From Candidatus Hodarchaeota archaeon (lineage in GTDB: Archaea > Asgardarchaeota > Lokiarchaeia > Sigyniarchaeales > SOKP01), in contig JBHLJY010000001.1 of assembly GCA_048887225.1 (NCBI GenBank), positions 96,001-160,000 on the forward strand: DNA of 64,000 bases. Direction: 5' to 3'. Position 1 is the stretch's first letter. Each line of letters starts with the position of its first letter. The position numbers and the translations under genes were made by a program. The notes under the pieces are model-generated. The model saw nothing but the letters and a program-made list of their open reading frames with translations, was not told the DNA's origin and did no database searches. This document shows, piece by piece, positions 1-64,000 of this stretch.

Positions 1-53
1 CTTAAGAGAAGCATTTGGGGAATACCGAAGCCTTCAGATTTTTTAGTATCTCC

Positions 54-1466
54 TTAATTTTTTATCTTTCTCGTATATTTTGAGATTTTTACTAATAAAG
101 GTAGAAATTCAAGCGGATCTCCAAATACGGGAACTTTTCTTTCAGATAGTTTTTTAAAAAGTCTCTCCCAATCTTCAGGACAATTAATTCGCTTTAGGAT
201 TGGAATTAATGGTTTTCTATGTTTATGACCTAAGGTTAGAGCCTCAATCATTTCATTTTCATAGGATTGATTTAATCTAGTTCTAAAAGATAAATCGCTA
301 TTAAAATAAAAACTCGGTAAATCTACTATCATTCCATCAATATTTCTGTCAGTTAACGCTAAATTAATAATATTATAAAAAGTTTCACTGTTGAAAACTT
401 GAGCAGAAACATCTAAAGGATTTTTTGAGCTTGTTCCAAGCGTATAAAAAAGTGATGTTATTTGATTTTGGATGTCAGGACTGAAAGGAGGAACTATCAT
501 ACCCGCTTTTTCAATTAGGTCAACCAATATTACTCCATAACCACCACTGCTGCTAATTACGGCTAAATTTTTTAGATCAAAAAGTCCATATAATTCTATT
601 AAATAGGCAAAAGATATTAATTGTTCAATAGAATCTAATTCAATAACATTATATTGCGTAAAAATAGCTTTCCATATATGATTCTCTCCAGAAATAGTTG
701 CAGTATGCGTTTTTGCGGCTATTGAACCAGTTTTAGTTTGCCCGCCTCTCACGATTGCTATAGGCTTTTTATTTTGTTTAAGAATTTTTTTTAACTCATT
801 TGCTCTCTCTGCCTTAATTCCCTCAATATAACAGATTATAATCTTGGTCTCGGGATCGTTGCTTAAAAAATAGAGTAAATCAACAAAATCTAAATCAGCA
901 CCGTTTCCGAAAGAAAATACTTTGCTAAAATGCATTCCTAACTGATTTCCACCATAAATTACTAAATTACATAATCCTCCAGATTGTGCTATAAATGAGA
1001 TATCACCGCTCTCAGCCGAAAATCTGGGTCTCCACGCAATACCTAATTTGGGATAATACAGACCTAATCCATTAGGACCTAGCAATCTAACTTTATTTTT
1101 AGCCCTTCTTAGTAATTTTTTCTCTAATTCTAAGCCCTCTTTTGTCCCCGAGTCTGAAAATTCTGCAGTAAAAACACTAGCTAGTTTTACGCCTTTTTCA
1201 ACGCATTCATCCATTACTTCTAAAGTTTTTGAGGGTGGAACGGCAATAAAAACAAAATCAACCTCACCAGGAATATCCCTTAATGAAGGATAAATAGAAT
1301 TTTTATCGAATTCAGGAATTTCTTTTATTAGCGGATTTACAGCATAGAGCTTTCCTTTAAAATTTTCTTGGTGATTTTTTAAAAAAAAGAATCCTCGTTT
1401 TTCTGAAGTACCGATAACGGCCATTGTTTTAATATCATTAATAAAAGAAATATCTTTTATATCCAT
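54..1466 (-). CDS. acdA: Acyl-CoA synthetase (ADP-forming) alpha subunit / CoA-binding protein
   Basis: N-terminal CoA-binding domain (MAVIGTS...YPSLRDIPGEVD), GPNGLG, AQSGG, SFGNGADL, phospho-His motif AKTHTATISG, NPLD. Confidence 0.85.
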   Translation of the reverse strand: MDIKDISFINDIKTMAVIGTSEKRGFFFLKNHQENFKGKLYAVNPLIKEIPEFDKNSIYPSLRDIPGEVDFVFIAVPPSKTLEVMDECVEKGVKLASVFTAEFSDSGTKEGLELEKKLLRRAKNKVRLLGPNGLGLYYPKLGIAWRPRFSAESGDISFIAQSGGLCNLVIYGGNQLGMHFSKVFSFGNGADLDFVDLLYFLSNDPETKIIICYIEGIKAERANELKKILKQNKKPIAIVRGGQTKTGSIAAKTHTATISGENHIWKAIFTQYNVIELDSIEQLISFAYLIELYGLFDLKNLAVISSSGGYGVILVDLIEKAGMIVPPFSPDIQNQITSLFYTLGTSSKNPLDVSAQVFNSETFYNIINLALTDRNIDGMIVDLPSFYFNSDLSFRTRLNQSYENEMIEALTLGHKHRKPLIPILKRINCPEDWERLFKKLSERKVPVFGDPLEFLPLLVKISKYTRKIKN

Positions 1467-1708
1467 GTCAGAAGGTTCAAAATACGTAATTTAAATTAAA
1501 ATCTAAATCATTAAATAATATTTAATAAGAAAAATAGTTAAAAAAATAAAAATCCCTCAGATTTAAGAGATTTTATCTATAAAATATGATAGACTATTTA
1601 TTAATACATAAAGATTTAATTATTTAATGTGCTTAACACATTAGGGTATAATTTGACCAAATTTATATAGCTTATATTAAGTTTAAAAAAATAGAATAAG
1701 GGATTCTC

Positions 1709-2224
1709 TTGACTGAAAATGATAAAAAAATGAAAAAAAGGTCCGAAAGGATGATCAAATTATTTAATGCTGTAAGAGGAAAAAATGTAGGTGAAGTTCC
1801 TGGACCTATTCCTCCTTTTTCAAAATGGTTAAATGGTTCAATTATTTACGTAAAAAGGGGTGAAATCGAGTTAGAGTTCGAAGTTAGGGGCGAATGGGCG
1901 AATCCAACAGGATTACTTCATGGAGGTATGCAGTGTGGATTGATGGATGATACAATTGGCATGATGACGGCAACTTTAGGGTATGAAGGTTTTTTAATAA
2001 CAATCGATTTTCACGTAGATTATCTAGGAAAAGTTAAAGTTGGCGAAAAAATTCGCGTGAAAGGAAAACTCGTTCGAGAAGGTCGAAATATTATTCATAC
2101 CGCATCAGAAATATATAATATGGACGGGAAATTGATTGCTTTGGGAAATGCTAACTTATTAAAAACCAAATTCACCCCTGAGTATGTTAAAGCAATTGAT
2201 AGATTTGATGAAAAGATTTTGTGA
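1709..2224 (+). CDS. PaaI-family (hotdog-fold) thioesterase
   Basis: NPTGLLHGG...DDTIG motif; 171 aa; TTG start. Confidence 0.9.
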   Translation: MTENDKKMKKRSERMIKLFNAVRGKNVGEVPGPIPPFSKWLNGSIIYVKRGEIELEFEVRGEWANPTGLLHGGMQCGLMDDTIGMMTATLGYEGFLITIDFHVDYLGKVKVGEKIRVKGKLVREGRNIIHTASEIYNMDGKLIALGNANLLKTKFTPEYVKAIDRFDEKIL

Positions 2225-2332
2225 AATTTGGGAAATTATCTTTACATTAATGAATTATCAAAATATTTAAAAAACTGAAGTATCTTAATTATTACGAAAC
2301 TCTAAGAAATTAAATATAAGGATTTTGAAATT

Positions 2333-3127
2333 TTGAGTTCTAACTATACTACTTATAGCGAGTCTGAAATCGTTAAAAAATTAACTTTAGGATCACATTT
2401 TTGTTATTTTTATAATAACAAATATGAATTAGTTAATTTCTTAATACCTTATTTTAAAACAGGCTTGGAAAATAATGAATTTTGCATTTGGATTATTTCA
2501 GAAGATTTAACTCCCGATTTTGCTATGAATGCCTTAAGAGAAGCTGTAATTGATTTTGACCACTATTTAGAAAAAGGGCAAATGAAGATTTTGCCTTATA
2601 CAAAATGGTATTTAAAAAGAGAAGTATTTAATCTTGAAAAAGTCATTGAAAAGGCGACATATTATCTTAATCATGCATTAACTAATGGATATAGTGGTTT
2701 AAGAGTAACAGGTGATATTCGTTGGTTAGATAAAAACGATTTAGATCGTTTCATTGATTACGAAATTTATGTAAATAATAGCATTGGAGATTATAAGATG
2801 ATAGCAATTTGTACTTATCCAATCAGTAAATTTAATAAATTTGAACTTTTAGACATTGCAAAATCTCATCAATTTGTACTTACTAAAAGCAATGGAAGTT
2901 ATAAAATAATTGAATATATTGATTCTAAAAGTATTAAAAAAGAGAAGGAGTTAATACAATCTAACATACAAAATATACAACATTTATTAAATTCAATCCA
3001 AGGATATGCTGAAGTTGCGATGATGAAAATAAAGAGAGATAATCCTACTTATAACTACTTAAAAAAAATAAATGCGTCTGCAGAATCAGCATCGGATTTA
3101 GCCAAAAAAATGCTTAGACATAAATAA
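2333..3127 (+). CDS. MEDS sensor-domain protein with a degenerate C-terminal HisKA-like helix pair
   Basis: GSHFCYFY, GLENNEFCIWI, GYSGLRVTGD, AICTYP, SHQFV are MEDS motifs; tail LLNSIQGYAE...LKKINASAESASDLAKKML resembles a kinase dimerisation domain. Confidence 0.8.
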   Translation: MSSNYTTYSESEIVKKLTLGSHFCYFYNNKYELVNFLIPYFKTGLENNEFCIWIISEDLTPDFAMNALREAVIDFDHYLEKGQMKILPYTKWYLKREVFNLEKVIEKATYYLNHALTNGYSGLRVTGDIRWLDKNDLDRFIDYEIYVNNSIGDYKMIAICTYPISKFNKFELLDIAKSHQFVLTKSNGSYKIIEYIDSKSIKKEKELIQSNIQNIQHLLNSIQGYAEVAMMKIKRDNPTYNYLKKINASAESASDLAKKMLRHK

Positions 3128-3369
3128 ATTTGTTTATTAAAATAAACGATGTCTTCAAGCCTCATTTACAAATGTGATGATGGATTTAGATAATTAGCCA
3201 ATTTCTTTTAAATTCTGTTTAATTAATTCTATAAAAAAGACAAAATTTGTAATAAATTTAAAATATTAAGTAAAAATCTTAAAATCTTTAGTAAAATATA
3301 TTTAATAATTATAAATTACAAAGTAAAAGATTTTAATATTAAAGAACAAATAATTGAGATTTCACAAAA

Positions 3370-4356
3370 ATGTTGACAAAAGAACAAGTTGATGACATCT
3401 TAAAAAATCACTGTGTCAATCTTCGTTTTCACGCAAGAGGTGGACAAGGAGGAGTAACAGCAAGTAACCTATGTGTTGAAGCATTTATCGGTTTTGGGGT
3501 TTGTCAACCAAAATTCGGAGCTGAACGTGCGGGATCTCCAACAGAAAGTTATGTAAGACTCAGCATGAATGAAGATCTTGTTCGTAGCAATGAGCAAGTT
3601 TATGTACCTCATTTTGTTTCAGTTTTAGACCCTTCTTTATTAACAGAAGTGGATGTCGCTGCTGGTGTACCCAAAGGAGGGTGGATTATAGTTAATACAG
3701 TAATGGATCAAGTAGCTATTCAAGAAATTGTTAAAAGGAAAGATTTGAACATAGCAACTATAGACGCTACAAGGATAGCCTTGGATGTGTTAGGTAGGAA
3801 TATCACAAACACTATAATTCTTGGTTCTTTAATACGAGTTTCTCAGCTTTTTACTTTCGAAGAATTATCTGATGCGATTATGAGAAGATTTAAAGGTGAA
3901 CTAGCTGGTAAAAATATTGCGGCTATTAAGCAGGCTTATGAGGAAACATGTCTATACGAGATTGGAATTGATCCAGATTTTACTTTAGATACTAAAGTTC
4001 CATGGTATCAAGTAAAACCAGGTTTACCAGGTTTTAAGGAAGTAGATAAGGCGGGAGTTTGGTATTGTGATGAAGATGCTATAGAAGTAGGTAGTGGACA
4101 AGTAAATACTGGCTCTTGGGGAGAATGGGAAATGATTTGGGATGAGGAAAAATGTACAGATTGCGCCCAATGCTGGTTTGTATGCCCAGATTTCACCATC
4201 CTAAGAGAGAAAGGTGAAGATGGATTGTGGCATATGGCAGGAATTGATATTTATCACTGTAAATCTTGCCAGAATTGTCTAAATATCTGCCCAGTGGATG
4301 CAATAAGTAAAAAATTAAAACAAGGTCCAGCAGCTTGTGCTGCGCCAGAAGATTAA
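3370..4356 (+). CDS. 2-oxoacid (pyruvate/ketoisovalerate-type):ferredoxin oxidoreductase, fused gamma-delta subunit
   Basis: ARGGQG, FGAERAGSP, IDATRIA (gamma), then NTGSW and two CxxCxxCxxxCP clusters (delta). Confidence 0.9.
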   Translation: MLTKEQVDDILKNHCVNLRFHARGGQGGVTASNLCVEAFIGFGVCQPKFGAERAGSPTESYVRLSMNEDLVRSNEQVYVPHFVSVLDPSLLTEVDVAAGVPKGGWIIVNTVMDQVAIQEIVKRKDLNIATIDATRIALDVLGRNITNTIILGSLIRVSQLFTFEELSDAIMRRFKGELAGKNIAAIKQAYEETCLYEIGIDPDFTLDTKVPWYQVKPGLPGFKEVDKAGVWYCDEDAIEVGSGQVNTGSWGEWEMIWDEEKCTDCAQCWFVCPDFTILREKGEDGLWHMAGIDIYHCKSCQNCLNICPVDAISKKLKQGPAACAAPED

Positions 4357-4371
4357 TGGAGGGATATTAAA

Positions 4372-5598
4372 ATGAGTATTGAACCAATGAGAATATTCTT
4401 TAAGGAGATTAAAGAGCCCGTTGAAACCACAATGATTGGAAATTATGCTGTTGCTGGAGGAGTTACCCAAACAGACCCAGATGTAATTTGTGCATTCCCC
4501 ATAACCCCACAGACTCAGAGCGTAGAAGGGTTGTCCGATGTAGTACATCATGGCAGATTAAAGGCAGCTTTTGTGAATGTTGAGTCAGAATTAGCAGCAA
4601 TTAGTTATTCTACAGCAGCTTGTGCAGCTGGGGCAAGAGCGTTTACGGCCACTGCGAGCCAAGGGTATTTATTGATGACTGAAGGTCTGCCAATAACAGT
4701 AGGTTGGAGACTGCCATTAACTATGATGATCAGTGCCAGAGCTTTCAATTCCCCAAACTTGAATATTTGGAATACTTGGGAATTTACTGAAGTTAATTCT
4801 GAACTTGGTTGGAATATAATCGTCTCGGAAAATGTTCAAGAAACTTACGACGCCGCAATTCTATCGGTAATGATCTCAGAAGATTCATTGTTTCCGACTA
4901 TTTTTGTTCATGATGGATTTATAATCAGTCACTCGGTCCAAAAGCTCTGGTTAACCCCTGATGAAATTGTTAGGAGATTAACTCCAAAGAAGGCAAGACA
5001 CCATATTAATCCCGAGAAACCTGGAACGTGGGGGGGCATTGTAACTCCTGATTTTTTCATGGAAGGCCGCAAAAACTTAGATGAAGCAAAAAAACCAGTT
5101 TTAAATATCATGAAAAATTGTTTCAAGGAATATACCTCTGCGACTGGGCGTGAATATAATCTAATCGAGACTTATAATTTAGATAATTCATCTAGAACCG
5201 CATTTCTTACCATGGGTTCAATGTGTGGGAACATAATTAGTTGGATGACCAACAATAGGGATGTTGGGCTTATTAAAGTACGAGCTTATCGCCCATTCCC
5301 CTATAAGGAATTACAAAAAATTGTTCAAGACCACAACATTGAAAAACTTATAATTTTAGAAAAATCAGATTCTTTGAATGGACTTTTACCACCATTTTCA
5401 ATGACTATTGCATCAGCATTATACCCTCTCAAAACGTTATTTAGAAGTTTTATTGTTGGTTTAGGAGGTCGAGATGTGACTCGAGATGAATTAGATATAG
5501 CTAAGAAAAAAATAGAGGCGATTTCGGATATGAAAGGACCGTTATATATGTATTTAGGTGTAAGAGAAACTAAAACTAAAGTTCATGGGGTGGATTAA
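4372..5598 (+). CDS. porA: 2-oxoacid:ferredoxin oxidoreductase alpha subunit
   Basis: AFPITPQT, VESE, TATASQG, DGFIISH, YRPFP, GLGGRD; RBS GGAGG upstream. Confidence 0.92.
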   Translation: MSIEPMRIFFKEIKEPVETTMIGNYAVAGGVTQTDPDVICAFPITPQTQSVEGLSDVVHHGRLKAAFVNVESELAAISYSTAACAAGARAFTATASQGYLLMTEGLPITVGWRLPLTMMISARAFNSPNLNIWNTWEFTEVNSELGWNIIVSENVQETYDAAILSVMISEDSLFPTIFVHDGFIISHSVQKLWLTPDEIVRRLTPKKARHHINPEKPGTWGGIVTPDFFMEGRKNLDEAKKPVLNIMKNCFKEYTSATGREYNLIETYNLDNSSRTAFLTMGSMCGNIISWMTNNRDVGLIKVRAYRPFPYKELQKIVQDHNIEKLIILEKSDSLNGLLPPFSMTIASALYPLKTLFRSFIVGLGGRDVTRDELDIAKKKIEAISDMKGPLYMYLGVRETKTKVHGVD

Positions 5599-5602
5599 AA
5601 AA

Positions 5603-6691
5603 ATGTCAGAACCAGAGAGAAATGTTCTAAAAGTTGATGATATATTAACCAGATCAGGAAAGGCTAATGTGCTGTTCCTAAATTACGATAACGAGGCATT
5701 TATGAATACAGGTATTCAAGAAAGTGGAGGAACTCCCCCATATGCATCAACTACAACTGGGCCTGCGGGTGAAAAAATACCTGGAAAAGTAGGAGTGAAA
5801 CAGGATTTAGTAACTCCATTTGCATTTTATGGTTCAAATTCTCTATTTTTAGCAACTGTAAATCCTGCCTATCCCAACGATTTTATGGGAAAAATAATTG
5901 AGGCAATGAAAACAAATGGTTCTGCATTTATTCAAGCATATTCAGATTGTATGAGAGGTTGGCGTCATTCAGCAGAAAATGCTGCAAAAATCTCAAAATT
6001 AGCAACAGATTGTGGATATTGGCCCCTTTATACTATTCGAGTGAATGATGGAATTCCTACATTTTCTTATTATAGGGGATTAGATATTGATAAGGATAAA
6101 TTTGTAGAATATCTGAAATCTATGGGTCGATTTAGACATCTATTTAAGCCAATATTTAGAGAAAAAGAAATTGATGAGATTATTTATTTTACTGAACAAC
6201 GAAACAAGAAGTTAAAAGGTTTAATTGAACAATTTGGTGCGGAAAAACCCGTAGATATCTACAGATTAAATAGAAAAGCACTAGAACCTCAAAAACATCT
6301 ACAACAAGGTCACGGGCTATGCCCTGGTTGTGGTGCTGGAATGTTTTTAAATCAACTAGCAACAGCAGCTCAATTAGTTGCTGGGAACAACGTAATTTAT
6401 GTAAATAATACCAGTTGCACCGAAGTCTCTACTTCAAAGGATTTTGTTACCTCGTGGACGGTACCGTGGGTTCACCATCTCTTCGAATCTGGGGCAACCA
6501 TCGCAGAAGCAATAAGTACTGCTTATAAAATCCGTAAAGCAAAGGATGATTATAATGGAGAAGTTCCTTATGTAATACATATAGGCGGTGATGGCTCAAC
6601 ATATGATATCGGATTTCAATTTCTTAAAGCAGCATTAGTAAGAACGAGCACAATGGTAGAAATGCATGAATATTTAAAAGATCAGAAATAA
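5603..6691 (+). CDS. porB: 2-oxoacid:ferredoxin oxidoreductase beta subunit, circularly permuted
   Basis: YDNEAFMNTGIQ at the N-terminus; GHGLCPGCG, NTSC and GGDGSTYDIG in the C-terminal third. Start at ATG 5603 (RBS GGGGTGGA) or at in-frame ATG 5585. Confidence 0.9.
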   Translation: MSEPERNVLKVDDILTRSGKANVLFLNYDNEAFMNTGIQESGGTPPYASTTTGPAGEKIPGKVGVKQDLVTPFAFYGSNSLFLATVNPAYPNDFMGKIIEAMKTNGSAFIQAYSDCMRGWRHSAENAAKISKLATDCGYWPLYTIRVNDGIPTFSYYRGLDIDKDKFVEYLKSMGRFRHLFKPIFREKEIDEIIYFTEQRNKKLKGLIEQFGAEKPVDIYRLNRKALEPQKHLQQGHGLCPGCGAGMFLNQLATAAQLVAGNNVIYVNNTSCTEVSTSKDFVTSWTVPWVHHLFESGATIAEAISTAYKIRKAKDDYNGEVPYVIHIGGDGSTYDIGFQFLKAALVRTSTMVEMHEYLKDQK

Positions 6692-6702
6692 TTTTTTTTT
6701 TT
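6692..6702 (+). terminator. Oligo-T archaeal terminator after the por operon
   Basis: Run of 11 T immediately after the porB stop codon. Confidence 0.5.
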
Positions 6703-6719
6703 AACATCTTATTTTCTTT

Positions 6720-7481
6720 ATGCCTATCTATGTTGAAAAAAATTATCCAGTTTTTACCGTAATTATTGATAATCCCGATGTGAAAAATGCAGTCGATGGA
6801 CCAACAGCCCAAGAATTGGGGGATGAGTTCCGAAATTTCGAAAAAGACGAAAATGCATTAGTCGCTGTTTTATGGGGAGCTAATGGAACATTTTGTGCGG
6901 GGGCTAATTTAAAGGCTATCGCTGAAGGACACGGTAATAGGGTAGATTCTAGAGGAGATGGTCCAATGGGACCTTCTAGAATGGTTCTTTCCAAACCGGT
7001 TATTGCGGCAGTGGCAGGATATGCTGTAGCAGGAGGTTTAGAACTTGCTTTATGGTGCGATATGAGGATTGTTGAAAAAAGTGCAATTTTTGGGGTTTTT
7101 TGTCGACGTTTTGGAGTCCCTCTTATTGATGGTGGAACTGTTCGTCTTCCCAGATTAATAGGTCTGAGCAGAGCAATGGATATGATACTTACAGGACGCC
7201 CTATCTCTGCTAAAGAAGCACTCGAATGGGGTCTCGCAAATCGAGTAGTTGAAGATGGTACGTCAAGAGAAAATGCTGAAGAATTGGCTCGAAATATCGC
7301 ATCATTTCCCAAGATTTGTATGCGCAATGATAGATTGTCTGCTTATGAACAATTTGGGATGAATCTTAAGGATGCGATGGCTAATGAATTCGAATGGGGC
7401 TTAAAGACCTTGGCAAGTGGAGAATATTTGATGGGAAGCGATGCTTTTACTCAGGGAAAAGGAAAACATGGAAAATTCTAA
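6720..7481 (+). CDS. Enoyl-CoA hydratase/isomerase (crotonase family)
   Basis: FCAGANL, KPVIAAVAGYAVAGGLELALWCD, GVPLIDGGTVRLPRLIG. Confidence 0.93.
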   Translation: MPIYVEKNYPVFTVIIDNPDVKNAVDGPTAQELGDEFRNFEKDENALVAVLWGANGTFCAGANLKAIAEGHGNRVDSRGDGPMGPSRMVLSKPVIAAVAGYAVAGGLELALWCDMRIVEKSAIFGVFCRRFGVPLIDGGTVRLPRLIGLSRAMDMILTGRPISAKEALEWGLANRVVEDGTSRENAEELARNIASFPKICMRNDRLSAYEQFGMNLKDAMANEFEWGLKTLASGEYLMGSDAFTQGKGKHGKF

Positions 7482-7512
7482 AAGAAAAATTTTGAAGCTA
7501 AAAGTGATTTCA

Positions 7513-9018
7513 ATGAGCGAAAAGATGAATGTATTATTAATTATATCTGATCAACACCGTGCTGATCATATGAGCTGCGCAGGCAATCCAGATGTAAAAA
7601 CTCCAAATCTTGATGCGCTTGCTAATGATTCTGTGAGATTTACAAGTGCCTTCTGTACCAATCCCATGTGTATGCCTAATAGAGCAACAATATTTACAGG
7701 GCTCTATCCTAATGCACATGGCGTTCGGTCGAATGGTATAAACCTTTCTGATCAATTTCCAACTTTTGTTGCTACTTTAAGAGACAGAGGTTATATTACT
7801 TCAAGTATCGGAAAGATACACCTGCAGTTCTTTGCCCCTCCCTTTAGAATAAGGACAAAATCAGCAGAGGCAATTCACGATTGGCTTGAGAATCCTAAGG
7901 CCATGAAAGAAAACTTCCCTAAACCGTATTATGGTCTCGATAATGTGGAAATTGTGTGCGGGCACGGTGATTTATGCACTGGACATTACACAGACTGGTT
8001 GGAGGAGCGTGCCCCAGAATATCTTGAAAAAATTAAAAGAGGATTTAATAATTTTTTTAGCCTGCCGTTTTATGATACTGATATACCAGAAGAACTATAT
8101 AATACTACATATGTTGAGGAGAGAACGATTAATTTTCTTGAAAAATATGTGAAAGGTGATTTTGGAGATAAACCATTCTTTATGCATTGTTCTTTTCCAG
8201 ATCCTCATCACCCTGTCACTCCTCCAGGAAAGTATAAAGATATGTATGATCCCGAAAAGATTTCAATACCAGAAAGCTTTTATCATAGAGATGAATTAAA
8301 AAATCATCCATATATTGGTCCGGCTTGGAAAAATCCGATTTTTAGAGGAGCATTGCTTCGCTATTCTACAGAGGGGGAGGTGAGAAAATTCCTTGCTGGT
8401 ACTTACGGGATGATTTCTATGATGGATCATAGCATTGGTAAAATCTTAGCTTCTTTAGAGGCACTAGGATTATCCAAGAACACGATTGTTGTTTATACAA
8501 GCGATCACGGAGATTTTTGTGGTGATCATGGAATGATTCTTAAAGGACCTTCACCTTTTAATGGAATATTGCAAGTTCCTATGATTTGGAAGGTGCCAGC
8601 TGTAACCAAACCTTCTACTACTGATGCTTTAATGAGTTCTGTAGACATACCAATGACAATTTTAAAATTGTTAGGAATTAAAGAAAGATATTTTCCTCCA
8701 CAAATGCAAGGTGTTGAGATAACACCCGTGTTAAATGATCCTAATATAGATGTTCGGGATTCTTGTTTAGTAGAACACGACGAAGATGTAAAATCTTCTA
8801 TAACCAGGTTAAGACATCTAATAACTAAAGACCACAAGTTAACTCTCTATCAAAATCTGGAAAGTTATGGTGATATTTATGATAGAAAAAACGATCCTCA
8901 TGAGTTGAATAATTTATGGGATAAAGATAAAGAACTTAGAAATAAGTTAATTTATAAATTATGCATGGAAAATATTAAAGCTCAGAGCCATTTACCACAG
9001 AGAGTATCTCTAACATAA
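7513..9018 (+). CDS. Formylglycine-dependent sulfatase
   Basis: ISDQHR, CMPNRA (CxPxR), GKIH, DPHHP, SDHG; likely start ATG 7513 rather than 7441. Confidence 0.92.
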   Translation: MSEKMNVLLIISDQHRADHMSCAGNPDVKTPNLDALANDSVRFTSAFCTNPMCMPNRATIFTGLYPNAHGVRSNGINLSDQFPTFVATLRDRGYITSSIGKIHLQFFAPPFRIRTKSAEAIHDWLENPKAMKENFPKPYYGLDNVEIVCGHGDLCTGHYTDWLEERAPEYLEKIKRGFNNFFSLPFYDTDIPEELYNTTYVEERTINFLEKYVKGDFGDKPFFMHCSFPDPHHPVTPPGKYKDMYDPEKISIPESFYHRDELKNHPYIGPAWKNPIFRGALLRYSTEGEVRKFLAGTYGMISMMDHSIGKILASLEALGLSKNTIVVYTSDHGDFCGDHGMILKGPSPFNGILQVPMIWKVPAVTKPSTTDALMSSVDIPMTILKLLGIKERYFPPQMQGVEITPVLNDPNIDVRDSCLVEHDEDVKSSITRLRHLITKDHKLTLYQNLESYGDIYDRKNDPHELNNLWDKDKELRNKLIYKLCMENIKAQSHLPQRVSLT

Positions 9019-9068
9019 TTTTTATTTTTTTTTATTTATTCTTAATTATTATAAATCAAGGTGAAATT

Positions 9069-9473
9069 ATGATAACTTTCGAAGAATTAAGAGTGAAAAC
9101 TCCAAAAAGAGAAGTTCTTGTAAATATTACTAGTGAGATTAATGATATTGTAAGAAACAATAATATTAAAGAAGGCGTTTGTCGAATTTTTGTTCCACAT
9201 ACTACCGCGGGAATTACTATCAATGAAAATGCGGACCCAGCTGTAATGAAAGATATAATAAATTATTTGAATAAATTAATACCACAGAGAGAAAGTTATT
9301 CTCATATGGAGGGAAATAGTGATGCGCATATAAAGTCTTCCTTAACTGGCCCCTCTTTAGATGTTATTGTTCACAATGGTAAATTGGTATTAGGAACTTG
9401 GCAAGGTATTATGTTTGCAGAATATGACGGCCCCCGCCATAGAAAAATATATGTACAAGTTCAAGGGGAATAA
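9069..9473 (+). CDS. yjbQ: YjbQ/UPF0047 family protein
   Basis: VPHTTAGITINENADP, NSDAHIKS, LGTWQGI..EYDGPR; RBS GGTGA. Confidence 0.93.
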   Translation: MITFEELRVKTPKREVLVNITSEINDIVRNNNIKEGVCRIFVPHTTAGITINENADPAVMKDIINYLNKLIPQRESYSHMEGNSDAHIKSSLTGPSLDVIVHNGKLVLGTWQGIMFAEYDGPRHRKIYVQVQGE

Positions 9474-9478
9474 AATAA

Positions 9479-10708
9479 TTATTCTGCTAATTGAATACTA
9501 CAAGGAAAAACCGCTACCTTAGGAGAATTGCCATGGACTTTACTTAATTCACCAATTAATTTATCCCAATCATCAAATAATTTCACGGATTTTGGATAGA
9601 AATGATATAAATCAGAATTACTAATATTGGGGGAAAAAAAATAAACTTTTCTTTTCTTTACAAAAGCTCTCCATATAATCACATCACCAAAATTCTTATA
9701 TAATCTTGCACCTGTTTCAGCTATAAGACTATGATACCCACGGCCTTCATATGAGGAAGACATTAATACTATACTACCTTTTCTTTTTAGGATATTAGTA
9801 GGAGCCGTCATTAAAAGGTTAAAGCCTTTAATTGATTGATTTAATTCAGAATCTTCTGGAAATAAATTGAAGAAACAAATATTATTATCGAGAGTTATTT
9901 TGGTACTATACATCTGTTTAGCGGCTTCCATTGCTTTTCTGTGAGCGTTTCTAAAATGACCAGAAAAAATTCCTGCGATCTTTCCAGATTCATTCAATAA
10001 AATGTTAACTGAAAAATCTAAACCTACTTTTTCAGCAATTTCTTCAATATCTTTTCTTATATCTGTTATTCTCCCAATCCCCGCGCCAATTCCTCTAATT
10101 CCAGCAGAATGATTATCTTCAAGAGTACGAATCCCGCAAACTCCTGGCAATACAATTTTTGCTCCGCCTCCAAATCCTGCGAGTGGATGTGGGATAACAC
10201 CTCCTATAGCAATTTTTAAATCAGAATTACAATATGTTGTATTAACCTCTATTCTCGTACCTATTTTAGATTCTCCAAAATTCGTTGTATTTTCATAAGG
10301 ATGATGATTTTCTATTCTTATAGTATCCACTACTTCTCTTCCTAATTTAAGAATACAATCATGTCTATTCATAGGTCGGTGGGCTCCCAATGCCAGAATA
10401 ATGGTTATTTGTTCTCTTGTAATAGTTGCTTTTTCCAATTCTTCAAAAATGAATGGCAAAATTTTTGATACAGGAGTAGTCCTTGTCATATCATCCACCA
10501 CAATTACTACGTTTTCCTTTCCTTTCGCTAATTCTGATAATTTAGATGTATTTATAGGATTAAGAATTGATTCTTTAATTTTATTATCATCTATTTCAGG
10601 TCCACCTTTCATTTTACATAAACTTATGTCCCATGAGTCAGGAAATGACATTTCTAAAAATTCAGGCTCTCGCCACGCTGCCCAAGGGATTTTAAATGTC
10701 TTTACCAT
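9479..10708 (-). CDS. LarA-family (nickel-pincer) racemase/epimerase
   Basis: DDMTRTTP, ALGAHR, NHHP, PHPLAGFGGGAK (cofactor Lys), NH motif. Confidence 0.85.
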   Translation of the reverse strand: MVKTFKIPWAAWREPEFLEMSFPDSWDISLCKMKGGPEIDDNKIKESILNPINTSKLSELAKGKENVVIVVDDMTRTTPVSKILPFIFEELEKATITREQITIILALGAHRPMNRHDCILKLGREVVDTIRIENHHPYENTTNFGESKIGTRIEVNTTYCNSDLKIAIGGVIPHPLAGFGGGAKIVLPGVCGIRTLEDNHSAGIRGIGAGIGRITDIRKDIEEIAEKVGLDFSVNILLNESGKIAGIFSGHFRNAHRKAMEAAKQMYSTKITLDNNICFFNLFPEDSELNQSIKGFNLLMTAPTNILKRKGSIVLMSSSYEGRGYHSLIAETGARLYKNFGDVIIWRAFVKKRKVYFFSPNISNSDLYHFYPKSVKLFDDWDKLIGELSKVHGNSPKVAVFPCSIQLAE

Positions 10709-10873
10709 GTATCTTCACTTCAATATTTTTAATTTTTATTATTATTATTATTTCAATTCTCATAATTAATTAATTTTTTAAATTTCCCTTAAAATATAAA
10801 AATCATAAAGAATGGAATATTTACTTAAACATCAAATTTCTAAGAAAATATTCCCTATTTTACATTTACTCAA

Positions 10874-11695
10874 ATGATTGATAATATAAAGATTTTTGAT
10901 TCACACATGCATTACATAGGAAAATTTAAAAAAAGGGATGAAACATTAATTGATTTTTTAGACAGATTTGGAATTGATAAAGCAGTTGTTATTACGTTAA
11001 ATAAGGCTGCCAATAAAAATTTGCTAATTAGAAACGATAAAGAATTTAGCGAGAAAGAATATGCTGAGAAAATGTTTGCGAAGACTCAATATGATCACGA
11101 GGAAATTAGAGAACTAATTAAAAAAAATTCAGATAGATTAGTAGGGGTTTATTGGTTTAATCCGAGAATAGCAGATGACGAAGATTGGAAAATATTAAAA
11201 AGGTACATTAAAGACTACAATTTTAAAGGCGTAAAAATTCAGGCCTCGCTTGATAATTTGAAAATTCCAAAAGATTTGTTTCAATTAGCAGAATTTTGTA
11301 TAGATTTCGACTTACCACTATTCTTTCATTTCGGACCATCTTTTTTTTTCCAAGAGCCATTCCACGTTAAAGATGTTTATTCCTTAGTTAAAAAATACAG
11401 AGAGCTTAAATGTGTCGTTTTACATGCAGCATACACTATGGAATATTGTGTCAATTGTTTGAGATATTTTCCTAAGTGTTCTAATGTATATTTTGAAACG
11501 AGTTTATCTGTCCCGTATGGGATAAATATTTTGATTAAAGTCATGGGGAATCACCGGGTATTATATGGTTCCGATTCACCAGCAGCAACTACACCAGACA
11601 TAGAAATTAATAAAATCAGAATTCTTAATTTAGATAATAACACATTAGAAAGTGTATTTTATAACAATATAAGCAATCTTATAGGTGAAACCTAA
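10874..11695 (+). CDS. Amidohydrolase_2 family metal-dependent hydrolase
   Basis: FDSHMH, GVKI, FFHFG, LHAA, YFETS, YGSDSP. Confidence 0.9.
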   Translation: MIDNIKIFDSHMHYIGKFKKRDETLIDFLDRFGIDKAVVITLNKAANKNLLIRNDKEFSEKEYAEKMFAKTQYDHEEIRELIKKNSDRLVGVYWFNPRIADDEDWKILKRYIKDYNFKGVKIQASLDNLKIPKDLFQLAEFCIDFDLPLFFHFGPSFFFQEPFHVKDVYSLVKKYRELKCVVLHAAYTMEYCVNCLRYFPKCSNVYFETSLSVPYGINILIKVMGNHRVLYGSDSPAATTPDIEINKIRILNLDNNTLESVFYNNISNLIGET

Positions 11696-12555
11696 TAAAT
11701 CAATTTAAAATATTTGATTCACATATGCATTCTTATGGCAAGTTCTTAAGTCCTAATAAAGATGTACTAGAATACATGGATAGATATAATGTTGAAAAAG
11801 CAATAATTACAACAGTGAATAGAGTAAAATTTTTTTCAGAAGAAAATAAAGACCAAATGAAAAGAATGTTTGAGAGTAAAAATATATCGGATATTTTAGA
11901 TAATTTCAAAAAAGTTATTTTAAGAGGACAGCTCCCTCATCACGATGTAATAGATATCGCAAATAAAGCACCTGACAGAATTTTTAAACTTTTTTGGTTT
12001 AATCCTAATTTAAAACAAGAAGAGGAAGAATCAAATTATCAAATTTTAGAAAATCATTTTAAACAAGGATTCTGTGGAGTAAAAATTCACCCAATGTTTC
12101 ATATGTTTAAAATCCCTAGAGATATTTTAAAATTGGCCTCTTTTATTCAAGAATATAACAAAAATTTGATATTGTTCGTACATTCTCTACCTAAAGTCTC
12201 ACTACATAGTGGGGTTTCAAGTAAAGATATAGCAAAATTAGCAATAAAGTTTCCTGATTTGCGAATAATTGTTGGGCATGCCGCATATTCAATGGAATAT
12301 AGTATTGATGTAGCCTTTATTTTAAGAAAATTTAAGAATGTTTACTTTGAAACATCTGCTTCAGCATCATATGGGATATATAATATACTTAAAGCAGTTG
12401 GCCATAAACGCATATTATTCGGTTCTGACAGTCCAGTTGTATCTCCAGTTCAGCTTGAAATCGACAAAATATTGACATTGCCAATATCTAATATGGAAAA
12501 ACAAGAGATATTATACAACAATGTAAGTAAGCTACTTGAATTTTGTCGAAAATAA
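11695..12555 (+). CDS. Amidohydrolase_2 family hydrolase (tandem paralog), probable ATA start
   Basis: Frame extends upstream of ATG 11725 as INQFKIFDSHMH, completing the HxH motif; GVKIHP, GHAA, YFETS, FGSDSP. Confidence 0.85.
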   Translation: MNQFKIFDSHMHSYGKFLSPNKDVLEYMDRYNVEKAIITTVNRVKFFSEENKDQMKRMFESKNISDILDNFKKVILRGQLPHHDVIDIANKAPDRIFKLFWFNPNLKQEEEESNYQILENHFKQGFCGVKIHPMFHMFKIPRDILKLASFIQEYNKNLILFVHSLPKVSLHSGVSSKDIAKLAIKFPDLRIIVGHAAYSMEYSIDVAFILRKFKNVYFETSASASYGIYNILKAVGHKRILFGSDSPVVSPVQLEIDKILTLPISNMEKQEILYNNVSKLLEFCRK

Positions 12556-12713
12556 TTTTATTATTAACCAATTAATTTTTATTGGTTTTTTAATTAATTT
12601 TTGCAATCATTATTATTGATTAAACTTCTTATTTTCATTTTAATAATAAAATAATTAAAGTATGTAAATCCTTTTTATTATTAAATAATTAAAAATTATT
12701 TTATGTTGATTAA

Positions 12714-13250
12714 GTGGAATTTAATAAATCGAATCACAAGATATTAGAAATTTCTAAAGTAGACGACAAAATCATAAAAAAGTTAATCGATAATTTGAAA
12801 TTGGATTTATCTGATAACTTTTTTATTTCCTTTGAAAGTCTAATAAAGCTAGGAAAAAAGGCTGAATCTGCATTAGAAACCGTTATTCATGAAATAGACG
12901 ATCATCATCAATTTAAAAAAGAAATATTTAATCTACTTCTGAATTTTATTAAAAACAACGAAATTGAAAATCCTTTATTACTTAAATTATATCATCCTGA
13001 TTTTATTGTTCGAGCAAATGCTCTAGTGCAAATTGAAAAAAATGACGCTTTAAAAAATCTTAATTTCATTTTGCCATTAATATCAGATCCAGATGATTCT
13101 GTGCGTTGGGCAGTTATGAGATTACTAGATTCACTTAATCAATCAGAAAATCAAAATCAAATTATTTTTAAAAAATTAAAAAAGCAAGTAGAGATTGAAC
13201 CAAATCCAGTAATTCAAAAAAAAATTAAAAAGATATTAAAAATAGCATAA
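12714..13250 (+). CDS. HEAT-repeat protein
   Basis: LYHPDFIVRANAL, LISDPDDSVRWAV, EPNPVIQ repeat signatures. Confidence 0.75.
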   Translation: MEFNKSNHKILEISKVDDKIIKKLIDNLKLDLSDNFFISFESLIKLGKKAESALETVIHEIDDHHQFKKEIFNLLLNFIKNNEIENPLLLKLYHPDFIVRANALVQIEKNDALKNLNFILPLISDPDDSVRWAVMRLLDSLNQSENQNQIIFKKLKKQVEIEPNPVIQKKIKKILKIA

Positions 13251-13273
13251 GAGTTTTTAAGATATTCTTTTAT

Positions 13274-14296
13274 TTAGAAAAGATTTTCAACAAATCTAAA
13301 TGCAAATCCCTTTAGAACTGGCTTTAAATCATTAACCCAAGCAGCTCCATCTAACTCTTTTATTTTATGAATAGATCTGAATTCTGTTAACACATTTGAA
13401 ATTAATTTTTTCAAGACATCTAAAGAGCTAGGTTTTCTCATTTGTTCAGTTAATCCTGAGTTTATGTAATCTGCTAGAGATTGAATTAAAATATCCTTGA
13501 ATTCTTCATATTTATAAAATTTACCAAATCTAAAATATGAATGTAAAAATTGTGAAACAGCGTTTTCAATTTCGATTGATCTAATTTTCTTTTTATCGAA
13601 ACAATATGTTTTAATCAATCTTTCTAATAATGATCCATTAAATTCAAAGACTATTTTCTTTTTAGGAGCAAAATATTGTGTCGGCGTTAAGTCCTTCATT
13701 TGTTTTTCTTCTTTTCTAGATGATAATACTCCCTCATAATCTTTTTTAATAATTTCTGACAAGCCAGCGCGTAGTGTCATTATTTTTGTATCTATTCTCT
13801 CATTTTCTTTAAATATTGTTGGAACCTTATTCTTATGCTTTTCTAAGATTTGAGAAACATTAAAGTCCTTAGCTTCAAAAGTTGCGAAAAATATATCGTA
13901 AAGCGTACTAATCTCATATTCTTTAATATTATTTTTAAGCAATTTCCTCATATAATTATCATAATTAAGGAAAAAGAGAAATATACAATCGTCAACCGCT
14001 AAGTTAAAATTAGAATATTGTGCTCTTATAAGATATTTCTTGTATTCCAAGCGAATTTTTTGAGCTCGGATCCATTCGAATGCAAAATCAAGTATTTTTT
14101 TTTCTATTTTTCCTTTATAATGATTAAGAATACTGGCTATTTCATCTATAGATTCTCCAATTGATTGATTATTTAGGAATTTTGCAATAATCTTTAGTGG
14201 ATCTAAAAAAGAAAATTGATTTTTAATTCTTTCATAGTAATTATATAAACGTGCCTTATCAATCTTGTAAACTTGTTCAAATTTGATTTCTTCCAT
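13274..14296 (-). CDS. Hypothetical, predominantly alpha-helical protein
   Basis: 340-aa ORF, co-oriented with the upstream gene (27-bp gap); no recognised motif. Confidence 0.6.
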   Translation of the reverse strand: MEEIKFEQVYKIDKARLYNYYERIKNQFSFLDPLKIIAKFLNNQSIGESIDEIASILNHYKGKIEKKILDFAFEWIRAQKIRLEYKKYLIRAQYSNFNLAVDDCIFLFFLNYDNYMRKLLKNNIKEYEISTLYDIFFATFEAKDFNVSQILEKHKNKVPTIFKENERIDTKIMTLRAGLSEIIKKDYEGVLSSRKEEKQMKDLTPTQYFAPKKKIVFEFNGSLLERLIKTYCFDKKKIRSIEIENAVSQFLHSYFRFGKFYKYEEFKDILIQSLADYINSGLTEQMRKPSSLDVLKKLISNVLTEFRSIHKIKELDGAAWVNDLKPVLKGFAFRFVENLF

Positions 14297-14323
14297 ATCT
14301 TCTTTCTTTACAATAATCTTAAA

Positions 14324-15364
14324 TTAATCTATAATATCAAGGCATGACTTAATTTTATTTAGATCCTCATCTGAAGATGTACACCATTTTTCATTGGAGA
14401 GCCGTGGATTAAGATTATGAATTAATTCAATAGGATTTTTATGCTCGTCTAAAATAAATCTTAAATTTCTTTTATAAAATGATAAATTATTATTATTATC
14501 AGTAAACTCATTTTCAGGAATTAAAATACCTCCATAACTTTTTTTTACACTATTTTCGACTGAATATTCTTCTAAATAAATCATGTGTTTATCTTGTTGA
14601 CTTAATTTTATCGTTCTAACATTAGGATAAACTGTAGTCATGTTAAATAATTTTAAAGTCTCGTTTATTAGATTTTCATAATAATCTGGAATAATTGCAG
14701 TAATATAATAAGAAGGAGTATAAGATAAAAGTTGTTTTCTTAAAAGATCATCTTTATCAAAAGTAAAAAGATGAGAAATTTTTGACCCATCATCATTTAT
14801 TATTCTTTCTATTACTCCAACGCAATAGTACTTTTGTTGTTCTTCCCAGTACATTTTTCTTGTAGCACCTAGCGAATATTCAATTAGATTAAGTCCACGT
14901 TCCAATTCCTTTTTAATAAAATCTTTGAAATTAAAATCTCCTCCTAATAGACTCTCATTTACGATTCTACCTTGGATGATACTAGGGTGAATATATTCAA
15001 CTAATTTAGTATGTAATAATTTGACATCTTCAGTATGAGGAGAACCAATTAAAGCGGAGAGATGAGTAGGCAACCCATCTTCGGAAATAATTGTAGAATT
15101 AAGATTGAAGAAAGATTGAATAATATCAACATCCATTAATATATCTTGGTGTAAAGATAAAGTAGATTCTATAAATTCAATTTTCCAATTGGCTCCAGAG
15201 GTGCTGGCTGAAGTTAAAAATAATGGCCCTAAATATTTATATGAAGTCATTTTTAAATTTGAAATTGCATCTTCGGATAATCCCTCTGAAAATTTAATAT
15301 TGTCGAAAACTAAATTATTTTCGTCAGAAAAAAACAATCCTAGGATAAATTCTGAGTTTTTCAT
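14324..15364 (-). CDS. Hypothetical protein, possible tandem longin/uDENN-like domains
   Basis: 346-aa ORF; two segments with an apparent beta-beta-alpha-beta-beta-beta-alpha hydrophobicity pattern (fold is inference). Confidence 0.45.
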   Translation of the reverse strand: MKNSEFILGLFFSDENNLVFDNIKFSEGLSEDAISNLKMTSYKYLGPLFLTSASTSGANWKIEFIESTLSLHQDILMDVDIIQSFFNLNSTIISEDGLPTHLSALIGSPHTEDVKLLHTKLVEYIHPSIIQGRIVNESLLGGDFNFKDFIKKELERGLNLIEYSLGATRKMYWEEQQKYYCVGVIERIINDDGSKISHLFTFDKDDLLRKQLLSYTPSYYITAIIPDYYENLINETLKLFNMTTVYPNVRTIKLSQQDKHMIYLEEYSVENSVKKSYGGILIPENEFTDNNNNLSFYKRNLRFILDEHKNPIELIHNLNPRLSNEKWCTSSDEDLNKIKSCLDIID

Positions 15365-15410
15365 AAGCTAGTAAGAAAGTTTTATTTTTAGCGGCATTAA
15401 GTCCGTTTAT

Positions 15411-15430
15411 TAGACAAATCCTAGACAAAT
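15411..15430. repeat. Direct repeat TAGACAAAT x2 (11-bp period) in a divergent promoter region
   Basis: Copies at 15411-15419 and 15422-15430. Confidence 0.55.
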
Positions 15431-15608
15431 AATAAAATATAAATTTATAAGTTTTAGGTTTTCAAAAATTTTCGTTCCTTTCTGTCAAATGATAATTTTT
15501 TTTAGTTTTTTACAATAATTATTCTTTTTCACAATAAAAATTAATTCAATAGGTAATTATGAGAACTTATGAGTATTAATATTAATTGTTATAAAATGTT
15601 TTATTGCA

Positions 15609-16436
15609 ATGATTAAATTAGCTATAAATCAAAATTCGTGCAAAAATCTTTCATTGTTAAGATTTATTAAATTTTCAAAAGATTTTAAGGGAGTAGAATT
15701 AAATTTTAAAGAGATTAAAAAAGAGGTCTCTGAAAATGTTAAATTAAAAGACATTTTAGAAACCTTAGAAAGATACAATCTTAAAGTATATAGCATTTTT
15801 AGTCTAAAGGATTTTTCATTATGCTCAGAAAGAGATTTTAAAATTAAAATCCTTAGTAATTTAATCCAAATGTTTAATTTCTGTCATAAATTAGAATCAG
15901 AGTTAATAATTGTCAATCCTTCTAAACTTGAATTTTCCTTAGAATCTGACATAGTACCAAAATGGAGAGTTATTAATAAAACAAGAAAAAGACTTGAAGA
16001 AATTTTAAAAAAAGCAAATAGTGAAGATATTAATATAGGCTTTGAATTTTTATCTGATAGTTCAATATCAACCTTAAGCGATGCTAAAGAAGTTTTAGAA
16101 CCTTTTGAATCGCATGAAAATTTAGGGTATATTATAGATTTATTCCATGTAGTTAAAAGTGGATCAGATCATAATCAGCTTAAAATTATTAAAGATTTTA
16201 TCTTTTTAATTCAATTATGTGATTTAGAATACGATAAAGAAAACATAACAGATACATCCAGCTCTTTAGTAAAAAGAGTTTTCCCAGGAGAAGGTTATTA
16301 TGAATTAAAAGATTTTATAAAATTTTCTCAAAAAATAGGGTATCTCAAAACATATTCTCTAGAATTATCGAAATATGAATGTTCAGATAATTTATATAAA
16401 AAATTGCATATTTATTATCTAAACAATATTCAATAG
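15609..16436 (+). CDS. Xylose-isomerase-like TIM barrel (sugar phosphate isomerase/epimerase family)
   Basis: GVEL, GFEF, IIDLFH, IQLCD, FPGEG, YSLEL. Confidence 0.75.
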   Translation: MIKLAINQNSCKNLSLLRFIKFSKDFKGVELNFKEIKKEVSENVKLKDILETLERYNLKVYSIFSLKDFSLCSERDFKIKILSNLIQMFNFCHKLESELIIVNPSKLEFSLESDIVPKWRVINKTRKRLEEILKKANSEDINIGFEFLSDSSISTLSDAKEVLEPFESHENLGYIIDLFHVVKSGSDHNQLKIIKDFIFLIQLCDLEYDKENITDTSSSLVKRVFPGEGYYELKDFIKFSQKIGYLKTYSLELSKYECSDNLYKKLHIYYLNNIQ

Positions 16437-16502
16437 CTTAAGATTATATTATAAAATTCCTATTATATCATAATAACCAATTAAATAGTTTTATGATCTT
16501 TA

Positions 16503-17027
16503 ATGACTACTTATGACTATACGTTTAAGATCTTGTTGTTAGGCGATGCTTCAGTGGGAAAAACTTCGTTCACTAAGAGGTATTGCTATAATGTCTTCAA
16601 TCCTAGCGAACGTTTGACGATAGGAGTCGATTTTCACGTAAAAACCATCGAGTTGCATAATAAAAAAATAAAATTACAAATTTGGGACGTTGGTGGAGAA
16701 GAGCGTTTTAGATTCCTGCTACCTACGTATTGCCTTGGCGCGAACGCGGCGTTTCTGTTGTATGATATTACGAGAGCTCCCACTTTAGATAATATACCAG
16801 AATGGACTTCTATAGTAAGGGAAAAGGGAGGCTCAATCCCTATTATGTTAGTTGGTTCAAAAGTCGATCTTGCTGAATCTCAGCGGGAAATTCCTACAGA
16901 ACATGGTGTTCAAATTGCCGAGAAAAATAATTTTTCTGATTTTGTCGAGATTTCAGCAAAAGAAAATCTTAACGTTAACAATGCCTTTAAAGATCTAACT
17001 GAGTTTACTATTCAAAATATGAAATAA
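16503..17027 (+). CDS. Rab-like small GTPase (eukaryotic signature protein)
   Basis: G1 GDASVGKT, G2 TIGVDF, G3 WDVGGEERF, G4 SKVD, G5 SAK; no C-terminal Cys prenylation motif. Confidence 0.93.
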   Translation: MTTYDYTFKILLLGDASVGKTSFTKRYCYNVFNPSERLTIGVDFHVKTIELHNKKIKLQIWDVGGEERFRFLLPTYCLGANAAFLLYDITRAPTLDNIPEWTSIVREKGGSIPIMLVGSKVDLAESQREIPTEHGVQIAEKNNFSDFVEISAKENLNVNNAFKDLTEFTIQNMK

Positions 17028-17046
17028 AAAATAAATAGATTATTCT

Positions 17047-18012
17047 ATGACCACACAAGACGAATTTATTCAAATATCGAATTTATTCAATTCATTAGGC
17101 ATAATTGAAAAAGGTATTGAACGAGTTTATCATTATTTGTTAAAAAATAAAAGAATTGATAATTTAAAAGAAGTCTGTGATCAGTATGATCTATCTTTAA
17201 AAAGAGGTTATAAAATCTGTTCTGTATTGAACGATTTAGAATTAGTTCAAATTTACGATAGACCAATGAAAGTCAATTTAACAACTCCTCTTGTCTCGAT
17301 TTGGCAAAAATTGATCAACAAGCGTATAGAAGCCTTGAAATATGAATTTGAGGACGAAAAGCAGCGATGTTCTGTTTATCTTGACGAATTTATTAAACAA
17401 TATAATTTGAAATCCTTAGAGGCTCCACAAGAGCCTGTAGAATTGCTTCTTTTCGATATTAAAAAAATCGATGAGATGTATTATCCATTTTTAACCCGCA
17501 GTGAATGTAAAATTGCGGCAGGTATTAGATACGAAAATCCATTAATTTCTTTCATCAGGACCAATTCGATAGAAGAGATCGGAAAGAACTTAAAAAAGTC
17601 TATAATAGAAAGTATGAATAAAATTAAAGAAAACCTCAGTAATATTAATATAAAAGTTGTTTTTAATAACGAGTTAATTATTGAATTGCTAACAAGTAAA
17701 GAATTTGCGGTTTTATACGAACAAATCGAACCTGTTGAATTTGAATTTAAAAGCCTTAAAGTTCATATAACAGAAGAACACTTTAGTAATTTTATTTTAA
17801 CCGATGAAGAGTTAATCCAGCCAAGTTTCGATCCTACCAACAAGCTAATGGGTTCTTTTATATCTCGCAACGAAAATATTTATCACATTTTTTATGCTAA
17901 ATTTAACGAGTTATTTGAAAAAGGAATTCCGATAAATAATTTTATCTCAATATCTGATATTTCAATTAATTCCCTATCGGAAAAACAAACATTTACCTTG
18001 TGTTTATTGTAA
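17047..18012 (+). CDS. TrmB-like transcriptional regulator
   Basis: N-terminal wHTH (LGI..RVYHYLL...YKICSVLNDLELVQ...RP) followed by a coiled coil and an effector-like domain. Confidence 0.6.
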   Translation: MTTQDEFIQISNLFNSLGIIEKGIERVYHYLLKNKRIDNLKEVCDQYDLSLKRGYKICSVLNDLELVQIYDRPMKVNLTTPLVSIWQKLINKRIEALKYEFEDEKQRCSVYLDEFIKQYNLKSLEAPQEPVELLLFDIKKIDEMYYPFLTRSECKIAAGIRYENPLISFIRTNSIEEIGKNLKKSIIESMNKIKENLSNINIKVVFNNELIIELLTSKEFAVLYEQIEPVEFEFKSLKVHITEEHFSNFILTDEELIQPSFDPTNKLMGSFISRNENIYHIFYAKFNELFEKGIPINNFISISDISINSLSEKQTFTLCLL

Positions 18013-18097
18013 AAATCATTCAATTAACTATTGTTTAAATAATAGCCCCAGCACTAATTTTTAAAAATAAAAAAGAAAGCAAAAATAGTGATAGATT

Positions 18098-18832
18098 ATG
18101 TCAGAAAAAGTATTGTATGTAGAATTAACACCTCGAGAATTTAAGGAGCGATTATTAAAGGCTCCGATTGCATATTTACCTTTAGGTACTCTTGAATGGC
18201 ATGGTAGGCATATGCCATTGGGAGCAGATGGATTGATATCTTCTGGATTTTTTATAGAACTTGCGAAGAAGGTTGGTGGAATAGTTCTTCCAATGCTCTT
18301 TTTAGGACCCGACAATTCAAGAATTGTTGATGGAAAAGAATATTATGGGATGGATATTAAAAGTTATCCTTCGCAGCACCCTCAAAAACTTTTAGGTAGT
18401 GCTTATTGGATAAATAAAAAGCTTTTTAGGGATGTCCTTATAGAAATCTTAAAACAACTTAAAAGGGCAAGTTTTAAAATTGTTGTAGCACATGGCCATG
18501 GTCCATCTACATTGGTTTTCTATAAGAGTATTAAAAAATGGAGGAAAGAATTTGGTCTTGAGCTTTTTATATGCTGGAGAGATAAAGAAACAGATGGGCT
18601 TGGAATACAAACGGATCATGCTGCTGCAAATGAAACATCCCTTATGATGGCTTTAAGACCAGATCTCGTCAAAATTGAAAATCTTTCAAAGGAAAAGGAT
18701 AAAAAACCACTTGGACTTCAGGGCAAAGATCCCCGTGAATTTGCGAGCTCTGAGAAGGGAAAGAGAATAATATCTTTACAAATAGAGCGAATAGCAGAAA
18801 TTCTTAAAGAAACATTAAATAAAATTAATTAA
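18098..18832 (+). CDS. Creatininase/creatinine amidohydrolase family protein
   Basis: LPLGTLEWHGRHMPLGAD, HGHG, DHAAANETS. Confidence 0.92.
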   Translation: MSEKVLYVELTPREFKERLLKAPIAYLPLGTLEWHGRHMPLGADGLISSGFFIELAKKVGGIVLPMLFLGPDNSRIVDGKEYYGMDIKSYPSQHPQKLLGSAYWINKKLFRDVLIEILKQLKRASFKIVVAHGHGPSTLVFYKSIKKWRKEFGLELFICWRDKETDGLGIQTDHAAANETSLMMALRPDLVKIENLSKEKDKKPLGLQGKDPREFASSEKGKRIISLQIERIAEILKETLNKIN

Positions 18833-18901
18833 GAGATCATAAGTTATAGTATGATGATATTTTTGATTCTTTTAAATATTTAATTATAAAAGTATATTGT
18901 C

Positions 18902-21553
18902 ATGAAAAAAAACAGTCGGAATATTGCATTAATAATAATTTTAATTTTGGGACTTCAAATCTTCTCAATTCTTATATCTAATTTCTATAATAATGATTAT
19001 TATAGAGCCTTTAAAGAAACTGAATATATTTCCGATAAAATACCAAAAATACAAAATGGTTATCCCAAAACTCTTTTAATAGATGATATGGAAAACATAG
19101 ATGATTGGGTAAATCTTAGCTGCGAAAAATCTCTCTCAACTGACTGTACGCAAGGATCTTATTCGTTGAATATGACGGTTAATTCAACTAATGGACAACA
19201 ATCAGTTGTAAAGGATGTTAATTCTACATCATTAGGATTTAATTTTTCGCTTTATGATACTCTCGAATTTGACCTAAAAATCACAGGATCAAATTTCACA
19301 GCATTTTCAGTCGCATTAAACCAGAGGCCTCAGTTTGAATTTGTGATATGGTATCGTAGTTATCGAGATTCTCAATGGCACCATGTAGTCATCAATTTAA
19401 AAAAACCAGCAAAAGTTAATATGGCATACTTCGACTTACACGTTCTAGTACTCTCTTTATGGGGTCATGAAGATTATGAGGAAGAAATTTTTTCCATTTT
19501 AATAGATAATATGTATTTATCGTCATCGGGGATTAGATTAACACCTGATTTAGATTATAAGGATATTTCACCAGGGAATTCTGTGAACTTTGTAGTCGAA
19601 TTAGAACATATACATGGTACGGCATCTGAAGATTTTTCAATTACTCTTAATAAAAATAATCTAATTGAATTTGACGCTAATCTCAATTGTTCTATTCTTT
19701 CAATCTTACCAAACAAGAGTAAAAGTTTTACTGTAAATTTCACGGCTCCCATTCCTGCTAGTGTAGACGTATGTGAATCTGTAAATGTGTTTGTCCAATC
19801 TCAATCCCAACCAGGAAAGAATTATTCAATTACTTTAACATGTGGCGTCCAAACGAATAGAGATCGCATATACTTTATGTCTGATTATTATAATGGAAGT
19901 TATGAGTTATTCTCAATGAATCCCGATGGAACTAATGTAACGAGATTAACGTATAATAAAGATGACGAACATACAGTAGTGTGTTTATCACCTGATGGAA
20001 CATTAATAGCATTTACTCGCTCCAATGAATCTAATAATGCTAATTATAGAGAAATTTGGGTATTGAATCTTACCGATATGACAGAATGGCAAGTTACGCT
20101 TAATAATTGTTCTGATTCCCATCCTGATTTCTCCCCTGATGGAAAAGAATTATGCTTTTTTTCTAATAATCGATTTCCAGGAGATAACGCTTCAGTTTAT
20201 ATAATAAGTATTAACGGATCTAATGAACGACAATTAACTCCAGAGAATTATCTTTGTGCCGATCCATCTTGGTCAAGAAAAGGAGATAAAATTGCTTTCA
20301 ATGCATTGCCACCCGGCGGAACTAATACATGGGATTTTGAAATTTTTACTATAAATGCGACAGATGGAACTAATTTAACACAAATAACTAACGATAATTT
20401 CTGTGAGACCGATCCCTATTGGTCTAAGGACGATGAATGTATCTTATACGATCGTTATGTTGGTCCTGGCGATTGGAACGATTTAAATAATGTTTTCGCA
20501 GATTGGGAACCTTGGGAAATACTTGAGTTCAATAGAACCTCCACTTTGGAAGAAAAATTACTTGAAACCATCGGTGATAATGAGGCTAAATATGCAATCA
20601 TCCCTACTTATTCTCCCGATAATAAAAAGTATATGTATTCTCGATATATTGACGAATATGGAATTTTCCGTTGTTTTATTGACGATCGCAAAGGAAATAC
20701 AGTTGAATTAGACTTACCATATAATGTTTTATGGGCAGATTGGGGTCCTCGTAGGGATTATGTCCCTCGCCCAGACTTAGCCGTTGTAAATATTTCTTCT
20801 AATCCAGCGTATAATCCAACAAATCCGGCATGTAATGAAATAACAGCAACAATTAGAAATGTTGGAGATACTCATTTGACTTCTGCAAAAGTAATATTTA
20901 CAGATGGACATCCAAAATTTGGTGGTACCTCAATTGGAAGTGTAAAAACAATATCTAATTTGGCACCGGGTCAATCTATAGAAGTATCATCCGATTTATG
21001 GTTAAACCCAATGCTTGGAGAACATTTTGTATATGCAACTATTTTAAATTCAACTCCTCAAGAAAATAATATTTTAAACAACCGTAACTTCACAAAATTT
21101 TACTTTAAACCACCAATGAGTTTTATATTAAGCTCTAATGCAGGAGAACCACATAAAAATGGAGCTTTTATGTTAAATTGGTCAATTTCCATTGGTGCTG
21201 ATAATTATTCGGTTTATATTTACAACCGCAATATAACTATCTTAAACGATAGTATTACATTAGTACAAGAAGGAATTACTAAAATCAACTATTCAACTTT
21301 AAGATCTAACGGAAATTATTATTTTGTTGTTGTTGCGGTTAATAAAACTGGTCGCACACTATCTAATTGCATTTTAGTTTCAATTCAAATTCCATCTATC
21401 GGTGAAGGTGATGATGATGACGATGATGAAAAAGTTATTGATATGGGGGTTATTATCGTAGTCATACTTCTTGCTAGCATCGGCGGTGGTGTTGCTGTTG
21501 TTGTATTAATTAAAAAGGGAATATTTAATATCTCTAAACTGAAAAGAAAATAA
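18902..21553 (+). CDS. Membrane-anchored cell-surface glycoprotein with TolB/PD40 beta-propeller and CARDB-like domain
   Basis: N-terminal signal/TM; SPDG/FSPDG/WSRKG/YSPD repeats; PDLAVVNI...ATIRNVG; many N-x-S/T sequons; GDDDDDDE linker, C-terminal TM and basic tail. Confidence 0.8.
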   Translation: MKKNSRNIALIIILILGLQIFSILISNFYNNDYYRAFKETEYISDKIPKIQNGYPKTLLIDDMENIDDWVNLSCEKSLSTDCTQGSYSLNMTVNSTNGQQSVVKDVNSTSLGFNFSLYDTLEFDLKITGSNFTAFSVALNQRPQFEFVIWYRSYRDSQWHHVVINLKKPAKVNMAYFDLHVLVLSLWGHEDYEEEIFSILIDNMYLSSSGIRLTPDLDYKDISPGNSVNFVVELEHIHGTASEDFSITLNKNNLIEFDANLNCSILSILPNKSKSFTVNFTAPIPASVDVCESVNVFVQSQSQPGKNYSITLTCGVQTNRDRIYFMSDYYNGSYELFSMNPDGTNVTRLTYNKDDEHTVVCLSPDGTLIAFTRSNESNNANYREIWVLNLTDMTEWQVTLNNCSDSHPDFSPDGKELCFFSNNRFPGDNASVYIISINGSNERQLTPENYLCADPSWSRKGDKIAFNALPPGGTNTWDFEIFTINATDGTNLTQITNDNFCETDPYWSKDDECILYDRYVGPGDWNDLNNVFADWEPWEILEFNRTSTLEEKLLETIGDNEAKYAIIPTYSPDNKKYMYSRYIDEYGIFRCFIDDRKGNTVELDLPYNVLWADWGPRRDYVPRPDLAVVNISSNPAYNPTNPACNEITATIRNVGDTHLTSAKVIFTDGHPKFGGTSIGSVKTISNLAPGQSIEVSSDLWLNPMLGEHFVYATILNSTPQENNILNNRNFTKFYFKPPMSFILSSNAGEPHKNGAFMLNWSISIGADNYSVYIYNRNITILNDSITLVQEGITKINYSTLRSNGNYYFVVVAVNKTGRTLSNCILVSIQIPSIGEGDDDDDDEKVIDMGVIIVVILLASIGGGVAVVVLIKKGIFNISKLKRK

Positions 21554-21782
21554 GGATAAATATAAATTTTTTATTTTTTCTTTTTTTTTAATTTTGTCTT
21601 AGATTGAATCATATATCCGTTCTAAGATATAAGATTTATCATTTTAATCATTCATAATCTTCAATATTGGATAATAATTAAATAAATAATTCATAGATGT
21701 AAATCTTATATATAGCATATGATTCTACTAGATTATATTATCATATCGTTTTTAATTATTAAAACAACTTGTACTTTAACTT

Positions 21783-22667
21783 ATGAAACGCAGATATAAA
21801 ATTATTATTGAACTTCTGCTAATTATAATTCTTGCTTATGTTGGATATTGGTTCTACTTTTATTCTGGTTTAAATCAAATCTTAATTAATTTAATTTTAT
21901 TAAATATTTTAATTTATATCGTACGCACTTTTCTTATTAATTTTGTAAACGCAATAATAAAAAATCGCATATTTAAATTCACATTTTCTCTTATTGTTAA
22001 TCTTATTTGGATTATATTTCTATTTACACTATTATTTTTCATCTCACCTACATTCACAATTTCAATTATTTCTTTCTTAATCATAGCAATCTCTTTAACA
22101 TTTCAAGATGTTATCAACAATATTGCTTCAGGCCTTATGATAATCTCGAAAGAGGATGTTGAAATTGGTGATTTAGTGGAAATTAATGGTATACAAGGAA
22201 TAATAAAGGAAATAAATCTAAATTATACAGTTATAGAAGATTTTGATGGAACTTTAACATATATTCCTAATAGAATAGTTTACAATGCGTCAGTGGTTAA
22301 ATTTACGCATAGAAGATTAAAAATAGGTAAATCAGCAGATGAAAGAAGAAAGTTAATGAGATACGTTAAGGATTTTAGCAAATTTCTTTCACGTGGAAAA
22401 AAATTAACAAACTATACTAAAATTGTTGAAATTACATCGGCTGTAAATCCTGATGAATTAGAAGCTCTATTATCCTCCGTTTTCGATAAATATCAGCCAA
22501 TCTTTGGAATAAGACCCGATTATGTAATAGAAAAAACAGCTTTGGATAGATGTGTGATAACATTACTAGTCATGTCAAAAGAGCCAATTTTGGTTATTAA
22601 ATACTTAGATAATTTCTTAAAAGATATCGTTTATAAATTATATTCTAATAAAATCGCTGGGGGATAA
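21783..22667 (+). CDS. MscS small-conductance mechanosensitive channel
   Basis: TM helices, FQDVINNIASG, VEIGDLVEI..GIIKEI, IPN. Confidence 0.85.
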   Translation: MKRRYKIIIELLLIIILAYVGYWFYFYSGLNQILINLILLNILIYIVRTFLINFVNAIIKNRIFKFTFSLIVNLIWIIFLFTLLFFISPTFTISIISFLIIAISLTFQDVINNIASGLMIISKEDVEIGDLVEINGIQGIIKEINLNYTVIEDFDGTLTYIPNRIVYNASVVKFTHRRLKIGKSADERRKLMRYVKDFSKFLSRGKKLTNYTKIVEITSAVNPDELEALLSSVFDKYQPIFGIRPDYVIEKTALDRCVITLLVMSKEPILVIKYLDNFLKDIVYKLYSNKIAGG

Positions 22668-22718
22668 CATAATTTAAAATTAGGTGATAAATTGAAAAAA
22701 AAAGAGGTTCCGTATTAA

Positions 22719-23591
22719 ATGGCACTTTTTAATTCTGATATAGAAGCAATTATATATATCATAATCATTGGCATAACTTTATTCATCATAAGTAAAACCG
22801 CAACATATCTCATGAGACATGTTAAAAAAATATCTATAAAGACAGAGAATAAAATCTCATTCATATTGAGTCTTATTTTTTTTGTAATCATAGTTTATTT
22901 AGTTATTGAAGGATTTCCTTCATTTGAGCAAATTGATCCGACATACGCAGCAATTCTTACCGGTGCCATTAGCACGGCTTTAGCATTTGCCTCTAGTGGA
23001 GTTTTCAAAAATTTGGTGGCAGGAATTGTTTTAATGTTTGTGGGGCCATTTGATATTGGAGATATTGTAAAAGTTGAAGATAATAAAGGAATCATACGGC
23101 ATATTACTCTCTCTAAAACAATATTAGAAACGTTTGATGGAAAATTTATTGAAATCTCAAATACAGAAGTTTTCTCATCTTCTATTGTAAATTATACAAA
23201 AAAGTTATATAAAGTTCGTAATTTTGAACAATTCTTGAAAAAAATTCAAACCCCTCAGGTTAAAGCAATGGCGGAATTAAAGGAATTGGACGAGACGTAT
23301 TTAAGAAAATTATTTGAAGATTGTAAAAAAATTCGTAATCCGATAATTCATAAATATACATTTAGAATGGAATATCCTATAGAACGATTTCGTAAGAAAA
23401 TGGAGGAAACTCATGAATTATGTCTAAAATATAGAGAAAATTTTGGAGCACGTCCATGGTACGATATTGTAAATTTTGGAGCTGAAATTCACGTTAAATT
23501 TACAATATTAACATTAGATTCCAATACAATTCTTGAAGATCAACCGAAATTTGCCCATGATCTCTATAAAATTATACTTCAACATAATTAA
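22719..23591 (+). CDS. MscS small-conductance mechanosensitive channel (second copy)
   Basis: TM helices, NLVAG, PFDIGDIVKV, TFDGKFIEISN. Confidence 0.85.
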   Translation: MALFNSDIEAIIYIIIIGITLFIISKTATYLMRHVKKISIKTENKISFILSLIFFVIIVYLVIEGFPSFEQIDPTYAAILTGAISTALAFASSGVFKNLVAGIVLMFVGPFDIGDIVKVEDNKGIIRHITLSKTILETFDGKFIEISNTEVFSSSIVNYTKKLYKVRNFEQFLKKIQTPQVKAMAELKELDETYLRKLFEDCKKIRNPIIHKYTFRMEYPIERFRKKMEETHELCLKYRENFGARPWYDIVNFGAEIHVKFTILTLDSNTILEDQPKFAHDLYKIILQHN

Positions 23592-23759
23592 TATCCATTT
23601 CATTAATCATACTAATAACTACTTTATATTTCTCGAAATGCATAGCTTAATGAATTTCTTTGAGATCTACAGATTAATATTTTATTAAGATCAGATGTTT
23701 ATATTAATCGGCATTTATCCGTTTACAAACTAAGGAAATAATCTCTAAGGGTGAATAAA

Positions 23760-24156
23760 ATGATAAATATATGGGCAATTTTAGTTTTTATTGCGATATA
23801 TTTTATATTGGGTGCTCTTTGATACTCGCCACTTCTTTTTGGTAAAATATGGGCTAAAGCGATGAACTATAATATTGATGAGTTAGAAATGAAACTAATT
23901 AATTTTATAGGGGGCTGCGATTGCTGCTTTCGTTGCTAGGTTTTTCCTTGCTCTTCTCTTAGAAATAATTGGGACTTATAATATTTTTATAGGGATTCTT
24001 GTAGCATTAGTCGTAGGAATAGGTTTCGTTTTAACAATAGGATTTTATGACGTATCATATGAAAATAAAAATATTAAAGTATATTTAATTGATGCGGGAT
24101 ACCATATAGTAGCTCTGATAATTGCGGGATTAATTCTCGGATTTTGGCAAATTTGA
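23760..24156 (+). pseudogene. DUF1761-like membrane protein, disrupted
   Basis: MINIWAILV...LGAL*YSPLLFGKIW has TGA (23820-23822) at the conserved Trp; extra G in the G5 run at 23910-23914; downstream frame gives ...YENKNIKVYLIDAGYHIV...ILGFWQI*; RBS GGTGA intact. Confidence 0.8.
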
Positions 24157-24291
24157 ACTCATATCTATTGTACGAATTGTTTTTAATAGTACTAAAGCTC
24201 ATAGTTTTCAAGTTCATATAGCCATTAAAAATATAACTTATATCTCAATTTAATTAAAAATAACATAACATTTCCCTAAATTATTTTAGGC

Positions 24292-26079
24292 TTATGCTGG
24301 AATTAAAACAATAAAATTAGAACCTTTCTTATAATCATCTTTTATTCTATTGTCTATCCAGATTTTTCCATTATAACTGTCTATTAGTTGTTTTACAAGT
24401 GATAATCCAATTCCCATACCTCTGGTCGAGTTTTCATCGTTGCTTCTCCGCTGAAAAATTGCTACTTTTCTTTCATCATGTATTCCTACACCATTATCAA
24501 TAAATTCAATTTTACAATATTTTTTATTCTCTAATTGCATCTCAGAAATTCTTATTTGAATTTCTATTACTAGATTAATATTATGTCTTACTGAATTCAT
24601 TAAGATATTTTCGAAAAGATCTAAAATAAGCTCGTTCGCTATTGCATAATGATCTTCTTCAATTGCCTCTACATTTATATGGAGGTTTCGATTTTGATAA
24701 ATTTCGTCAATAAATACAATTGCATCCATTAAATTTTTATTAATGTTAACTAACTCTAATGGCATTTCAGTTTCTTCGAGTTTAGACAATTTAATAACAT
24801 TCGAAACAAGTTTTGAACCTCTGAAAACATTTTCTGTTATAGAACTTAAAAAATCCTTTTTGTCTTCGAACATTTCTGGCCTTTTTTTAGATAATTTATA
24901 CAATTCTACGGAAGATTTTATTGATTGAAGTATGTTATTCATGTCATGAGCAATTAGTTCTTTATAAAAATTCGCACGGTTATATGCCTCTCGGTATCTT
25001 TTTTCTGATTCCTTAAATTTTTGTTCCGCTTTTTTTCGCTCAGTAATATCCCTTCCAATCGCTACAATTAGAAGATTACCATCAAAACTCCTAAAAGTTT
25101 TTCCAGTATATTCAAATGGAATAGTGCGACCTTCTTTTGTAATAAGAGACATTTCAACAGTTGTTTCTCCCGTGCTTAATGCCTTTTGTGTTGCTTCTGC
25201 TGCTTTCTTTAAATCTTCCTCGCTATAATAAGAATCAGGAGCTTTCAGTGAAGCTATCTCATCATCAGTATAGCCAGCAACTTTGCGAAAAGCCTCATTC
25301 CACCTAATTGCTTTGCCAGTTTCGGGTTCAAAAACAAAAATTGTATCGATTGATGTATTTAAAATATTATCAGTAAATTCTTTTACGTTTTTTAAAGCTT
25401 CCTCTGAGATTATTCGTTCTGTGATGTCAATTCCATAAATATTTATATATTTTTCTTCTTGAATTGGTGTAATATTAAATGTATAAATTCGATCATTTAG
25501 TCCTATTTCTATAATTTTAGTAGAGTTTTTTGAAATTACACTATTAACGCCTTCCATTAATAGATATGGAATTTTTTTACCTTCGGTTATATTAAATAAT
25601 TTTTTACCAGCTTCATTGATATACAAGATTTTTTCACTATCAACTCTTAAGACGGGGTTTGGATTTTCAGAAGGAAACCTTGCAAGATCGGCAATTTTTT
25701 TTTCAGATTTTTTGCGCCCTGAGATATCTATAACCATTGAACGTGATTCAAGTACATTTCCATTATTATCTATGATTGGATTTACTGATAAACTAATCCA
25801 GATAATATCCCCATTTCTATGTTTAAATTGTAATTCTTCGTCTTTTATTTGCTTACTTTCTAAGAATCTTTTAAAAAGCCTCTTCGCTTTCTGTAAACCA
25901 TTCTCTGTGTTAGCATATAAATCAAAAACTTTCATATTTAAGAGTTCTTCTTTACTATAACCTAAAAGTCTTTCTGCTGCTTTATTACACCTTATAATTG
26001 ATTTATCAGGGCTTATAGAGAAATAGGCATTTGGAGCTTCTTCATATAGATCTTGATATTTATTCTTCGATTCTTTCAA
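24292..26079 (-). CDS. PAS-domain sensor histidine kinase (3 PAS)
   Basis: PAS/PAC units ending DISGRK and DITER; H-box AHDMNNIL, N-box NSVRH, DNGVGI, GMGIGL. Confidence 0.92.
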   Translation of the reverse strand: MKESKNKYQDLYEEAPNAYFSISPDKSIIRCNKAAERLLGYSKEELLNMKVFDLYANTENGLQKAKRLFKRFLESKQIKDEELQFKHRNGDIIWISLSVNPIIDNNGNVLESRSMVIDISGRKKSEKKIADLARFPSENPNPVLRVDSEKILYINEAGKKLFNITEGKKIPYLLMEGVNSVISKNSTKIIEIGLNDRIYTFNITPIQEEKYINIYGIDITERIISEEALKNVKEFTDNILNTSIDTIFVFEPETGKAIRWNEAFRKVAGYTDDEIASLKAPDSYYSEEDLKKAAEATQKALSTGETTVEMSLITKEGRTIPFEYTGKTFRSFDGNLLIVAIGRDITERKKAEQKFKESEKRYREAYNRANFYKELIAHDMNNILQSIKSSVELYKLSKKRPEMFEDKKDFLSSITENVFRGSKLVSNVIKLSKLEETEMPLELVNINKNLMDAIVFIDEIYQNRNLHINVEAIEEDHYAIANELILDLFENILMNSVRHNINLVIEIQIRISEMQLENKKYCKIEFIDNGVGIHDERKVAIFQRRSNDENSTRGMGIGLSLVKQLIDSYNGKIWIDNRIKDDYKKGSNFIVLIPA

Positions 26080-26486
26080 TTTTAGTTCTACCTTTTTGTG
26101 TATATCTTACTATTAAATAAAAAATTGACTTCAAGTTTTTAAGAATTGTTTTTATATTCCATAAAAACTCAATCCAAACTTAAGATTTAGAATTATTTTA
26201 AATAAAAATTATAGATATATCTTTACTTAGTTGTAAAAGAGTCTTTATATTTGATAAGTCCTCTTTTATTAATATTAATTTTATATATAGTGTTAGGATT
26301 GAGGATAAAAACATAACCTATATCTCGATAAATTTATAAATTAATTTAGCCATTTTTTATTTGTTTCTATTATACTTCATGGTATAATTATATAAGATAA
26401 ATAATAAAATCAGAAAATATTTGATTCTCATTTATTAATGAGACAGTTTTTATTTCTTATAATTTTAAAAAATAAAATGATTTAAC

Positions 26487-29400
26487 TTGAATGCTATAGA
26501 AAACCAGCTTAAGGAATTAAATAAAAAATTAATTGAATCAGAAGAGAAGTTTAGAGCTATTGCCGAACAATCAAATTTGGGTATTTGTATTCAGCAAGAT
26601 GACAGGATTAAATATATAAATCAACGATTGGCAGATTTAGTAGGATATACAATTGAAGAATTAAAAAGTTGGCAACCAAGAGAGTATGCAAAAGTAATTC
26701 ATCCAGATGATAGGGAATATGCAATAGAACAAGGAAGAAAAAAACAGTTAGGGAGCAATAATGTTGATACTAATTATCAATTTCGTTTAATTAAAAGCAC
26801 TGGTGAAATTATATGGGTTGATAATTATTCAAATGCAATTATTTACAAAGATAGCCTAGCTAATTTAGCTACTATTATTGATATTACAGAAAAAAAAAAG
26901 GCAGAGATAGAGTTGAAAGAATCCGAAGAAAAATTTAGATTAATTTCAGAAAAAGCAGATGACTTAATTTCAATTTTAGATAAAAAAATGAAATTTGAAT
27001 ATGTTAATGAACCAGTTCATTATCGATTGATGGGATATTCAAGAGAAGATCTAATTGGAAAAACTGGGTTAGAACTTATACATCCAGAAGATCGTGCAAA
27101 AGTTTTACAAGAATTTAATAAAGCTTTTAAAACCGGTGAAGCAATCGCAGAGGCAAGAATTAGAAATAAAGATGGGCAATATATCTGGACAGAAACTAAA
27201 GGTAAATCTTTTATCGATAAAAATAATGAACCAAAAGCTCTATTAATCACAAGAATTATTACAGAGCGTAAAAATGATGAAAAAAAATTAAAAGAATCCG
27301 AAGAAAAATTTAAAGCTCTTTTTAAAGGAGGACCAGTTCCTACATATGCATGGCAAAAAGTAAGAAACGATTTTAAATTAATTGATTATAACAATGCCGC
27401 CGAAGAGTTTACCTATAGAAATGTGAGAAATTATTTAGGATTAAAAGCTTCTGAGATGTATAAAGATCGACCAGATATCTTAAAAGATTTACATAGTTGC
27501 TTTGACACAAAATTCAATATTACTCGTGAGATGAAATATTACATCAACATTTTAAAAGAAGAAAAAGATCTTATAGTGAAATATAGTTTTATTCCTCCAG
27601 ATCTGGTCTTAGTTCATACAGAAGATATAACTCGTAGAAAAATAGCCGAAGAAAATTTGAAAGAATCAGAAGAAAAATATCGATTAATTATTGAAAATGC
27701 TCATGAAGGAATCTGGGCTATTGATAAAGACGCCAATATTACTTTTGTTAATCCAAGAATGGCAGAAATATTGGGTTATACTACTGATGAAATGCTTGGA
27801 AAGCATTTATTTGATTTTATGGATGAAAATCTTATAGAAATTGCTAAACAATATCTTGAACGCAGAAAAAGAGGTATAAAAGAACAACACGATTTTGAGT
27901 TTCTTCGAAAAAATGGAACAAAAATTACAACAAGCTTGAATACCTCGCCTATTATAGATAAAAACGGGAATTATGTTGGAGCTGTTGCGTTCATAACTGA
28001 TATAACTGTTCGCAGGAAAGCAGAATATGAATTAAAGGAATCCGAGGAAAAATATCGACATTTATTTGAAAACTCACCATTCATTATAGTAATACTGGAT
28101 TTAGAGGCTAATATTATAGATCTAAACTCAGCCGTCAATAATTTTCTCACTTCGCGTACGAAAAATGATTTAATCGGAAAAAATATAAGAGAAATCTTTT
28201 CTATACGTGAAGAGGAAAAACCAATAATCCCAATAATACTAGATCAAATAAAAAGAACGGTTAATGGAGAAACTACAGAACCATTTGAATTTCCTTTAAT
28301 AAGGTCAGATGAAAGTATTCAATGGATACGTTTCCAAAGTTCTTTAATAAATTTAGAAGATCAAAACTTAATACAATTTATAGGACAAGATATTACCAAG
28401 CGGAAGAAAGATAGAGATGAATTACGTTTACATAGTCAAATCATGAAAAATATGGCTGAGGGCGTGTGTCTTATTCGAGCCGACAATGAAACATTTGTCT
28501 ATATAAATCCCAGATTTAAGAAGCTATTTGGTTATGAACCTGATGAGTTGATAGGTAAGCATGTTTCAATTATAAATGCTCCAACTGCCATAAGTCCTAT
28601 GGAAACAGCAAAAAAAATAACAGATATCGTGGAAAGAACAGGAGAGTGGCATGGGGAAGTTAAAAATATCAAGAAAGATGGTACAACATTATTTTGTCAT
28701 GCTAATATCTCAACCTTTAAACATCCTGAGTATGGTAAAGTTTATGTCAACGTCATTATTGATATGACCGAAAGCAAGAAATCAGAACAAAAATTAGAAG
28801 AATCAGAAAAAAAATATCGCTATATTTTCGAGAACTCACGCAATGCTATACTTTTAATTAATCCTGATGGAATAATTATTGATTGTAATCCAAGTACAGA
28901 AAGAATAACTGGATACAAGAAAACAGAACTAATAAACAGGAATTTTAAAGATCTCTCAGTAATTCGTAAAAAATACTTAAATTTGAGTGTTAAACTTTTT
29001 AGAAAACTTTTCGATGGAGAGATTGTACATCGTGTAGATGTAGAATTTATAAAAAAAGGTGGTAGTTTGATCTGGGTGAGTATACACGCATCTATAGTTA
29101 ATATCAGCGAAGAGAAATTTATGATTGTGCTAATTTATGATATCACAGAGCGTAAAAGAGCCGAATTTCTTGTTGAAGAAGAATTAAAAAAATTGAAAGA
29201 ATTAGAGCAAATTCGAAAAAATCTAATTCTTAGAGTATCACACGAGCTTAAAACACCATTGATACCTGTATGTAGTGGAACTGAATTTCTTTTGTATAAA
29301 TATGAAAAACAATTAGAAGAAGAAGTAAGCGATATACTTAAAATGATAGAAAAAGGAGGCAAACGGTTGAAAATGCTGGTGAATAAATTACTTGATGTAT

Positions 29401-29909
29401 CTCGATTAGAATATGATATGCTTTTATTAGAAAAACAAACAAAGGATTTATGTGAAATAATAAAAGAATGTTGTAATGACATGATGCATTTAATTAAAGA
29501 CAGGGGTCTTACACTTAATCTAGATATTCCTAACAATTTTTATCTCGATATAGACGCTATGAGAGTTGAACAAGTAATTATAAATCTATTGTCAAACGCT
29601 ATAAAAAATACTCCACCTAAAGGAAAAATTTCTATTGGTTTGCGAGAAGAGAATAATTGGGCTACATTAGCTGTAACTGATACGGGAGTTGGTTTTACTA
29701 AGGAAGAAATGAGTAAAGTTTTCACTAGATTCGGTAAAATAGAAAGACTTGATAAAGGACTTGAATATATGGATATCCAAGGTTCAGGATTAGGACTATA
29801 TCTCTCTAAAGAAATTGTTGATTTACATGGAGGTAAAATCTGGGCAGCGTCTGAAGGTCGAAATAAGGGTTCTACATTTTACTTTTCTCTGCCTATCATT
29901 AAAAAATAG
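26487..29909 (+). CDS. Multi-PAS sensor histidine kinase (7 PAS)
   Basis: Seven PAS/PAC units, most opening with ESEEK(F/Y) and closing with DIT-like motifs; H-box SHELKTPL, NLLSNAIK, DTGVG, GSGLGL. Confidence 0.95.
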   Translation: MNAIENQLKELNKKLIESEEKFRAIAEQSNLGICIQQDDRIKYINQRLADLVGYTIEELKSWQPREYAKVIHPDDREYAIEQGRKKQLGSNNVDTNYQFRLIKSTGEIIWVDNYSNAIIYKDSLANLATIIDITEKKKAEIELKESEEKFRLISEKADDLISILDKKMKFEYVNEPVHYRLMGYSREDLIGKTGLELIHPEDRAKVLQEFNKAFKTGEAIAEARIRNKDGQYIWTETKGKSFIDKNNEPKALLITRIITERKNDEKKLKESEEKFKALFKGGPVPTYAWQKVRNDFKLIDYNNAAEEFTYRNVRNYLGLKASEMYKDRPDILKDLHSCFDTKFNITREMKYYINILKEEKDLIVKYSFIPPDLVLVHTEDITRRKIAEENLKESEEKYRLIIENAHEGIWAIDKDANITFVNPRMAEILGYTTDEMLGKHLFDFMDENLIEIAKQYLERRKRGIKEQHDFEFLRKNGTKITTSLNTSPIIDKNGNYVGAVAFITDITVRRKAEYELKESEEKYRHLFENSPFIIVILDLEANIIDLNSAVNNFLTSRTKNDLIGKNIREIFSIREEEKPIIPIILDQIKRTVNGETTEPFEFPLIRSDESIQWIRFQSSLINLEDQNLIQFIGQDITKRKKDRDELRLHSQIMKNMAEGVCLIRADNETFVYINPRFKKLFGYEPDELIGKHVSIINAPTAISPMETAKKITDIVERTGEWHGEVKNIKKDGTTLFCHANISTFKHPEYGKVYVNVIIDMTESKKSEQKLEESEKKYRYIFENSRNAILLINPDGIIIDCNPSTERITGYKKTELINRNFKDLSVIRKKYLNLSVKLFRKLFDGEIVHRVDVEFIKKGGSLIWVSIHASIVNISEEKFMIVLIYDITERKRAEFLVEEELKKLKELEQIRKNLILRVSHELKTPLIPVCSGTEFLLYKYEKQLEEEVSDILKMIEKGGKRLKMLVNKLLDVSRLEYDMLLLEKQTKDLCEIIKECCNDMMHLIKDRGLTLNLDIPNNFYLDIDAMRVEQVIINLLSNAIKNTPPKGKISIGLREENNWATLAVTDTGVGFTKEEMSKVFTRFGKIERLDKGLEYMDIQGSGLGLYLSKEIVDLHGGKIWAASEGRNKGSTFYFSLPIIKK

Positions 29910-30019
29910 TTTTAATCTCTTTTTAGATCCTCTTAGTTTAATTTAAATATTTTTTAATTATTTCGAAGTTTATTTGCTCATAATCCAAAAAGAATTTCTA
30001 TGATTAATACTCCAATATT

Positions 30020-30469
30020 TTATTTTTTTAAATCTATTTTAACTTTATCTCTGTCCTCAAACTTAAGTTCGAGAATTATTCTACCCCATCCCCCACATTT
30101 TAATCCTATATCGAAACAACCAACTCTTTTAATACGCATTTCATTAGGATCAACACCCGCGTAAAATAGCTCTTGAGCAGCAAAAATTAACCTTTCCATC
30201 TCACTTAATGCATAAATACAAATTCGCTTAGGATTTAATTTAGTAAGAAGATTTCCAGGACCATCAAAATAAAATTTATGACCTACTTTATGTAAACTAC
30301 TACATCCATGTGATTGAACTACTTCAATAATGATCGTTTTTTGCAATAAAGCTGGCGCTTTCATAATTGCTTCCTGATTTCTCGGATTTTTCATCCAAAG
30401 CTCCATTTCTTCATCTGAATAACCTAAATGTTTTTGGATAAAACGAGCATAATTTTTTATAGATTTCAT
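30020..30469 (-). CDS. Cys-containing hypothetical protein (TIGR04076-like)
   Basis: IEVV..HGCSSLHKVGHKF, ICIYAL, GCFD..CGGWG; likely ATG 30469 with RBS GGAG. Confidence 0.55.
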   Translation of the reverse strand: MKSIKNYARFIQKHLGYSDEEMELWMKNPRNQEAIMKAPALLQKTIIIEVVQSHGCSSLHKVGHKFYFDGPGNLLTKLNPKRICIYALSEMERLIFAAQELFYAGVDPNEMRIKRVGCFDIGLKCGGWGRIILELKFEDRDKVKIDLKK

Positions 30470-30694
30470 TTTCTCTCCATCCTTGTTTTTTTTCTTAATA
30501 TTATTTATTATTTTTTTTATTATAGATATTTTAATCAAATTATATTTTTAAGAGGAATGAATTTTACTAAATATTATATTTAGTTCAAAATATAAGATTC
30601 TCTAAGTTTTAACATACAAGAAAGCTAAAATTCAAACGATATTTTCAAACTAAAAAAGAAAGTTAGAACCTTAAATAAAAAAAAGTTGAAAAAA

Positions 30695-31069
30695 TTAGAT
30701 AAAAGCTAAAATTCCGAATATGAGCACGACTAAGGCAATGAGGAACACTATTCGACCAGCCATAATGTGCATCTTTCGCATATTTTTATCCTGCTTTTTA
30801 GACGCAATATACCCCCCAAAAATTTCGCCAATTACCCAGATAATGACAATTAATCCAAAAACTGCATGAATTAAAATTAAATTTAATCCACTCAAGACAA
30901 GAAGGCCGATTAGAGTGAGTATTATTCCAGCAACGGCAAAAATTTTATGGAATAAAAACCATTTTTCCGGTTTATGGATGGTTACTACAATGATTGAAAG
31001 TGCCAAAAGCGAGATTCCAATCAGCATGACCCAAAAATGGGGAAACGTTAAAAGGGCTGTTATAGACAT
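30695..31069 (-). CDS. Small four-TM cytochrome b561-like membrane protein
   Basis: Four hydrophobic helices each carrying a His (PHFW, WFLFHK, IHAVFG, MHIMAGR). Confidence 0.6.
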   Translation of the reverse strand: MSITALLTFPHFWVMLIGISLLALSIIVVTIHKPEKWFLFHKIFAVAGIILTLIGLLVLSGLNLILIHAVFGLIVIIWVIGEIFGGYIASKKQDKNMRKMHIMAGRIVFLIALVVLIFGILAFI

Positions 31070-31202
31070 CTTTTTTATACACACTTCTTTTTAATAATTT
31101 TTTATTGATTTTTACGCATGTTCATTATTAAAATTTACTTAACTAAAGTAAAAATATAAAAAAAAAAATAATAAATAAATAATGAGTAATAACTGAGAAT
31201 TA

Positions 31203-31976
31203 ATGATCGAAAAAAAGATTTTGATTACTCGAAGTGTCGGTGGGCATTTGCACGCAGTTCATTTTTTAAGTCGCGGTGAAAAATCTTCTGAAAAAAATGA
31301 AAGATATCCATTTGTAATACTCTGCCATGGATTAACAGGTGATAAATATGAGTGGGGGCGTTTCACTAAGACTGCGAAATCTTTAAATGAAGTGGGATTT
31401 GACGCATTAATTTTTGATTTTTCTGGTTCTGGTGAGAATGAACGTGAATCCATAACATTATCTAAGCAGGTCAAGGATCTTGAAGATGTATATACATGGG
31501 CAAAAAATAAAGGTTATACAAAAATTGCTGTTATAGGGCTTTCGTTTGGTGGACTCACAGCTTTAGTGGCACACCTTCCAGGGATTAAAACATATGTATT
31601 TTGGGCTCCTGGTTTCTATGTAAAAGAAGAATTTTTTAAAATGACAGCATTACAGAAAACTCTTGAAAAAGGAGTTCTAAAATTACCTTCCTCTGGGGAT
31701 TATGAACCTATAATGATAGATAATTCGTTTTTGGAGGCTCTTGCCAATTATGAAGTTAACTCTTATCTAAAAAAATTATTGACCCCTACATTACTAATAC
31801 AAGGTACTCGTGATATGGTTGTTAAATGTAATTCTACAAAAGAAGCATTCAAACAATTGCCACAAGAGGACTCTCATAAACTCGTTGAGATTGAAAAAGC
31901 AACTCATAATTTTGACGGAGTCTATTTAACAAAATTTATTGATGTTTCTATTCATTGGTTAAAAAAATATCTCTAA
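31203..31976 (+). CDS. Alpha/beta hydrolase
   Basis: CHGLTG, FDFSGSGE, GLSFGG nucleophile, GTRD, ATHNF. Confidence 0.9.
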   Translation: MIEKKILITRSVGGHLHAVHFLSRGEKSSEKNERYPFVILCHGLTGDKYEWGRFTKTAKSLNEVGFDALIFDFSGSGENERESITLSKQVKDLEDVYTWAKNKGYTKIAVIGLSFGGLTALVAHLPGIKTYVFWAPGFYVKEEFFKMTALQKTLEKGVLKLPSSGDYEPIMIDNSFLEALANYEVNSYLKKLLTPTLLIQGTRDMVVKCNSTKEAFKQLPQEDSHKLVEIEKATHNFDGVYLTKFIDVSIHWLKKYL

Positions 31977-32149
31977 AAAAATAAATTAATGTTCCGTTAA
32001 TATCTTCCCAATAGCATCCATTGGAATTTAGAATTAGTGTTTATTATTTCTTTTAGATTAGTTTAAAAATCTTTTTTTTGAGTCATAAATACTGGTTATT
32101 TAAGATATAATTAACAAAAACGAAATGATAATTTAGTAATGAGGATGAA

Positions 32150-32581
32150 ATGACAAAAGAAGCACCTTTAACGATGTGTTGGTTTGGTTTGTACCAACCT
32201 TATGCTACTTCAATAGTTCATGTTCCTGAACAGGAAATTAGTCCAGATGAAGTTGATGAGAAAGATTTAGTTTTTATCTGGGATAAATATATGAAGGCTG
32301 ATATACTAAGTGAATTTTTAGGAACACCAGTGCCGTGGTCACCTGCTTTGATTAAAGGGTATTCTCGTGAATGGAAAAAGCAAGATGATGGAAGTTTCAT
32401 TTGCGAATTGGTTCAAAAAGAATATGGGGAATGTCTTGGTGCAGTATTATTGGTATCGAGATTAAGCAACGAAAAATTAATTCCCCTTGTTGAGGATTAC
32501 AAAAAGCGAGGTTATTCTTTAAAAAAAGCTAAAGTTCTTATTGGAGATTTAACAAGAGATATCTTGGCCTTTTTACCCTGA
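32150..32581 (+). CDS. Hypothetical protein, possible degenerate gamma-glutamylcyclotransferase-like fold
   Basis: PALIKGYSREW...LV..YGECLGAVL...GYSLKKAKV resembles the GGCT pattern but lacks the YGS motif. Confidence 0.45.
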   Translation: MTKEAPLTMCWFGLYQPYATSIVHVPEQEISPDEVDEKDLVFIWDKYMKADILSEFLGTPVPWSPALIKGYSREWKKQDDGSFICELVQKEYGECLGAVLLVSRLSNEKLIPLVEDYKKRGYSLKKAKVLIGDLTRDILAFLP

Positions 32582-32900
32582 TTATGCTTGTTTGATAAGG
32601 TGATTTTAAGGATTTTAAGATTAGTTAATGTCTTCCCCAATCGTAAGAGAGTCGTCAAGTCTCGGGTCCCCTCTTAAAAAATAAATTGAGAAATATTGCT
32701 ATCAGAGATATAATCAGTATCAGAAAAAAGATTTTTAAAAAAAGGGCGGAATCAAGAATTTATTATAATATTAGATGATTTCTATTAAAAAAATATAGAA
32801 AGAAATATCTTTAATTAACTGTGGTTTTCTTTAATTATATTTTCAGTTTTTTAAGATTAATCAATTCTTTAAATAAAATAATACTAAAACAAAAATTTAA

Positions 32901-33767
32901 TTGATGAATCTGAATTACAATAAAATTGTAAAAGAGAATCTAGTGAAGAGAATCGGCGCGAAGAATATTACACCAGGAAATAAAATTATTCTAATAGGCG
33001 GAACACATCAAAATGAAGAGCCACATAGCATTTTCAGTATAAGAAAAGCGTTAAGTCGTAGAAATAATAGAGATTTTATCAATTTTTTACAAAAATATAG
33101 TTTTCAAGTTGTCCTTTTCTCATATCCGCAAGAACTGGTGCTTGAGAATTTTTCTGAAAAAAGGCAAAAAGATAAAAGAAGAGAATTTAAACTTAAGATT
33201 ATTCAGCAAGAAGGCCCAAGCATAATTCTAGCAGTGCACAACAATCATTGGGCAAAATCGGCAGAGGTCTATACATTAGCCGGTGAATATGGCGAAGATG
33301 GAGTCCTCGAAATACCTGACTCCGAAAAAATCTGTCTCAACCCTGCTCCTTTAATATTTGAATCAGAAACACAAAAATGGGTTAGGCGACATGACCCTAT
33401 GCTAATAATAGTTTCTGATGGAATGGATTCAGAAATAGATATTGGCAAAGCCTTAATAGATCACTCTATGATCCCTACGAACATTGTTAATATTAAACTT
33501 ATGTGGTGGAAAGACTTTGAAATCCGCAACTCCTTTTGCTTAGAATTGCCATATCTAGGGAAAGACTGTTACAATCAGGATGCGCAAAAATTGATTGAAT
33601 ACGGCAAAAAAGTGCTCCAAGACGTAATTAAATGCATCATCCGACATAAACTTAAACTCCCTCAATCATCAGAGAAGATTATGCTTACATTAGGAAAGAA
33701 AAAGCCTCTGGCCTGGTATACTGGAAAAATTTATTATAAAACGCCTCCAATGAAGAGGTTTAGATAA
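32901..33767 (+). CDS. Hypothetical protein, possible M14/AstE-like zinc hydrolase
   Basis: GGTHQNE (HxxE), ILAVH, FCLEL. Confidence 0.45.
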   Translation: MMNLNYNKIVKENLVKRIGAKNITPGNKIILIGGTHQNEEPHSIFSIRKALSRRNNRDFINFLQKYSFQVVLFSYPQELVLENFSEKRQKDKRREFKLKIIQQEGPSIILAVHNNHWAKSAEVYTLAGEYGEDGVLEIPDSEKICLNPAPLIFESETQKWVRRHDPMLIIVSDGMDSEIDIGKALIDHSMIPTNIVNIKLMWWKDFEIRNSFCLELPYLGKDCYNQDAQKLIEYGKKVLQDVIKCIIRHKLKLPQSSEKIMLTLGKKKPLAWYTGKIYYKTPPMKRFR

Positions 33768-33920
33768 AAGAGATTTACTGATCAATAAAATAGATATTAG
33801 GATTATGATTAATTAATTTAGGATTTAACACCTATGTAGATTTAAGAAAAAAATTCAGAATATAGTTTAGTTTGTATTTAATAGAACAAAATTTATAACT
33901 ATCTTAAATTTAATTTTATT

Positions 33921-35525
33921 ATGACCCATAATTTTGATATTAATTCTTTTGATTTAACAAGTAGAAGGATTTATGAAAAAGCTAAGAGGGAAAATAGGCT
34001 AATAGAAAACCCTCCAATGAAAGAATTAAGAAGATTAACTGAAAATGAACCGGGTATTAAAATATCAAAATTTAATAACATTATAGCTAATTCTGAGCCA
34101 ACATCGCGGAGTGCAATGTTCACCAAAAACAGCATTGACGATGAATTTGGTTCAAACGAAATTGAATTGTTGAGGCATTGCGAAGATGCCTTAGATAAAG
34201 AAGAATTAGTTAGCATTGATAGGATAGTAGGTAATTTACAAAGTAATATTACCGTAAGACTAATTGTTCCTTTAAGATTTGTTCATGTTGCCTATGGTGG
34301 AGGATTGTTATTTGCCCCTACAAAAAAAAAACTGGAAGTCCCAACCTATGTAGTAATAATGTTTACAGATGGAAGTTGGGAATCAAATAAAACTAAAGAT
34401 CTACCTAATAAAGATATCACCATTAGGTTAGCAATGTTAAATAATGGAAGAATGATAAAAATATGTCGTAATTCAAACTATATTGGAGAATTTAAGAAGG
34501 CTGTTTTTGCAGCAGAAAATTGGAGGGCAAAATTTGAAAATATTGGAATATTTTTACATGCAGGATGTCGTGAAGATTATCTTCAATCGGCTCAAGGTGA
34601 TTATCAATATGTTCATTCACTTTTCATAGCGTTAAGCGCCAATGGAAAAACTTCCACGACTTGTAAAGTTATAGGAAGAAAAGATAAAGAGAAATCTTGG
34701 CTTATTCAAGATGATGGTGGTATTTTAATGAATGATGGGTCATTTAAAGGGTTTGAATATGGAGGTATTTTTATTAAAACAGAAGCTGTGAATCCTTCAA
34801 ACCAAATTGAATCATATTATGGACTTTTAAAACCAAAAACCTTTTTAGAAAACGTTTACGTTGATGATGATGGCGATTTTGACTTTTTTAATTTCGAACG
34901 AACCTCAAATGGTCGAGCGATAGTACGTAGAAAGGATTTTATGCACGCTAGTTCAAAGATAGATGTACCAAAGATAGATAACATAATTCTAATTACTCGA
35001 GGGACAATAATTCCTGCGATTTCAAAATTAACAACAGAGCAAACTGCTGCATTCATGATATTAGGACAATCAATGGAATCATCAGCCGGTGATCCAACGC
35101 AAGCAGGAAAAATTAGAAATATATTTTTCTATGATCCATTTGTTGCTGGTGATCGTGTTGATCATGCTAATAGATTCTATGAGATTATAAGAAATTTACC
35201 TCATATTCATTGCTATTTGTTAAATACAGGGGGAATAGGAGAAGGGAGGCATTATAATGAGATTACTATTAAGCATACAATGGGTATCCTTGACTCTTTA
35301 TTAAGAGGAGGCCTTACTAACTGGGAGAAATCTCCAACTGGGTTATTAGTTCCAACTGCGATTAGAAAAGTCGATAAATTATATGTCCATCCAGAAAGAT
35401 TGTACACTAGTCAAGAATTTGAGGAAAAACAAAATCAACTAGAAAATATGCGATATGAAACAATAAAAAAATATGGAGAAAATTTACATCCAAATATAAG
35501 GTCAGTATTTAAAAAGATTATCTGA
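33921..35525 (+). CDS. pckA: Phosphoenolpyruvate carboxykinase (ATP)
   Basis: NYIGEFKKAVF, FLHAG, LSANGKTST, QDDG, LENV, SNGRA, YLLNTG. Confidence 0.88.
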   Translation: MTHNFDINSFDLTSRRIYEKAKRENRLIENPPMKELRRLTENEPGIKISKFNNIIANSEPTSRSAMFTKNSIDDEFGSNEIELLRHCEDALDKEELVSIDRIVGNLQSNITVRLIVPLRFVHVAYGGGLLFAPTKKKLEVPTYVVIMFTDGSWESNKTKDLPNKDITIRLAMLNNGRMIKICRNSNYIGEFKKAVFAAENWRAKFENIGIFLHAGCREDYLQSAQGDYQYVHSLFIALSANGKTSTTCKVIGRKDKEKSWLIQDDGGILMNDGSFKGFEYGGIFIKTEAVNPSNQIESYYGLLKPKTFLENVYVDDDGDFDFFNFERTSNGRAIVRRKDFMHASSKIDVPKIDNIILITRGTIIPAISKLTTEQTAAFMILGQSMESSAGDPTQAGKIRNIFFYDPFVAGDRVDHANRFYEIIRNLPHIHCYLLNTGGIGEGRHYNEITIKHTMGILDSLLRGGLTNWEKSPTGLLVPTAIRKVDKLYVHPERLYTSQEFEEKQNQLENMRYETIKKYGENLHPNIRSVFKKII

Positions 35526-35611
35526 GAATTTAAAAAGTTCTTATAAACTTAAGCTATTAATAGTAAATTATGCTTTATTTGATTCATCATTTATGATTTG
35601 AGCAGAATAAT

Positions 35612-37444
35612 ATGGGAATAAATAGAAATCAAGACATAAATCCATTTCAGCAGAAAGATGAATTTTATTTTCAACCGCGATTTAAAGATTTTTCCGTCAG
35701 TTCTACTTATATTACAATGAGAGATGGGGTGAAAATTGCCTTAACGATTTGTTTACCAAAAGGCTTAGCACCTAAAGAGAAAATCCCAACATTACTTTAT
35801 CAGACCCGTTATCATAGGACTCACCATCTTCGGTTACCTTTTAGATGGATATGGAACGAGACAATAGATCATTATCCAAAAACGGAGTTAATTACTGCCA
35901 ATGGATATGCATGTATATATGTTGATGTAAGAGGGAGTGGGGCTTCATATGGTTTTAGATTAGGGCCCTTTTCTGAAGATGAGGTAAAGGATGGGAGTGA
36001 TATTGCAGATTGGATTATCAATCAACCATGGTCAGATGGTAATATAGTATCTAATGGTATATCTTATACGGGATTTACATCAGAATGGTTAGCAACTAAT
36101 AATCATCCTGCTGTAAAAAGTGTAATGACGGGCCATAGCGGTTGGGACCCTTTTATAGATATGATTTTGCCAGGAGGCTGTTATAATACAGCATTTATAC
36201 AATTATGGTCCTTTTATGGAAAACAGCTTGATAAAAATATTATGAAACAAATGAAAATGTTAATGCCATATCGTTGGATACTAATGAAGGGGGTAAAACA
36301 TATCCATTCAGATAATGATTATACTCATTTAAAAGAGGCCATAAAAGAACACAGCAATAATCAAGCTGTTTATGATAATATTAGTGATGTAAATTATCGC
36401 GACGATGTTATCAAAATTGACAATGAAGAAAGTTCATTTAATTCTAGGAGCATTTTTCAACGTCAACAAGAATTGCAAAAGTTAAATATCCCCATTTATA
36501 GCTGGGCTTCGTGGTTGGATGCTAACTTTGCGGATGTCGTCATAGAACGTTTTATAAATTTAAATAATCCTCAAATTGCTATAATAGGTGATTGGAATCA
36601 CGGTGCCCATCTTCCCGCTAATCAATTTGATCCCTCAAGACCAAAAGTAATTCCTTCTCCACATGATCGTATTAAAACTGAGATAAGTTTTTTTAATAGA
36701 TGTCTAAAAGGAGGTGGATTAAAGAGTAAGACAATTTATTATTATACAATGGGGGAGGAAAGGTGGAAAAAATCTCACATATGGCCCCCAATAGGTCACT
36801 CTTTGCAGAGATGGTATTTTCAAGAAAACAATAGTTTAGCTAAAGAGGAACCTGAAGCAAATGAAGGAGCAGATGATTATAAGATAAATTTTCGAGCAAG
36901 TACCGGTTTTTTTAATCGTTGGATGGGTCCACTTGCTACGCCTATTGATTATAGCAATAGAACAAAAGCAGATGAAAAATTACATTTGTATACGAGCCTT
37001 CCTTTCGAAGATGATTTAGAAATTACCGGAAATCCTATAATTACTTTATATCTTTCTTCGACACACGAAGATGGAGCAGTATTTGTATACTTAGAAGATA
37101 TTGATCAGAAGGGCAACGTAATTTATGTAACTGATGGAAACTTGCGACTCACCCATAGAAAAATATCGTCAGATAATCCCCCATATAAAACACTCATCCC
37201 CTATCATACATTCTTAAAAAAAGATGCTCTTCCCCTTGTTCCGAATGAGGTTTCAAAAATAAAATTTGGATTACATGCAACATCTGTTTTAATTAAGAAA
37301 GGTCATAGAATTCGTGTAGCAATCGCTGGGGCAGATAAAGAGACGTTTATGCGTTATCCTGCTAAAGGAAAACCCATAATTACTATTGAACGGAATAAAA
37401 AATATCCATCTTTTATTGATATTCCAATTATACTTAGGGAGTAA
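35612..37444 (+). CDS. CocE/NonD family serine hydrolase
   Basis: MRDGVKIA, QTRYH, DVRGSGAS, GISY, GDWNH, C-terminal PepX_C-like domain. Confidence 0.92.
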   Translation: MGINRNQDINPFQQKDEFYFQPRFKDFSVSSTYITMRDGVKIALTICLPKGLAPKEKIPTLLYQTRYHRTHHLRLPFRWIWNETIDHYPKTELITANGYACIYVDVRGSGASYGFRLGPFSEDEVKDGSDIADWIINQPWSDGNIVSNGISYTGFTSEWLATNNHPAVKSVMTGHSGWDPFIDMILPGGCYNTAFIQLWSFYGKQLDKNIMKQMKMLMPYRWILMKGVKHIHSDNDYTHLKEAIKEHSNNQAVYDNISDVNYRDDVIKIDNEESSFNSRSIFQRQQELQKLNIPIYSWASWLDANFADVVIERFINLNNPQIAIIGDWNHGAHLPANQFDPSRPKVIPSPHDRIKTEISFFNRCLKGGGLKSKTIYYYTMGEERWKKSHIWPPIGHSLQRWYFQENNSLAKEEPEANEGADDYKINFRASTGFFNRWMGPLATPIDYSNRTKADEKLHLYTSLPFEDDLEITGNPIITLYLSSTHEDGAVFVYLEDIDQKGNVIYVTDGNLRLTHRKISSDNPPYKTLIPYHTFLKKDALPLVPNEVSKIKFGLHATSVLIKKGHRIRVAIAGADKETFMRYPAKGKPIITIERNKKYPSFIDIPIILRE

Positions 37445-37475
37445 AAAATATAAAATTAATAATTAAAAAGAATAG

Positions 37476-37865
37476 ATGATTGTAATGGAAGAATTATTAC
37501 CAAAATTGAGTAATTTATTAAATGATGCGGTAGAAATCAGAGAAAATAAAGAACAATTACTAATTGAGTTGAAAATAAGAAAAAAAGATCTTATTCTTGG
37601 AGATTTAGGGAAACCAAATGAAGTAAAAGAAATGATAAAAGTATTTGGTGGAGTTAAACAGGATATACCGATAGATGTTGCTGTTGATGAGAAAACCAAT
37701 ATCATCACTTTAAAATTACTGTACAAAGAAGATTTTAAATTAATAAGTACTGCTATTAAAAATCTCTGGGAGCGTGTATCTGCTCTTTTAATAGAAGCTT
37801 TTAATGCGGAACCAGGAAAAATTGGAAAATTTAAAGATCTTGGAGATTTTGATGAAACTTATTAA
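37476..37865 (+). CDS. Hypothetical protein
   Basis: 129-aa ORF co-oriented with its neighbours; no recognised motif. Confidence 0.6.
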   Translation: MIVMEELLPKLSNLLNDAVEIRENKEQLLIELKIRKKDLILGDLGKPNEVKEMIKVFGGVKQDIPIDVAVDEKTNIITLKLLYKEDFKLISTAIKNLWERVSALLIEAFNAEPGKIGKFKDLGDFDETY

Positions 37866-37945
37866 ATACCAAGCAATTAAAATTAAATAGAATTATTAAT
37901 GAATATTCTAAGATAGTAAGTATAAAATAACACGTATATAACAAT

Positions 37946-39130
37946 TTGAATGATAGAATTATGGCAGAAAAATTTTCAATGTTTAATTTCATTAAAGAAG
38001 TGTGCGATAAGATTGGCCCTCGATTTGGAACGACTGAACAAGAGTTAAAGGCAGGAATGAAAATTAAAAGTATCTTGGAGAGCCGAGTAGATGATGTAGT
38101 TATGGAGGAATTTACGTGCCATCCAAAAGCGTTTTTAGATTTTACAAGGATTGCATTTATCGTCGCTGTAATAGCTACTATTTTATTTATATGGGTGCCC
38201 TTAATTAGTTTCTTTCTGTATCTTTATGGGATCTCCATATTTGCGTTTGAACAAATGTTTCTGAAGGAATATGTAGATTTTTTCTTTCCAAAAAGAACGG
38301 GTTCAAACGTGATTGGTAAGTTAAAACCTACAAAGGAGCCTAAGCAAATTATTATTTGTAGTGCACACCACGATAGCGCTTACCAATTTCCACTGTTCGA
38401 AAAGTTCAAATCAAAATTCCGCATAATTGCGTACTTTACGGTTGGTTTAGTATTCCTAGCGGCAATTTTATCTCTCGTAAAATTTATTCTTGATATCTTA
38501 GGCATCACATCGATAATGATAACTTTAATATTACTTATCGTTCCTATCCTTTCGGTTGTGATGGTGGGTTATATCACTCTCAATCTTCATTCCAAAAACG
38601 TAATTCTTGGCGCAAATGACAATTTATCAGGTGTCGCTGTTGTATTGGCCCTTGCTGATCATTTTTCAACCCGAAAACTTCAAAACATTGAACTCTGGTG
38701 TATTTCATTTTCGTGTGAAGAATGCATGAGAGGATCGAAACGATTTGTGAAAAGGCATCTGGACGAATTAAAGGATTCAAAAACCATTAATTTGGATATG
38801 GTTGGTGAGGGAGCAACACTTTCTATTATTTCTGCTGAACCGTATTATGTAACAAAACATTCTATGGAATTGGCAAAAGAATTCCAAGAATCTACTAAAC
38901 GTGCGAATGTAGAAATGCCTATTAAAGCGGTAATGTTTGGCGGAACGGACGCTGCTTCTTTTAGTAAAAAGAAGCTCAAAGCCATTTCAATTATCGCTTT
39001 GACTCCACAAGATCATCCGAGTACTTGGCATGAATTAAAAGATAAACCTGAAATTATTGATGAACAACTTCTCGAAAACACGTTGAAGGCAATTATTCAA
39101 TACTTACAAGATCTTGACGCTAAATTATAA
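37946..39130 (+). CDS. M28-family metallopeptidase with transmembrane helices
   Basis: SAHHDS, GANDNLSG, SCEE, NLDMVG, GTDA, WH..KD; start may be ATG 37961. Confidence 0.88.
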   Translation: MNDRIMAEKFSMFNFIKEVCDKIGPRFGTTEQELKAGMKIKSILESRVDDVVMEEFTCHPKAFLDFTRIAFIVAVIATILFIWVPLISFFLYLYGISIFAFEQMFLKEYVDFFFPKRTGSNVIGKLKPTKEPKQIIICSAHHDSAYQFPLFEKFKSKFRIIAYFTVGLVFLAAILSLVKFILDILGITSIMITLILLIVPILSVVMVGYITLNLHSKNVILGANDNLSGVAVVLALADHFSTRKLQNIELWCISFSCEECMRGSKRFVKRHLDELKDSKTINLDMVGEGATLSIISAEPYYVTKHSMELAKEFQESTKRANVEMPIKAVMFGGTDAASFSKKKLKAISIIALTPQDHPSTWHELKDKPEIIDEQLLENTLKAIIQYLQDLDAKL

Positions 39131-39202
39131 TTTTTATAATTTTAGCTTTCTTCTAATATAATAATTTTTTTCTTTCTCGGTTAGCATGTTTTTTCAACCC
39201 AT

Positions 39203-40096
39203 TCAAGGATTATTTTTAATAAATTCTATAATGACTTCAGCCAGTTCAGGACCTTTATCCTCCTGTACAAAATGGCCTGCGTTTTTAATTGTGGTGTGAT
39301 TTTGTCCTCGAGCACCTGGAACAAGTTTTTGCCAAGGGATATACCCTCCTGCAGTTATACGATCTTTATCGCTAAATGCCGTTAAAAATGGTTTTTCCCA
39401 TTGTCTAAATTTTTCCCATGCGCTTGTATTAGCTTCGAACTCTGGATCATCTTTACTAATTGGAACTAATGACGGCATAATTCGGGCCCCAGCTTTATAA
39501 GTATCGTCAGGAAAGGGAGCATCATAACCTCTTAAAATATCTTTCGATAATTCTGTGATTGTTCCACCTTGGATAATCCGTTTAATATCAAATCTAGTTG
39601 CCGTTCGAGAAAACTCGCGCCATCGTAAAAATGCTTCAGGCATGCTTTGCGCTCCTGTTGGTAAGCCTCCATTTGACAAAAGAATTCTATTGAATCGCTC
39701 CTGATTTTCAATAGCAACTCTTAATCCTATTAAAGAACCCCAATTTTGGCAAAATAAAGTAATATTTTGAAGGTCAAGTAATTTTACCCATTTTGTCATC
39801 CATTCTACATGTTTACGGTATGTATGATCGCTTTTTTCAGTGGGTTTGTCAGATCGACCGAATCCTACTAAGTCTGGTGCCACCGTTCTATAGCCGGCTT
39901 TCACGAGAAGGGGAATCATATTCCTATATAAAAAGGACCATGCGGGTTCACCATGCATTAATAAAATAACGTCCCTATCTTTTGGTCCTTCATCCACGTA
40001 ATGAATCCTGATATTATCCACTTCTATATAATTAGGTTCATAAGAAAAATCGGGGAGATCTTCAAATCTTTCGTCAGGTGTTCGCAATAATTTCAT
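39203..40096 (-). CDS. Haloalkane dehalogenase homolog (nucleophile Asp replaced by Asn)
   Basis: LRTPDERF, HGEPAWSFLYR, PDLVGFGRSDKP, QNWG (canonical QDWG), YDAPFP, AGHFVQED. Confidence 0.9.
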   Translation of the reverse strand: MKLLRTPDERFEDLPDFSYEPNYIEVDNIRIHYVDEGPKDRDVILLMHGEPAWSFLYRNMIPLLVKAGYRTVAPDLVGFGRSDKPTEKSDHTYRKHVEWMTKWVKLLDLQNITLFCQNWGSLIGLRVAIENQERFNRILLSNGGLPTGAQSMPEAFLRWREFSRTATRFDIKRIIQGGTITELSKDILRGYDAPFPDDTYKAGARIMPSLVPISKDDPEFEANTSAWEKFRQWEKPFLTAFSDKDRITAGGYIPWQKLVPGARGQNHTTIKNAGHFVQEDKGPELAEVIIEFIKNNP

Positions 40097-40231
40097 TTTT
40101 TTCCTTCCTTTTTTGAATTTAAATATTTAATTTTAATATTAAGATTATTTTTTTTAATATTTATTCATTCAATATTTTCTATTTTTTATTGTGAATATGA
40201 AAAATTGCAAATAAAAAAAGAAAAAAGAGAT

Positions 40232-41329
40232 TTAATTAGTCGTAAGTTTTGGGGGCGGAACAAACACCTTTCTAGGTTCGATTCTTACTAGCGTCATTGC
40301 TTTCTCAGGGCAGAAATGAGCACAGATACCACATCCAATACATCTATCTTCGTTTACAACGGCAAGAGTATCTTCAAGCTCTACAGCCTCTGCGTTACAC
40401 ATTTCAACGCATGTACCGCACCCTATACAGTCATCTTCGTTCACATTTGCCACATGGGAAGCCAAACTCATTAAAGGGATCCCACCAGCATAATGGATGT
40501 CAAAAGTTCCACAGCAACATTTACAACAATTACACATTCCGTCAAGTTCTCTTTCTGGATCCAGATGAACGTGAAATCCTTTATGAACAAGGCCGTCATC
40601 TTCGCATTGTTTCAATATTGTTTTTGCTTCTTCTTTTGAAATTTGTTCGGCAAAACCTTCTGAGATGAGAAATGAAGCGGCTTTACCAAAAGAGAAACAA
40701 TTTTTTCTATCTTTTGTCTTTTTACAAGGATCGTTAAGAAGATCTTTTCGATGTCTACAATAACAAGTCATTAATCCTATAGGATCATATTTTTCTATAA
40801 CTTTGGAGATTTCTTCAAAAGTAAACACTTTTTCTTCCTTTATTTCGACTTCTTCTTCAACAGGAATAATTCTATCAATTGGATTAGCGTTCTTTAACGC
40901 TTTCATTATTCGATCGTAATTACCTTGAGTCATTTCGACTAACTCTTTAAAAAATTTATCGAATAATTTTGCTAATTTCTTCTCTTTTTCTCCCGTTTCA
41001 CCTCGCATTAAAGTAAACTCAAGTACACCAGGAAAGAAAGGCGTTAATCGATACACCATTATTCCTGTACTTCTACTAGGAATTCCAGTAATTGCCCCAA
41101 TGTGCATAAGATCTTTTAACATTTTCATAAGCGAATCTTCGTCTAAATTGCTTATAGTTTTTACTTCATCAATGTTATATGATGATTTTTTAAACAACAG
41201 AAGGAATTTTGCTTGTTCTTCGGTCATTATTGTTTTCATTACCTCAATAACAGTGTCATTTATAGGGAATGGAAGTTTCGCAGCGTTGATAAAATTACTC
41301 GCAACCTCATACCAAATTTTTTCGGACAT
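40232..41329 (-). CDS. 4Fe-4S dicluster protein with an additional Cys-rich domain
   Basis: CYCR, C..C, GLVH, MCNCCKCCC, then two CIGCG ferredoxin motifs; N-terminal wHTH-like region. Confidence 0.8.
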   Translation of the reverse strand: MSEKIWYEVASNFINAAKLPFPINDTVIEVMKTIMTEEQAKFLLLFKKSSYNIDEVKTISNLDEDSLMKMLKDLMHIGAITGIPSRSTGIMVYRLTPFFPGVLEFTLMRGETGEKEKKLAKLFDKFFKELVEMTQGNYDRIMKALKNANPIDRIIPVEEEVEIKEEKVFTFEEISKVIEKYDPIGLMTCYCRHRKDLLNDPCKKTKDRKNCFSFGKAASFLISEGFAEQISKEEAKTILKQCEDDGLVHKGFHVHLDPERELDGMCNCCKCCCGTFDIHYAGGIPLMSLASHVANVNEDDCIGCGTCVEMCNAEAVELEDTLAVVNEDRCIGCGICAHFCPEKAMTLVRIEPRKVFVPPPKLTTN

Positions 41330-41529
41330 TTTCAAATTTTTCCTAACTTTTTTTAATTTAGAATATATTACTTATGTTTTTTATTTTTGCTAAGAAAGTA
41401 TTTTTTTTATTTTTTAAAACCAGATGGGAGACATCCCGCTCCTTTACTAGACCAAGAAAATTCTCTAAATAGAAGTAAAACCTAATTATAAGAGCGAATT
41501 AAAAAAAAGCAATAATCCATTATTGATTT

Positions 41530-42882
41530 CTATTTTAAATTATTTTGAATTTTTTGAATCCTAAGATCTAGTTTCTGTAATTGTTTATCATGTTTTCCAT
41601 CATCATTTTCAGCAGATAAAATATTCTTAATTTGAAACAAATATTTTAGCGCAATTACATAGTCTTTTTTCTTTTCTGATTTGTTTGCTTGCTCCATGGC
41701 GAATTTTAATTCAACTTCTTTGTTGAGTTTAATAATTTCTAAAATTTTAAACGAGATTTTACCCATCTCCACATCTAAATTGAATTCTCTTGCGTAATTA
41801 AGTGCCTTTTGATATTCAGTTAACGCCTCTTGATATGCAGCATTTTTTTCTGCGATTTCACCTTTCTTCACTGAAGAATGAATTTTTATATGAGCTTCTT
41901 CAAGACTCATATCATGACATTCAAAAATTATATCTTCCATATCTCTTATTTCCATGATTTTTTCAATTACATATTCCCTACTTTGTTTTTCTTGTCTTTC
42001 AGATTCTAATTCTTCCTTTTGATATTCAAAATTTTGCCAAATAATGATATTTTCTCTTATCATCTGATATATATTCCAAAGAATTTCTTCATTCGATATC
42101 ACTCCTAATAGTTTTGAAGTTGTATCTATAAGTGGTGATATAAAAAAATATGTATCTTCTTTTAATAAATCCTTAGCACATTCATATATGGCTTTTTGAA
42201 CTATAGAAAAATTTTCGATTTTATTTGGTGGTATTTGAGTAGAGAGGGTGTGAGGATTAATCAGAGTTATTTCAAAAGTTTTTCCTACTAAGCTTCTAAC
42301 TGGGTCTAGTATACTTAAATCACTTTTTTGCTCAAATTCCTTTAATTCATCTTGATAGTTATATTCACATATATTCGTGAAATTTAAGAGTAATTCTCTT
42401 AAATTATTTGAAGCTCTTCTATCAAGAATTAAACAAATTCTGCATAATTCACCATTACACAAAAGAATATGAAAATTTTTATACTCAAACTCGTAAAATT
42501 TTTTATCTGGATTAATTTTATCTATTAACGTTAGTTCTTCGGACGAAAATGCTATATTTGCATGGATAAAACCAGATATTAGAGTAGCATCAATAGGTAA
42601 ATCGCTTACAGCCATATTAAATGCGGGTACGCCTCCTTTAGTAAGAATTATTACATGTCTTATACTTGTTATATCTTGGTACTTCCTCCAAATATGTTTA
42701 TATAATATTTTTTTTCTTTTTTGTTCTGAATCTTGTTCAATAGCTTCAATAATATCCACTAAAAAATTAGCGTCGCTAAATTTTTTCGATAAACACCTAA
42801 AGCAGTTTTCTGGATATCCCTCTTGACAAACCGATTTGTCCACTCCGCAATCAAATCCCGAGATCAATTTAAAATATGTCAA
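41530..42882 (-). CDS. Longin-like domain protein with N-terminal Cys cluster and C-terminal TPR-like helices
   Basis: N-terminal Cys4 cluster ending CFRC; HVIILTKGGVP...IDATLISGF...FEYKNFHILL; YQEALTEYQKAL and YVIALKYL. Confidence 0.6.
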   Translation of the reverse strand: MTYFKLISGFDCGVDKSVCQEGYPENCFRCLSKKFSDANFLVDIIEAIEQDSEQKRKKILYKHIWRKYQDITSIRHVIILTKGGVPAFNMAVSDLPIDATLISGFIHANIAFSSEELTLIDKINPDKKFYEFEYKNFHILLCNGELCRICLILDRRASNNLRELLLNFTNICEYNYQDELKEFEQKSDLSILDPVRSLVGKTFEITLINPHTLSTQIPPNKIENFSIVQKAIYECAKDLLKEDTYFFISPLIDTTSKLLGVISNEEILWNIYQMIRENIIIWQNFEYQKEELESERQEKQSREYVIEKIMEIRDMEDIIFECHDMSLEEAHIKIHSSVKKGEIAEKNAAYQEALTEYQKALNYAREFNLDVEMGKISFKILEIIKLNKEVELKFAMEQANKSEKKKDYVIALKYLFQIKNILSAENDDGKHDKQLQKLDLRIQKIQNNLK

Positions 42883-43146
42883 ATAACCACCTTATGCTTA
42901 AAATTAAATATCTAATTACTTAATAATTTAATAAAAGTTTTTTTTATACTGTATCTAATAAAAAAATCCATATATTTAATTCTTAATAGTTATATTAGCA
43001 TCTTTTAAAATTTTAATGAAAAATTCCCTAGGACCTGATTCTCGCCTCTATTAAGCTGTTAATGCTTTCACCTTGAAAAAAATATAAATATAGAGCTAGA
43101 TAAACTTTAAGTAATACTCATTTTACAAAAAGAGGAGATACTGAAA

Positions 43147-43662
43147 TTGAAAAAAAAATTACAATTTGGATTTATGTTGACAATTTTTTTAGTCTCAGTT
43201 GTAACAGCAATTATTTTGTTCTCAAGCGCAAATACAAACATCACTAATAATTCTGCTATTGATGATGAAGCAAAATTAACAGTAGAAGCTGAAATCGACA
43301 ATAGAAAGGAGCCAAACACGGCACTAACTGAACCACAAGAGGGTGAAGTTGACGTTGTATTTAATCTTACAGTTGATGTTGGATGTAAGATAGGACTTGG
43401 AAATGATAAAAAAAAAATAAATCCATCCAAGCAATGGCAATATCATTTAGAATTCATAAATATTCCCGGAATATACGATACAGAAGCTAAAGAGATTAAA
43501 GATTTGGACATAATTATTGAAGAGTTCGTTGAAAATTGGCTTGAAAATAATGTTAAGAATAAGGGAAGAAAAAAGAAGATGCTTGAACGATATGTTATCA
43601 TTGATTATGAGGTTATAATGGAATTGCTACCGGAGCCACCAGAGCCACCAGGACCCGCATAA
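43147..43662 (+). CDS. Hypothetical membrane-anchored/secreted protein with Pro-rich tail
   Basis: N-terminal basic + hydrophobic segment, NIT/NNS sequons, PEPPEPPGPA end; T-run follows. Confidence 0.6.
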   Translation: MKKKLQFGFMLTIFLVSVVTAIILFSSANTNITNNSAIDDEAKLTVEAEIDNRKEPNTALTEPQEGEVDVVFNLTVDVGCKIGLGNDKKKINPSKQWQYHLEFINIPGIYDTEAKEIKDLDIIIEEFVENWLENNVKNKGRKKKMLERYVIIDYEVIMELLPEPPEPPGPA

Positions 43663-43856
43663 TTTTTAATTATTCTCTTTTTTTTTATTTTTTAAGGAGT
43701 CTAATAATTAGAGCAAGTATAATACTGAAAATTTTAAAATTTTATTGAAATTAATTCTCTTCCGTCGAAGTTAATAATTAATCCTAAGAAATTTATACTA
43801 TGTATTTTTTATATTAAATTACTTACTTCAAGTTAATTTTTAAAGGTGGGATATCT

Positions 43857-44705
43857 TTGTGTAAAATCTGTAGAATGCATGCTGAGGGTCATGGTAAGTG
43901 GTATTTAAATCCCAAGGGCTATTCAGAGGAATTATTTTATAAATTATCATTACTTGATCGTATTTTAGGCAGAAAATCCAAAAAAGTCAGAGTTGCGCTT
44001 AAAGACAATGATTCGTCTTGGTTTCCTCTTGGTATTTCAAAACTTATGGATCAGGTTGACTTGGTGAGTAAGCCTCTAATTGGCCGCTTAGTTAGAATGA
44101 TCGGAAATCGTGTCGCTCTCCGTTCTCACTCAGGTCAGGTTGTTCCATTAGAAGATGCGTTTAAAATTGTGGATTTGAGTTACGATCACGTTGTTTACCC
44201 TTGCATGTGTAAAAGACTTTTTAAAGGTCATGACGAATATAAATGCCTTAATTTTGCTCCACTCACAGAAGAAAATAGAAAAAGTCCGAGAGCTTGGAAG
44301 GAAAAACATCTCAGTCCTGAAGAAGCAAAAGCAAAGTTAGAAGAATTCTCAGAAAAAGGATACGTTCATGCGGTTTTCTGGTGGTATGGAATGCCCCAGG
44401 CAGTTTGCATCTGTAACTGTGATAACAAGTATTGTTTTGCGGCGAGACCTAGATTGTGGTATGATGTAGAAAATACATACAGAAGGGCAGAGTATGTAGC
44501 CAAAGTTAATGGTGATGAATGTATCAGTTGCGGCAATTGTATAGAACGCTGCCAATTTGGGGCAATATCCTTAGGAAAGGACGACCGGGCTATAATAGAA
44601 CCAACAATTTGCTTTGGTTGTGGGCAATGCAGAGTTGTATGCGAGCAGAACGCCATAAAGCTTCTTGATAGAAACACTCATTTAGTAGCGCAAAAAATTT
44701 GGTAA
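43857..44705 (+). CDS. 4Fe-4S dicluster protein (same family as 40232..41329)
   Basis: CMCK, GYVH, ICNCDNKYC, CISCGNC...C, CFGCGQC...C; N-terminal CKICRMH. Confidence 0.8.
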   Translation: MCKICRMHAEGHGKWYLNPKGYSEELFYKLSLLDRILGRKSKKVRVALKDNDSSWFPLGISKLMDQVDLVSKPLIGRLVRMIGNRVALRSHSGQVVPLEDAFKIVDLSYDHVVYPCMCKRLFKGHDEYKCLNFAPLTEENRKSPRAWKEKHLSPEEAKAKLEEFSEKGYVHAVFWWYGMPQAVCICNCDNKYCFAARPRLWYDVENTYRRAEYVAKVNGDECISCGNCIERCQFGAISLGKDDRAIIEPTICFGCGQCRVVCEQNAIKLLDRNTHLVAQKIW

Positions 44706-44721
44706 GAGGGAAGCATATAAA

Positions 44722-44985
44722 ATGGTAAAATTCTATTATGATAACAAGAAATGCGAATTACTTTACGATCAAGCAGAATATCGACCCACAAAATGTTTAA
44801 AATGTCTTGATATCTGTCCTTATTCTCTGTTAATGTTTGTACCAATGAAGGAAATGCGTAAGGATGGAGCCCCTTCAAAATTTAAAATTCACCTAACTTT
44901 CAGGTCCTATGCTGATAAATTTTGTCCTGAATGCTTGAAATGTGTTGAAGAATGCCCCTCCAATGCTATAAAAATAAAGATTTAG
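44722..44985 (+). CDS. Ferredoxin-like 2x[4Fe-4S] protein
   Basis: C...CLKCLDICP and CPECLKCVEECP. Confidence 0.8.
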   Translation: MVKFYYDNKKCELLYDQAEYRPTKCLKCLDICPYSLLMFVPMKEMRKDGAPSKFKIHLTFRSYADKFCPECLKCVEECPSNAIKIKI

Positions 44986-45050
44986 ATCTAATTCTTGTAT
45001 ATTCAAATATTATACATATTAATTATTTAGTCAAATTAGTAAAATATAAT

Positions 45051-45212
45051 ATGAGCAATAAAAAAAAACACATTGATGATTGTGGTTGCGAGCATCATCC
45101 GCGTGGAAAAAATCCCTCACACCACATAGATGATAAATGTCCTACTGATTTAGTTTTTGATAATCTAATAGAGACCTTAAAAAAGGAATTTAAAAAAGAT
45201 TTCGAAGATTAA
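45051..45212 (+). CDS. Small His/Cys-rich peptide (53 aa)
   Basis: MSNKKKHIDDCGCEHHPRGKNPSHHIDDKCPTD...; ATG 45051 preferred over the AT-rich 5' extension from 44952. Confidence 0.55.
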   Translation: MSNKKKHIDDCGCEHHPRGKNPSHHIDDKCPTDLVFDNLIETLKKEFKKDFED

Positions 45213-45309
45213 TAAGTTCAAAATAAGTTAATCTTTAAAGGACTGAATAAAACGTATAGAAACACTGGAATTGAAAAAGTAAAAAAATTTAATTTTAAGA
45301 GCTTTTTAC

Positions 45310-45894
45310 TCATAATGAGTAAGAAGTTGAAAATTCAGGGTAAACTAACTTTTCTTCATGCATTTGCTGTAATGCTAACTCAAATACGAGTCTGAAAACA
45401 TTATTTACATTATATCCCGTTTTAGAAGATGCTTTTATGTAATATTCTTTTTTTATTTCGCACATTTCTGCTATCTCAAAAACTACATCATCTTGAATCC
45501 CAGGATAATAATTTTCATTAATAAGATCGTGTTTTGTACCGACTAGAATTAAAGGAAGTCTATTATTCTTTGAACGAAACATGTTTGCCCAGTACGGTAT
45601 GTTTTCTAAACTGTGTATACTCGTTAAATCAAAGAGTAATACGCCAACATCTGCCCCATTTACATGGCATTCGTGTAAAAAACGAAATCTTTCTTGCCCT
45701 CCCAAATCCCATATTTGCAGCTTACAATGTGTAGAGTTAAAACTCCATTCTTTTACAAAAAAATCTAAGCCTATTGTCATAATCATATTTTCTACGAATA
45801 TTCCTTTGGTATATTTATTGAGCATTGTCGTTTTACCGACTCCTCCGTTACCGCCCATTATTATTTTAAAAAGGTAATTTGTCATAGACGACAT
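45310..45894 (-). CDS. Rab-like small GTPase (second copy)
   Basis: GNGGVGKT, TIGLDF, WDLGGQERF, TKHD, SSK; no prenylation Cys. Confidence 0.92.
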   Translation of the reverse strand: MSSMTNYLFKIIMGGNGGVGKTTMLNKYTKGIFVENMIMTIGLDFFVKEWSFNSTHCKLQIWDLGGQERFRFLHECHVNGADVGVLLFDLTSIHSLENIPYWANMFRSKNNRLPLILVGTKHDLINENYYPGIQDDVVFEIAEMCEIKKEYYIKASSKTGYNVNNVFRLVFELALQQMHEEKLVYPEFSTSYSL

Positions 45895-46139
45895 TTTTGA
45901 CTAAAGATATATTCTTATTAATAAAAAAAAAATAATCTTCATATTTAAATAAACGGTTATTTCCCTTATGTCGCAAGACAAAAGGAAAAATTAACTAACT
46001 TAAAGAATAAATATAATCAATAATTTCACTTAATATATTTTATTCGGTTTAGTAATACAACTTAAAAAACATGAAATCGTATTTTAGATTATACGTTCTA
46101 ATTTGAAATATTTAAAAACACTATGTTTAAATTTGGAAA

Positions 46140-48047
46140 TTATAGGTATTTTTCTAATCCAAGGGTTTTAACTTTCTCTTGAGTAGGGAGACCATTCTCT
46201 TTATCCCACCCCCGCTCGTCATAATAATCGTTGAGCAATTGATTTGCGATTTCAGGTGTTATCTTAGTTTCGCCAAAAAAATCCAGAAAGTTAAGCGTAT
46301 TTTTTCCAAATTGTAATGGTTCAAACCATCCTTTTGGAAAATTATCATCATTTCGAGTAAAACCTACTTTTGCGTTCAATAATTTAAGTAAATTCCAAGT
46401 GCGTTCGGCAGCTAACATCAAATCTTCAGGGAGCATATCAAAACTAGTCACAGCATTAAAAAATTCTGTAGCAGATTCCAGACTATAGAAACGATTTATT
46501 TGAGCCCTAGCACATAGTCCAAGGGAAGTTAGCACAGTATACCAATCCTCTGAGTAGCGAGTTAATCGTCCAACATTAATGACCATTTCTTGCATAGGAG
46601 GAGAGAAAATTCTATTTATAGCAGGATCAGGAATGCCCATTCGCTTGAAATGAGACTTGAATTTCTCTGGGGAGGAACCTGCGCCAATATAAGTAGGGGA
46701 GCCTCCTGATGCTACATGAGCACCTTTAGGATTCACTACTTGTTCAAATTCCATCGTGCCAAGGTGTAATAATCTTGGTTCAAAGACGATGTCTAAACCT
46801 TTTATAGCAAGTATTTTATCAGAAAGATCATCGTAAGCTTTAGTCAATTTACTGAATCCATCAGCCAAAATATCTCCAAACCCTTTTCTACGCGCAATCA
46901 TTTCAATTGCTCGGATTAAAGTATTGTAATCCTGTTTAAATTCCATATTGGTGTTTTTTTTGGTTAAGATTCCGGTTTCATATAATTTGGTACATAAATC
47001 TAGAAGCGCTGTTACCATCATGTAATCTAAGCCATATCTATTGCATAGATCACACGCTTTAATTGCCTCATAGTTATAATTTAAATCTTCAAGCTCCGTA
47101 AACAATAAAAAGGGATTAATAATCGAAGAGGTATAATGAATAAGCCCTTTAAAATCACCCTCTTTAAGTTCAAGAATATCTTTATCACCCATTGGGCAAG
47201 ATGGACAAGCTATGCGCCGTTTTTTCAATTCTTTAAGGTAAATACGTTCACTACATTGTCGAGCCTTTTGATTTTGTCCTGATGCTTTGAAGAGCATTCC
47301 TACTGGCAGACTTCTTAGCATTCCAAGGTCGTGCCAAGATTTTCTATGCGGGTAATTTCTGATGCGCTCAAAAAGCTTTTTATACAATTTATTAAATTCC
47401 TTTGGGCGTGCGATGGAAATGCCTTTTGTTCCTTTCGCAACAATTGCCTTAAGGTTCTTAGAACCCAAAACAGCTCCAAGTCCACCACGACCTAATGTTG
47501 AAGTTTTATCAATTAAAGCCATAGAAATTTTAACTAAATTTTCTCCCGCTTGACCAATTGCAATAGTTCCGCAAGAGTTAAATTTTTTTCTGAGGGCGTT
47601 GTGCGTTTCTATGATATCTTTACCCCATAAATTTTCAGCATCGCATAGTTCAATGTGGTCGTTCCATATTAGCAAATATACTGGTTTTTCTGCTTTTCCC
47701 GATAATATCACATGGTCATATCCAGCGTGCTTTAAATTGAATCCGAAACTCATACTACCACAAGAATAGGCAATTGCCCCTGTCGAGGGGAATTTAGTGT
47801 TGCCAACAATTCGAGAAGAGCCAGGCGTAATAGTACCGACTAAAGGACCTGTGCCTATTACAATAAAATTTTCAGAAGAAAGAGCGTCGATCTTGGGTTT
47901 AATCAATTCAGTGATAAGCTTAGTATTTATTCCGAGGGCCCCAATAAATTGTTTAACGTCGTCGAGGCCTAGTTGAGCGATTGAAATTTTGTTATTTGTT
48001 AAATCTATATTAAGAATATTGCCTGTATAACCGAACCATTCCCTCAA
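46140..48047 (-). CDS. aor: Tungsten aldehyde:ferredoxin oxidoreductase family protein
   Basis: GYTGNIL, IGQAGENLV, GRGGLGAVLGSKNLKA, CPSCPMG, YYDERGWD; TTG 48047 with GGAGGTGGAGG RBS overlaps the upstream stop (TTGA). Confidence 0.9.
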   Translation of the reverse strand: MREWFGYTGNILNIDLTNNKISIAQLGLDDVKQFIGALGINTKLITELIKPKIDALSSENFIVIGTGPLVGTITPGSSRIVGNTKFPSTGAIAYSCGSMSFGFNLKHAGYDHVILSGKAEKPVYLLIWNDHIELCDAENLWGKDIIETHNALRKKFNSCGTIAIGQAGENLVKISMALIDKTSTLGRGGLGAVLGSKNLKAIVAKGTKGISIARPKEFNKLYKKLFERIRNYPHRKSWHDLGMLRSLPVGMLFKASGQNQKARQCSERIYLKELKKRRIACPSCPMGDKDILELKEGDFKGLIHYTSSIINPFLLFTELEDLNYNYEAIKACDLCNRYGLDYMMVTALLDLCTKLYETGILTKKNTNMEFKQDYNTLIRAIEMIARRKGFGDILADGFSKLTKAYDDLSDKILAIKGLDIVFEPRLLHLGTMEFEQVVNPKGAHVASGGSPTYIGAGSSPEKFKSHFKRMGIPDPAINRIFSPPMQEMVINVGRLTRYSEDWYTVLTSLGLCARAQINRFYSLESATEFFNAVTSFDMLPEDLMLAAERTWNLLKLLNAKVGFTRNDDNFPKGWFEPLQFGKNTLNFLDFFGETKITPEIANQLLNDYYDERGWDKENGLPTQEKVKTLGLEKYL

Positions 48048-48289
48048 ACCTCCACCTCCTTTAGTTCTAAAGCACCATAAAGACAATGTTTAGCACACTG
48101 ACCGCAACGAAGGCAGCTATTTAAAAAAGAGATTTTCGGACTTAAACCATGTCCATTTACCACTTGAATATGCGCTTCAGAGAGATTAAATTTTTTCGAG
48201 TGAAAAAGAGAACATGTTAATTGGCAAATCAAACATCCTGTACAATTATTTTCGTGGACAATAATAACTATGGAAATTTTTTTTGCCAT
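48044..48289 (-). CDS. 4Fe-4S ferredoxin-like partner of AOR
   Basis: CTGCLICQLTCS, CLRCGQCAKHC; stop codon overlaps the aor start. Confidence 0.85.
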   Translation of the reverse strand: MAKKISIVIIVHENNCTGCLICQLTCSLFHSKKFNLSEAHIQVVNGHGLSPKISFLNSCLRCGQCAKHCLYGALELKEVEV

Positions 48290-48424
48290 AGTAATAATTT
48301 TTCTTAAATATTAAATAAGTATTTTTTTAAAGAAAATAAATTTTGCTGAAATTATCTTTTTGTTTTCCTTACTTTCTAAAAACCGCTTTTTTCCTTAAAT
48401 TATTAAAAAAGGATAAAATGATAT

Positions 48425-49498
48425 CTAACGCCACTCACAGCCACATTCGCCGCATCTCAATTTCTTGCCGTAAATTCGTGGATAAACCGAAATAAGGTTA
48501 GTTTTATCAAGGATTTCGTGAATAAATCTTCTATTTGTATTACCACATTTAGGACAGCTTTTTCTCCCTACAGAGGATTCAATTGGTGTTTCTTTTTCCA
48601 TTAGTAATGCTGATCCCGTTCCATATTCTTTATCGTAAAATGGGGTCGAGATTTTTGGTTTCTCCATTGATCTTTCTCTGATCATTCTTGCTACAATCCC
48701 TTTTGGAATTTCAGGAAATTTTTCAAAAGACCTTCTTTTCACTTTTACGCTTACAATTTCTTTTTCTTTCCGTTGGGTGATTTCAGGAGTCACTTCCACA
48801 ATTCCTTTAAGGTTTAAATTTTCGATCTCTAATTCAGTAATTTTTTCGTTTAAGTCAATAATTAGTTTTTCTAATTTAGCAATGATAAATCTATCACTTT
48901 TTAGTTTTTCGCAATATTTATTAACTCGTTTGTTCTCCTCTTCTAAATTGGAGATTTTTTCGTTTAAACCAAGAATATGTTCTTCGAGATCAACAATATC
49001 TAACTGGTAATGCTTTTTGGCCTCATCACTTTTAGAAAGTAATTCTTTCTCCTTTTTAAGCTCTAATATTTCTTGGTTTATTGTTTCTTTGCTTTTAAGT
49101 AACTCTCTATTTTCCACTTGTAACTTACTAATTTGTTTTTCTAAATTAGCAATTTCTTCGTTTAACCAATCAATTTCTCCTTGTAGCTCTGTTTTTTCGT
49201 CCTTTATCTTCTCTATTGTATCGGATTTAATTCCTAAAACTATTAGATCATCAATATCTTTGCTTTTTTCTAATTCTGTAGCTAATTCATCGATTCTTTC
49301 TTTAAAAAGTTGTTTCTCGTGTTCTTTTTGAGCTAACTCTCGTTTTTGTGAAGCTATAATACTCTTAAAATTTAAAATCTCGTCGTTTTTTAATTTATTT
49401 ATCACGTTGCGCAGTTTTTTAATAGTATTTTCCAATTCAGAGCGAGTTTTTTGTTCGCTATCGTAAGAATCAAGCAAGTTTTCTATATCCTTAGTCAT
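48425..49498 (-). CDS. Coiled-coil protein with C-terminal zinc ribbon
   Basis: About 230 aa of heptad E/K/L-rich sequence; CPKCGN...CGECGCEW at the C-terminus. Confidence 0.7.
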   Translation of the reverse strand: MTKDIENLLDSYDSEQKTRSELENTIKKLRNVINKLKNDEILNFKSIIASQKRELAQKEHEKQLFKERIDELATELEKSKDIDDLIVLGIKSDTIEKIKDEKTELQGEIDWLNEEIANLEKQISKLQVENRELLKSKETINQEILELKKEKELLSKSDEAKKHYQLDIVDLEEHILGLNEKISNLEEENKRVNKYCEKLKSDRFIIAKLEKLIIDLNEKITELEIENLNLKGIVEVTPEITQRKEKEIVSVKVKRRSFEKFPEIPKGIVARMIRERSMEKPKISTPFYDKEYGTGSALLMEKETPIESSVGRKSCPKCGNTNRRFIHEILDKTNLISVYPRIYGKKLRCGECGCEWR

Positions 49499-49621
49499 AA
49501 TCCTAAAGCCCAGATTATTTTATAATTTTATAAAATTAACCTTGTTTAAAAATTAATCAAGCTTATATTAAAAACTTAAGGAAACTAATCTAATTTTTAA
49601 TTTCAACTTTTTTATTTATTT

Positions 49622-49655
49622 GGGCAAAATTACAGATAATATACGGGCAAAATTA
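49622..49655. repeat. Perfect 11-bp direct repeat GGGCAAAATTA (23-bp period)
   Basis: Copies at 49622-49632 and 49645-49655, upstream of the coiled-coil gene. Confidence 0.6.
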
Positions 49656-49665
49656 ATTATTAATG

Positions 49666-50106
49666 CTATTTTTCTAATATTTTTTTCAAATTTTCTCCTT
49701 CTTCAATCATATGCTGAGTAATAGATCTTACTGACTTCTTAGCTAGTTTTGAAAGCAGCTTGCCTATACGAAAATCAAGAGTAGCAGTGAAAATACTACC
49801 ATTTTCAGTAGGTTCTATTTCAAAGGTTCCGCCATAGAGTAATAATTTTAATGATCCAACTGTCTTAAACTCAAATAATTTATTAGAGATAAGTCTTTTT
49901 AATTTAGCCCTTAGTTTAAGTAATTCACCTTTAACTTCTTCTTCAGTATACATTATTGAACCGACTTCATTTGGTTCTCCTTTTTCCCAATTTGCTTTTA
50001 TATGTGCTGGATGCCATTCGCAATAATTATCAACAAAATTTAATAACCAATTCCAAATTTTTTCCGGCTGGACATTTATTTCAATAGATTCTCTAAGTGT
50101 TTTAAT
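49666..50106 (-). CDS. SRPBCC/polyketide-cyclase family protein, probable ATT/ATA start
   Basis: Frame continues 5' of ATG 49953 as IKTLRESIEINVQPEKIWNWL...YCEWHP up to an in-frame TGA inside the GGTGA RBS; C-terminal HMIEEGENLKKILE. Confidence 0.8.
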   Translation of the reverse strand: MKTLRESIEINVQPEKIWNWLLNFVDNYCEWHPAHIKANWEKGEPNEVGSIMYTEEEVKGELLKLRAKLKRLISNKLFEFKTVGSLKLLLYGGTFEIEPTENGSIFTATLDFRIGKLLSKLAKKSVRSITQHMIEEGENLKKILEK

Positions 50107-50124
50107 TATTGTTCACCAAATATA

Positions 50125-51288
50125 TTATTTTTTCAATAATCCTTTATCTTTTCTTAATTTTCTTTTTTCTAAGCGTTTTTTGACAACACAATATACCTCG
50201 CCTGTCATCATTGTCATAAGACAAGAATTACAACTAATACAGAGGGCTGGTGAAAGATCGCCGTTCTTCCAACGATTTGGGAGATCCGGCTCGTAAATCA
50301 ATGGTCTACACATCGATATAAAATCTGAGTGATTCTCTTTGAGAATTTTTTCGGCAGATATAGGATTTTTAATTCCTCCTACGAGAATTAACTTACAATG
50401 ATTCATTATCGGCTTTAATTCTTTAGCGGTTGGTAGAAAGTAATTCTCATCCTCTGGTGTTTTAATCATTTTGCTGGGGATTGCGTTTCTTACCTCTGTC
50501 ATCATCTCACTACCTCCTCCACTCGGCTCAATCGCATCATATCCCGTGTCTACAAGAATTTTAGTAATTTTTTTTGCTTCAGTTATGGTGAGACCACCTG
50601 GAACAAAATCATCAGTTTGTAATTTGATAATAATAGGAAAATTTTTTCCAACCTCGTCTCTAAGTTGATTGTAAATATCAACGAAGATTTTTGTTCGGCT
50701 TTTAGTATCTCCTCCATATTTATCTTCCCGTCTGTTTATGTGAGGTGAAATAAAATTGTTTAGTAAATACCCATGAGCGGCGTGTAATTGTACCATATCA
50801 TAGCCAGTTTCGTAAGCCCTCATTCCTGCTCCTACAAATTTTTCAATAATTTCTCCAATTTCTTCGGCTGTCAATTCTCGTGGTATTAAATTTGTTGCTT
50901 TATTTAGTATTGGTGAGGGGCCTACAGGAGGATATTTAGGATGAATCCCTTGACGACCAATATGAACTAATTGGGCTGCAATTTTTACGCTAGAATAATT
51001 GTGAACCGCCTCAACTAATTGTTTTTGTCCTGAAACATAAGAATCTTCATATAAATAAGCCTGATTTTGGCTACCTGAACTTTTAGGATCTACAGCAATA
51101 GCACCCGTGATTATTAATCCTGTGCCACCTTGAGCTAAGTCGGTATATAATTTTATAAGTCGATCGGTAACGTAGCCATCTTTAGTCGCCCTTTTTTCGT
51201 ACGTCGCAGACCGGACAATTCTATTTTTAATTTGGACGTTTCTTATTTTTCCAGGACGAAAAAGATATTTTAATTCTATTTTAATCAC
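50125..51288 (-). CDS. NADH:flavin oxidoreductase (Old Yellow Enzyme family) with C-terminal Cys cluster
   Basis: IKNRIVRSAT, QLVHIGR, QLHAAHGYLL, NRREDKYGG, CISCNSC. Confidence 0.92.
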   Translation of the reverse strand: MIKIELKYLFRPGKIRNVQIKNRIVRSATYEKRATKDGYVTDRLIKLYTDLAQGGTGLIITGAIAVDPKSSGSQNQAYLYEDSYVSGQKQLVEAVHNYSSVKIAAQLVHIGRQGIHPKYPPVGPSPILNKATNLIPRELTAEEIGEIIEKFVGAGMRAYETGYDMVQLHAAHGYLLNNFISPHINRREDKYGGDTKSRTKIFVDIYNQLRDEVGKNFPIIIKLQTDDFVPGGLTITEAKKITKILVDTGYDAIEPSGGGSEMMTEVRNAIPSKMIKTPEDENYFLPTAKELKPIMNHCKLILVGGIKNPISAEKILKENHSDFISMCRPLIYEPDLPNRWKNGDLSPALCISCNSCLMTMMTGEVYCVVKKRLEKRKLRKDKGLLKK

Positions 51289-51384
51289 CTAAATAAATTT
51301 ATATACTAATATTTTTATTGTTTTTTGATTTATAACATTCATATTTCAATAAAGTCAATACTTACAATTATAAAGGAAAGATAA

Positions 51385-52308
51385 ATGCCAAAATTCGAAT
51401 ATAACGATTATTGGTTTAATTACGTTCTTAACGCTGATCCTCATGAAATCAAAAATATTATTAAAGAAGAATACATCACTTCTGATGGCTTAAAAATCCA
51501 CATAGATATTTACGATAAAGAAGAGTCATTAAATAAAACAGTTATTTTTATCCACGGGACTTCAGTTTATAGCCGATTTTATGCCGAGTTTTTGTATAAT
51601 CTTTTTCAAAAAGGATTTCGTATCGTTGCGCCCGATATGATAGGACATGGGTTAAGTGAAGGAAAAAGAGGGCACTTTACTATGGAAAAATTCACGAACA
51701 CAATTTACGACGTAAATAATTATGTTAGAAAAAATTTTGGAGAGAGCGTTGCGGTTATGGGTTCGAGTTTGGGTGGTATCACTACTCTCTATAGTGTTGC
51801 TTATGATAAGAGGTTTAAAGCAGGAATTTGTCATAACGCAGCAATATTTAATGAGGAAGCATATAAAAAAATTCTTAAAATCGAAGGTAAACTGAAGGAT
51901 TTGGCTTCAGAAGTTCCGATGTTAGCAAAAAGTGCCCCAAAATCAAGATTAAGTGTTTTTACTTATTTAGATTTCTATAAGTTAGCGAAATCAGAAGATA
52001 TAATTAAAAGGATTGATTTGCTGATGAAAGACAAGATACTTTCTGATAAATATTCTATGACTGCTATTTATACTCAAATGAGTGCACCATTAGCAAGACA
52101 AATTGAAAAAATTGATACCCCAATAATGATAATTAACGGAGATGAAGATGTATTATTTACGGTCGATTATATGCAAGAAATTTACGATAGATTAAAGTGT
52201 AAAGATAAAAAATTGGAAATTTTAAAAGGAGCATCTCACTTAATTCTGCATGAAAACATTGAAGAAGTTATAAAACGTATTATCCCGTGGTTAAAAATAC
52301 ACCTATGA
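51385..52308 (+). CDS. Alpha/beta hydrolase (lysophospholipase-like)
   Basis: FIHG, DMIGHGLSEG, GSSLGG, GDED, ASH. Confidence 0.88.
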   Translation: MPKFEYNDYWFNYVLNADPHEIKNIIKEEYITSDGLKIHIDIYDKEESLNKTVIFIHGTSVYSRFYAEFLYNLFQKGFRIVAPDMIGHGLSEGKRGHFTMEKFTNTIYDVNNYVRKNFGESVAVMGSSLGGITTLYSVAYDKRFKAGICHNAAIFNEEAYKKILKIEGKLKDLASEVPMLAKSAPKSRLSVFTYLDFYKLAKSEDIIKRIDLLMKDKILSDKYSMTAIYTQMSAPLARQIEKIDTPIMIINGDEDVLFTVDYMQEIYDRLKCKDKKLEILKGASHLILHENIEEVIKRIIPWLKIHL

Positions 52309-52313
52309 TTTTT

Positions 52314-53198
52314 TTATTTCATTTTAGCGATTTCTTCGTTTACTTGTCGTATGCGCTCATCAATATCTTCAATACCTAATTTTTTCGCAAATTCCTCGAG
52401 CTTATCTTCATCTTGGTCCAAAATCTTTCTCCAAATCAAACCTCCATCAACAACAAGAGCGTGTCCAGAAACAAAATTGGAATCATCACTGGCTAGCCAT
52501 AGAGCAGCTTTGGCAACATCCTCTGGGAGGCCGGCACGTTTAATTGGTTGTATGTCAGCTAAAAAAATTTTCGCTAATACACCCAATCGTTCCGCCATAT
52601 CTTGTGGCATTCCGAGCCCTCTTCCAAATATAGCAGTCGCAATTCCTCCGGGGCATATACAATTCACACGAATATCATATTCACCTAATTCTACAGCGAC
52701 TGTGCGAGTTAAATGGATGATAGCTGCCTTAGCAGCACTATAAATATGAGGAGCCATGCCTGTTCGGAGACCTGCAACACTTGCGGTGCTAATAATACAG
52801 CCTGAACCTTGTTTTTTCATCACTGGAATAGAATGTTTCATTCCGAGAAATACACTGCGAAACATAACTTCCATAGTCACATCGAACGCATCTGTGGGTA
52901 TCTCTTCAATCGGCCCTCCAGCACCTCCAAAACCTGCGTTGTTAAACATAATATCTAGGCGTCCGAATTTTTCTACAGCGAGATCGATAGCAGCCTTGAT
53001 TTCAGATTCATTGCGTACATTCATATGAAAATACATTGCATTTTGTCCTAGCTCTTCTGCGAGGGCCTTGCCTTTATCGTCTTGGATATCACCGAATATA
53101 ATATGAGCCCCCTCTTCAATAAAGAGGCGAACCGAGGCATTACCGATACCACTTGCCCCACCCGTAATTACTCCAACCTTTCCATCGAGTCTTCCCAT
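52314..53198 (-). CDS. Short-chain dehydrogenase/reductase
   Basis: TGGASGIG, NNAG, S...YSAAK, NCICPG, VDGG. Confidence 0.95.
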   Translation of the reverse strand: MGRLDGKVGVITGGASGIGNASVRLFIEEGAHIIFGDIQDDKGKALAEELGQNAMYFHMNVRNESEIKAAIDLAVEKFGRLDIMFNNAGFGGAGGPIEEIPTDAFDVTMEVMFRSVFLGMKHSIPVMKKQGSGCIISTASVAGLRTGMAPHIYSAAKAAIIHLTRTVAVELGEYDIRVNCICPGGIATAIFGRGLGMPQDMAERLGVLAKIFLADIQPIKRAGLPEDVAKAALWLASDDSNFVSGHALVVDGGLIWRKILDQDEDKLEEFAKKLGIEDIDERIRQVNEEIAKMK

Positions 53199-53303
53199 TC
53201 TAACACATCCTTTTTAATATTAAATTGTCTTAATTTTTTTTATTTAAAATATTATTAGAATTTTAGAATTTTTATAGATTTAATTTTTATTAACTGATGT
53301 GGA

Positions 53304-55658
53304 TTAGAAAGAGGTTGTAGTAGTTGGTTGAAAGATTTTTTTTTTGATTAAATCTAAGATAATTTCAACATCACGCGGCTTAAACTTTTGTTCAGAGATA
53401 AGAAAAGTAGAATGGATATAATTTAAATTAAAATCTTTCATGATTTGTTTTGCTTTATCTATCATTGCTCTTTCGCCTATAGTAAGTTTGACATCTATTT
53501 TCTCCACAACTTTTAATGGGGAAACAAACGATGTGTGGAGGTGTTCTTCAATTAACTCACGTATCCCTGCAAATTGACTTTTAATCCCCTTAAAACGCTT
53601 TATTTCTTCGCCAAATCTACTTTCAATACTATACGATAAAGCTGTAACTGATCTTAACAATTCTTCTGAGGGACGTTCTTTCAAAATAAGTATTATTCTA
53701 AAATTTTTAAATTCTGACATTAAAACCTTTGATTCTTTATATTCTAACGAAATAGTCTGAGACTGATCGAAAGATTTCGTAAGTTCAATTCCAAAGGCAC
53801 GAATAGCTTCCAAAAATCCGGATATCAATGTGGCATCAATCTCTTTCCCAGCGATATATTGCTCATAAATATTTAATCCACTTTTCTTCTCTATTACCAT
53901 AATATAATTTAAATTAATTATATCTCTAATTTTATTGGTGAGATTTTCTCTACGTTCATCGCGTGTTCTCTTTAACATTTTAACACTTTTATAAGATATA
54001 ATACTTCCTGCTGAAATTATACCACCAATTAAAACAATAGCAAAAATTAACAGTGGATCAATACCTCCAGCTTTTTCTGTATCATCACCATTATCGTCTC
54101 CAATAATTAAAATGGAAACACCAGTAATCTGAAACGATTGTAATTGAACACCTGCATCAGTACTATTCGTCCAAAACACGAAGCATTTCCAGGTTCCAGA
54201 AATAGCTGCAGAAGATAACGTTAAGTTAAAATCAAATTCAGATGTTGTTGTTCTTTCTTTTGTCTCTTGGTGGATTTTAATTGATCTACTATCGATTAAA
54301 ATAAATGTATATTTACCTAATTTTGCTGGAGCCTTTACAACAAATCCTAAGTCATCACCTGCATTATAATCTGTTTTTGAAACGGTTAATGCAATTGGAA
54401 GTTCATTTGAATTAGCGGTAATTATCAATTGCCTTCCTCCGATTGTGGAATTATTACCTATAAATAATGTATTTCCATCATTTAAAATGGACGGTTCTGA
54501 TGTTACATTTATAACTCCGTCAAATACACTAACATGGAACCAATTATCGGGATAATCATAAAATAGTGAATAATTATATCCAAATCTATTAAAAGGTGGT
54601 TCAAACGTCCAAATATTATCTTGATTTTCCTTAATATAAACCGTTCCATAACATGATAATGAGTTATTTAGTTTGATATAATAACTTAAATTAAGGAGCA
54701 ATACATCAGATGTATTGTGTATAAATTGAATATTTAGACTAGAACTATTGGGAAAGTAATCTGTAAATGTTAAGGTTAAATTACCGGTTCCAAATATGAT
54801 ACCATCTTGGATAGAATAATCTGTTTCGTTTATTTCAGCCTTCAGATCAAGATTTGAGGGTTTAACAGTTCCGAGTGTTTGTGATTCTAATTTATAGAGA
54901 AACGTTTCATTGACTATTCCCGCTTCCCATCCAATTCCGTTCCATCTCCAATTTAACAAATCTGGATATTTAGGAAAAATATCATTATAATACCAAAAAA
55001 AAGTTCCAGGATCGGGTGGAGGACCCGTCATTTCTGTACAATTAAATACTAACGAATAATACCCCGGAGAAAGAATTACTGGTGTAGAAAAAGTATGATC
55101 CCACCATAGTGGATTCGCTGATGTTACATTCAAAGAAGCATTAGCGTAAAGGATATTGTTTGGTCTTTGAGTTCCTGGATTATAACCATAGATTTGAAGA
55201 TAACATTGAGCATCCGGAACTTTTGTTCTTAAAGCATATATTTTAACACCATATATTTTAGTAGAGGCCGTAAGATTAATCTGAACAGCATATGCTTTAT
55301 CAGTAAATTTTATCTGTTTTGAGGAGATTGGGATATCCTCAATTACCTTAATCCCTCTTTGGAAAAAGATATTACTTATATCAAGGTGTAGTTTTGAAAC
55401 ATTCCATGTTGACCTTCCTAAATTTATATCAAGGAAATTGATGTTTTCCTCTGTTCCATTATTTTCCGCAATTTCAACTAAAGAAAAATTTTTAGTTATG
55501 GTTAAAGCTTCATTACTATATACGACTTGAGAGTTACTTGGATTTTTTTTTTCTATTGGAAACTCTGAATTTTTTGAATTAATCCCTGAAAAAACCAGTG
55601 CACTAAATAGAAAAATTAATCCTAAAAGAAAAACAAAACCCAATCTCTTATTTGTCAT
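53304..55658 (-). CDS. Membrane protein: large glycosylated extracellular region, TM helix, cytoplasmic longin-like and wHTH-like domains
   Basis: N-terminal signal/TM; N-x-S/T-rich beta region; TM PLLIFAIVLIGGIISAGSII; then YIMVIEKKSGL...IDATLISGFLEAIRAFG...LEYKESKVL. Confidence 0.65.
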   Translation of the reverse strand: MTNKRLGFVFLLGLIFLFSALVFSGINSKNSEFPIEKKNPSNSQVVYSNEALTITKNFSLVEIAENNGTEENINFLDINLGRSTWNVSKLHLDISNIFFQRGIKVIEDIPISSKQIKFTDKAYAVQINLTASTKIYGVKIYALRTKVPDAQCYLQIYGYNPGTQRPNNILYANASLNVTSANPLWWDHTFSTPVILSPGYYSLVFNCTEMTGPPPDPGTFFWYYNDIFPKYPDLLNWRWNGIGWEAGIVNETFLYKLESQTLGTVKPSNLDLKAEINETDYSIQDGIIFGTGNLTLTFTDYFPNSSSLNIQFIHNTSDVLLLNLSYYIKLNNSLSCYGTVYIKENQDNIWTFEPPFNRFGYNYSLFYDYPDNWFHVSVFDGVINVTSEPSILNDGNTLFIGNNSTIGGRQLIITANSNELPIALTVSKTDYNAGDDLGFVVKAPAKLGKYTFILIDSRSIKIHQETKERTTTSEFDFNLTLSSAAISGTWKCFVFWTNSTDAGVQLQSFQITGVSILIIGDDNGDDTEKAGGIDPLLIFAIVLIGGIISAGSIISYKSVKMLKRTRDERRENLTNKIRDIINLNYIMVIEKKSGLNIYEQYIAGKEIDATLISGFLEAIRAFGIELTKSFDQSQTISLEYKESKVLMSEFKNFRIILILKERPSEELLRSVTALSYSIESRFGEEIKRFKGIKSQFAGIRELIEEHLHTSFVSPLKVVEKIDVKLTIGERAMIDKAKQIMKDFNLNYIHSTFLISEQKFKPRDVEIILDLIKKKIFQPTTTTSF

Positions 55659-55910
55659 TTTTTTAATAATTTTTTAGGAATTTAACAATAATGATAATCA
55701 TTTAGACTCAGATCAAAATTAATTAGTTTAATTATTTAAATTTTTATCGTTGGGAATCAAATTTAGTATTTGATTTAATGGTTTTTTATTAGAAAAACTT
55801 GAAATCGTAATCATCATAATTGAACATAAATTATACCCATATCAAAACTAAATAAAACCAATTATTTAAGCTTTGATTCTATCATTTAAAAAATAAAAAA
55901 AAATAATGTA

Positions 55911-56495
55911 TTAACTCTTAAGTTTTTGGAGCAAGAAAGCAAAATTTTTTCCTAAATTTTTAAAAGTTTCTAGTCCTTCTTCGTCTTTCTTGATGTCTTC
56001 TGGATCCCTTACATTAGGATTCACCCCTAAATTCCAATAGCTAGAACCAACAACAAACATTTGATTAATTAAGAAAAAATAATTTAAACTCGAGAACACA
56101 TGAGTTGCTCCTGCTCGCCTCACAGCAACTACTGCTGCGCCGACTTTATGTTTAAGAAGGTCCCCATTAACTTTACTTACAAGACCAGCTCTTTCAATTA
56201 AAGCTTTCATTCTAGTAGAAGTATCTGCAAAGTATGTAGGAGAGCCTAATATTATTCCATCTGCTTCAAGCATCTTTTCAATATATTCATTCATTTTATC
56301 AGTTTTGACTGCACATCTCTTATCTTGATTTTGTTTACATCGATAACAAGAGATACATCCTTGGAGTTTATCCATACCAATCCAATTATAATCCACTTCA
56401 ACTCCAGCAGCCTTCAATTCGTCCATTACAATATTTAAACATTGATGGGTAACCCCTTCATTCCTAGGACTTCCATTAAACAAAGCAACTTTCAT
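55911..56495 (-). CDS. Iron-sulfur flavoprotein (Isf/flavodoxin-like FMN reductase family)
   Basis: GSPRNEG, GCISCYRC...C, LGSPTYF, RRAG, SSYWN. Confidence 0.9.
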   Translation of the reverse strand: MKVALFNGSPRNEGVTHQCLNIVMDELKAAGVEVDYNWIGMDKLQGCISCYRCKQNQDKRCAVKTDKMNEYIEKMLEADGIILGSPTYFADTSTRMKALIERAGLVSKVNGDLLKHKVGAAVVAVRRAGATHVFSSLNYFFLINQMFVVGSSYWNLGVNPNVRDPEDIKKDEEGLETFKNLGKNFAFLLQKLKS

Positions 56496-56829
56496 ATCTA
56501 AAATGATCTCATCAGTATTTAATTTTTAATTTATAAAAACAATTTTATTGTTAATAAGCTTTTTTTTATATAATAAAGATTATAATTGAGAAGATCAATT
56601 AATAATTAGTGGAAAAGGTTCATACCGTACTGAAAACATAAAAAAAATAATATTTAACGGAGAAAAAGTTAAATCAGTAATTAGAGAAATAAACGACAAT
56701 CCTATTAAAATTAATTTATCCTTAAAAAAGGAGTGTTCTTCGAACGAAAAAATATGTATCATTTCCAAAACCTAACTCTAATCATTTTAATTAAGAATGT
56801 TTTAATTAGGGTATAATTTAAGATCCAAA

Positions 56830-57501
56830 ATGAGTTTTAAAGAAAAAAGAAAAAAATTAGTGGAAAGCCTAATTAAAAGGAAAATTTTAATTTCACAAAA
56901 AGTAATTAACGCAATGCTTAAAGTCCCAAGAGACAAATTTTTACCAGAAAAAGCGAAATCATCAGCATATTTGGATACACCATTATCAATTGGTTTAGGA
57001 CAAACAATAAGCGCTCCTCATATGAACGCTATGATGTGCGAATATCTTGAGCTTAAAGAAGGTGATAAAGTTTTAGAAATTGGAACAGGTTCGGGGTATC
57101 ACGCTGCTTTATGTGCTGAGTTAGTTGCGCCAAAGAATTCTAAGAATCCTGGTCACGTTTATACTATTGAAAGACATAAAGAATTAGCAGAAAGAGCGAA
57201 TAAATGTATAAAAGAAAATGGTTATGATAGCTCTGTTACAGTTATTCATGGCGATGGTACCTTAGGATACGAGGAGTCAGCACCTTACGATAAAATTTTA
57301 GTTACTGCTGCATCTCCAGAGAAGCTCCCTCCACCTTTCAAAAAACAACTAAAAGATGGGGGTATTCTTTGTATTCCTGCTGGTTCTAAATCATTTGGGC
57401 AAAATTTATACGTAATTACAAGAAATGGGAAAGAATTTAAAAGTAAAAAAATTACAGGGGTTCGCTTTGTCCCTCTTATTGGAGAATTTGGATTCAATTA
57501 A
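56830..57501 (+). CDS. pcm: Protein-L-isoaspartate O-methyltransferase
   Basis: VPRDKF, AYLDTPL.IG.GQTISAPH, VLEIGTGSGY, GDG..G, APYD, VRFVPL. Confidence 0.96.
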   Translation: MSFKEKRKKLVESLIKRKILISQKVINAMLKVPRDKFLPEKAKSSAYLDTPLSIGLGQTISAPHMNAMMCEYLELKEGDKVLEIGTGSGYHAALCAELVAPKNSKNPGHVYTIERHKELAERANKCIKENGYDSSVTVIHGDGTLGYEESAPYDKILVTAASPEKLPPPFKKQLKDGGILCIPAGSKSFGQNLYVITRNGKEFKSKKITGVRFVPLIGEFGFN

Positions 57502-57517
57502 AGAATTAGAAAAAAGG

Positions 57518-57664
57518 TTAATTTATCAATTTTTGATTGATTTTTTTTTTCATTAATTCGGTTCTCACTTTTTTAACAAATTTACTTCTTCTGATACAAT
57601 TTATTAAGGCTTCCTCATCACCATTCCAGCAATACCATTTTTCAATATTATCGCACGCAGCCAT
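57518..57664 (-). CDS. Unannotated 48-aa basic micropeptide A
   Basis: MAACDNIEKWYCWNGDEEALINCIRRSKFVKKVRTELMKKKINQKLIN; RBS AAGGTG upstream; similar to the adjacent peptide B. Confidence 0.65.
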   Translation of the reverse strand: MAACDNIEKWYCWNGDEEALINCIRRSKFVKKVRTELMKKKINQKLIN

Positions 57665-57852
57665 TATATTTCAACACCTTAATTTTTACAATCTTTCATA
57701 TTTACCCATATAAAATATAAAAAAAGACAATATGAACTTAATACTTATAATTTCTGATATTTTTCATAAAAAAAAATTACAAAAGATAAGGAATTCAATG
57801 CTTAAGATTATAAAAAGTAAAATAAAATTTTGTTAAAATAAAGAGGATTAGT

Positions 57853-57993
57853 TTAGGGAGGTGTCTTTTTATTTTTTTTTTTAAGTAGTTTTGCTCGCAC
57901 ATTACTTACGAATTCGTTTTTTTGAATGTTTTCACGGACGGATTTGTTTGAGTAAGACCAAGAATTACGTTTTTGGATTTTAATGTTTCTCAT
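57853..57993 (-). CDS. Unannotated 46-aa basic micropeptide B
   Basis: MRNIKIQKRNSWSYSNKSVRENIQKNEFVSNVRAKLLKKKNKKTPP; TTTATATA box upstream; similar to peptide A. Confidence 0.6.
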   Translation of the reverse strand: MRNIKIQKRNSWSYSNKSVRENIQKNEFVSNVRAKLLKKKNKKTPP

Positions 57994-58113
57994 AAGATCT
58001 ACATTTTTCCAATGATATTAGTACATTAATAATAAAGTTACATTTAAAGTATATAAAGATAGTTAATTCCGACAAAAAACCTATCAGACTTACAATATTG
58101 TAAAAATTAGAAT

Positions 58114-60288
58114 TTATTCAATTTTTAATTTAAGATTAATTTTAAAATTTTTATCAAGTTTAAAAAGAGGAGCTACGTTTATTCCTTGATAAATACTCTT
58201 ATATCCCATATCGGTGTACACATATGCAGATATTGGGAATTTATTAATATTTACTAAATCTGTATTACTTGAAAGCAATAGTTCAAAATTTAAATCGTAG
58301 GTCTCGTCGTAAGCTTTAAAATCTGACCCTTTATACTGAAACGGTTCCATTAAATCTTTTTCTTTTTCGTCTTTAAATTCGACTTCCACACTCTCCCACT
58401 GAAATTTTTTTGTGTCTCCATTAAAAAAAAAAGGTATGTCAGCGATAATACATATATTTTCGATAATATTTTTCAAGATTTCTTCCTTACCAGGGATCTC
58501 CTTAAATCTGCCGTCAATGGTTATTAAGATAGTATTTGCTTCGATATCTATATTTTTGGACATTTCGCAGGTTATCCTCTCATTAGAATAGGGATCTTTT
58601 ATGCTTCCAACTTTTTTAAGCTCAATAATAGCTGATGTTCCGTATTTTTCGTTTTTGGTAACTTTAAAATCACCCTCAACAAAATCTCCAAATTCATAAT
58701 AGGTGTCTTCTTGAATTTGTTTGAGAGTCACGTTCTCGTGTAAAAATCTTAAGCGTAGCATACTTCTTCTATATCTATCAATAACAATTTCTTGTGTTTT
58801 GATTTTCTCGTCTTTATGATATGCTTCATGCCATCTTGTTAAAGTATTTAACAAATTATAGGATTTTGGTTTGTAATCTAATTCAAATATTGTTCCTCCA
58901 TCAGAAGGATCAAAATACACGTTAAGAACATTTGATTCAATTAAAACGTCCATTTTACTATTTTTATTAAAATCTATAGGAGTTATTGTTATATAGGGAC
59001 TTAGAATAGGATAAATAACAGGCATTAGTTCGTCAATTATTTTTTCAGCATTTATTAAATGCGTATATACGGAAAATCGTAAGAACTGTAGATATACTCC
59101 TCCAAACAATCCATGCCAATAACAATCGTTGCATTGCGCTTTATAAATTTCGTCCCACGCCTCGTTTATTTTTACTGTAATGTTTGAATCGAAAGCTACA
59201 TTTTGCAGTTTTTTTAACTGTTCTTCAACTTGTATTAGTTTTTCTCTTACATAAAGCATTTTTTTATGCATGTTATTTGATTCTGGATATTTTACCAAAA
59301 AATACCGCCAAAAGCCTCCCGATAAAAATTGATACGCTTCCTTCCAATTTTCATCCTTTTTAATGTTTTTTCTTATTTTTTTAAATTTTTTCCTAATGTG
59401 TGTTGGTAACACCCATTCTTCCATTTTATCGTAGCTTGCTGTTGGAATGTACAATAAACTTTTCGCGGGATATTGTTGCATATATTCAGATAAGGTTATG
59501 GATTTAATCCAATCATTTTTTACTATTTGTTCAAAAAAAGCGGGAATAAAAGGTTTGTTATCATCCCCATCCCAATGCCCTTGTCCTTCTACATAGCATA
59601 TTTCGTGAGTAGATCCCCAAACACCCATTTTTTCAGCATCAGATATTAAAAGTGCAATTCGATCTCCATTATTATCAGCTGCATTTCTTAAATAATCAAT
59701 TGATAAATAGGTGGGTTTCCACGGAGTTAAATATCTTAACTCTTCGTTGATTGGAAATATCCTCAAAGTCTTTCCTTCATCTTCAGTAACATAGGTATAA
59801 AAAGTATCCTCTTCTGTTAATCCACAGGACCTAAGATGATTATCGTCAACAATAATATATTTTAATCCAACTTCGTTTAAAAAAGAAGGATAACTCGGTT
59901 CCCACACTCTTTCCGACAGCCATGCTCCTTTAACATCTAAACCAAATTCTTCTTTAATAAGAATAGAGAGCTTCTTCATTTGAGCTATTCGATCTCTATG
60001 TGGAATAATTGCAAACATAGGTTCGTAGTATCCGCCACCTATTATCTCGATTTGTTCTCTTTTAGCCATGGTTTTTAATTTATTAATGAATTCTGGTTTG
60101 TTTTTTAAAAACCATTCTAGTAAATTTCCAGAAAAATGCAGTGTTACTTTGATCTGAGGATAATTATATATATTATCAATTAAAGGACTATAAGCTTTTT
60201 TAAAACAATCTTCAAATACCCATTGAAAGTTATCGACTGGTTGGTGAAAATGAAAAACTATGGGTAGATAAATTGTTTTTTCAGCCAT
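58114..60288 (-). CDS. GH57 alpha-amylase/4-alpha-glucanotransferase
   Basis: HFHQP, GGGYYEP, WLSERVW (nucleophile Glu), SDAEKMG (acid/base Asp), AQCNDCYWHG. Confidence 0.93.
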   Translation of the reverse strand: MAEKTIYLPIVFHFHQPVDNFQWVFEDCFKKAYSPLIDNIYNYPQIKVTLHFSGNLLEWFLKNKPEFINKLKTMAKREQIEIIGGGYYEPMFAIIPHRDRIAQMKKLSILIKEEFGLDVKGAWLSERVWEPSYPSFLNEVGLKYIIVDDNHLRSCGLTEEDTFYTYVTEDEGKTLRIFPINEELRYLTPWKPTYLSIDYLRNAADNNGDRIALLISDAEKMGVWGSTHEICYVEGQGHWDGDDNKPFIPAFFEQIVKNDWIKSITLSEYMQQYPAKSLLYIPTASYDKMEEWVLPTHIRKKFKKIRKNIKKDENWKEAYQFLSGGFWRYFLVKYPESNNMHKKMLYVREKLIQVEEQLKKLQNVAFDSNITVKINEAWDEIYKAQCNDCYWHGLFGGVYLQFLRFSVYTHLINAEKIIDELMPVIYPILSPYITITPIDFNKNSKMDVLIESNVLNVYFDPSDGGTIFELDYKPKSYNLLNTLTRWHEAYHKDEKIKTQEIVIDRYRRSMLRLRFLHENVTLKQIQEDTYYEFGDFVEGDFKVTKNEKYGTSAIIELKKVGSIKDPYSNERITCEMSKNIDIEANTILITIDGRFKEIPGKEEILKNIIENICIIADIPFFFNGDTKKFQWESVEVEFKDEKEKDLMEPFQYKGSDFKAYDETYDLNFELLLSSNTDLVNINKFPISAYVYTDMGYKSIYQGINVAPLFKLDKNFKINLKLKIE

Positions 60289-60556
60289 TAGTTAGAACAC
60301 CAATTATTTGAGAATATAAACAAAAGTAAGATTTGGTAACATTTAAGATTTTAAATTATTTTTGAACTAAAACTTTTTTTCGAGATTATACATTTTCTAC
60401 TAATTTTTTTTAAGTTAATTTAATTATCTTAAAGGATTTTTCTTAATAAATTTATAAAAATAACATATTTTTTCTTATTAAAAAAGTTCTATAATGGAGA
60501 AAACCTATAATTATTTGTAAAAAATTACTAATTATTAAGAGAATAGAACCTCACGA

Positions 60557-62287
60557 ATGGTTAAAATGTTAGAAAATTTAGATAAAAGTCTTATGCAAAA
60601 TATTTTCAATTCTAACGAGTTTAAAGGATGGCTTATTTCGAGAAGATGGTTCGGATATAAGTCAGCCTTGTCAAATTTAGAGTTTAAAGTATCTATTGAT
60701 TATTTTGTAATTATTTCGGAAAGGATTTTTATTACAGTAATAAAAATTATAACTGAAATTTACTCCAAATCTTATTATTTGCCCTTGATTTTTTATAGAA
60801 AAATTCAAGATATTCTCGAACAAAGCGAAAATAATAGAAATAATATTATAAGATTGACTGAAATTACATTTAGTAAAAAACTTGCTCTTACTATAGGAAG
60901 CACCCAAAAAGTTTTTACGCTAAACTTGGTAGAAGCAGAATATTGTATATTCTTCTGGAAAAACATATTATTTAATAAAGATGTTATTGAGAAATTTCCT
61001 TCACTTTCTTTGGAACTAACCTTATATAGTGAACAATTTCAAGATGATATTAGAATGAGAGAAGTTCAGACCTTAATAGAGGCCAGTCTTTTTCCTAATA
61101 GATATGCATTATCGATGCAGCAATTAGGTGGAGGGGATACGACTAATTCACTATTTTTATTAAATTTAATTGACAAGAGAATCCCAGATCAGAATGCAAT
61201 TTCATTTGTTTTAAAATCGTATAAGGAATATCTAGAAAGTTTAGAGCCCTCTATTTTATTTGTTTTAGTTAAAAATAACTTTCCTAACGCCCCAAAAATC
61301 TATGGAACGATAAAAATAAAAGGAATCGAAACGGTTGGGATAATTGAAAACGTCCAAAATATTGGAAATATAGGAGATGTTGTATGGAACGAACTCAACG
61401 ACATGATTTACGATGTATTCAGTAACATTAAAGCGGATTATTCGCATCTTTCTGAAAAAAGCGAGATCTCAAACTTAACAAAAAATTATTTCGTCGAAAC
61501 TATGAAAGTTTCTGAGGAAATTGGCACCTACATTAGTAAATTACACGAATCGTTAATATTACCTGATGAACGAGATTATAGCATAGAAACTGTAAAAAGC
61601 ACGAATTATTTAAAAAATTATACAGATAAACTTAATTCAATTATATCAGATCTCCAAAATAACATAAGTCAACAATCTGAAAAAACTTTTTATAATCTAC
61701 CAAAAATAAATTCTATATTAATTGATATAAAAGAAATCATGGAAAAATTCCGCTCCGAATTTCCAGAAGATAAAATAAAAATCCAACCGGTTCACCAAGA
61801 TTTACATATGGAACAGGTATTATATAACAAAATTAATGAGCAATACCAGTTTTATTTTATTGATTACGAAGGAGATCCGCAACTTACTGTTGAAGATAAA
61901 AAAGGAAAATTTCCAATTGAAAAAGATGTAGCGTCATTTCTGAGATCTTTAAGTTATATTAAGTTTAACACATTTTTGAATTTTATAGAGAAAAAAATTA
62001 TTCAAAGAGACCGATACGAAGTACCCGAAGAGATCCTATATAGCCTTTTTTTCCGAAAAGCTGTTATTAGCAAAAATAAAGTTTTAGACGTAATTTTAAA
62101 AGTACTTAATGTGTGGGAGGAAAAATTAATGGCAAAACTTATTAGAGGTCTTAAACCAAATATTATATTAACTAATTATTTCACTATAGAAAGAGCTTTA
62201 TACGAATTAAACTACGAACTACTATTTAGACCGAATAAAATTATTGTCCCAATTCTAGGCTTAAAAGAAATTATTGAAAAATATTGA
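60557..62287 (+). CDS. Maltokinase (Mak/Pep2)-like kinase
   Basis: WLISRRWFG N-terminus, DTTNS, VLKSY, HQDLHMEQVL, IDYEGDP, KDVASFLRS, ERALYELNYE. Confidence 0.8.
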   Translation: MVKMLENLDKSLMQNIFNSNEFKGWLISRRWFGYKSALSNLEFKVSIDYFVIISERIFITVIKIITEIYSKSYYLPLIFYRKIQDILEQSENNRNNIIRLTEITFSKKLALTIGSTQKVFTLNLVEAEYCIFFWKNILFNKDVIEKFPSLSLELTLYSEQFQDDIRMREVQTLIEASLFPNRYALSMQQLGGGDTTNSLFLLNLIDKRIPDQNAISFVLKSYKEYLESLEPSILFVLVKNNFPNAPKIYGTIKIKGIETVGIIENVQNIGNIGDVVWNELNDMIYDVFSNIKADYSHLSEKSEISNLTKNYFVETMKVSEEIGTYISKLHESLILPDERDYSIETVKSTNYLKNYTDKLNSIISDLQNNISQQSEKTFYNLPKINSILIDIKEIMEKFRSEFPEDKIKIQPVHQDLHMEQVLYNKINEQYQFYFIDYEGDPQLTVEDKKGKFPIEKDVASFLRSLSYIKFNTFLNFIEKKIIQRDRYEVPEEILYSLFFRKAVISKNKVLDVILKVLNVWEEKLMAKLIRGLKPNIILTNYFTIERALYELNYELLFRPNKIIVPILGLKEIIEKY

Positions 62288-62301
62288 AATTTCCTTAATA
62301 T

Positions 62302-62952
62302 TTACTCTTCTTTTTCTAATTTCGCAAACTCAAACGCATAATAAGATTTAGTTCTATCAATAGGACCTATTTTTTTAACGTAATCTTTTTTTTTCTTGCT
62401 GTCTTTGTTAATCGCTTCTGTTGTAAACAATGCTATTTCATATTCATCTTCAGGAGTATAATTTATTAGTTTATATACAAATCCTTCAACAAATTTCGCC
62501 GGACCGAACTTATTTGAAAATAAGATATAATTCTCTTTATCGATAAATTTTGGAAAAAAACCTAAATGTACACATAAATCAAGCTTATAATCTAAATTTT
62601 CTAATTGATTTTGAACCCTCGCTATATCATTTATAAGGCGTGCAAACTTTATTCCCAACTCCATTTGAGCTTCTTCTTCTAAGTTTTCGAGAAATTTCTT
62701 AAATGTGGATCTTTTTATAACTATTAAATCCCTATCGTCTAATGATCTAATAGAGCTTTGATCTATTATCAAATATTTTGCCATTTCCAAATAGTTTCTA
62801 ATGACATTAGCTTTAGTTAAGTGCTTTCTGTCTTTTATTTCTTCTAAGATTTGATCCAATCCTTGATCAATTCTAACTGTTAAAACATTAGTTACCTCTT
62901 TTTTTTCAGAATTTTTACCCTTTTCATCAATACTCATTCTTTTATCCTCCAT
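62302..62952 (-). CDS. Ribbon-helix-helix (CopG-like) transcriptional regulator
   Basis: VLTVRIDQGLDQILEEI...TKANVIRNYL. Confidence 0.7.
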   Translation of the reverse strand: MEDKRMSIDEKGKNSEKKEVTNVLTVRIDQGLDQILEEIKDRKHLTKANVIRNYLEMAKYLIIDQSSIRSLDDRDLIVIKRSTFKKFLENLEEEAQMELGIKFARLINDIARVQNQLENLDYKLDLCVHLGFFPKFIDKENYILFSNKFGPAKFVEGFVYKLINYTPEDEYEIALFTTEAINKDSKKKKDYVKKIGPIDRTKSYYAFEFAKLEKEE

Positions 62953-63518
62953 GCTTGAAATATAATTCTAGATTTTTAATATTTAATCTCTAATTTATAG
63001 ATTTTATATAGTAATATTTGTATTCATTTTTATTCATATATAAATATTATTGACAAAAGAATTTAAATTTAAGTAGTAATATATTGAAGGATCCATGATT
63101 GTTTAAATAACTTACGAATAGAAGCCGTATATTCCTAATTTTTAAGAATTATTTTATCTCAATCCCAAATTATTAATGGTTGGATATTTCTTTTAAATCA
63201 AAAAGAAATCCATATTGAATCTCTTTATCTATTTTTTACCTTAATTGATATAATTGGATGAAATTTAATAAGATATTCCTACAAATTTACATAATTTTTA
63301 AAAGTATAAGAAATCCAATTACCTTTTAATCAAATATTTGTTTAATTAAATACAATTTCGTAAATACAAATGCAATTTTTATTCAAATTGCGACTACAGA
63401 TGAATATAAAGTAATTTTTTACTTTAATTTTCAACATTTGTTACAGTATAATGTTATTTAAATTACGAATTCTATTCTTATATTGTTAAGTTAAATAAAA
63501 AATAATGGCATAATAATA

Positions 63519-63842
63519 ATGGAAATTTCAGAAAGCGATATATTGGGGGTTGAGTTAGTAAACAAAGATCATTCCATTATAATTCATACCGATAAACAAA
63601 TAGAAAATATTGTAAAAGCTCTATCCAGTCAAACCAGACGAAAAATTTTACAACAAATCCAAAACAAGCCCATGGATGTAAGTAATATTGCCTCGAATTT
63701 AGGCATGACTGAGGCAAATATCTCTGCCCAAATTAAAAAGTTAGAAAAAGCGGGATTAGTAATTTGTGAATATAGCTCAGGGCAGCATGGAGTAAGAAAA
63801 ATTAGTCGGTTAAAATATGATGAGATAAATATCAAGATCTAA
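63519..63842 (+). CDS. ArsR-family HTH transcriptional regulator
   Basis: KALSSQTRRKIL...MDVSNIA..LGMTEANISAQIKKLEKAGLV...GQHG. Confidence 0.88.
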   Translation: MEISESDILGVELVNKDHSIIIHTDKQIENIVKALSSQTRRKILQQIQNKPMDVSNIASNLGMTEANISAQIKKLEKAGLVICEYSSGQHGVRKISRLKYDEINIKI

Positions 63843-64000
63843 ATTTTCTTGATTCTTGTTTACGTTAATCTTAATTAAACTTAACCTTTTATGATCACTT
63901 GAAGGGCGAATTTTTTAAACAAATATTAGGTTTACCCCTTAATCAATTTTAATAAGACTTCTTTCAAATATAATTTCATAAGATATCTTTCAAGGGAACA

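Follow-up and report, generated by a model that had tools for sequence, protein, structure and literature searches.

2-oxoacid:ferredoxin oxidoreductases (OFORs) belong to the most ancient enzymes of anaerobic carbon metabolism. The main energy-yielding step is assigned to them in models of Asgard physiology (PMC7015854). The locus described here raises the question of whether the beta subunit of such an enzyme can be cut within the motif that binds thiamine diphosphate (ThDP) and Mg2+, carry its two halves in swapped order and still be kept by an archaeal lineage as a working subunit. The locus lies in a stretch of 64,000 nt from Candidatus Hodarchaeota archaeon (contig JBHLJY010000001.1), which is referred to as the window. 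Taken as a whole, the observations are best explained if the three co-oriented genes that span positions 3370-6691 encode a pyruvate-type OFOR whose beta subunit is a natural circular permutant, and the probability of this reading is estimated at about 0.85. The following features were annotated, with the basis of each assignment in brackets:

54..1466, minus strand: alpha-type subunit of an ADP-forming acyl-CoA synthetase, divergent from the operon (NCBIfam TIGR02717, 270 bits, below cut-off)
3370..4356, plus strand: fused gamma-delta subunit with a CoA-binding POR domain and a ferredoxin domain that has two CxxCxxCxxxCP motifs (Pfam POR PF01558 and Fer4 families; NCBIfam PorC/PorD-like)
4372..5598, plus strand: alpha subunit, PYR domain I and domain II (Pfam POR_N, PFOR_II)
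5587..5593, plus strand: GGGGTGG, ribosome-binding site of the permuted beta gene (sequence)
5603..6691, plus strand: circularly permuted beta subunit, 362 aa plus stop (ORF, phmmer, homologue lengths, invariant columns, hhalign, AlphaFold2)
6692..6702, plus strand: run of 11 T straight after the beta stop, resembling an oligo-T terminator (sequence)
6720..7481, plus strand: crotonase/enoyl-CoA hydratase family gene (Pfam ECH_1; NCBIfam PRK08259, above its cut-off)

The frame of the beta gene is uninterrupted on the plus strand, ends at 6691 and offers two possible starts, 5585 and 5603. The ATG at 5603, which lies 4 nt past the stop of porA (the alpha gene), was chosen because the homologues are 362 aa long and because GGGGTGG is found 9 nt upstream. 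At two related loci (L045 and L046) the sequence GGTGAT, similar to this site, precedes the beta ATG. A ribosome-binding site and a T-run had been expected to flank the gene, and both are in place. The 28 nt between the beta stop and the ATG of the enoyl-CoA hydratase gene (6692-6720) consist of the T-run and AT-rich sequence and lack a ribosome-binding site. The T-run may have two roles, ending one transcript and supplying the TATA region of the next, which would be leaderless. The enoyl-CoA hydratase gene is the usual downstream neighbour in family f1, where it adjoins beta at 7 of 11 loci, and the acyl-CoA synthetase gene is directly divergent from gamma-delta at L034 and L035 as well. A hotdog thioesterase gene is a further neighbour of permuted operons, and a different family has genes for an M32 carboxypeptidase and a PLP enzyme nearby. 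The order gamma-delta, alpha, beta is shared by the window and 24 related loci across families, and it is kept at every permuted locus with enough flanking sequence, with L050 as the sole exception. At that locus, in the closed genome G314, a permuted beta gene (4543-5610) has neither alpha nor gamma-delta in the 4 kb to its left or right. A start at the first ATG would cut off most of the N-terminal extension described below, and the frame is open further upstream without a standard start codon.

The original prediction held that a single ORF carries the two halves of PorB in swapped order, and this is what profile and sequence comparisons recovered. In a phmmer search against the PDB (368-aa numbering), ORF residues 29-199 match residues 119-282 of 9bt4_C and residues 235-353 match its residues 6-115 (E 1e-44 for the match of both halves), while the beta subunit of oxalate oxidoreductase (5c4i_C) gives the same swapped pattern of two high-scoring segment pairs (HSPs) with E 1e-40. 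Alignment with hhalign against 74 canonical beta sequences places q8-210 on canonical residues 119-324 of 325 and q218-354 on residues 3-138; at stricter or default settings the first match begins at q18 rather than q8. Each half occurs once in the ORF, with one HSP per half, in agreement with the claim that neither is duplicated. The collinear order of PorB/VorB-type beta subunits (Cys-rich half, GDG, DNE half) is thus replaced by a swapped one, which defines the variant. The motifs were located where they had been predicted, namely YDNE at 5684-5695, NTGIQ at 5705-5719, a Cys codon at 5948-5950, CPGC at 6320-6331, a further Cys codon at 6416-6418 and GDG at 6587-6595. Along the chain, the following parts can be distinguished:

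5603..5653, plus strand: N-terminal extension, residues 1-17, a lineage-specific strand and short helix (AlphaFold2 E6-10, H11-15)
5654..6232, plus strand: residues 18-210, the canonical PorB C-terminal half (about 128-324) with the YDNE strand, NTGIQ, Cys116 in SDCMRGW (fourth cluster Cys), WPLY, GRFRHLF and the long terminal helix (hhalign, invariant columns, VIA-align)
6233..6253, plus strand: junction of about 7 residues, 211-217, from native C-terminus to native N-terminus and including the start of a new beta-strand, 212-221 (hhalign boundaries; AlphaFold2 pLDDT about 91)
6254..6643, plus strand: residues 218-347, the canonical PorB N-terminal half (about 3-131) with GHGLCPGCG (Cys240, Cys243), NNTSC (Cys272), VPWVH, GGDG, DIG and then a helix to Arg347 (hhalign, invariant columns, helix profile)
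6644..6688, plus strand: C-terminal tail, residues 348-362, which prolongs the helix in the model (AlphaFold2 H338-354)

Since the helix that follows GDG..DIG stays at the C-terminal end, the break site is located after this helix and before the YDNE strand. It falls inside the GDG-x(~27)-N motif, so that the predicted breakpoint within the ThDP/Mg motif was borne out and could be narrowed to the interval between helix and strand.

The beta subunit scores 208.9 bits with the PorB model NF008819 (cut-off 405), and alpha scores 293 bits with its NCBIfam model (cut-off 550). None of beta, alpha and gamma reaches an NCBIfam equivalog cut-off, with PorB, PorA and PorC as the best-scoring models, and the operon is therefore assigned to a divergent subfamily. 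Identity among the alpha subunits of permuted operons is 62-87%, versus 32-37% to canonical Asgard alphas. With Pfam PF02775, beta obtains 25 bits against a threshold of 21.9, with no single stretch passing, and the permuted beta is not among the nine ThDP proteins listed by a genome-wide PF02775 search. The genome encodes six OFORs: two canonical POR/VOR types, a KOR-like enzyme, a two-subunit enzyme, an IOR and the permuted one. Permuted homologues bear the name 'hypothetical protein' at NCBI. With such labels, and with domain searches missing the gene, metabolic reconstructions of Lokiarchaeia undercount OFORs.

A gene of this kind could be mimicked by an error of assembly or binning, through normal porB fragments joined in the wrong order or through a collapsed tandem repeat, and the window does stem from a draft genome of 49 contigs. 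However, the same order and length (about 356-368 aa) are found in all of the best 120 matches among 5.8 billion proteins, at 53-87% identity; these matches were drawn from JGI, ENA, NCBI and Logan assemblies, and more than 120 protein clusters have the permuted order. A full-length permuted match is present in 129 of 161 genomes of the same class (about 80%, from 7 families) and in 34 of its 40 high-quality genomes. Five of the genomes with a permuted beta consist of a single contig (G212, G213, G218, G249 and G314). Moreover, the junction region itself is conserved, with residues L207, G212 and Y220 invariant or nearly so, and the probability of an artefact is considered negligible. The check that had been proposed, a search for the same order in other Asgard genomes, was thereby answered by many independent assemblies of relatives, closed ones included.

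Outside this class, about 157 genomes, drawn from 25 further families of the phylum, lack the permuted order and gave only canonical-order partial matches at 35-47% identity, and in a phylum-wide sample permuted matches are confined to families f1 and f2. Among the best 150 matches in a set of 1.84 billion representatives, the permuted order is seen in only one other 50%-identity cluster (P0121) and in some fragments, and the other 120 matches that cover two halves have the canonical order. The suggestion of a lineage-diagnostic rare genomic change is supported at the level of the class (a clade with 100% support; 7 families versus 0 of 25 others), with secondary losses. Four relatives of the same genus or family that are 92-99% complete (G008, G049, G234 and G243) lack the whole permuted operon, and their best alpha match is only 34-35% identical. 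Because the alpha gene is missing along with beta in these relatives, the operon has been lost several times, and it is therefore dispensable and accessory, not essential. One apparent absence of the operon in a relative was traced to a contig end and discarded. Likewise, a 715-aa alpha-beta 'open frame' in G150 (L052, 2100-2200) was rejected as a gene fusion, as it arises from a run of N in the scaffold.

Losses of this kind would also be expected of a non-functional relic, that is, a decaying leftover of a duplicated porB in which cofactor binding has been lost; the five other OFORs of the genome could cover its function, and the low Pfam and NCBIfam scores point in the same direction. The pattern of conservation argues strongly against this explanation. 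YDNE28-31, N35/T36/G37/Q39, C116, C240, C243, C272, GDG329-331 and DIG335-337 are invariant in 53 permuted sequences with identities down to 53%, which means that every cofactor-binding residue is retained. The ThDP/Mg2+ motif (GDG-x(25-30)-N, then NTGxQ) is complete, with its residues on two chain ends rather than contiguous. C240, C243, C272 and C116 align with the canonical cysteines of the proximal [4Fe-4S] cluster (CxxC, TxC and C..GW), as anticipated by the claim that all four cysteines are kept. Comparison with eight relatives yields a dN/dS of 0.04-0.08 over the whole gene, a value that is only approximate because dS is saturated, and the N-terminal extension is the fastest-evolving part of the beta gene (dN 0.2-0.27). 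The partner genes are as conserved as beta, with a mean column identity of 82% for alpha. In about 125 genomes, the gene shows no stops or frameshifts, with the sole exception of a 30-nt hairpin insert in three genomes that resembles a spliced mini-intron. The permuted beta is under purifying selection, its conservation suggests that it is functional, and a decaying relic is considered very improbable. The swap of the halves is real, old and under selection.

How the rearranged chain could fold was addressed with AlphaFold2 on the family alignment, which gave a model with pLDDT 81.8 and pTM 0.87, in which the ThDP-binding loops (32-41 and 51-65) have pLDDT < 50; a model of a canonical PorB (P0127) reached pLDDT 95.7. 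After mapping through a pairwise alignment, 19 of 21 secondary-structure elements of P0127 recur in the permuted model in rotated order, with the break of the rotation between canonical H115-129 and E133-139. The elements that are new in the permuted model are an N-terminal strand (6-10) and short helix (11-15), a linker strand (212-221) and a C-terminal helix lengthened to 338-354. Searches with VIA-align against OFOR beta subunits and domain VI returned Z 12-13.5 for the C-half and 4.3-4.8 for the N-half. Foldseek and VIA-align match one half at a time (best TM 0.43); both are sequential aligners, and a match of the whole fold is therefore beyond them. Judged by the per-half matches of VIA-align and the rotated elements, the protein is predicted to have the PP-domain fold of OFOR domain VI, in which GDG and DNE would reunite in space at the ThDP/Mg2+ site.

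In the proposed enzyme, the beta chain would open with the short lineage-specific extension, followed by the YDNE strand, whose Asn would bind Mg2+, and NTGxQ. It would then run through the normal C-terminal half with the fourth cluster cysteine and, about 7 residues past the native C-terminal helix, enter the native N-terminus, which carries the cluster cysteines of CxxC and TSC, closing with GGDG..DIG and the following helix. If folded as modelled, the subunit would have ordinary PorB architecture, with a ThDP-diphosphate/Mg2+ site built from the two chain ends. Together with alpha, which would contribute the PYR domain and the activating Glu73, and gamma-delta, with its CoA domain and two [4Fe-4S] clusters, the enzyme would oxidatively decarboxylate a small 2-oxoacid to an acyl-CoA and reduce ferredoxin. 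The acyl-CoA product would feed substrate-level ATP synthesis in peptide fermentation.

Residues T45, E73, R123 and I132 of alpha, which correspond to Thr31, Glu64, Arg114 and Ile123 of Desulfovibrio africanus PFOR, are invariant in 21 orthologues. This conserved Thr/Arg/Ile pocket argues for a small 2-oxoacid as the likely substrate and against oxalate; the alpha subunit of oxalate oxidoreductase (OOR) has Arg where the Thr of PFOR is kept here, which makes oxalate an unlikely substrate. The neighbouring genes (acyl-CoA synthetase, thioesterase, enoyl-CoA hydratase, M32 carboxypeptidase and PLP enzyme) fit peptide or amino-acid fermentation via pyruvate or 2-oxobutyrate, and judging from these sequence features, one of these two would be the most likely substrate. 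In a cultured Lokiarchaeon, energy metabolism is based on 2-oxoacids, with fermentation of peptides and amino acids (PMC7015854). It has also to be considered that the enzyme is functional in a changed role, acting on another class of substrates, running specifically in the synthase direction or differing in its partner or in the way its cofactors are loaded. A stem of 1.35 substitutions per site in the beta tree described below would agree with such a change, as would the low identity of alpha to any canonical alpha, the failure to reach an equivalog cut-off, the position of the new elements (N-terminal strand and helix, linker strand and longer C-terminal helix) at the active-site end of the fold and an adjoining enoyl-CoA hydratase gene with no obvious role after pyruvate oxidation. 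However, alpha has lost neither the pyruvate-site residues nor the activating Glu, V275 of beta, positioned after Cys272, resembles canonical PorB, and the full chain of three clusters is present along with the CoA domain; a changed role is considered improbable. Domain VII of D. africanus PFOR protects the proximal cluster. A comparable benefit is conceivable here if the permutation were adaptive rather than neutral, with chain ends at the ThDP/Mg2+ site adding three lineage-specific elements and creating an OFOR subclass with altered cofactor loading, proximal-cluster protection or partner docking; this proposal is regarded as doubtful.

As a reference for the pyruvate-type permuted enzyme, PorB of Methanosarcina acetivorans (9bt4 chain C; NF008819) shares the homologous halves, the ThDP/Mg motifs, the four proximal-cluster cysteines, the secondary-structure elements and the partner subunits. 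In the window, however, the halves are swapped, GDG...N is split between the chain ends, and gamma and delta are fused, whereas the M. acetivorans enzyme has four subunits. The permuted beta is also longer than PorB (362 aa versus ~300 aa) because of its terminal extensions and structured linker. The OOR of Moorella thermoacetica (5c4i) is likewise encoded by three genes, with domains III and V fused in one subunit, and its beta subunit gives a VIA-align Z of 12, but the OOR beta is in canonical order. At a larger scale, families of ThDP enzymes differ by permutation of domains, PP-PYR-x versus PYR-x-PP (bioRxiv 10.1101/2021.03.21.436335). Both cases rearrange the order of the chain and leave the active site intact; there, whole domains were moved and GDG...N remained contiguous, whereas the beta subunit of the window is cut within its PP domain and within the motif itself. 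In the literature searched, only this domain-level permutation of ThDP enzymes was found and no intradomain permutation of an OFOR beta subunit is described; the latter would be new, while permutation among ThDP families as such was already known.

Whether the permutation occurred once or repeatedly can be read from a tree that was built after un-permuting the permuted sequences in silico. These sequences form one clade with 100% SH-aLRT and the long stem noted above, placed among PorB-like sequences that include canonical PorBs of other Asgard families and apart from the genome's own two canonical POR/VOR paralogues. Because the permuted sequences form a single clade, a single origin is well supported, which would date to the common ancestor of the class or earlier.

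Natural circular permutants that are explained by a model of duplication and truncation include some DNA methyltransferases, transaldolases and the saposin/swaposin pair. The permuted beta resembles them in that each half is present once, a short linker joins the native termini and the new ends fall in a surface loop that separates a helix from a strand; it differs from them in that neither a tandem intermediate nor a clear remnant of the duplication was found. The most likely route, and a plausible one, begins with tandem duplication, after which the copies would have been fused in frame and both outer parts lost. This course is compatible with the way in which the native termini are directly linked: canonical residue 324 of 325 aligns with q210 and canonical residue 3 with q218 (hhalign), which leaves about 7 residues between them. 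The C-terminal helix is truly homologous to the canonical helix (profile rank 1 of 313 offsets), and the N-terminal extension shows a weak similarity to the canonical helix, which reaches rank 6 of 308 offsets only with the Arg in register. A possible duplication footprint, in which relaxed hhalign settings covered canonical residues 119-138 twice, was dropped in view of the strict start at q18 and of a profile test that gave no significant similarity for the terminal extensions. In the same test, the C-terminal tail (348-362) has no significant similarity to the canonical strand that it would replace.

For the route alone, gene fission followed by re-fusion in swapped order is a rival. The terminal extensions, which lack significant similarity to the segments that they would duplicate, would agree with it, and a search among longer proteins for PorB-PorB tandem intermediates gave none at E <= 1e-10, which is weak evidence. 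On the other hand, in-frame tandem fusion predicts native termini joined as closely as they are here, the N-terminal extension shows the weak similarity to the canonical helix noted above, and the half-length PorB proteins that were checked are contig-end fragments: P0207 and P0214, candidates for naturally split PorB genes, both start at the end of a contig of ~1 kb. Fission and re-fusion are accordingly rated as unlikely, with some weight left to them, and duplication with in-frame fusion is preferred.

The GDG...N signature is treated as contiguous in every description of a ThDP enzyme in the literature searched. The permuted beta therefore represents a natural experiment, in which this signature can be split between the chain ends and is yet kept across an archaeal class. 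The swap is a discrete marker of the class, apparently of single origin, that can be used as a rare genomic change for placing new Asgard genomes, and it reveals a permissive cut site in the PP domain that may be of use to protein engineers. Cultured Lokiarchaeia appear to carry the permuted gene, which is hence open to bench work.

Extra sequence in or next to permuted porB genes was observed in some relatives. In three genomes, the gene contains a 30-nt in-frame insert with a TGA stop (L042, about 4352-4381, G229; L043, about 3031-3060, G311; L044, about 2281-2310, G310), which splits NTG|IQ precisely where the Gly codon meets the Ile/Val codon and leaves the remaining gene intact; the porB of the window has no such insert. 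Its 9-bp hairpin is preserved by compensatory changes (TTGAAAAAA/TTTTTTCAA versus CTGAAAGAG/CTCTTTCAG), and the flanking exons pair around it (z -4.4 for L042). The insert is a candidate tRNA-type mini-intron in an mRNA, with bulges that differ from the canonical 3-4-3 arrangement. Additionally, a block of ~1.06 kb lies between the beta and enoyl-CoA hydratase genes of G168 (L012, 2608-3800). It holds two small genes on the reverse strand, of 172 aa (PIN-like by eye) and 99 aa. After it, the final ~100 nt of beta, which reach from the GDG codons to the stop, occur a second time in a diverged form (~80% identity). From its sequence, the block resembles a cassette that was inserted together with its own version of the end of the gene.
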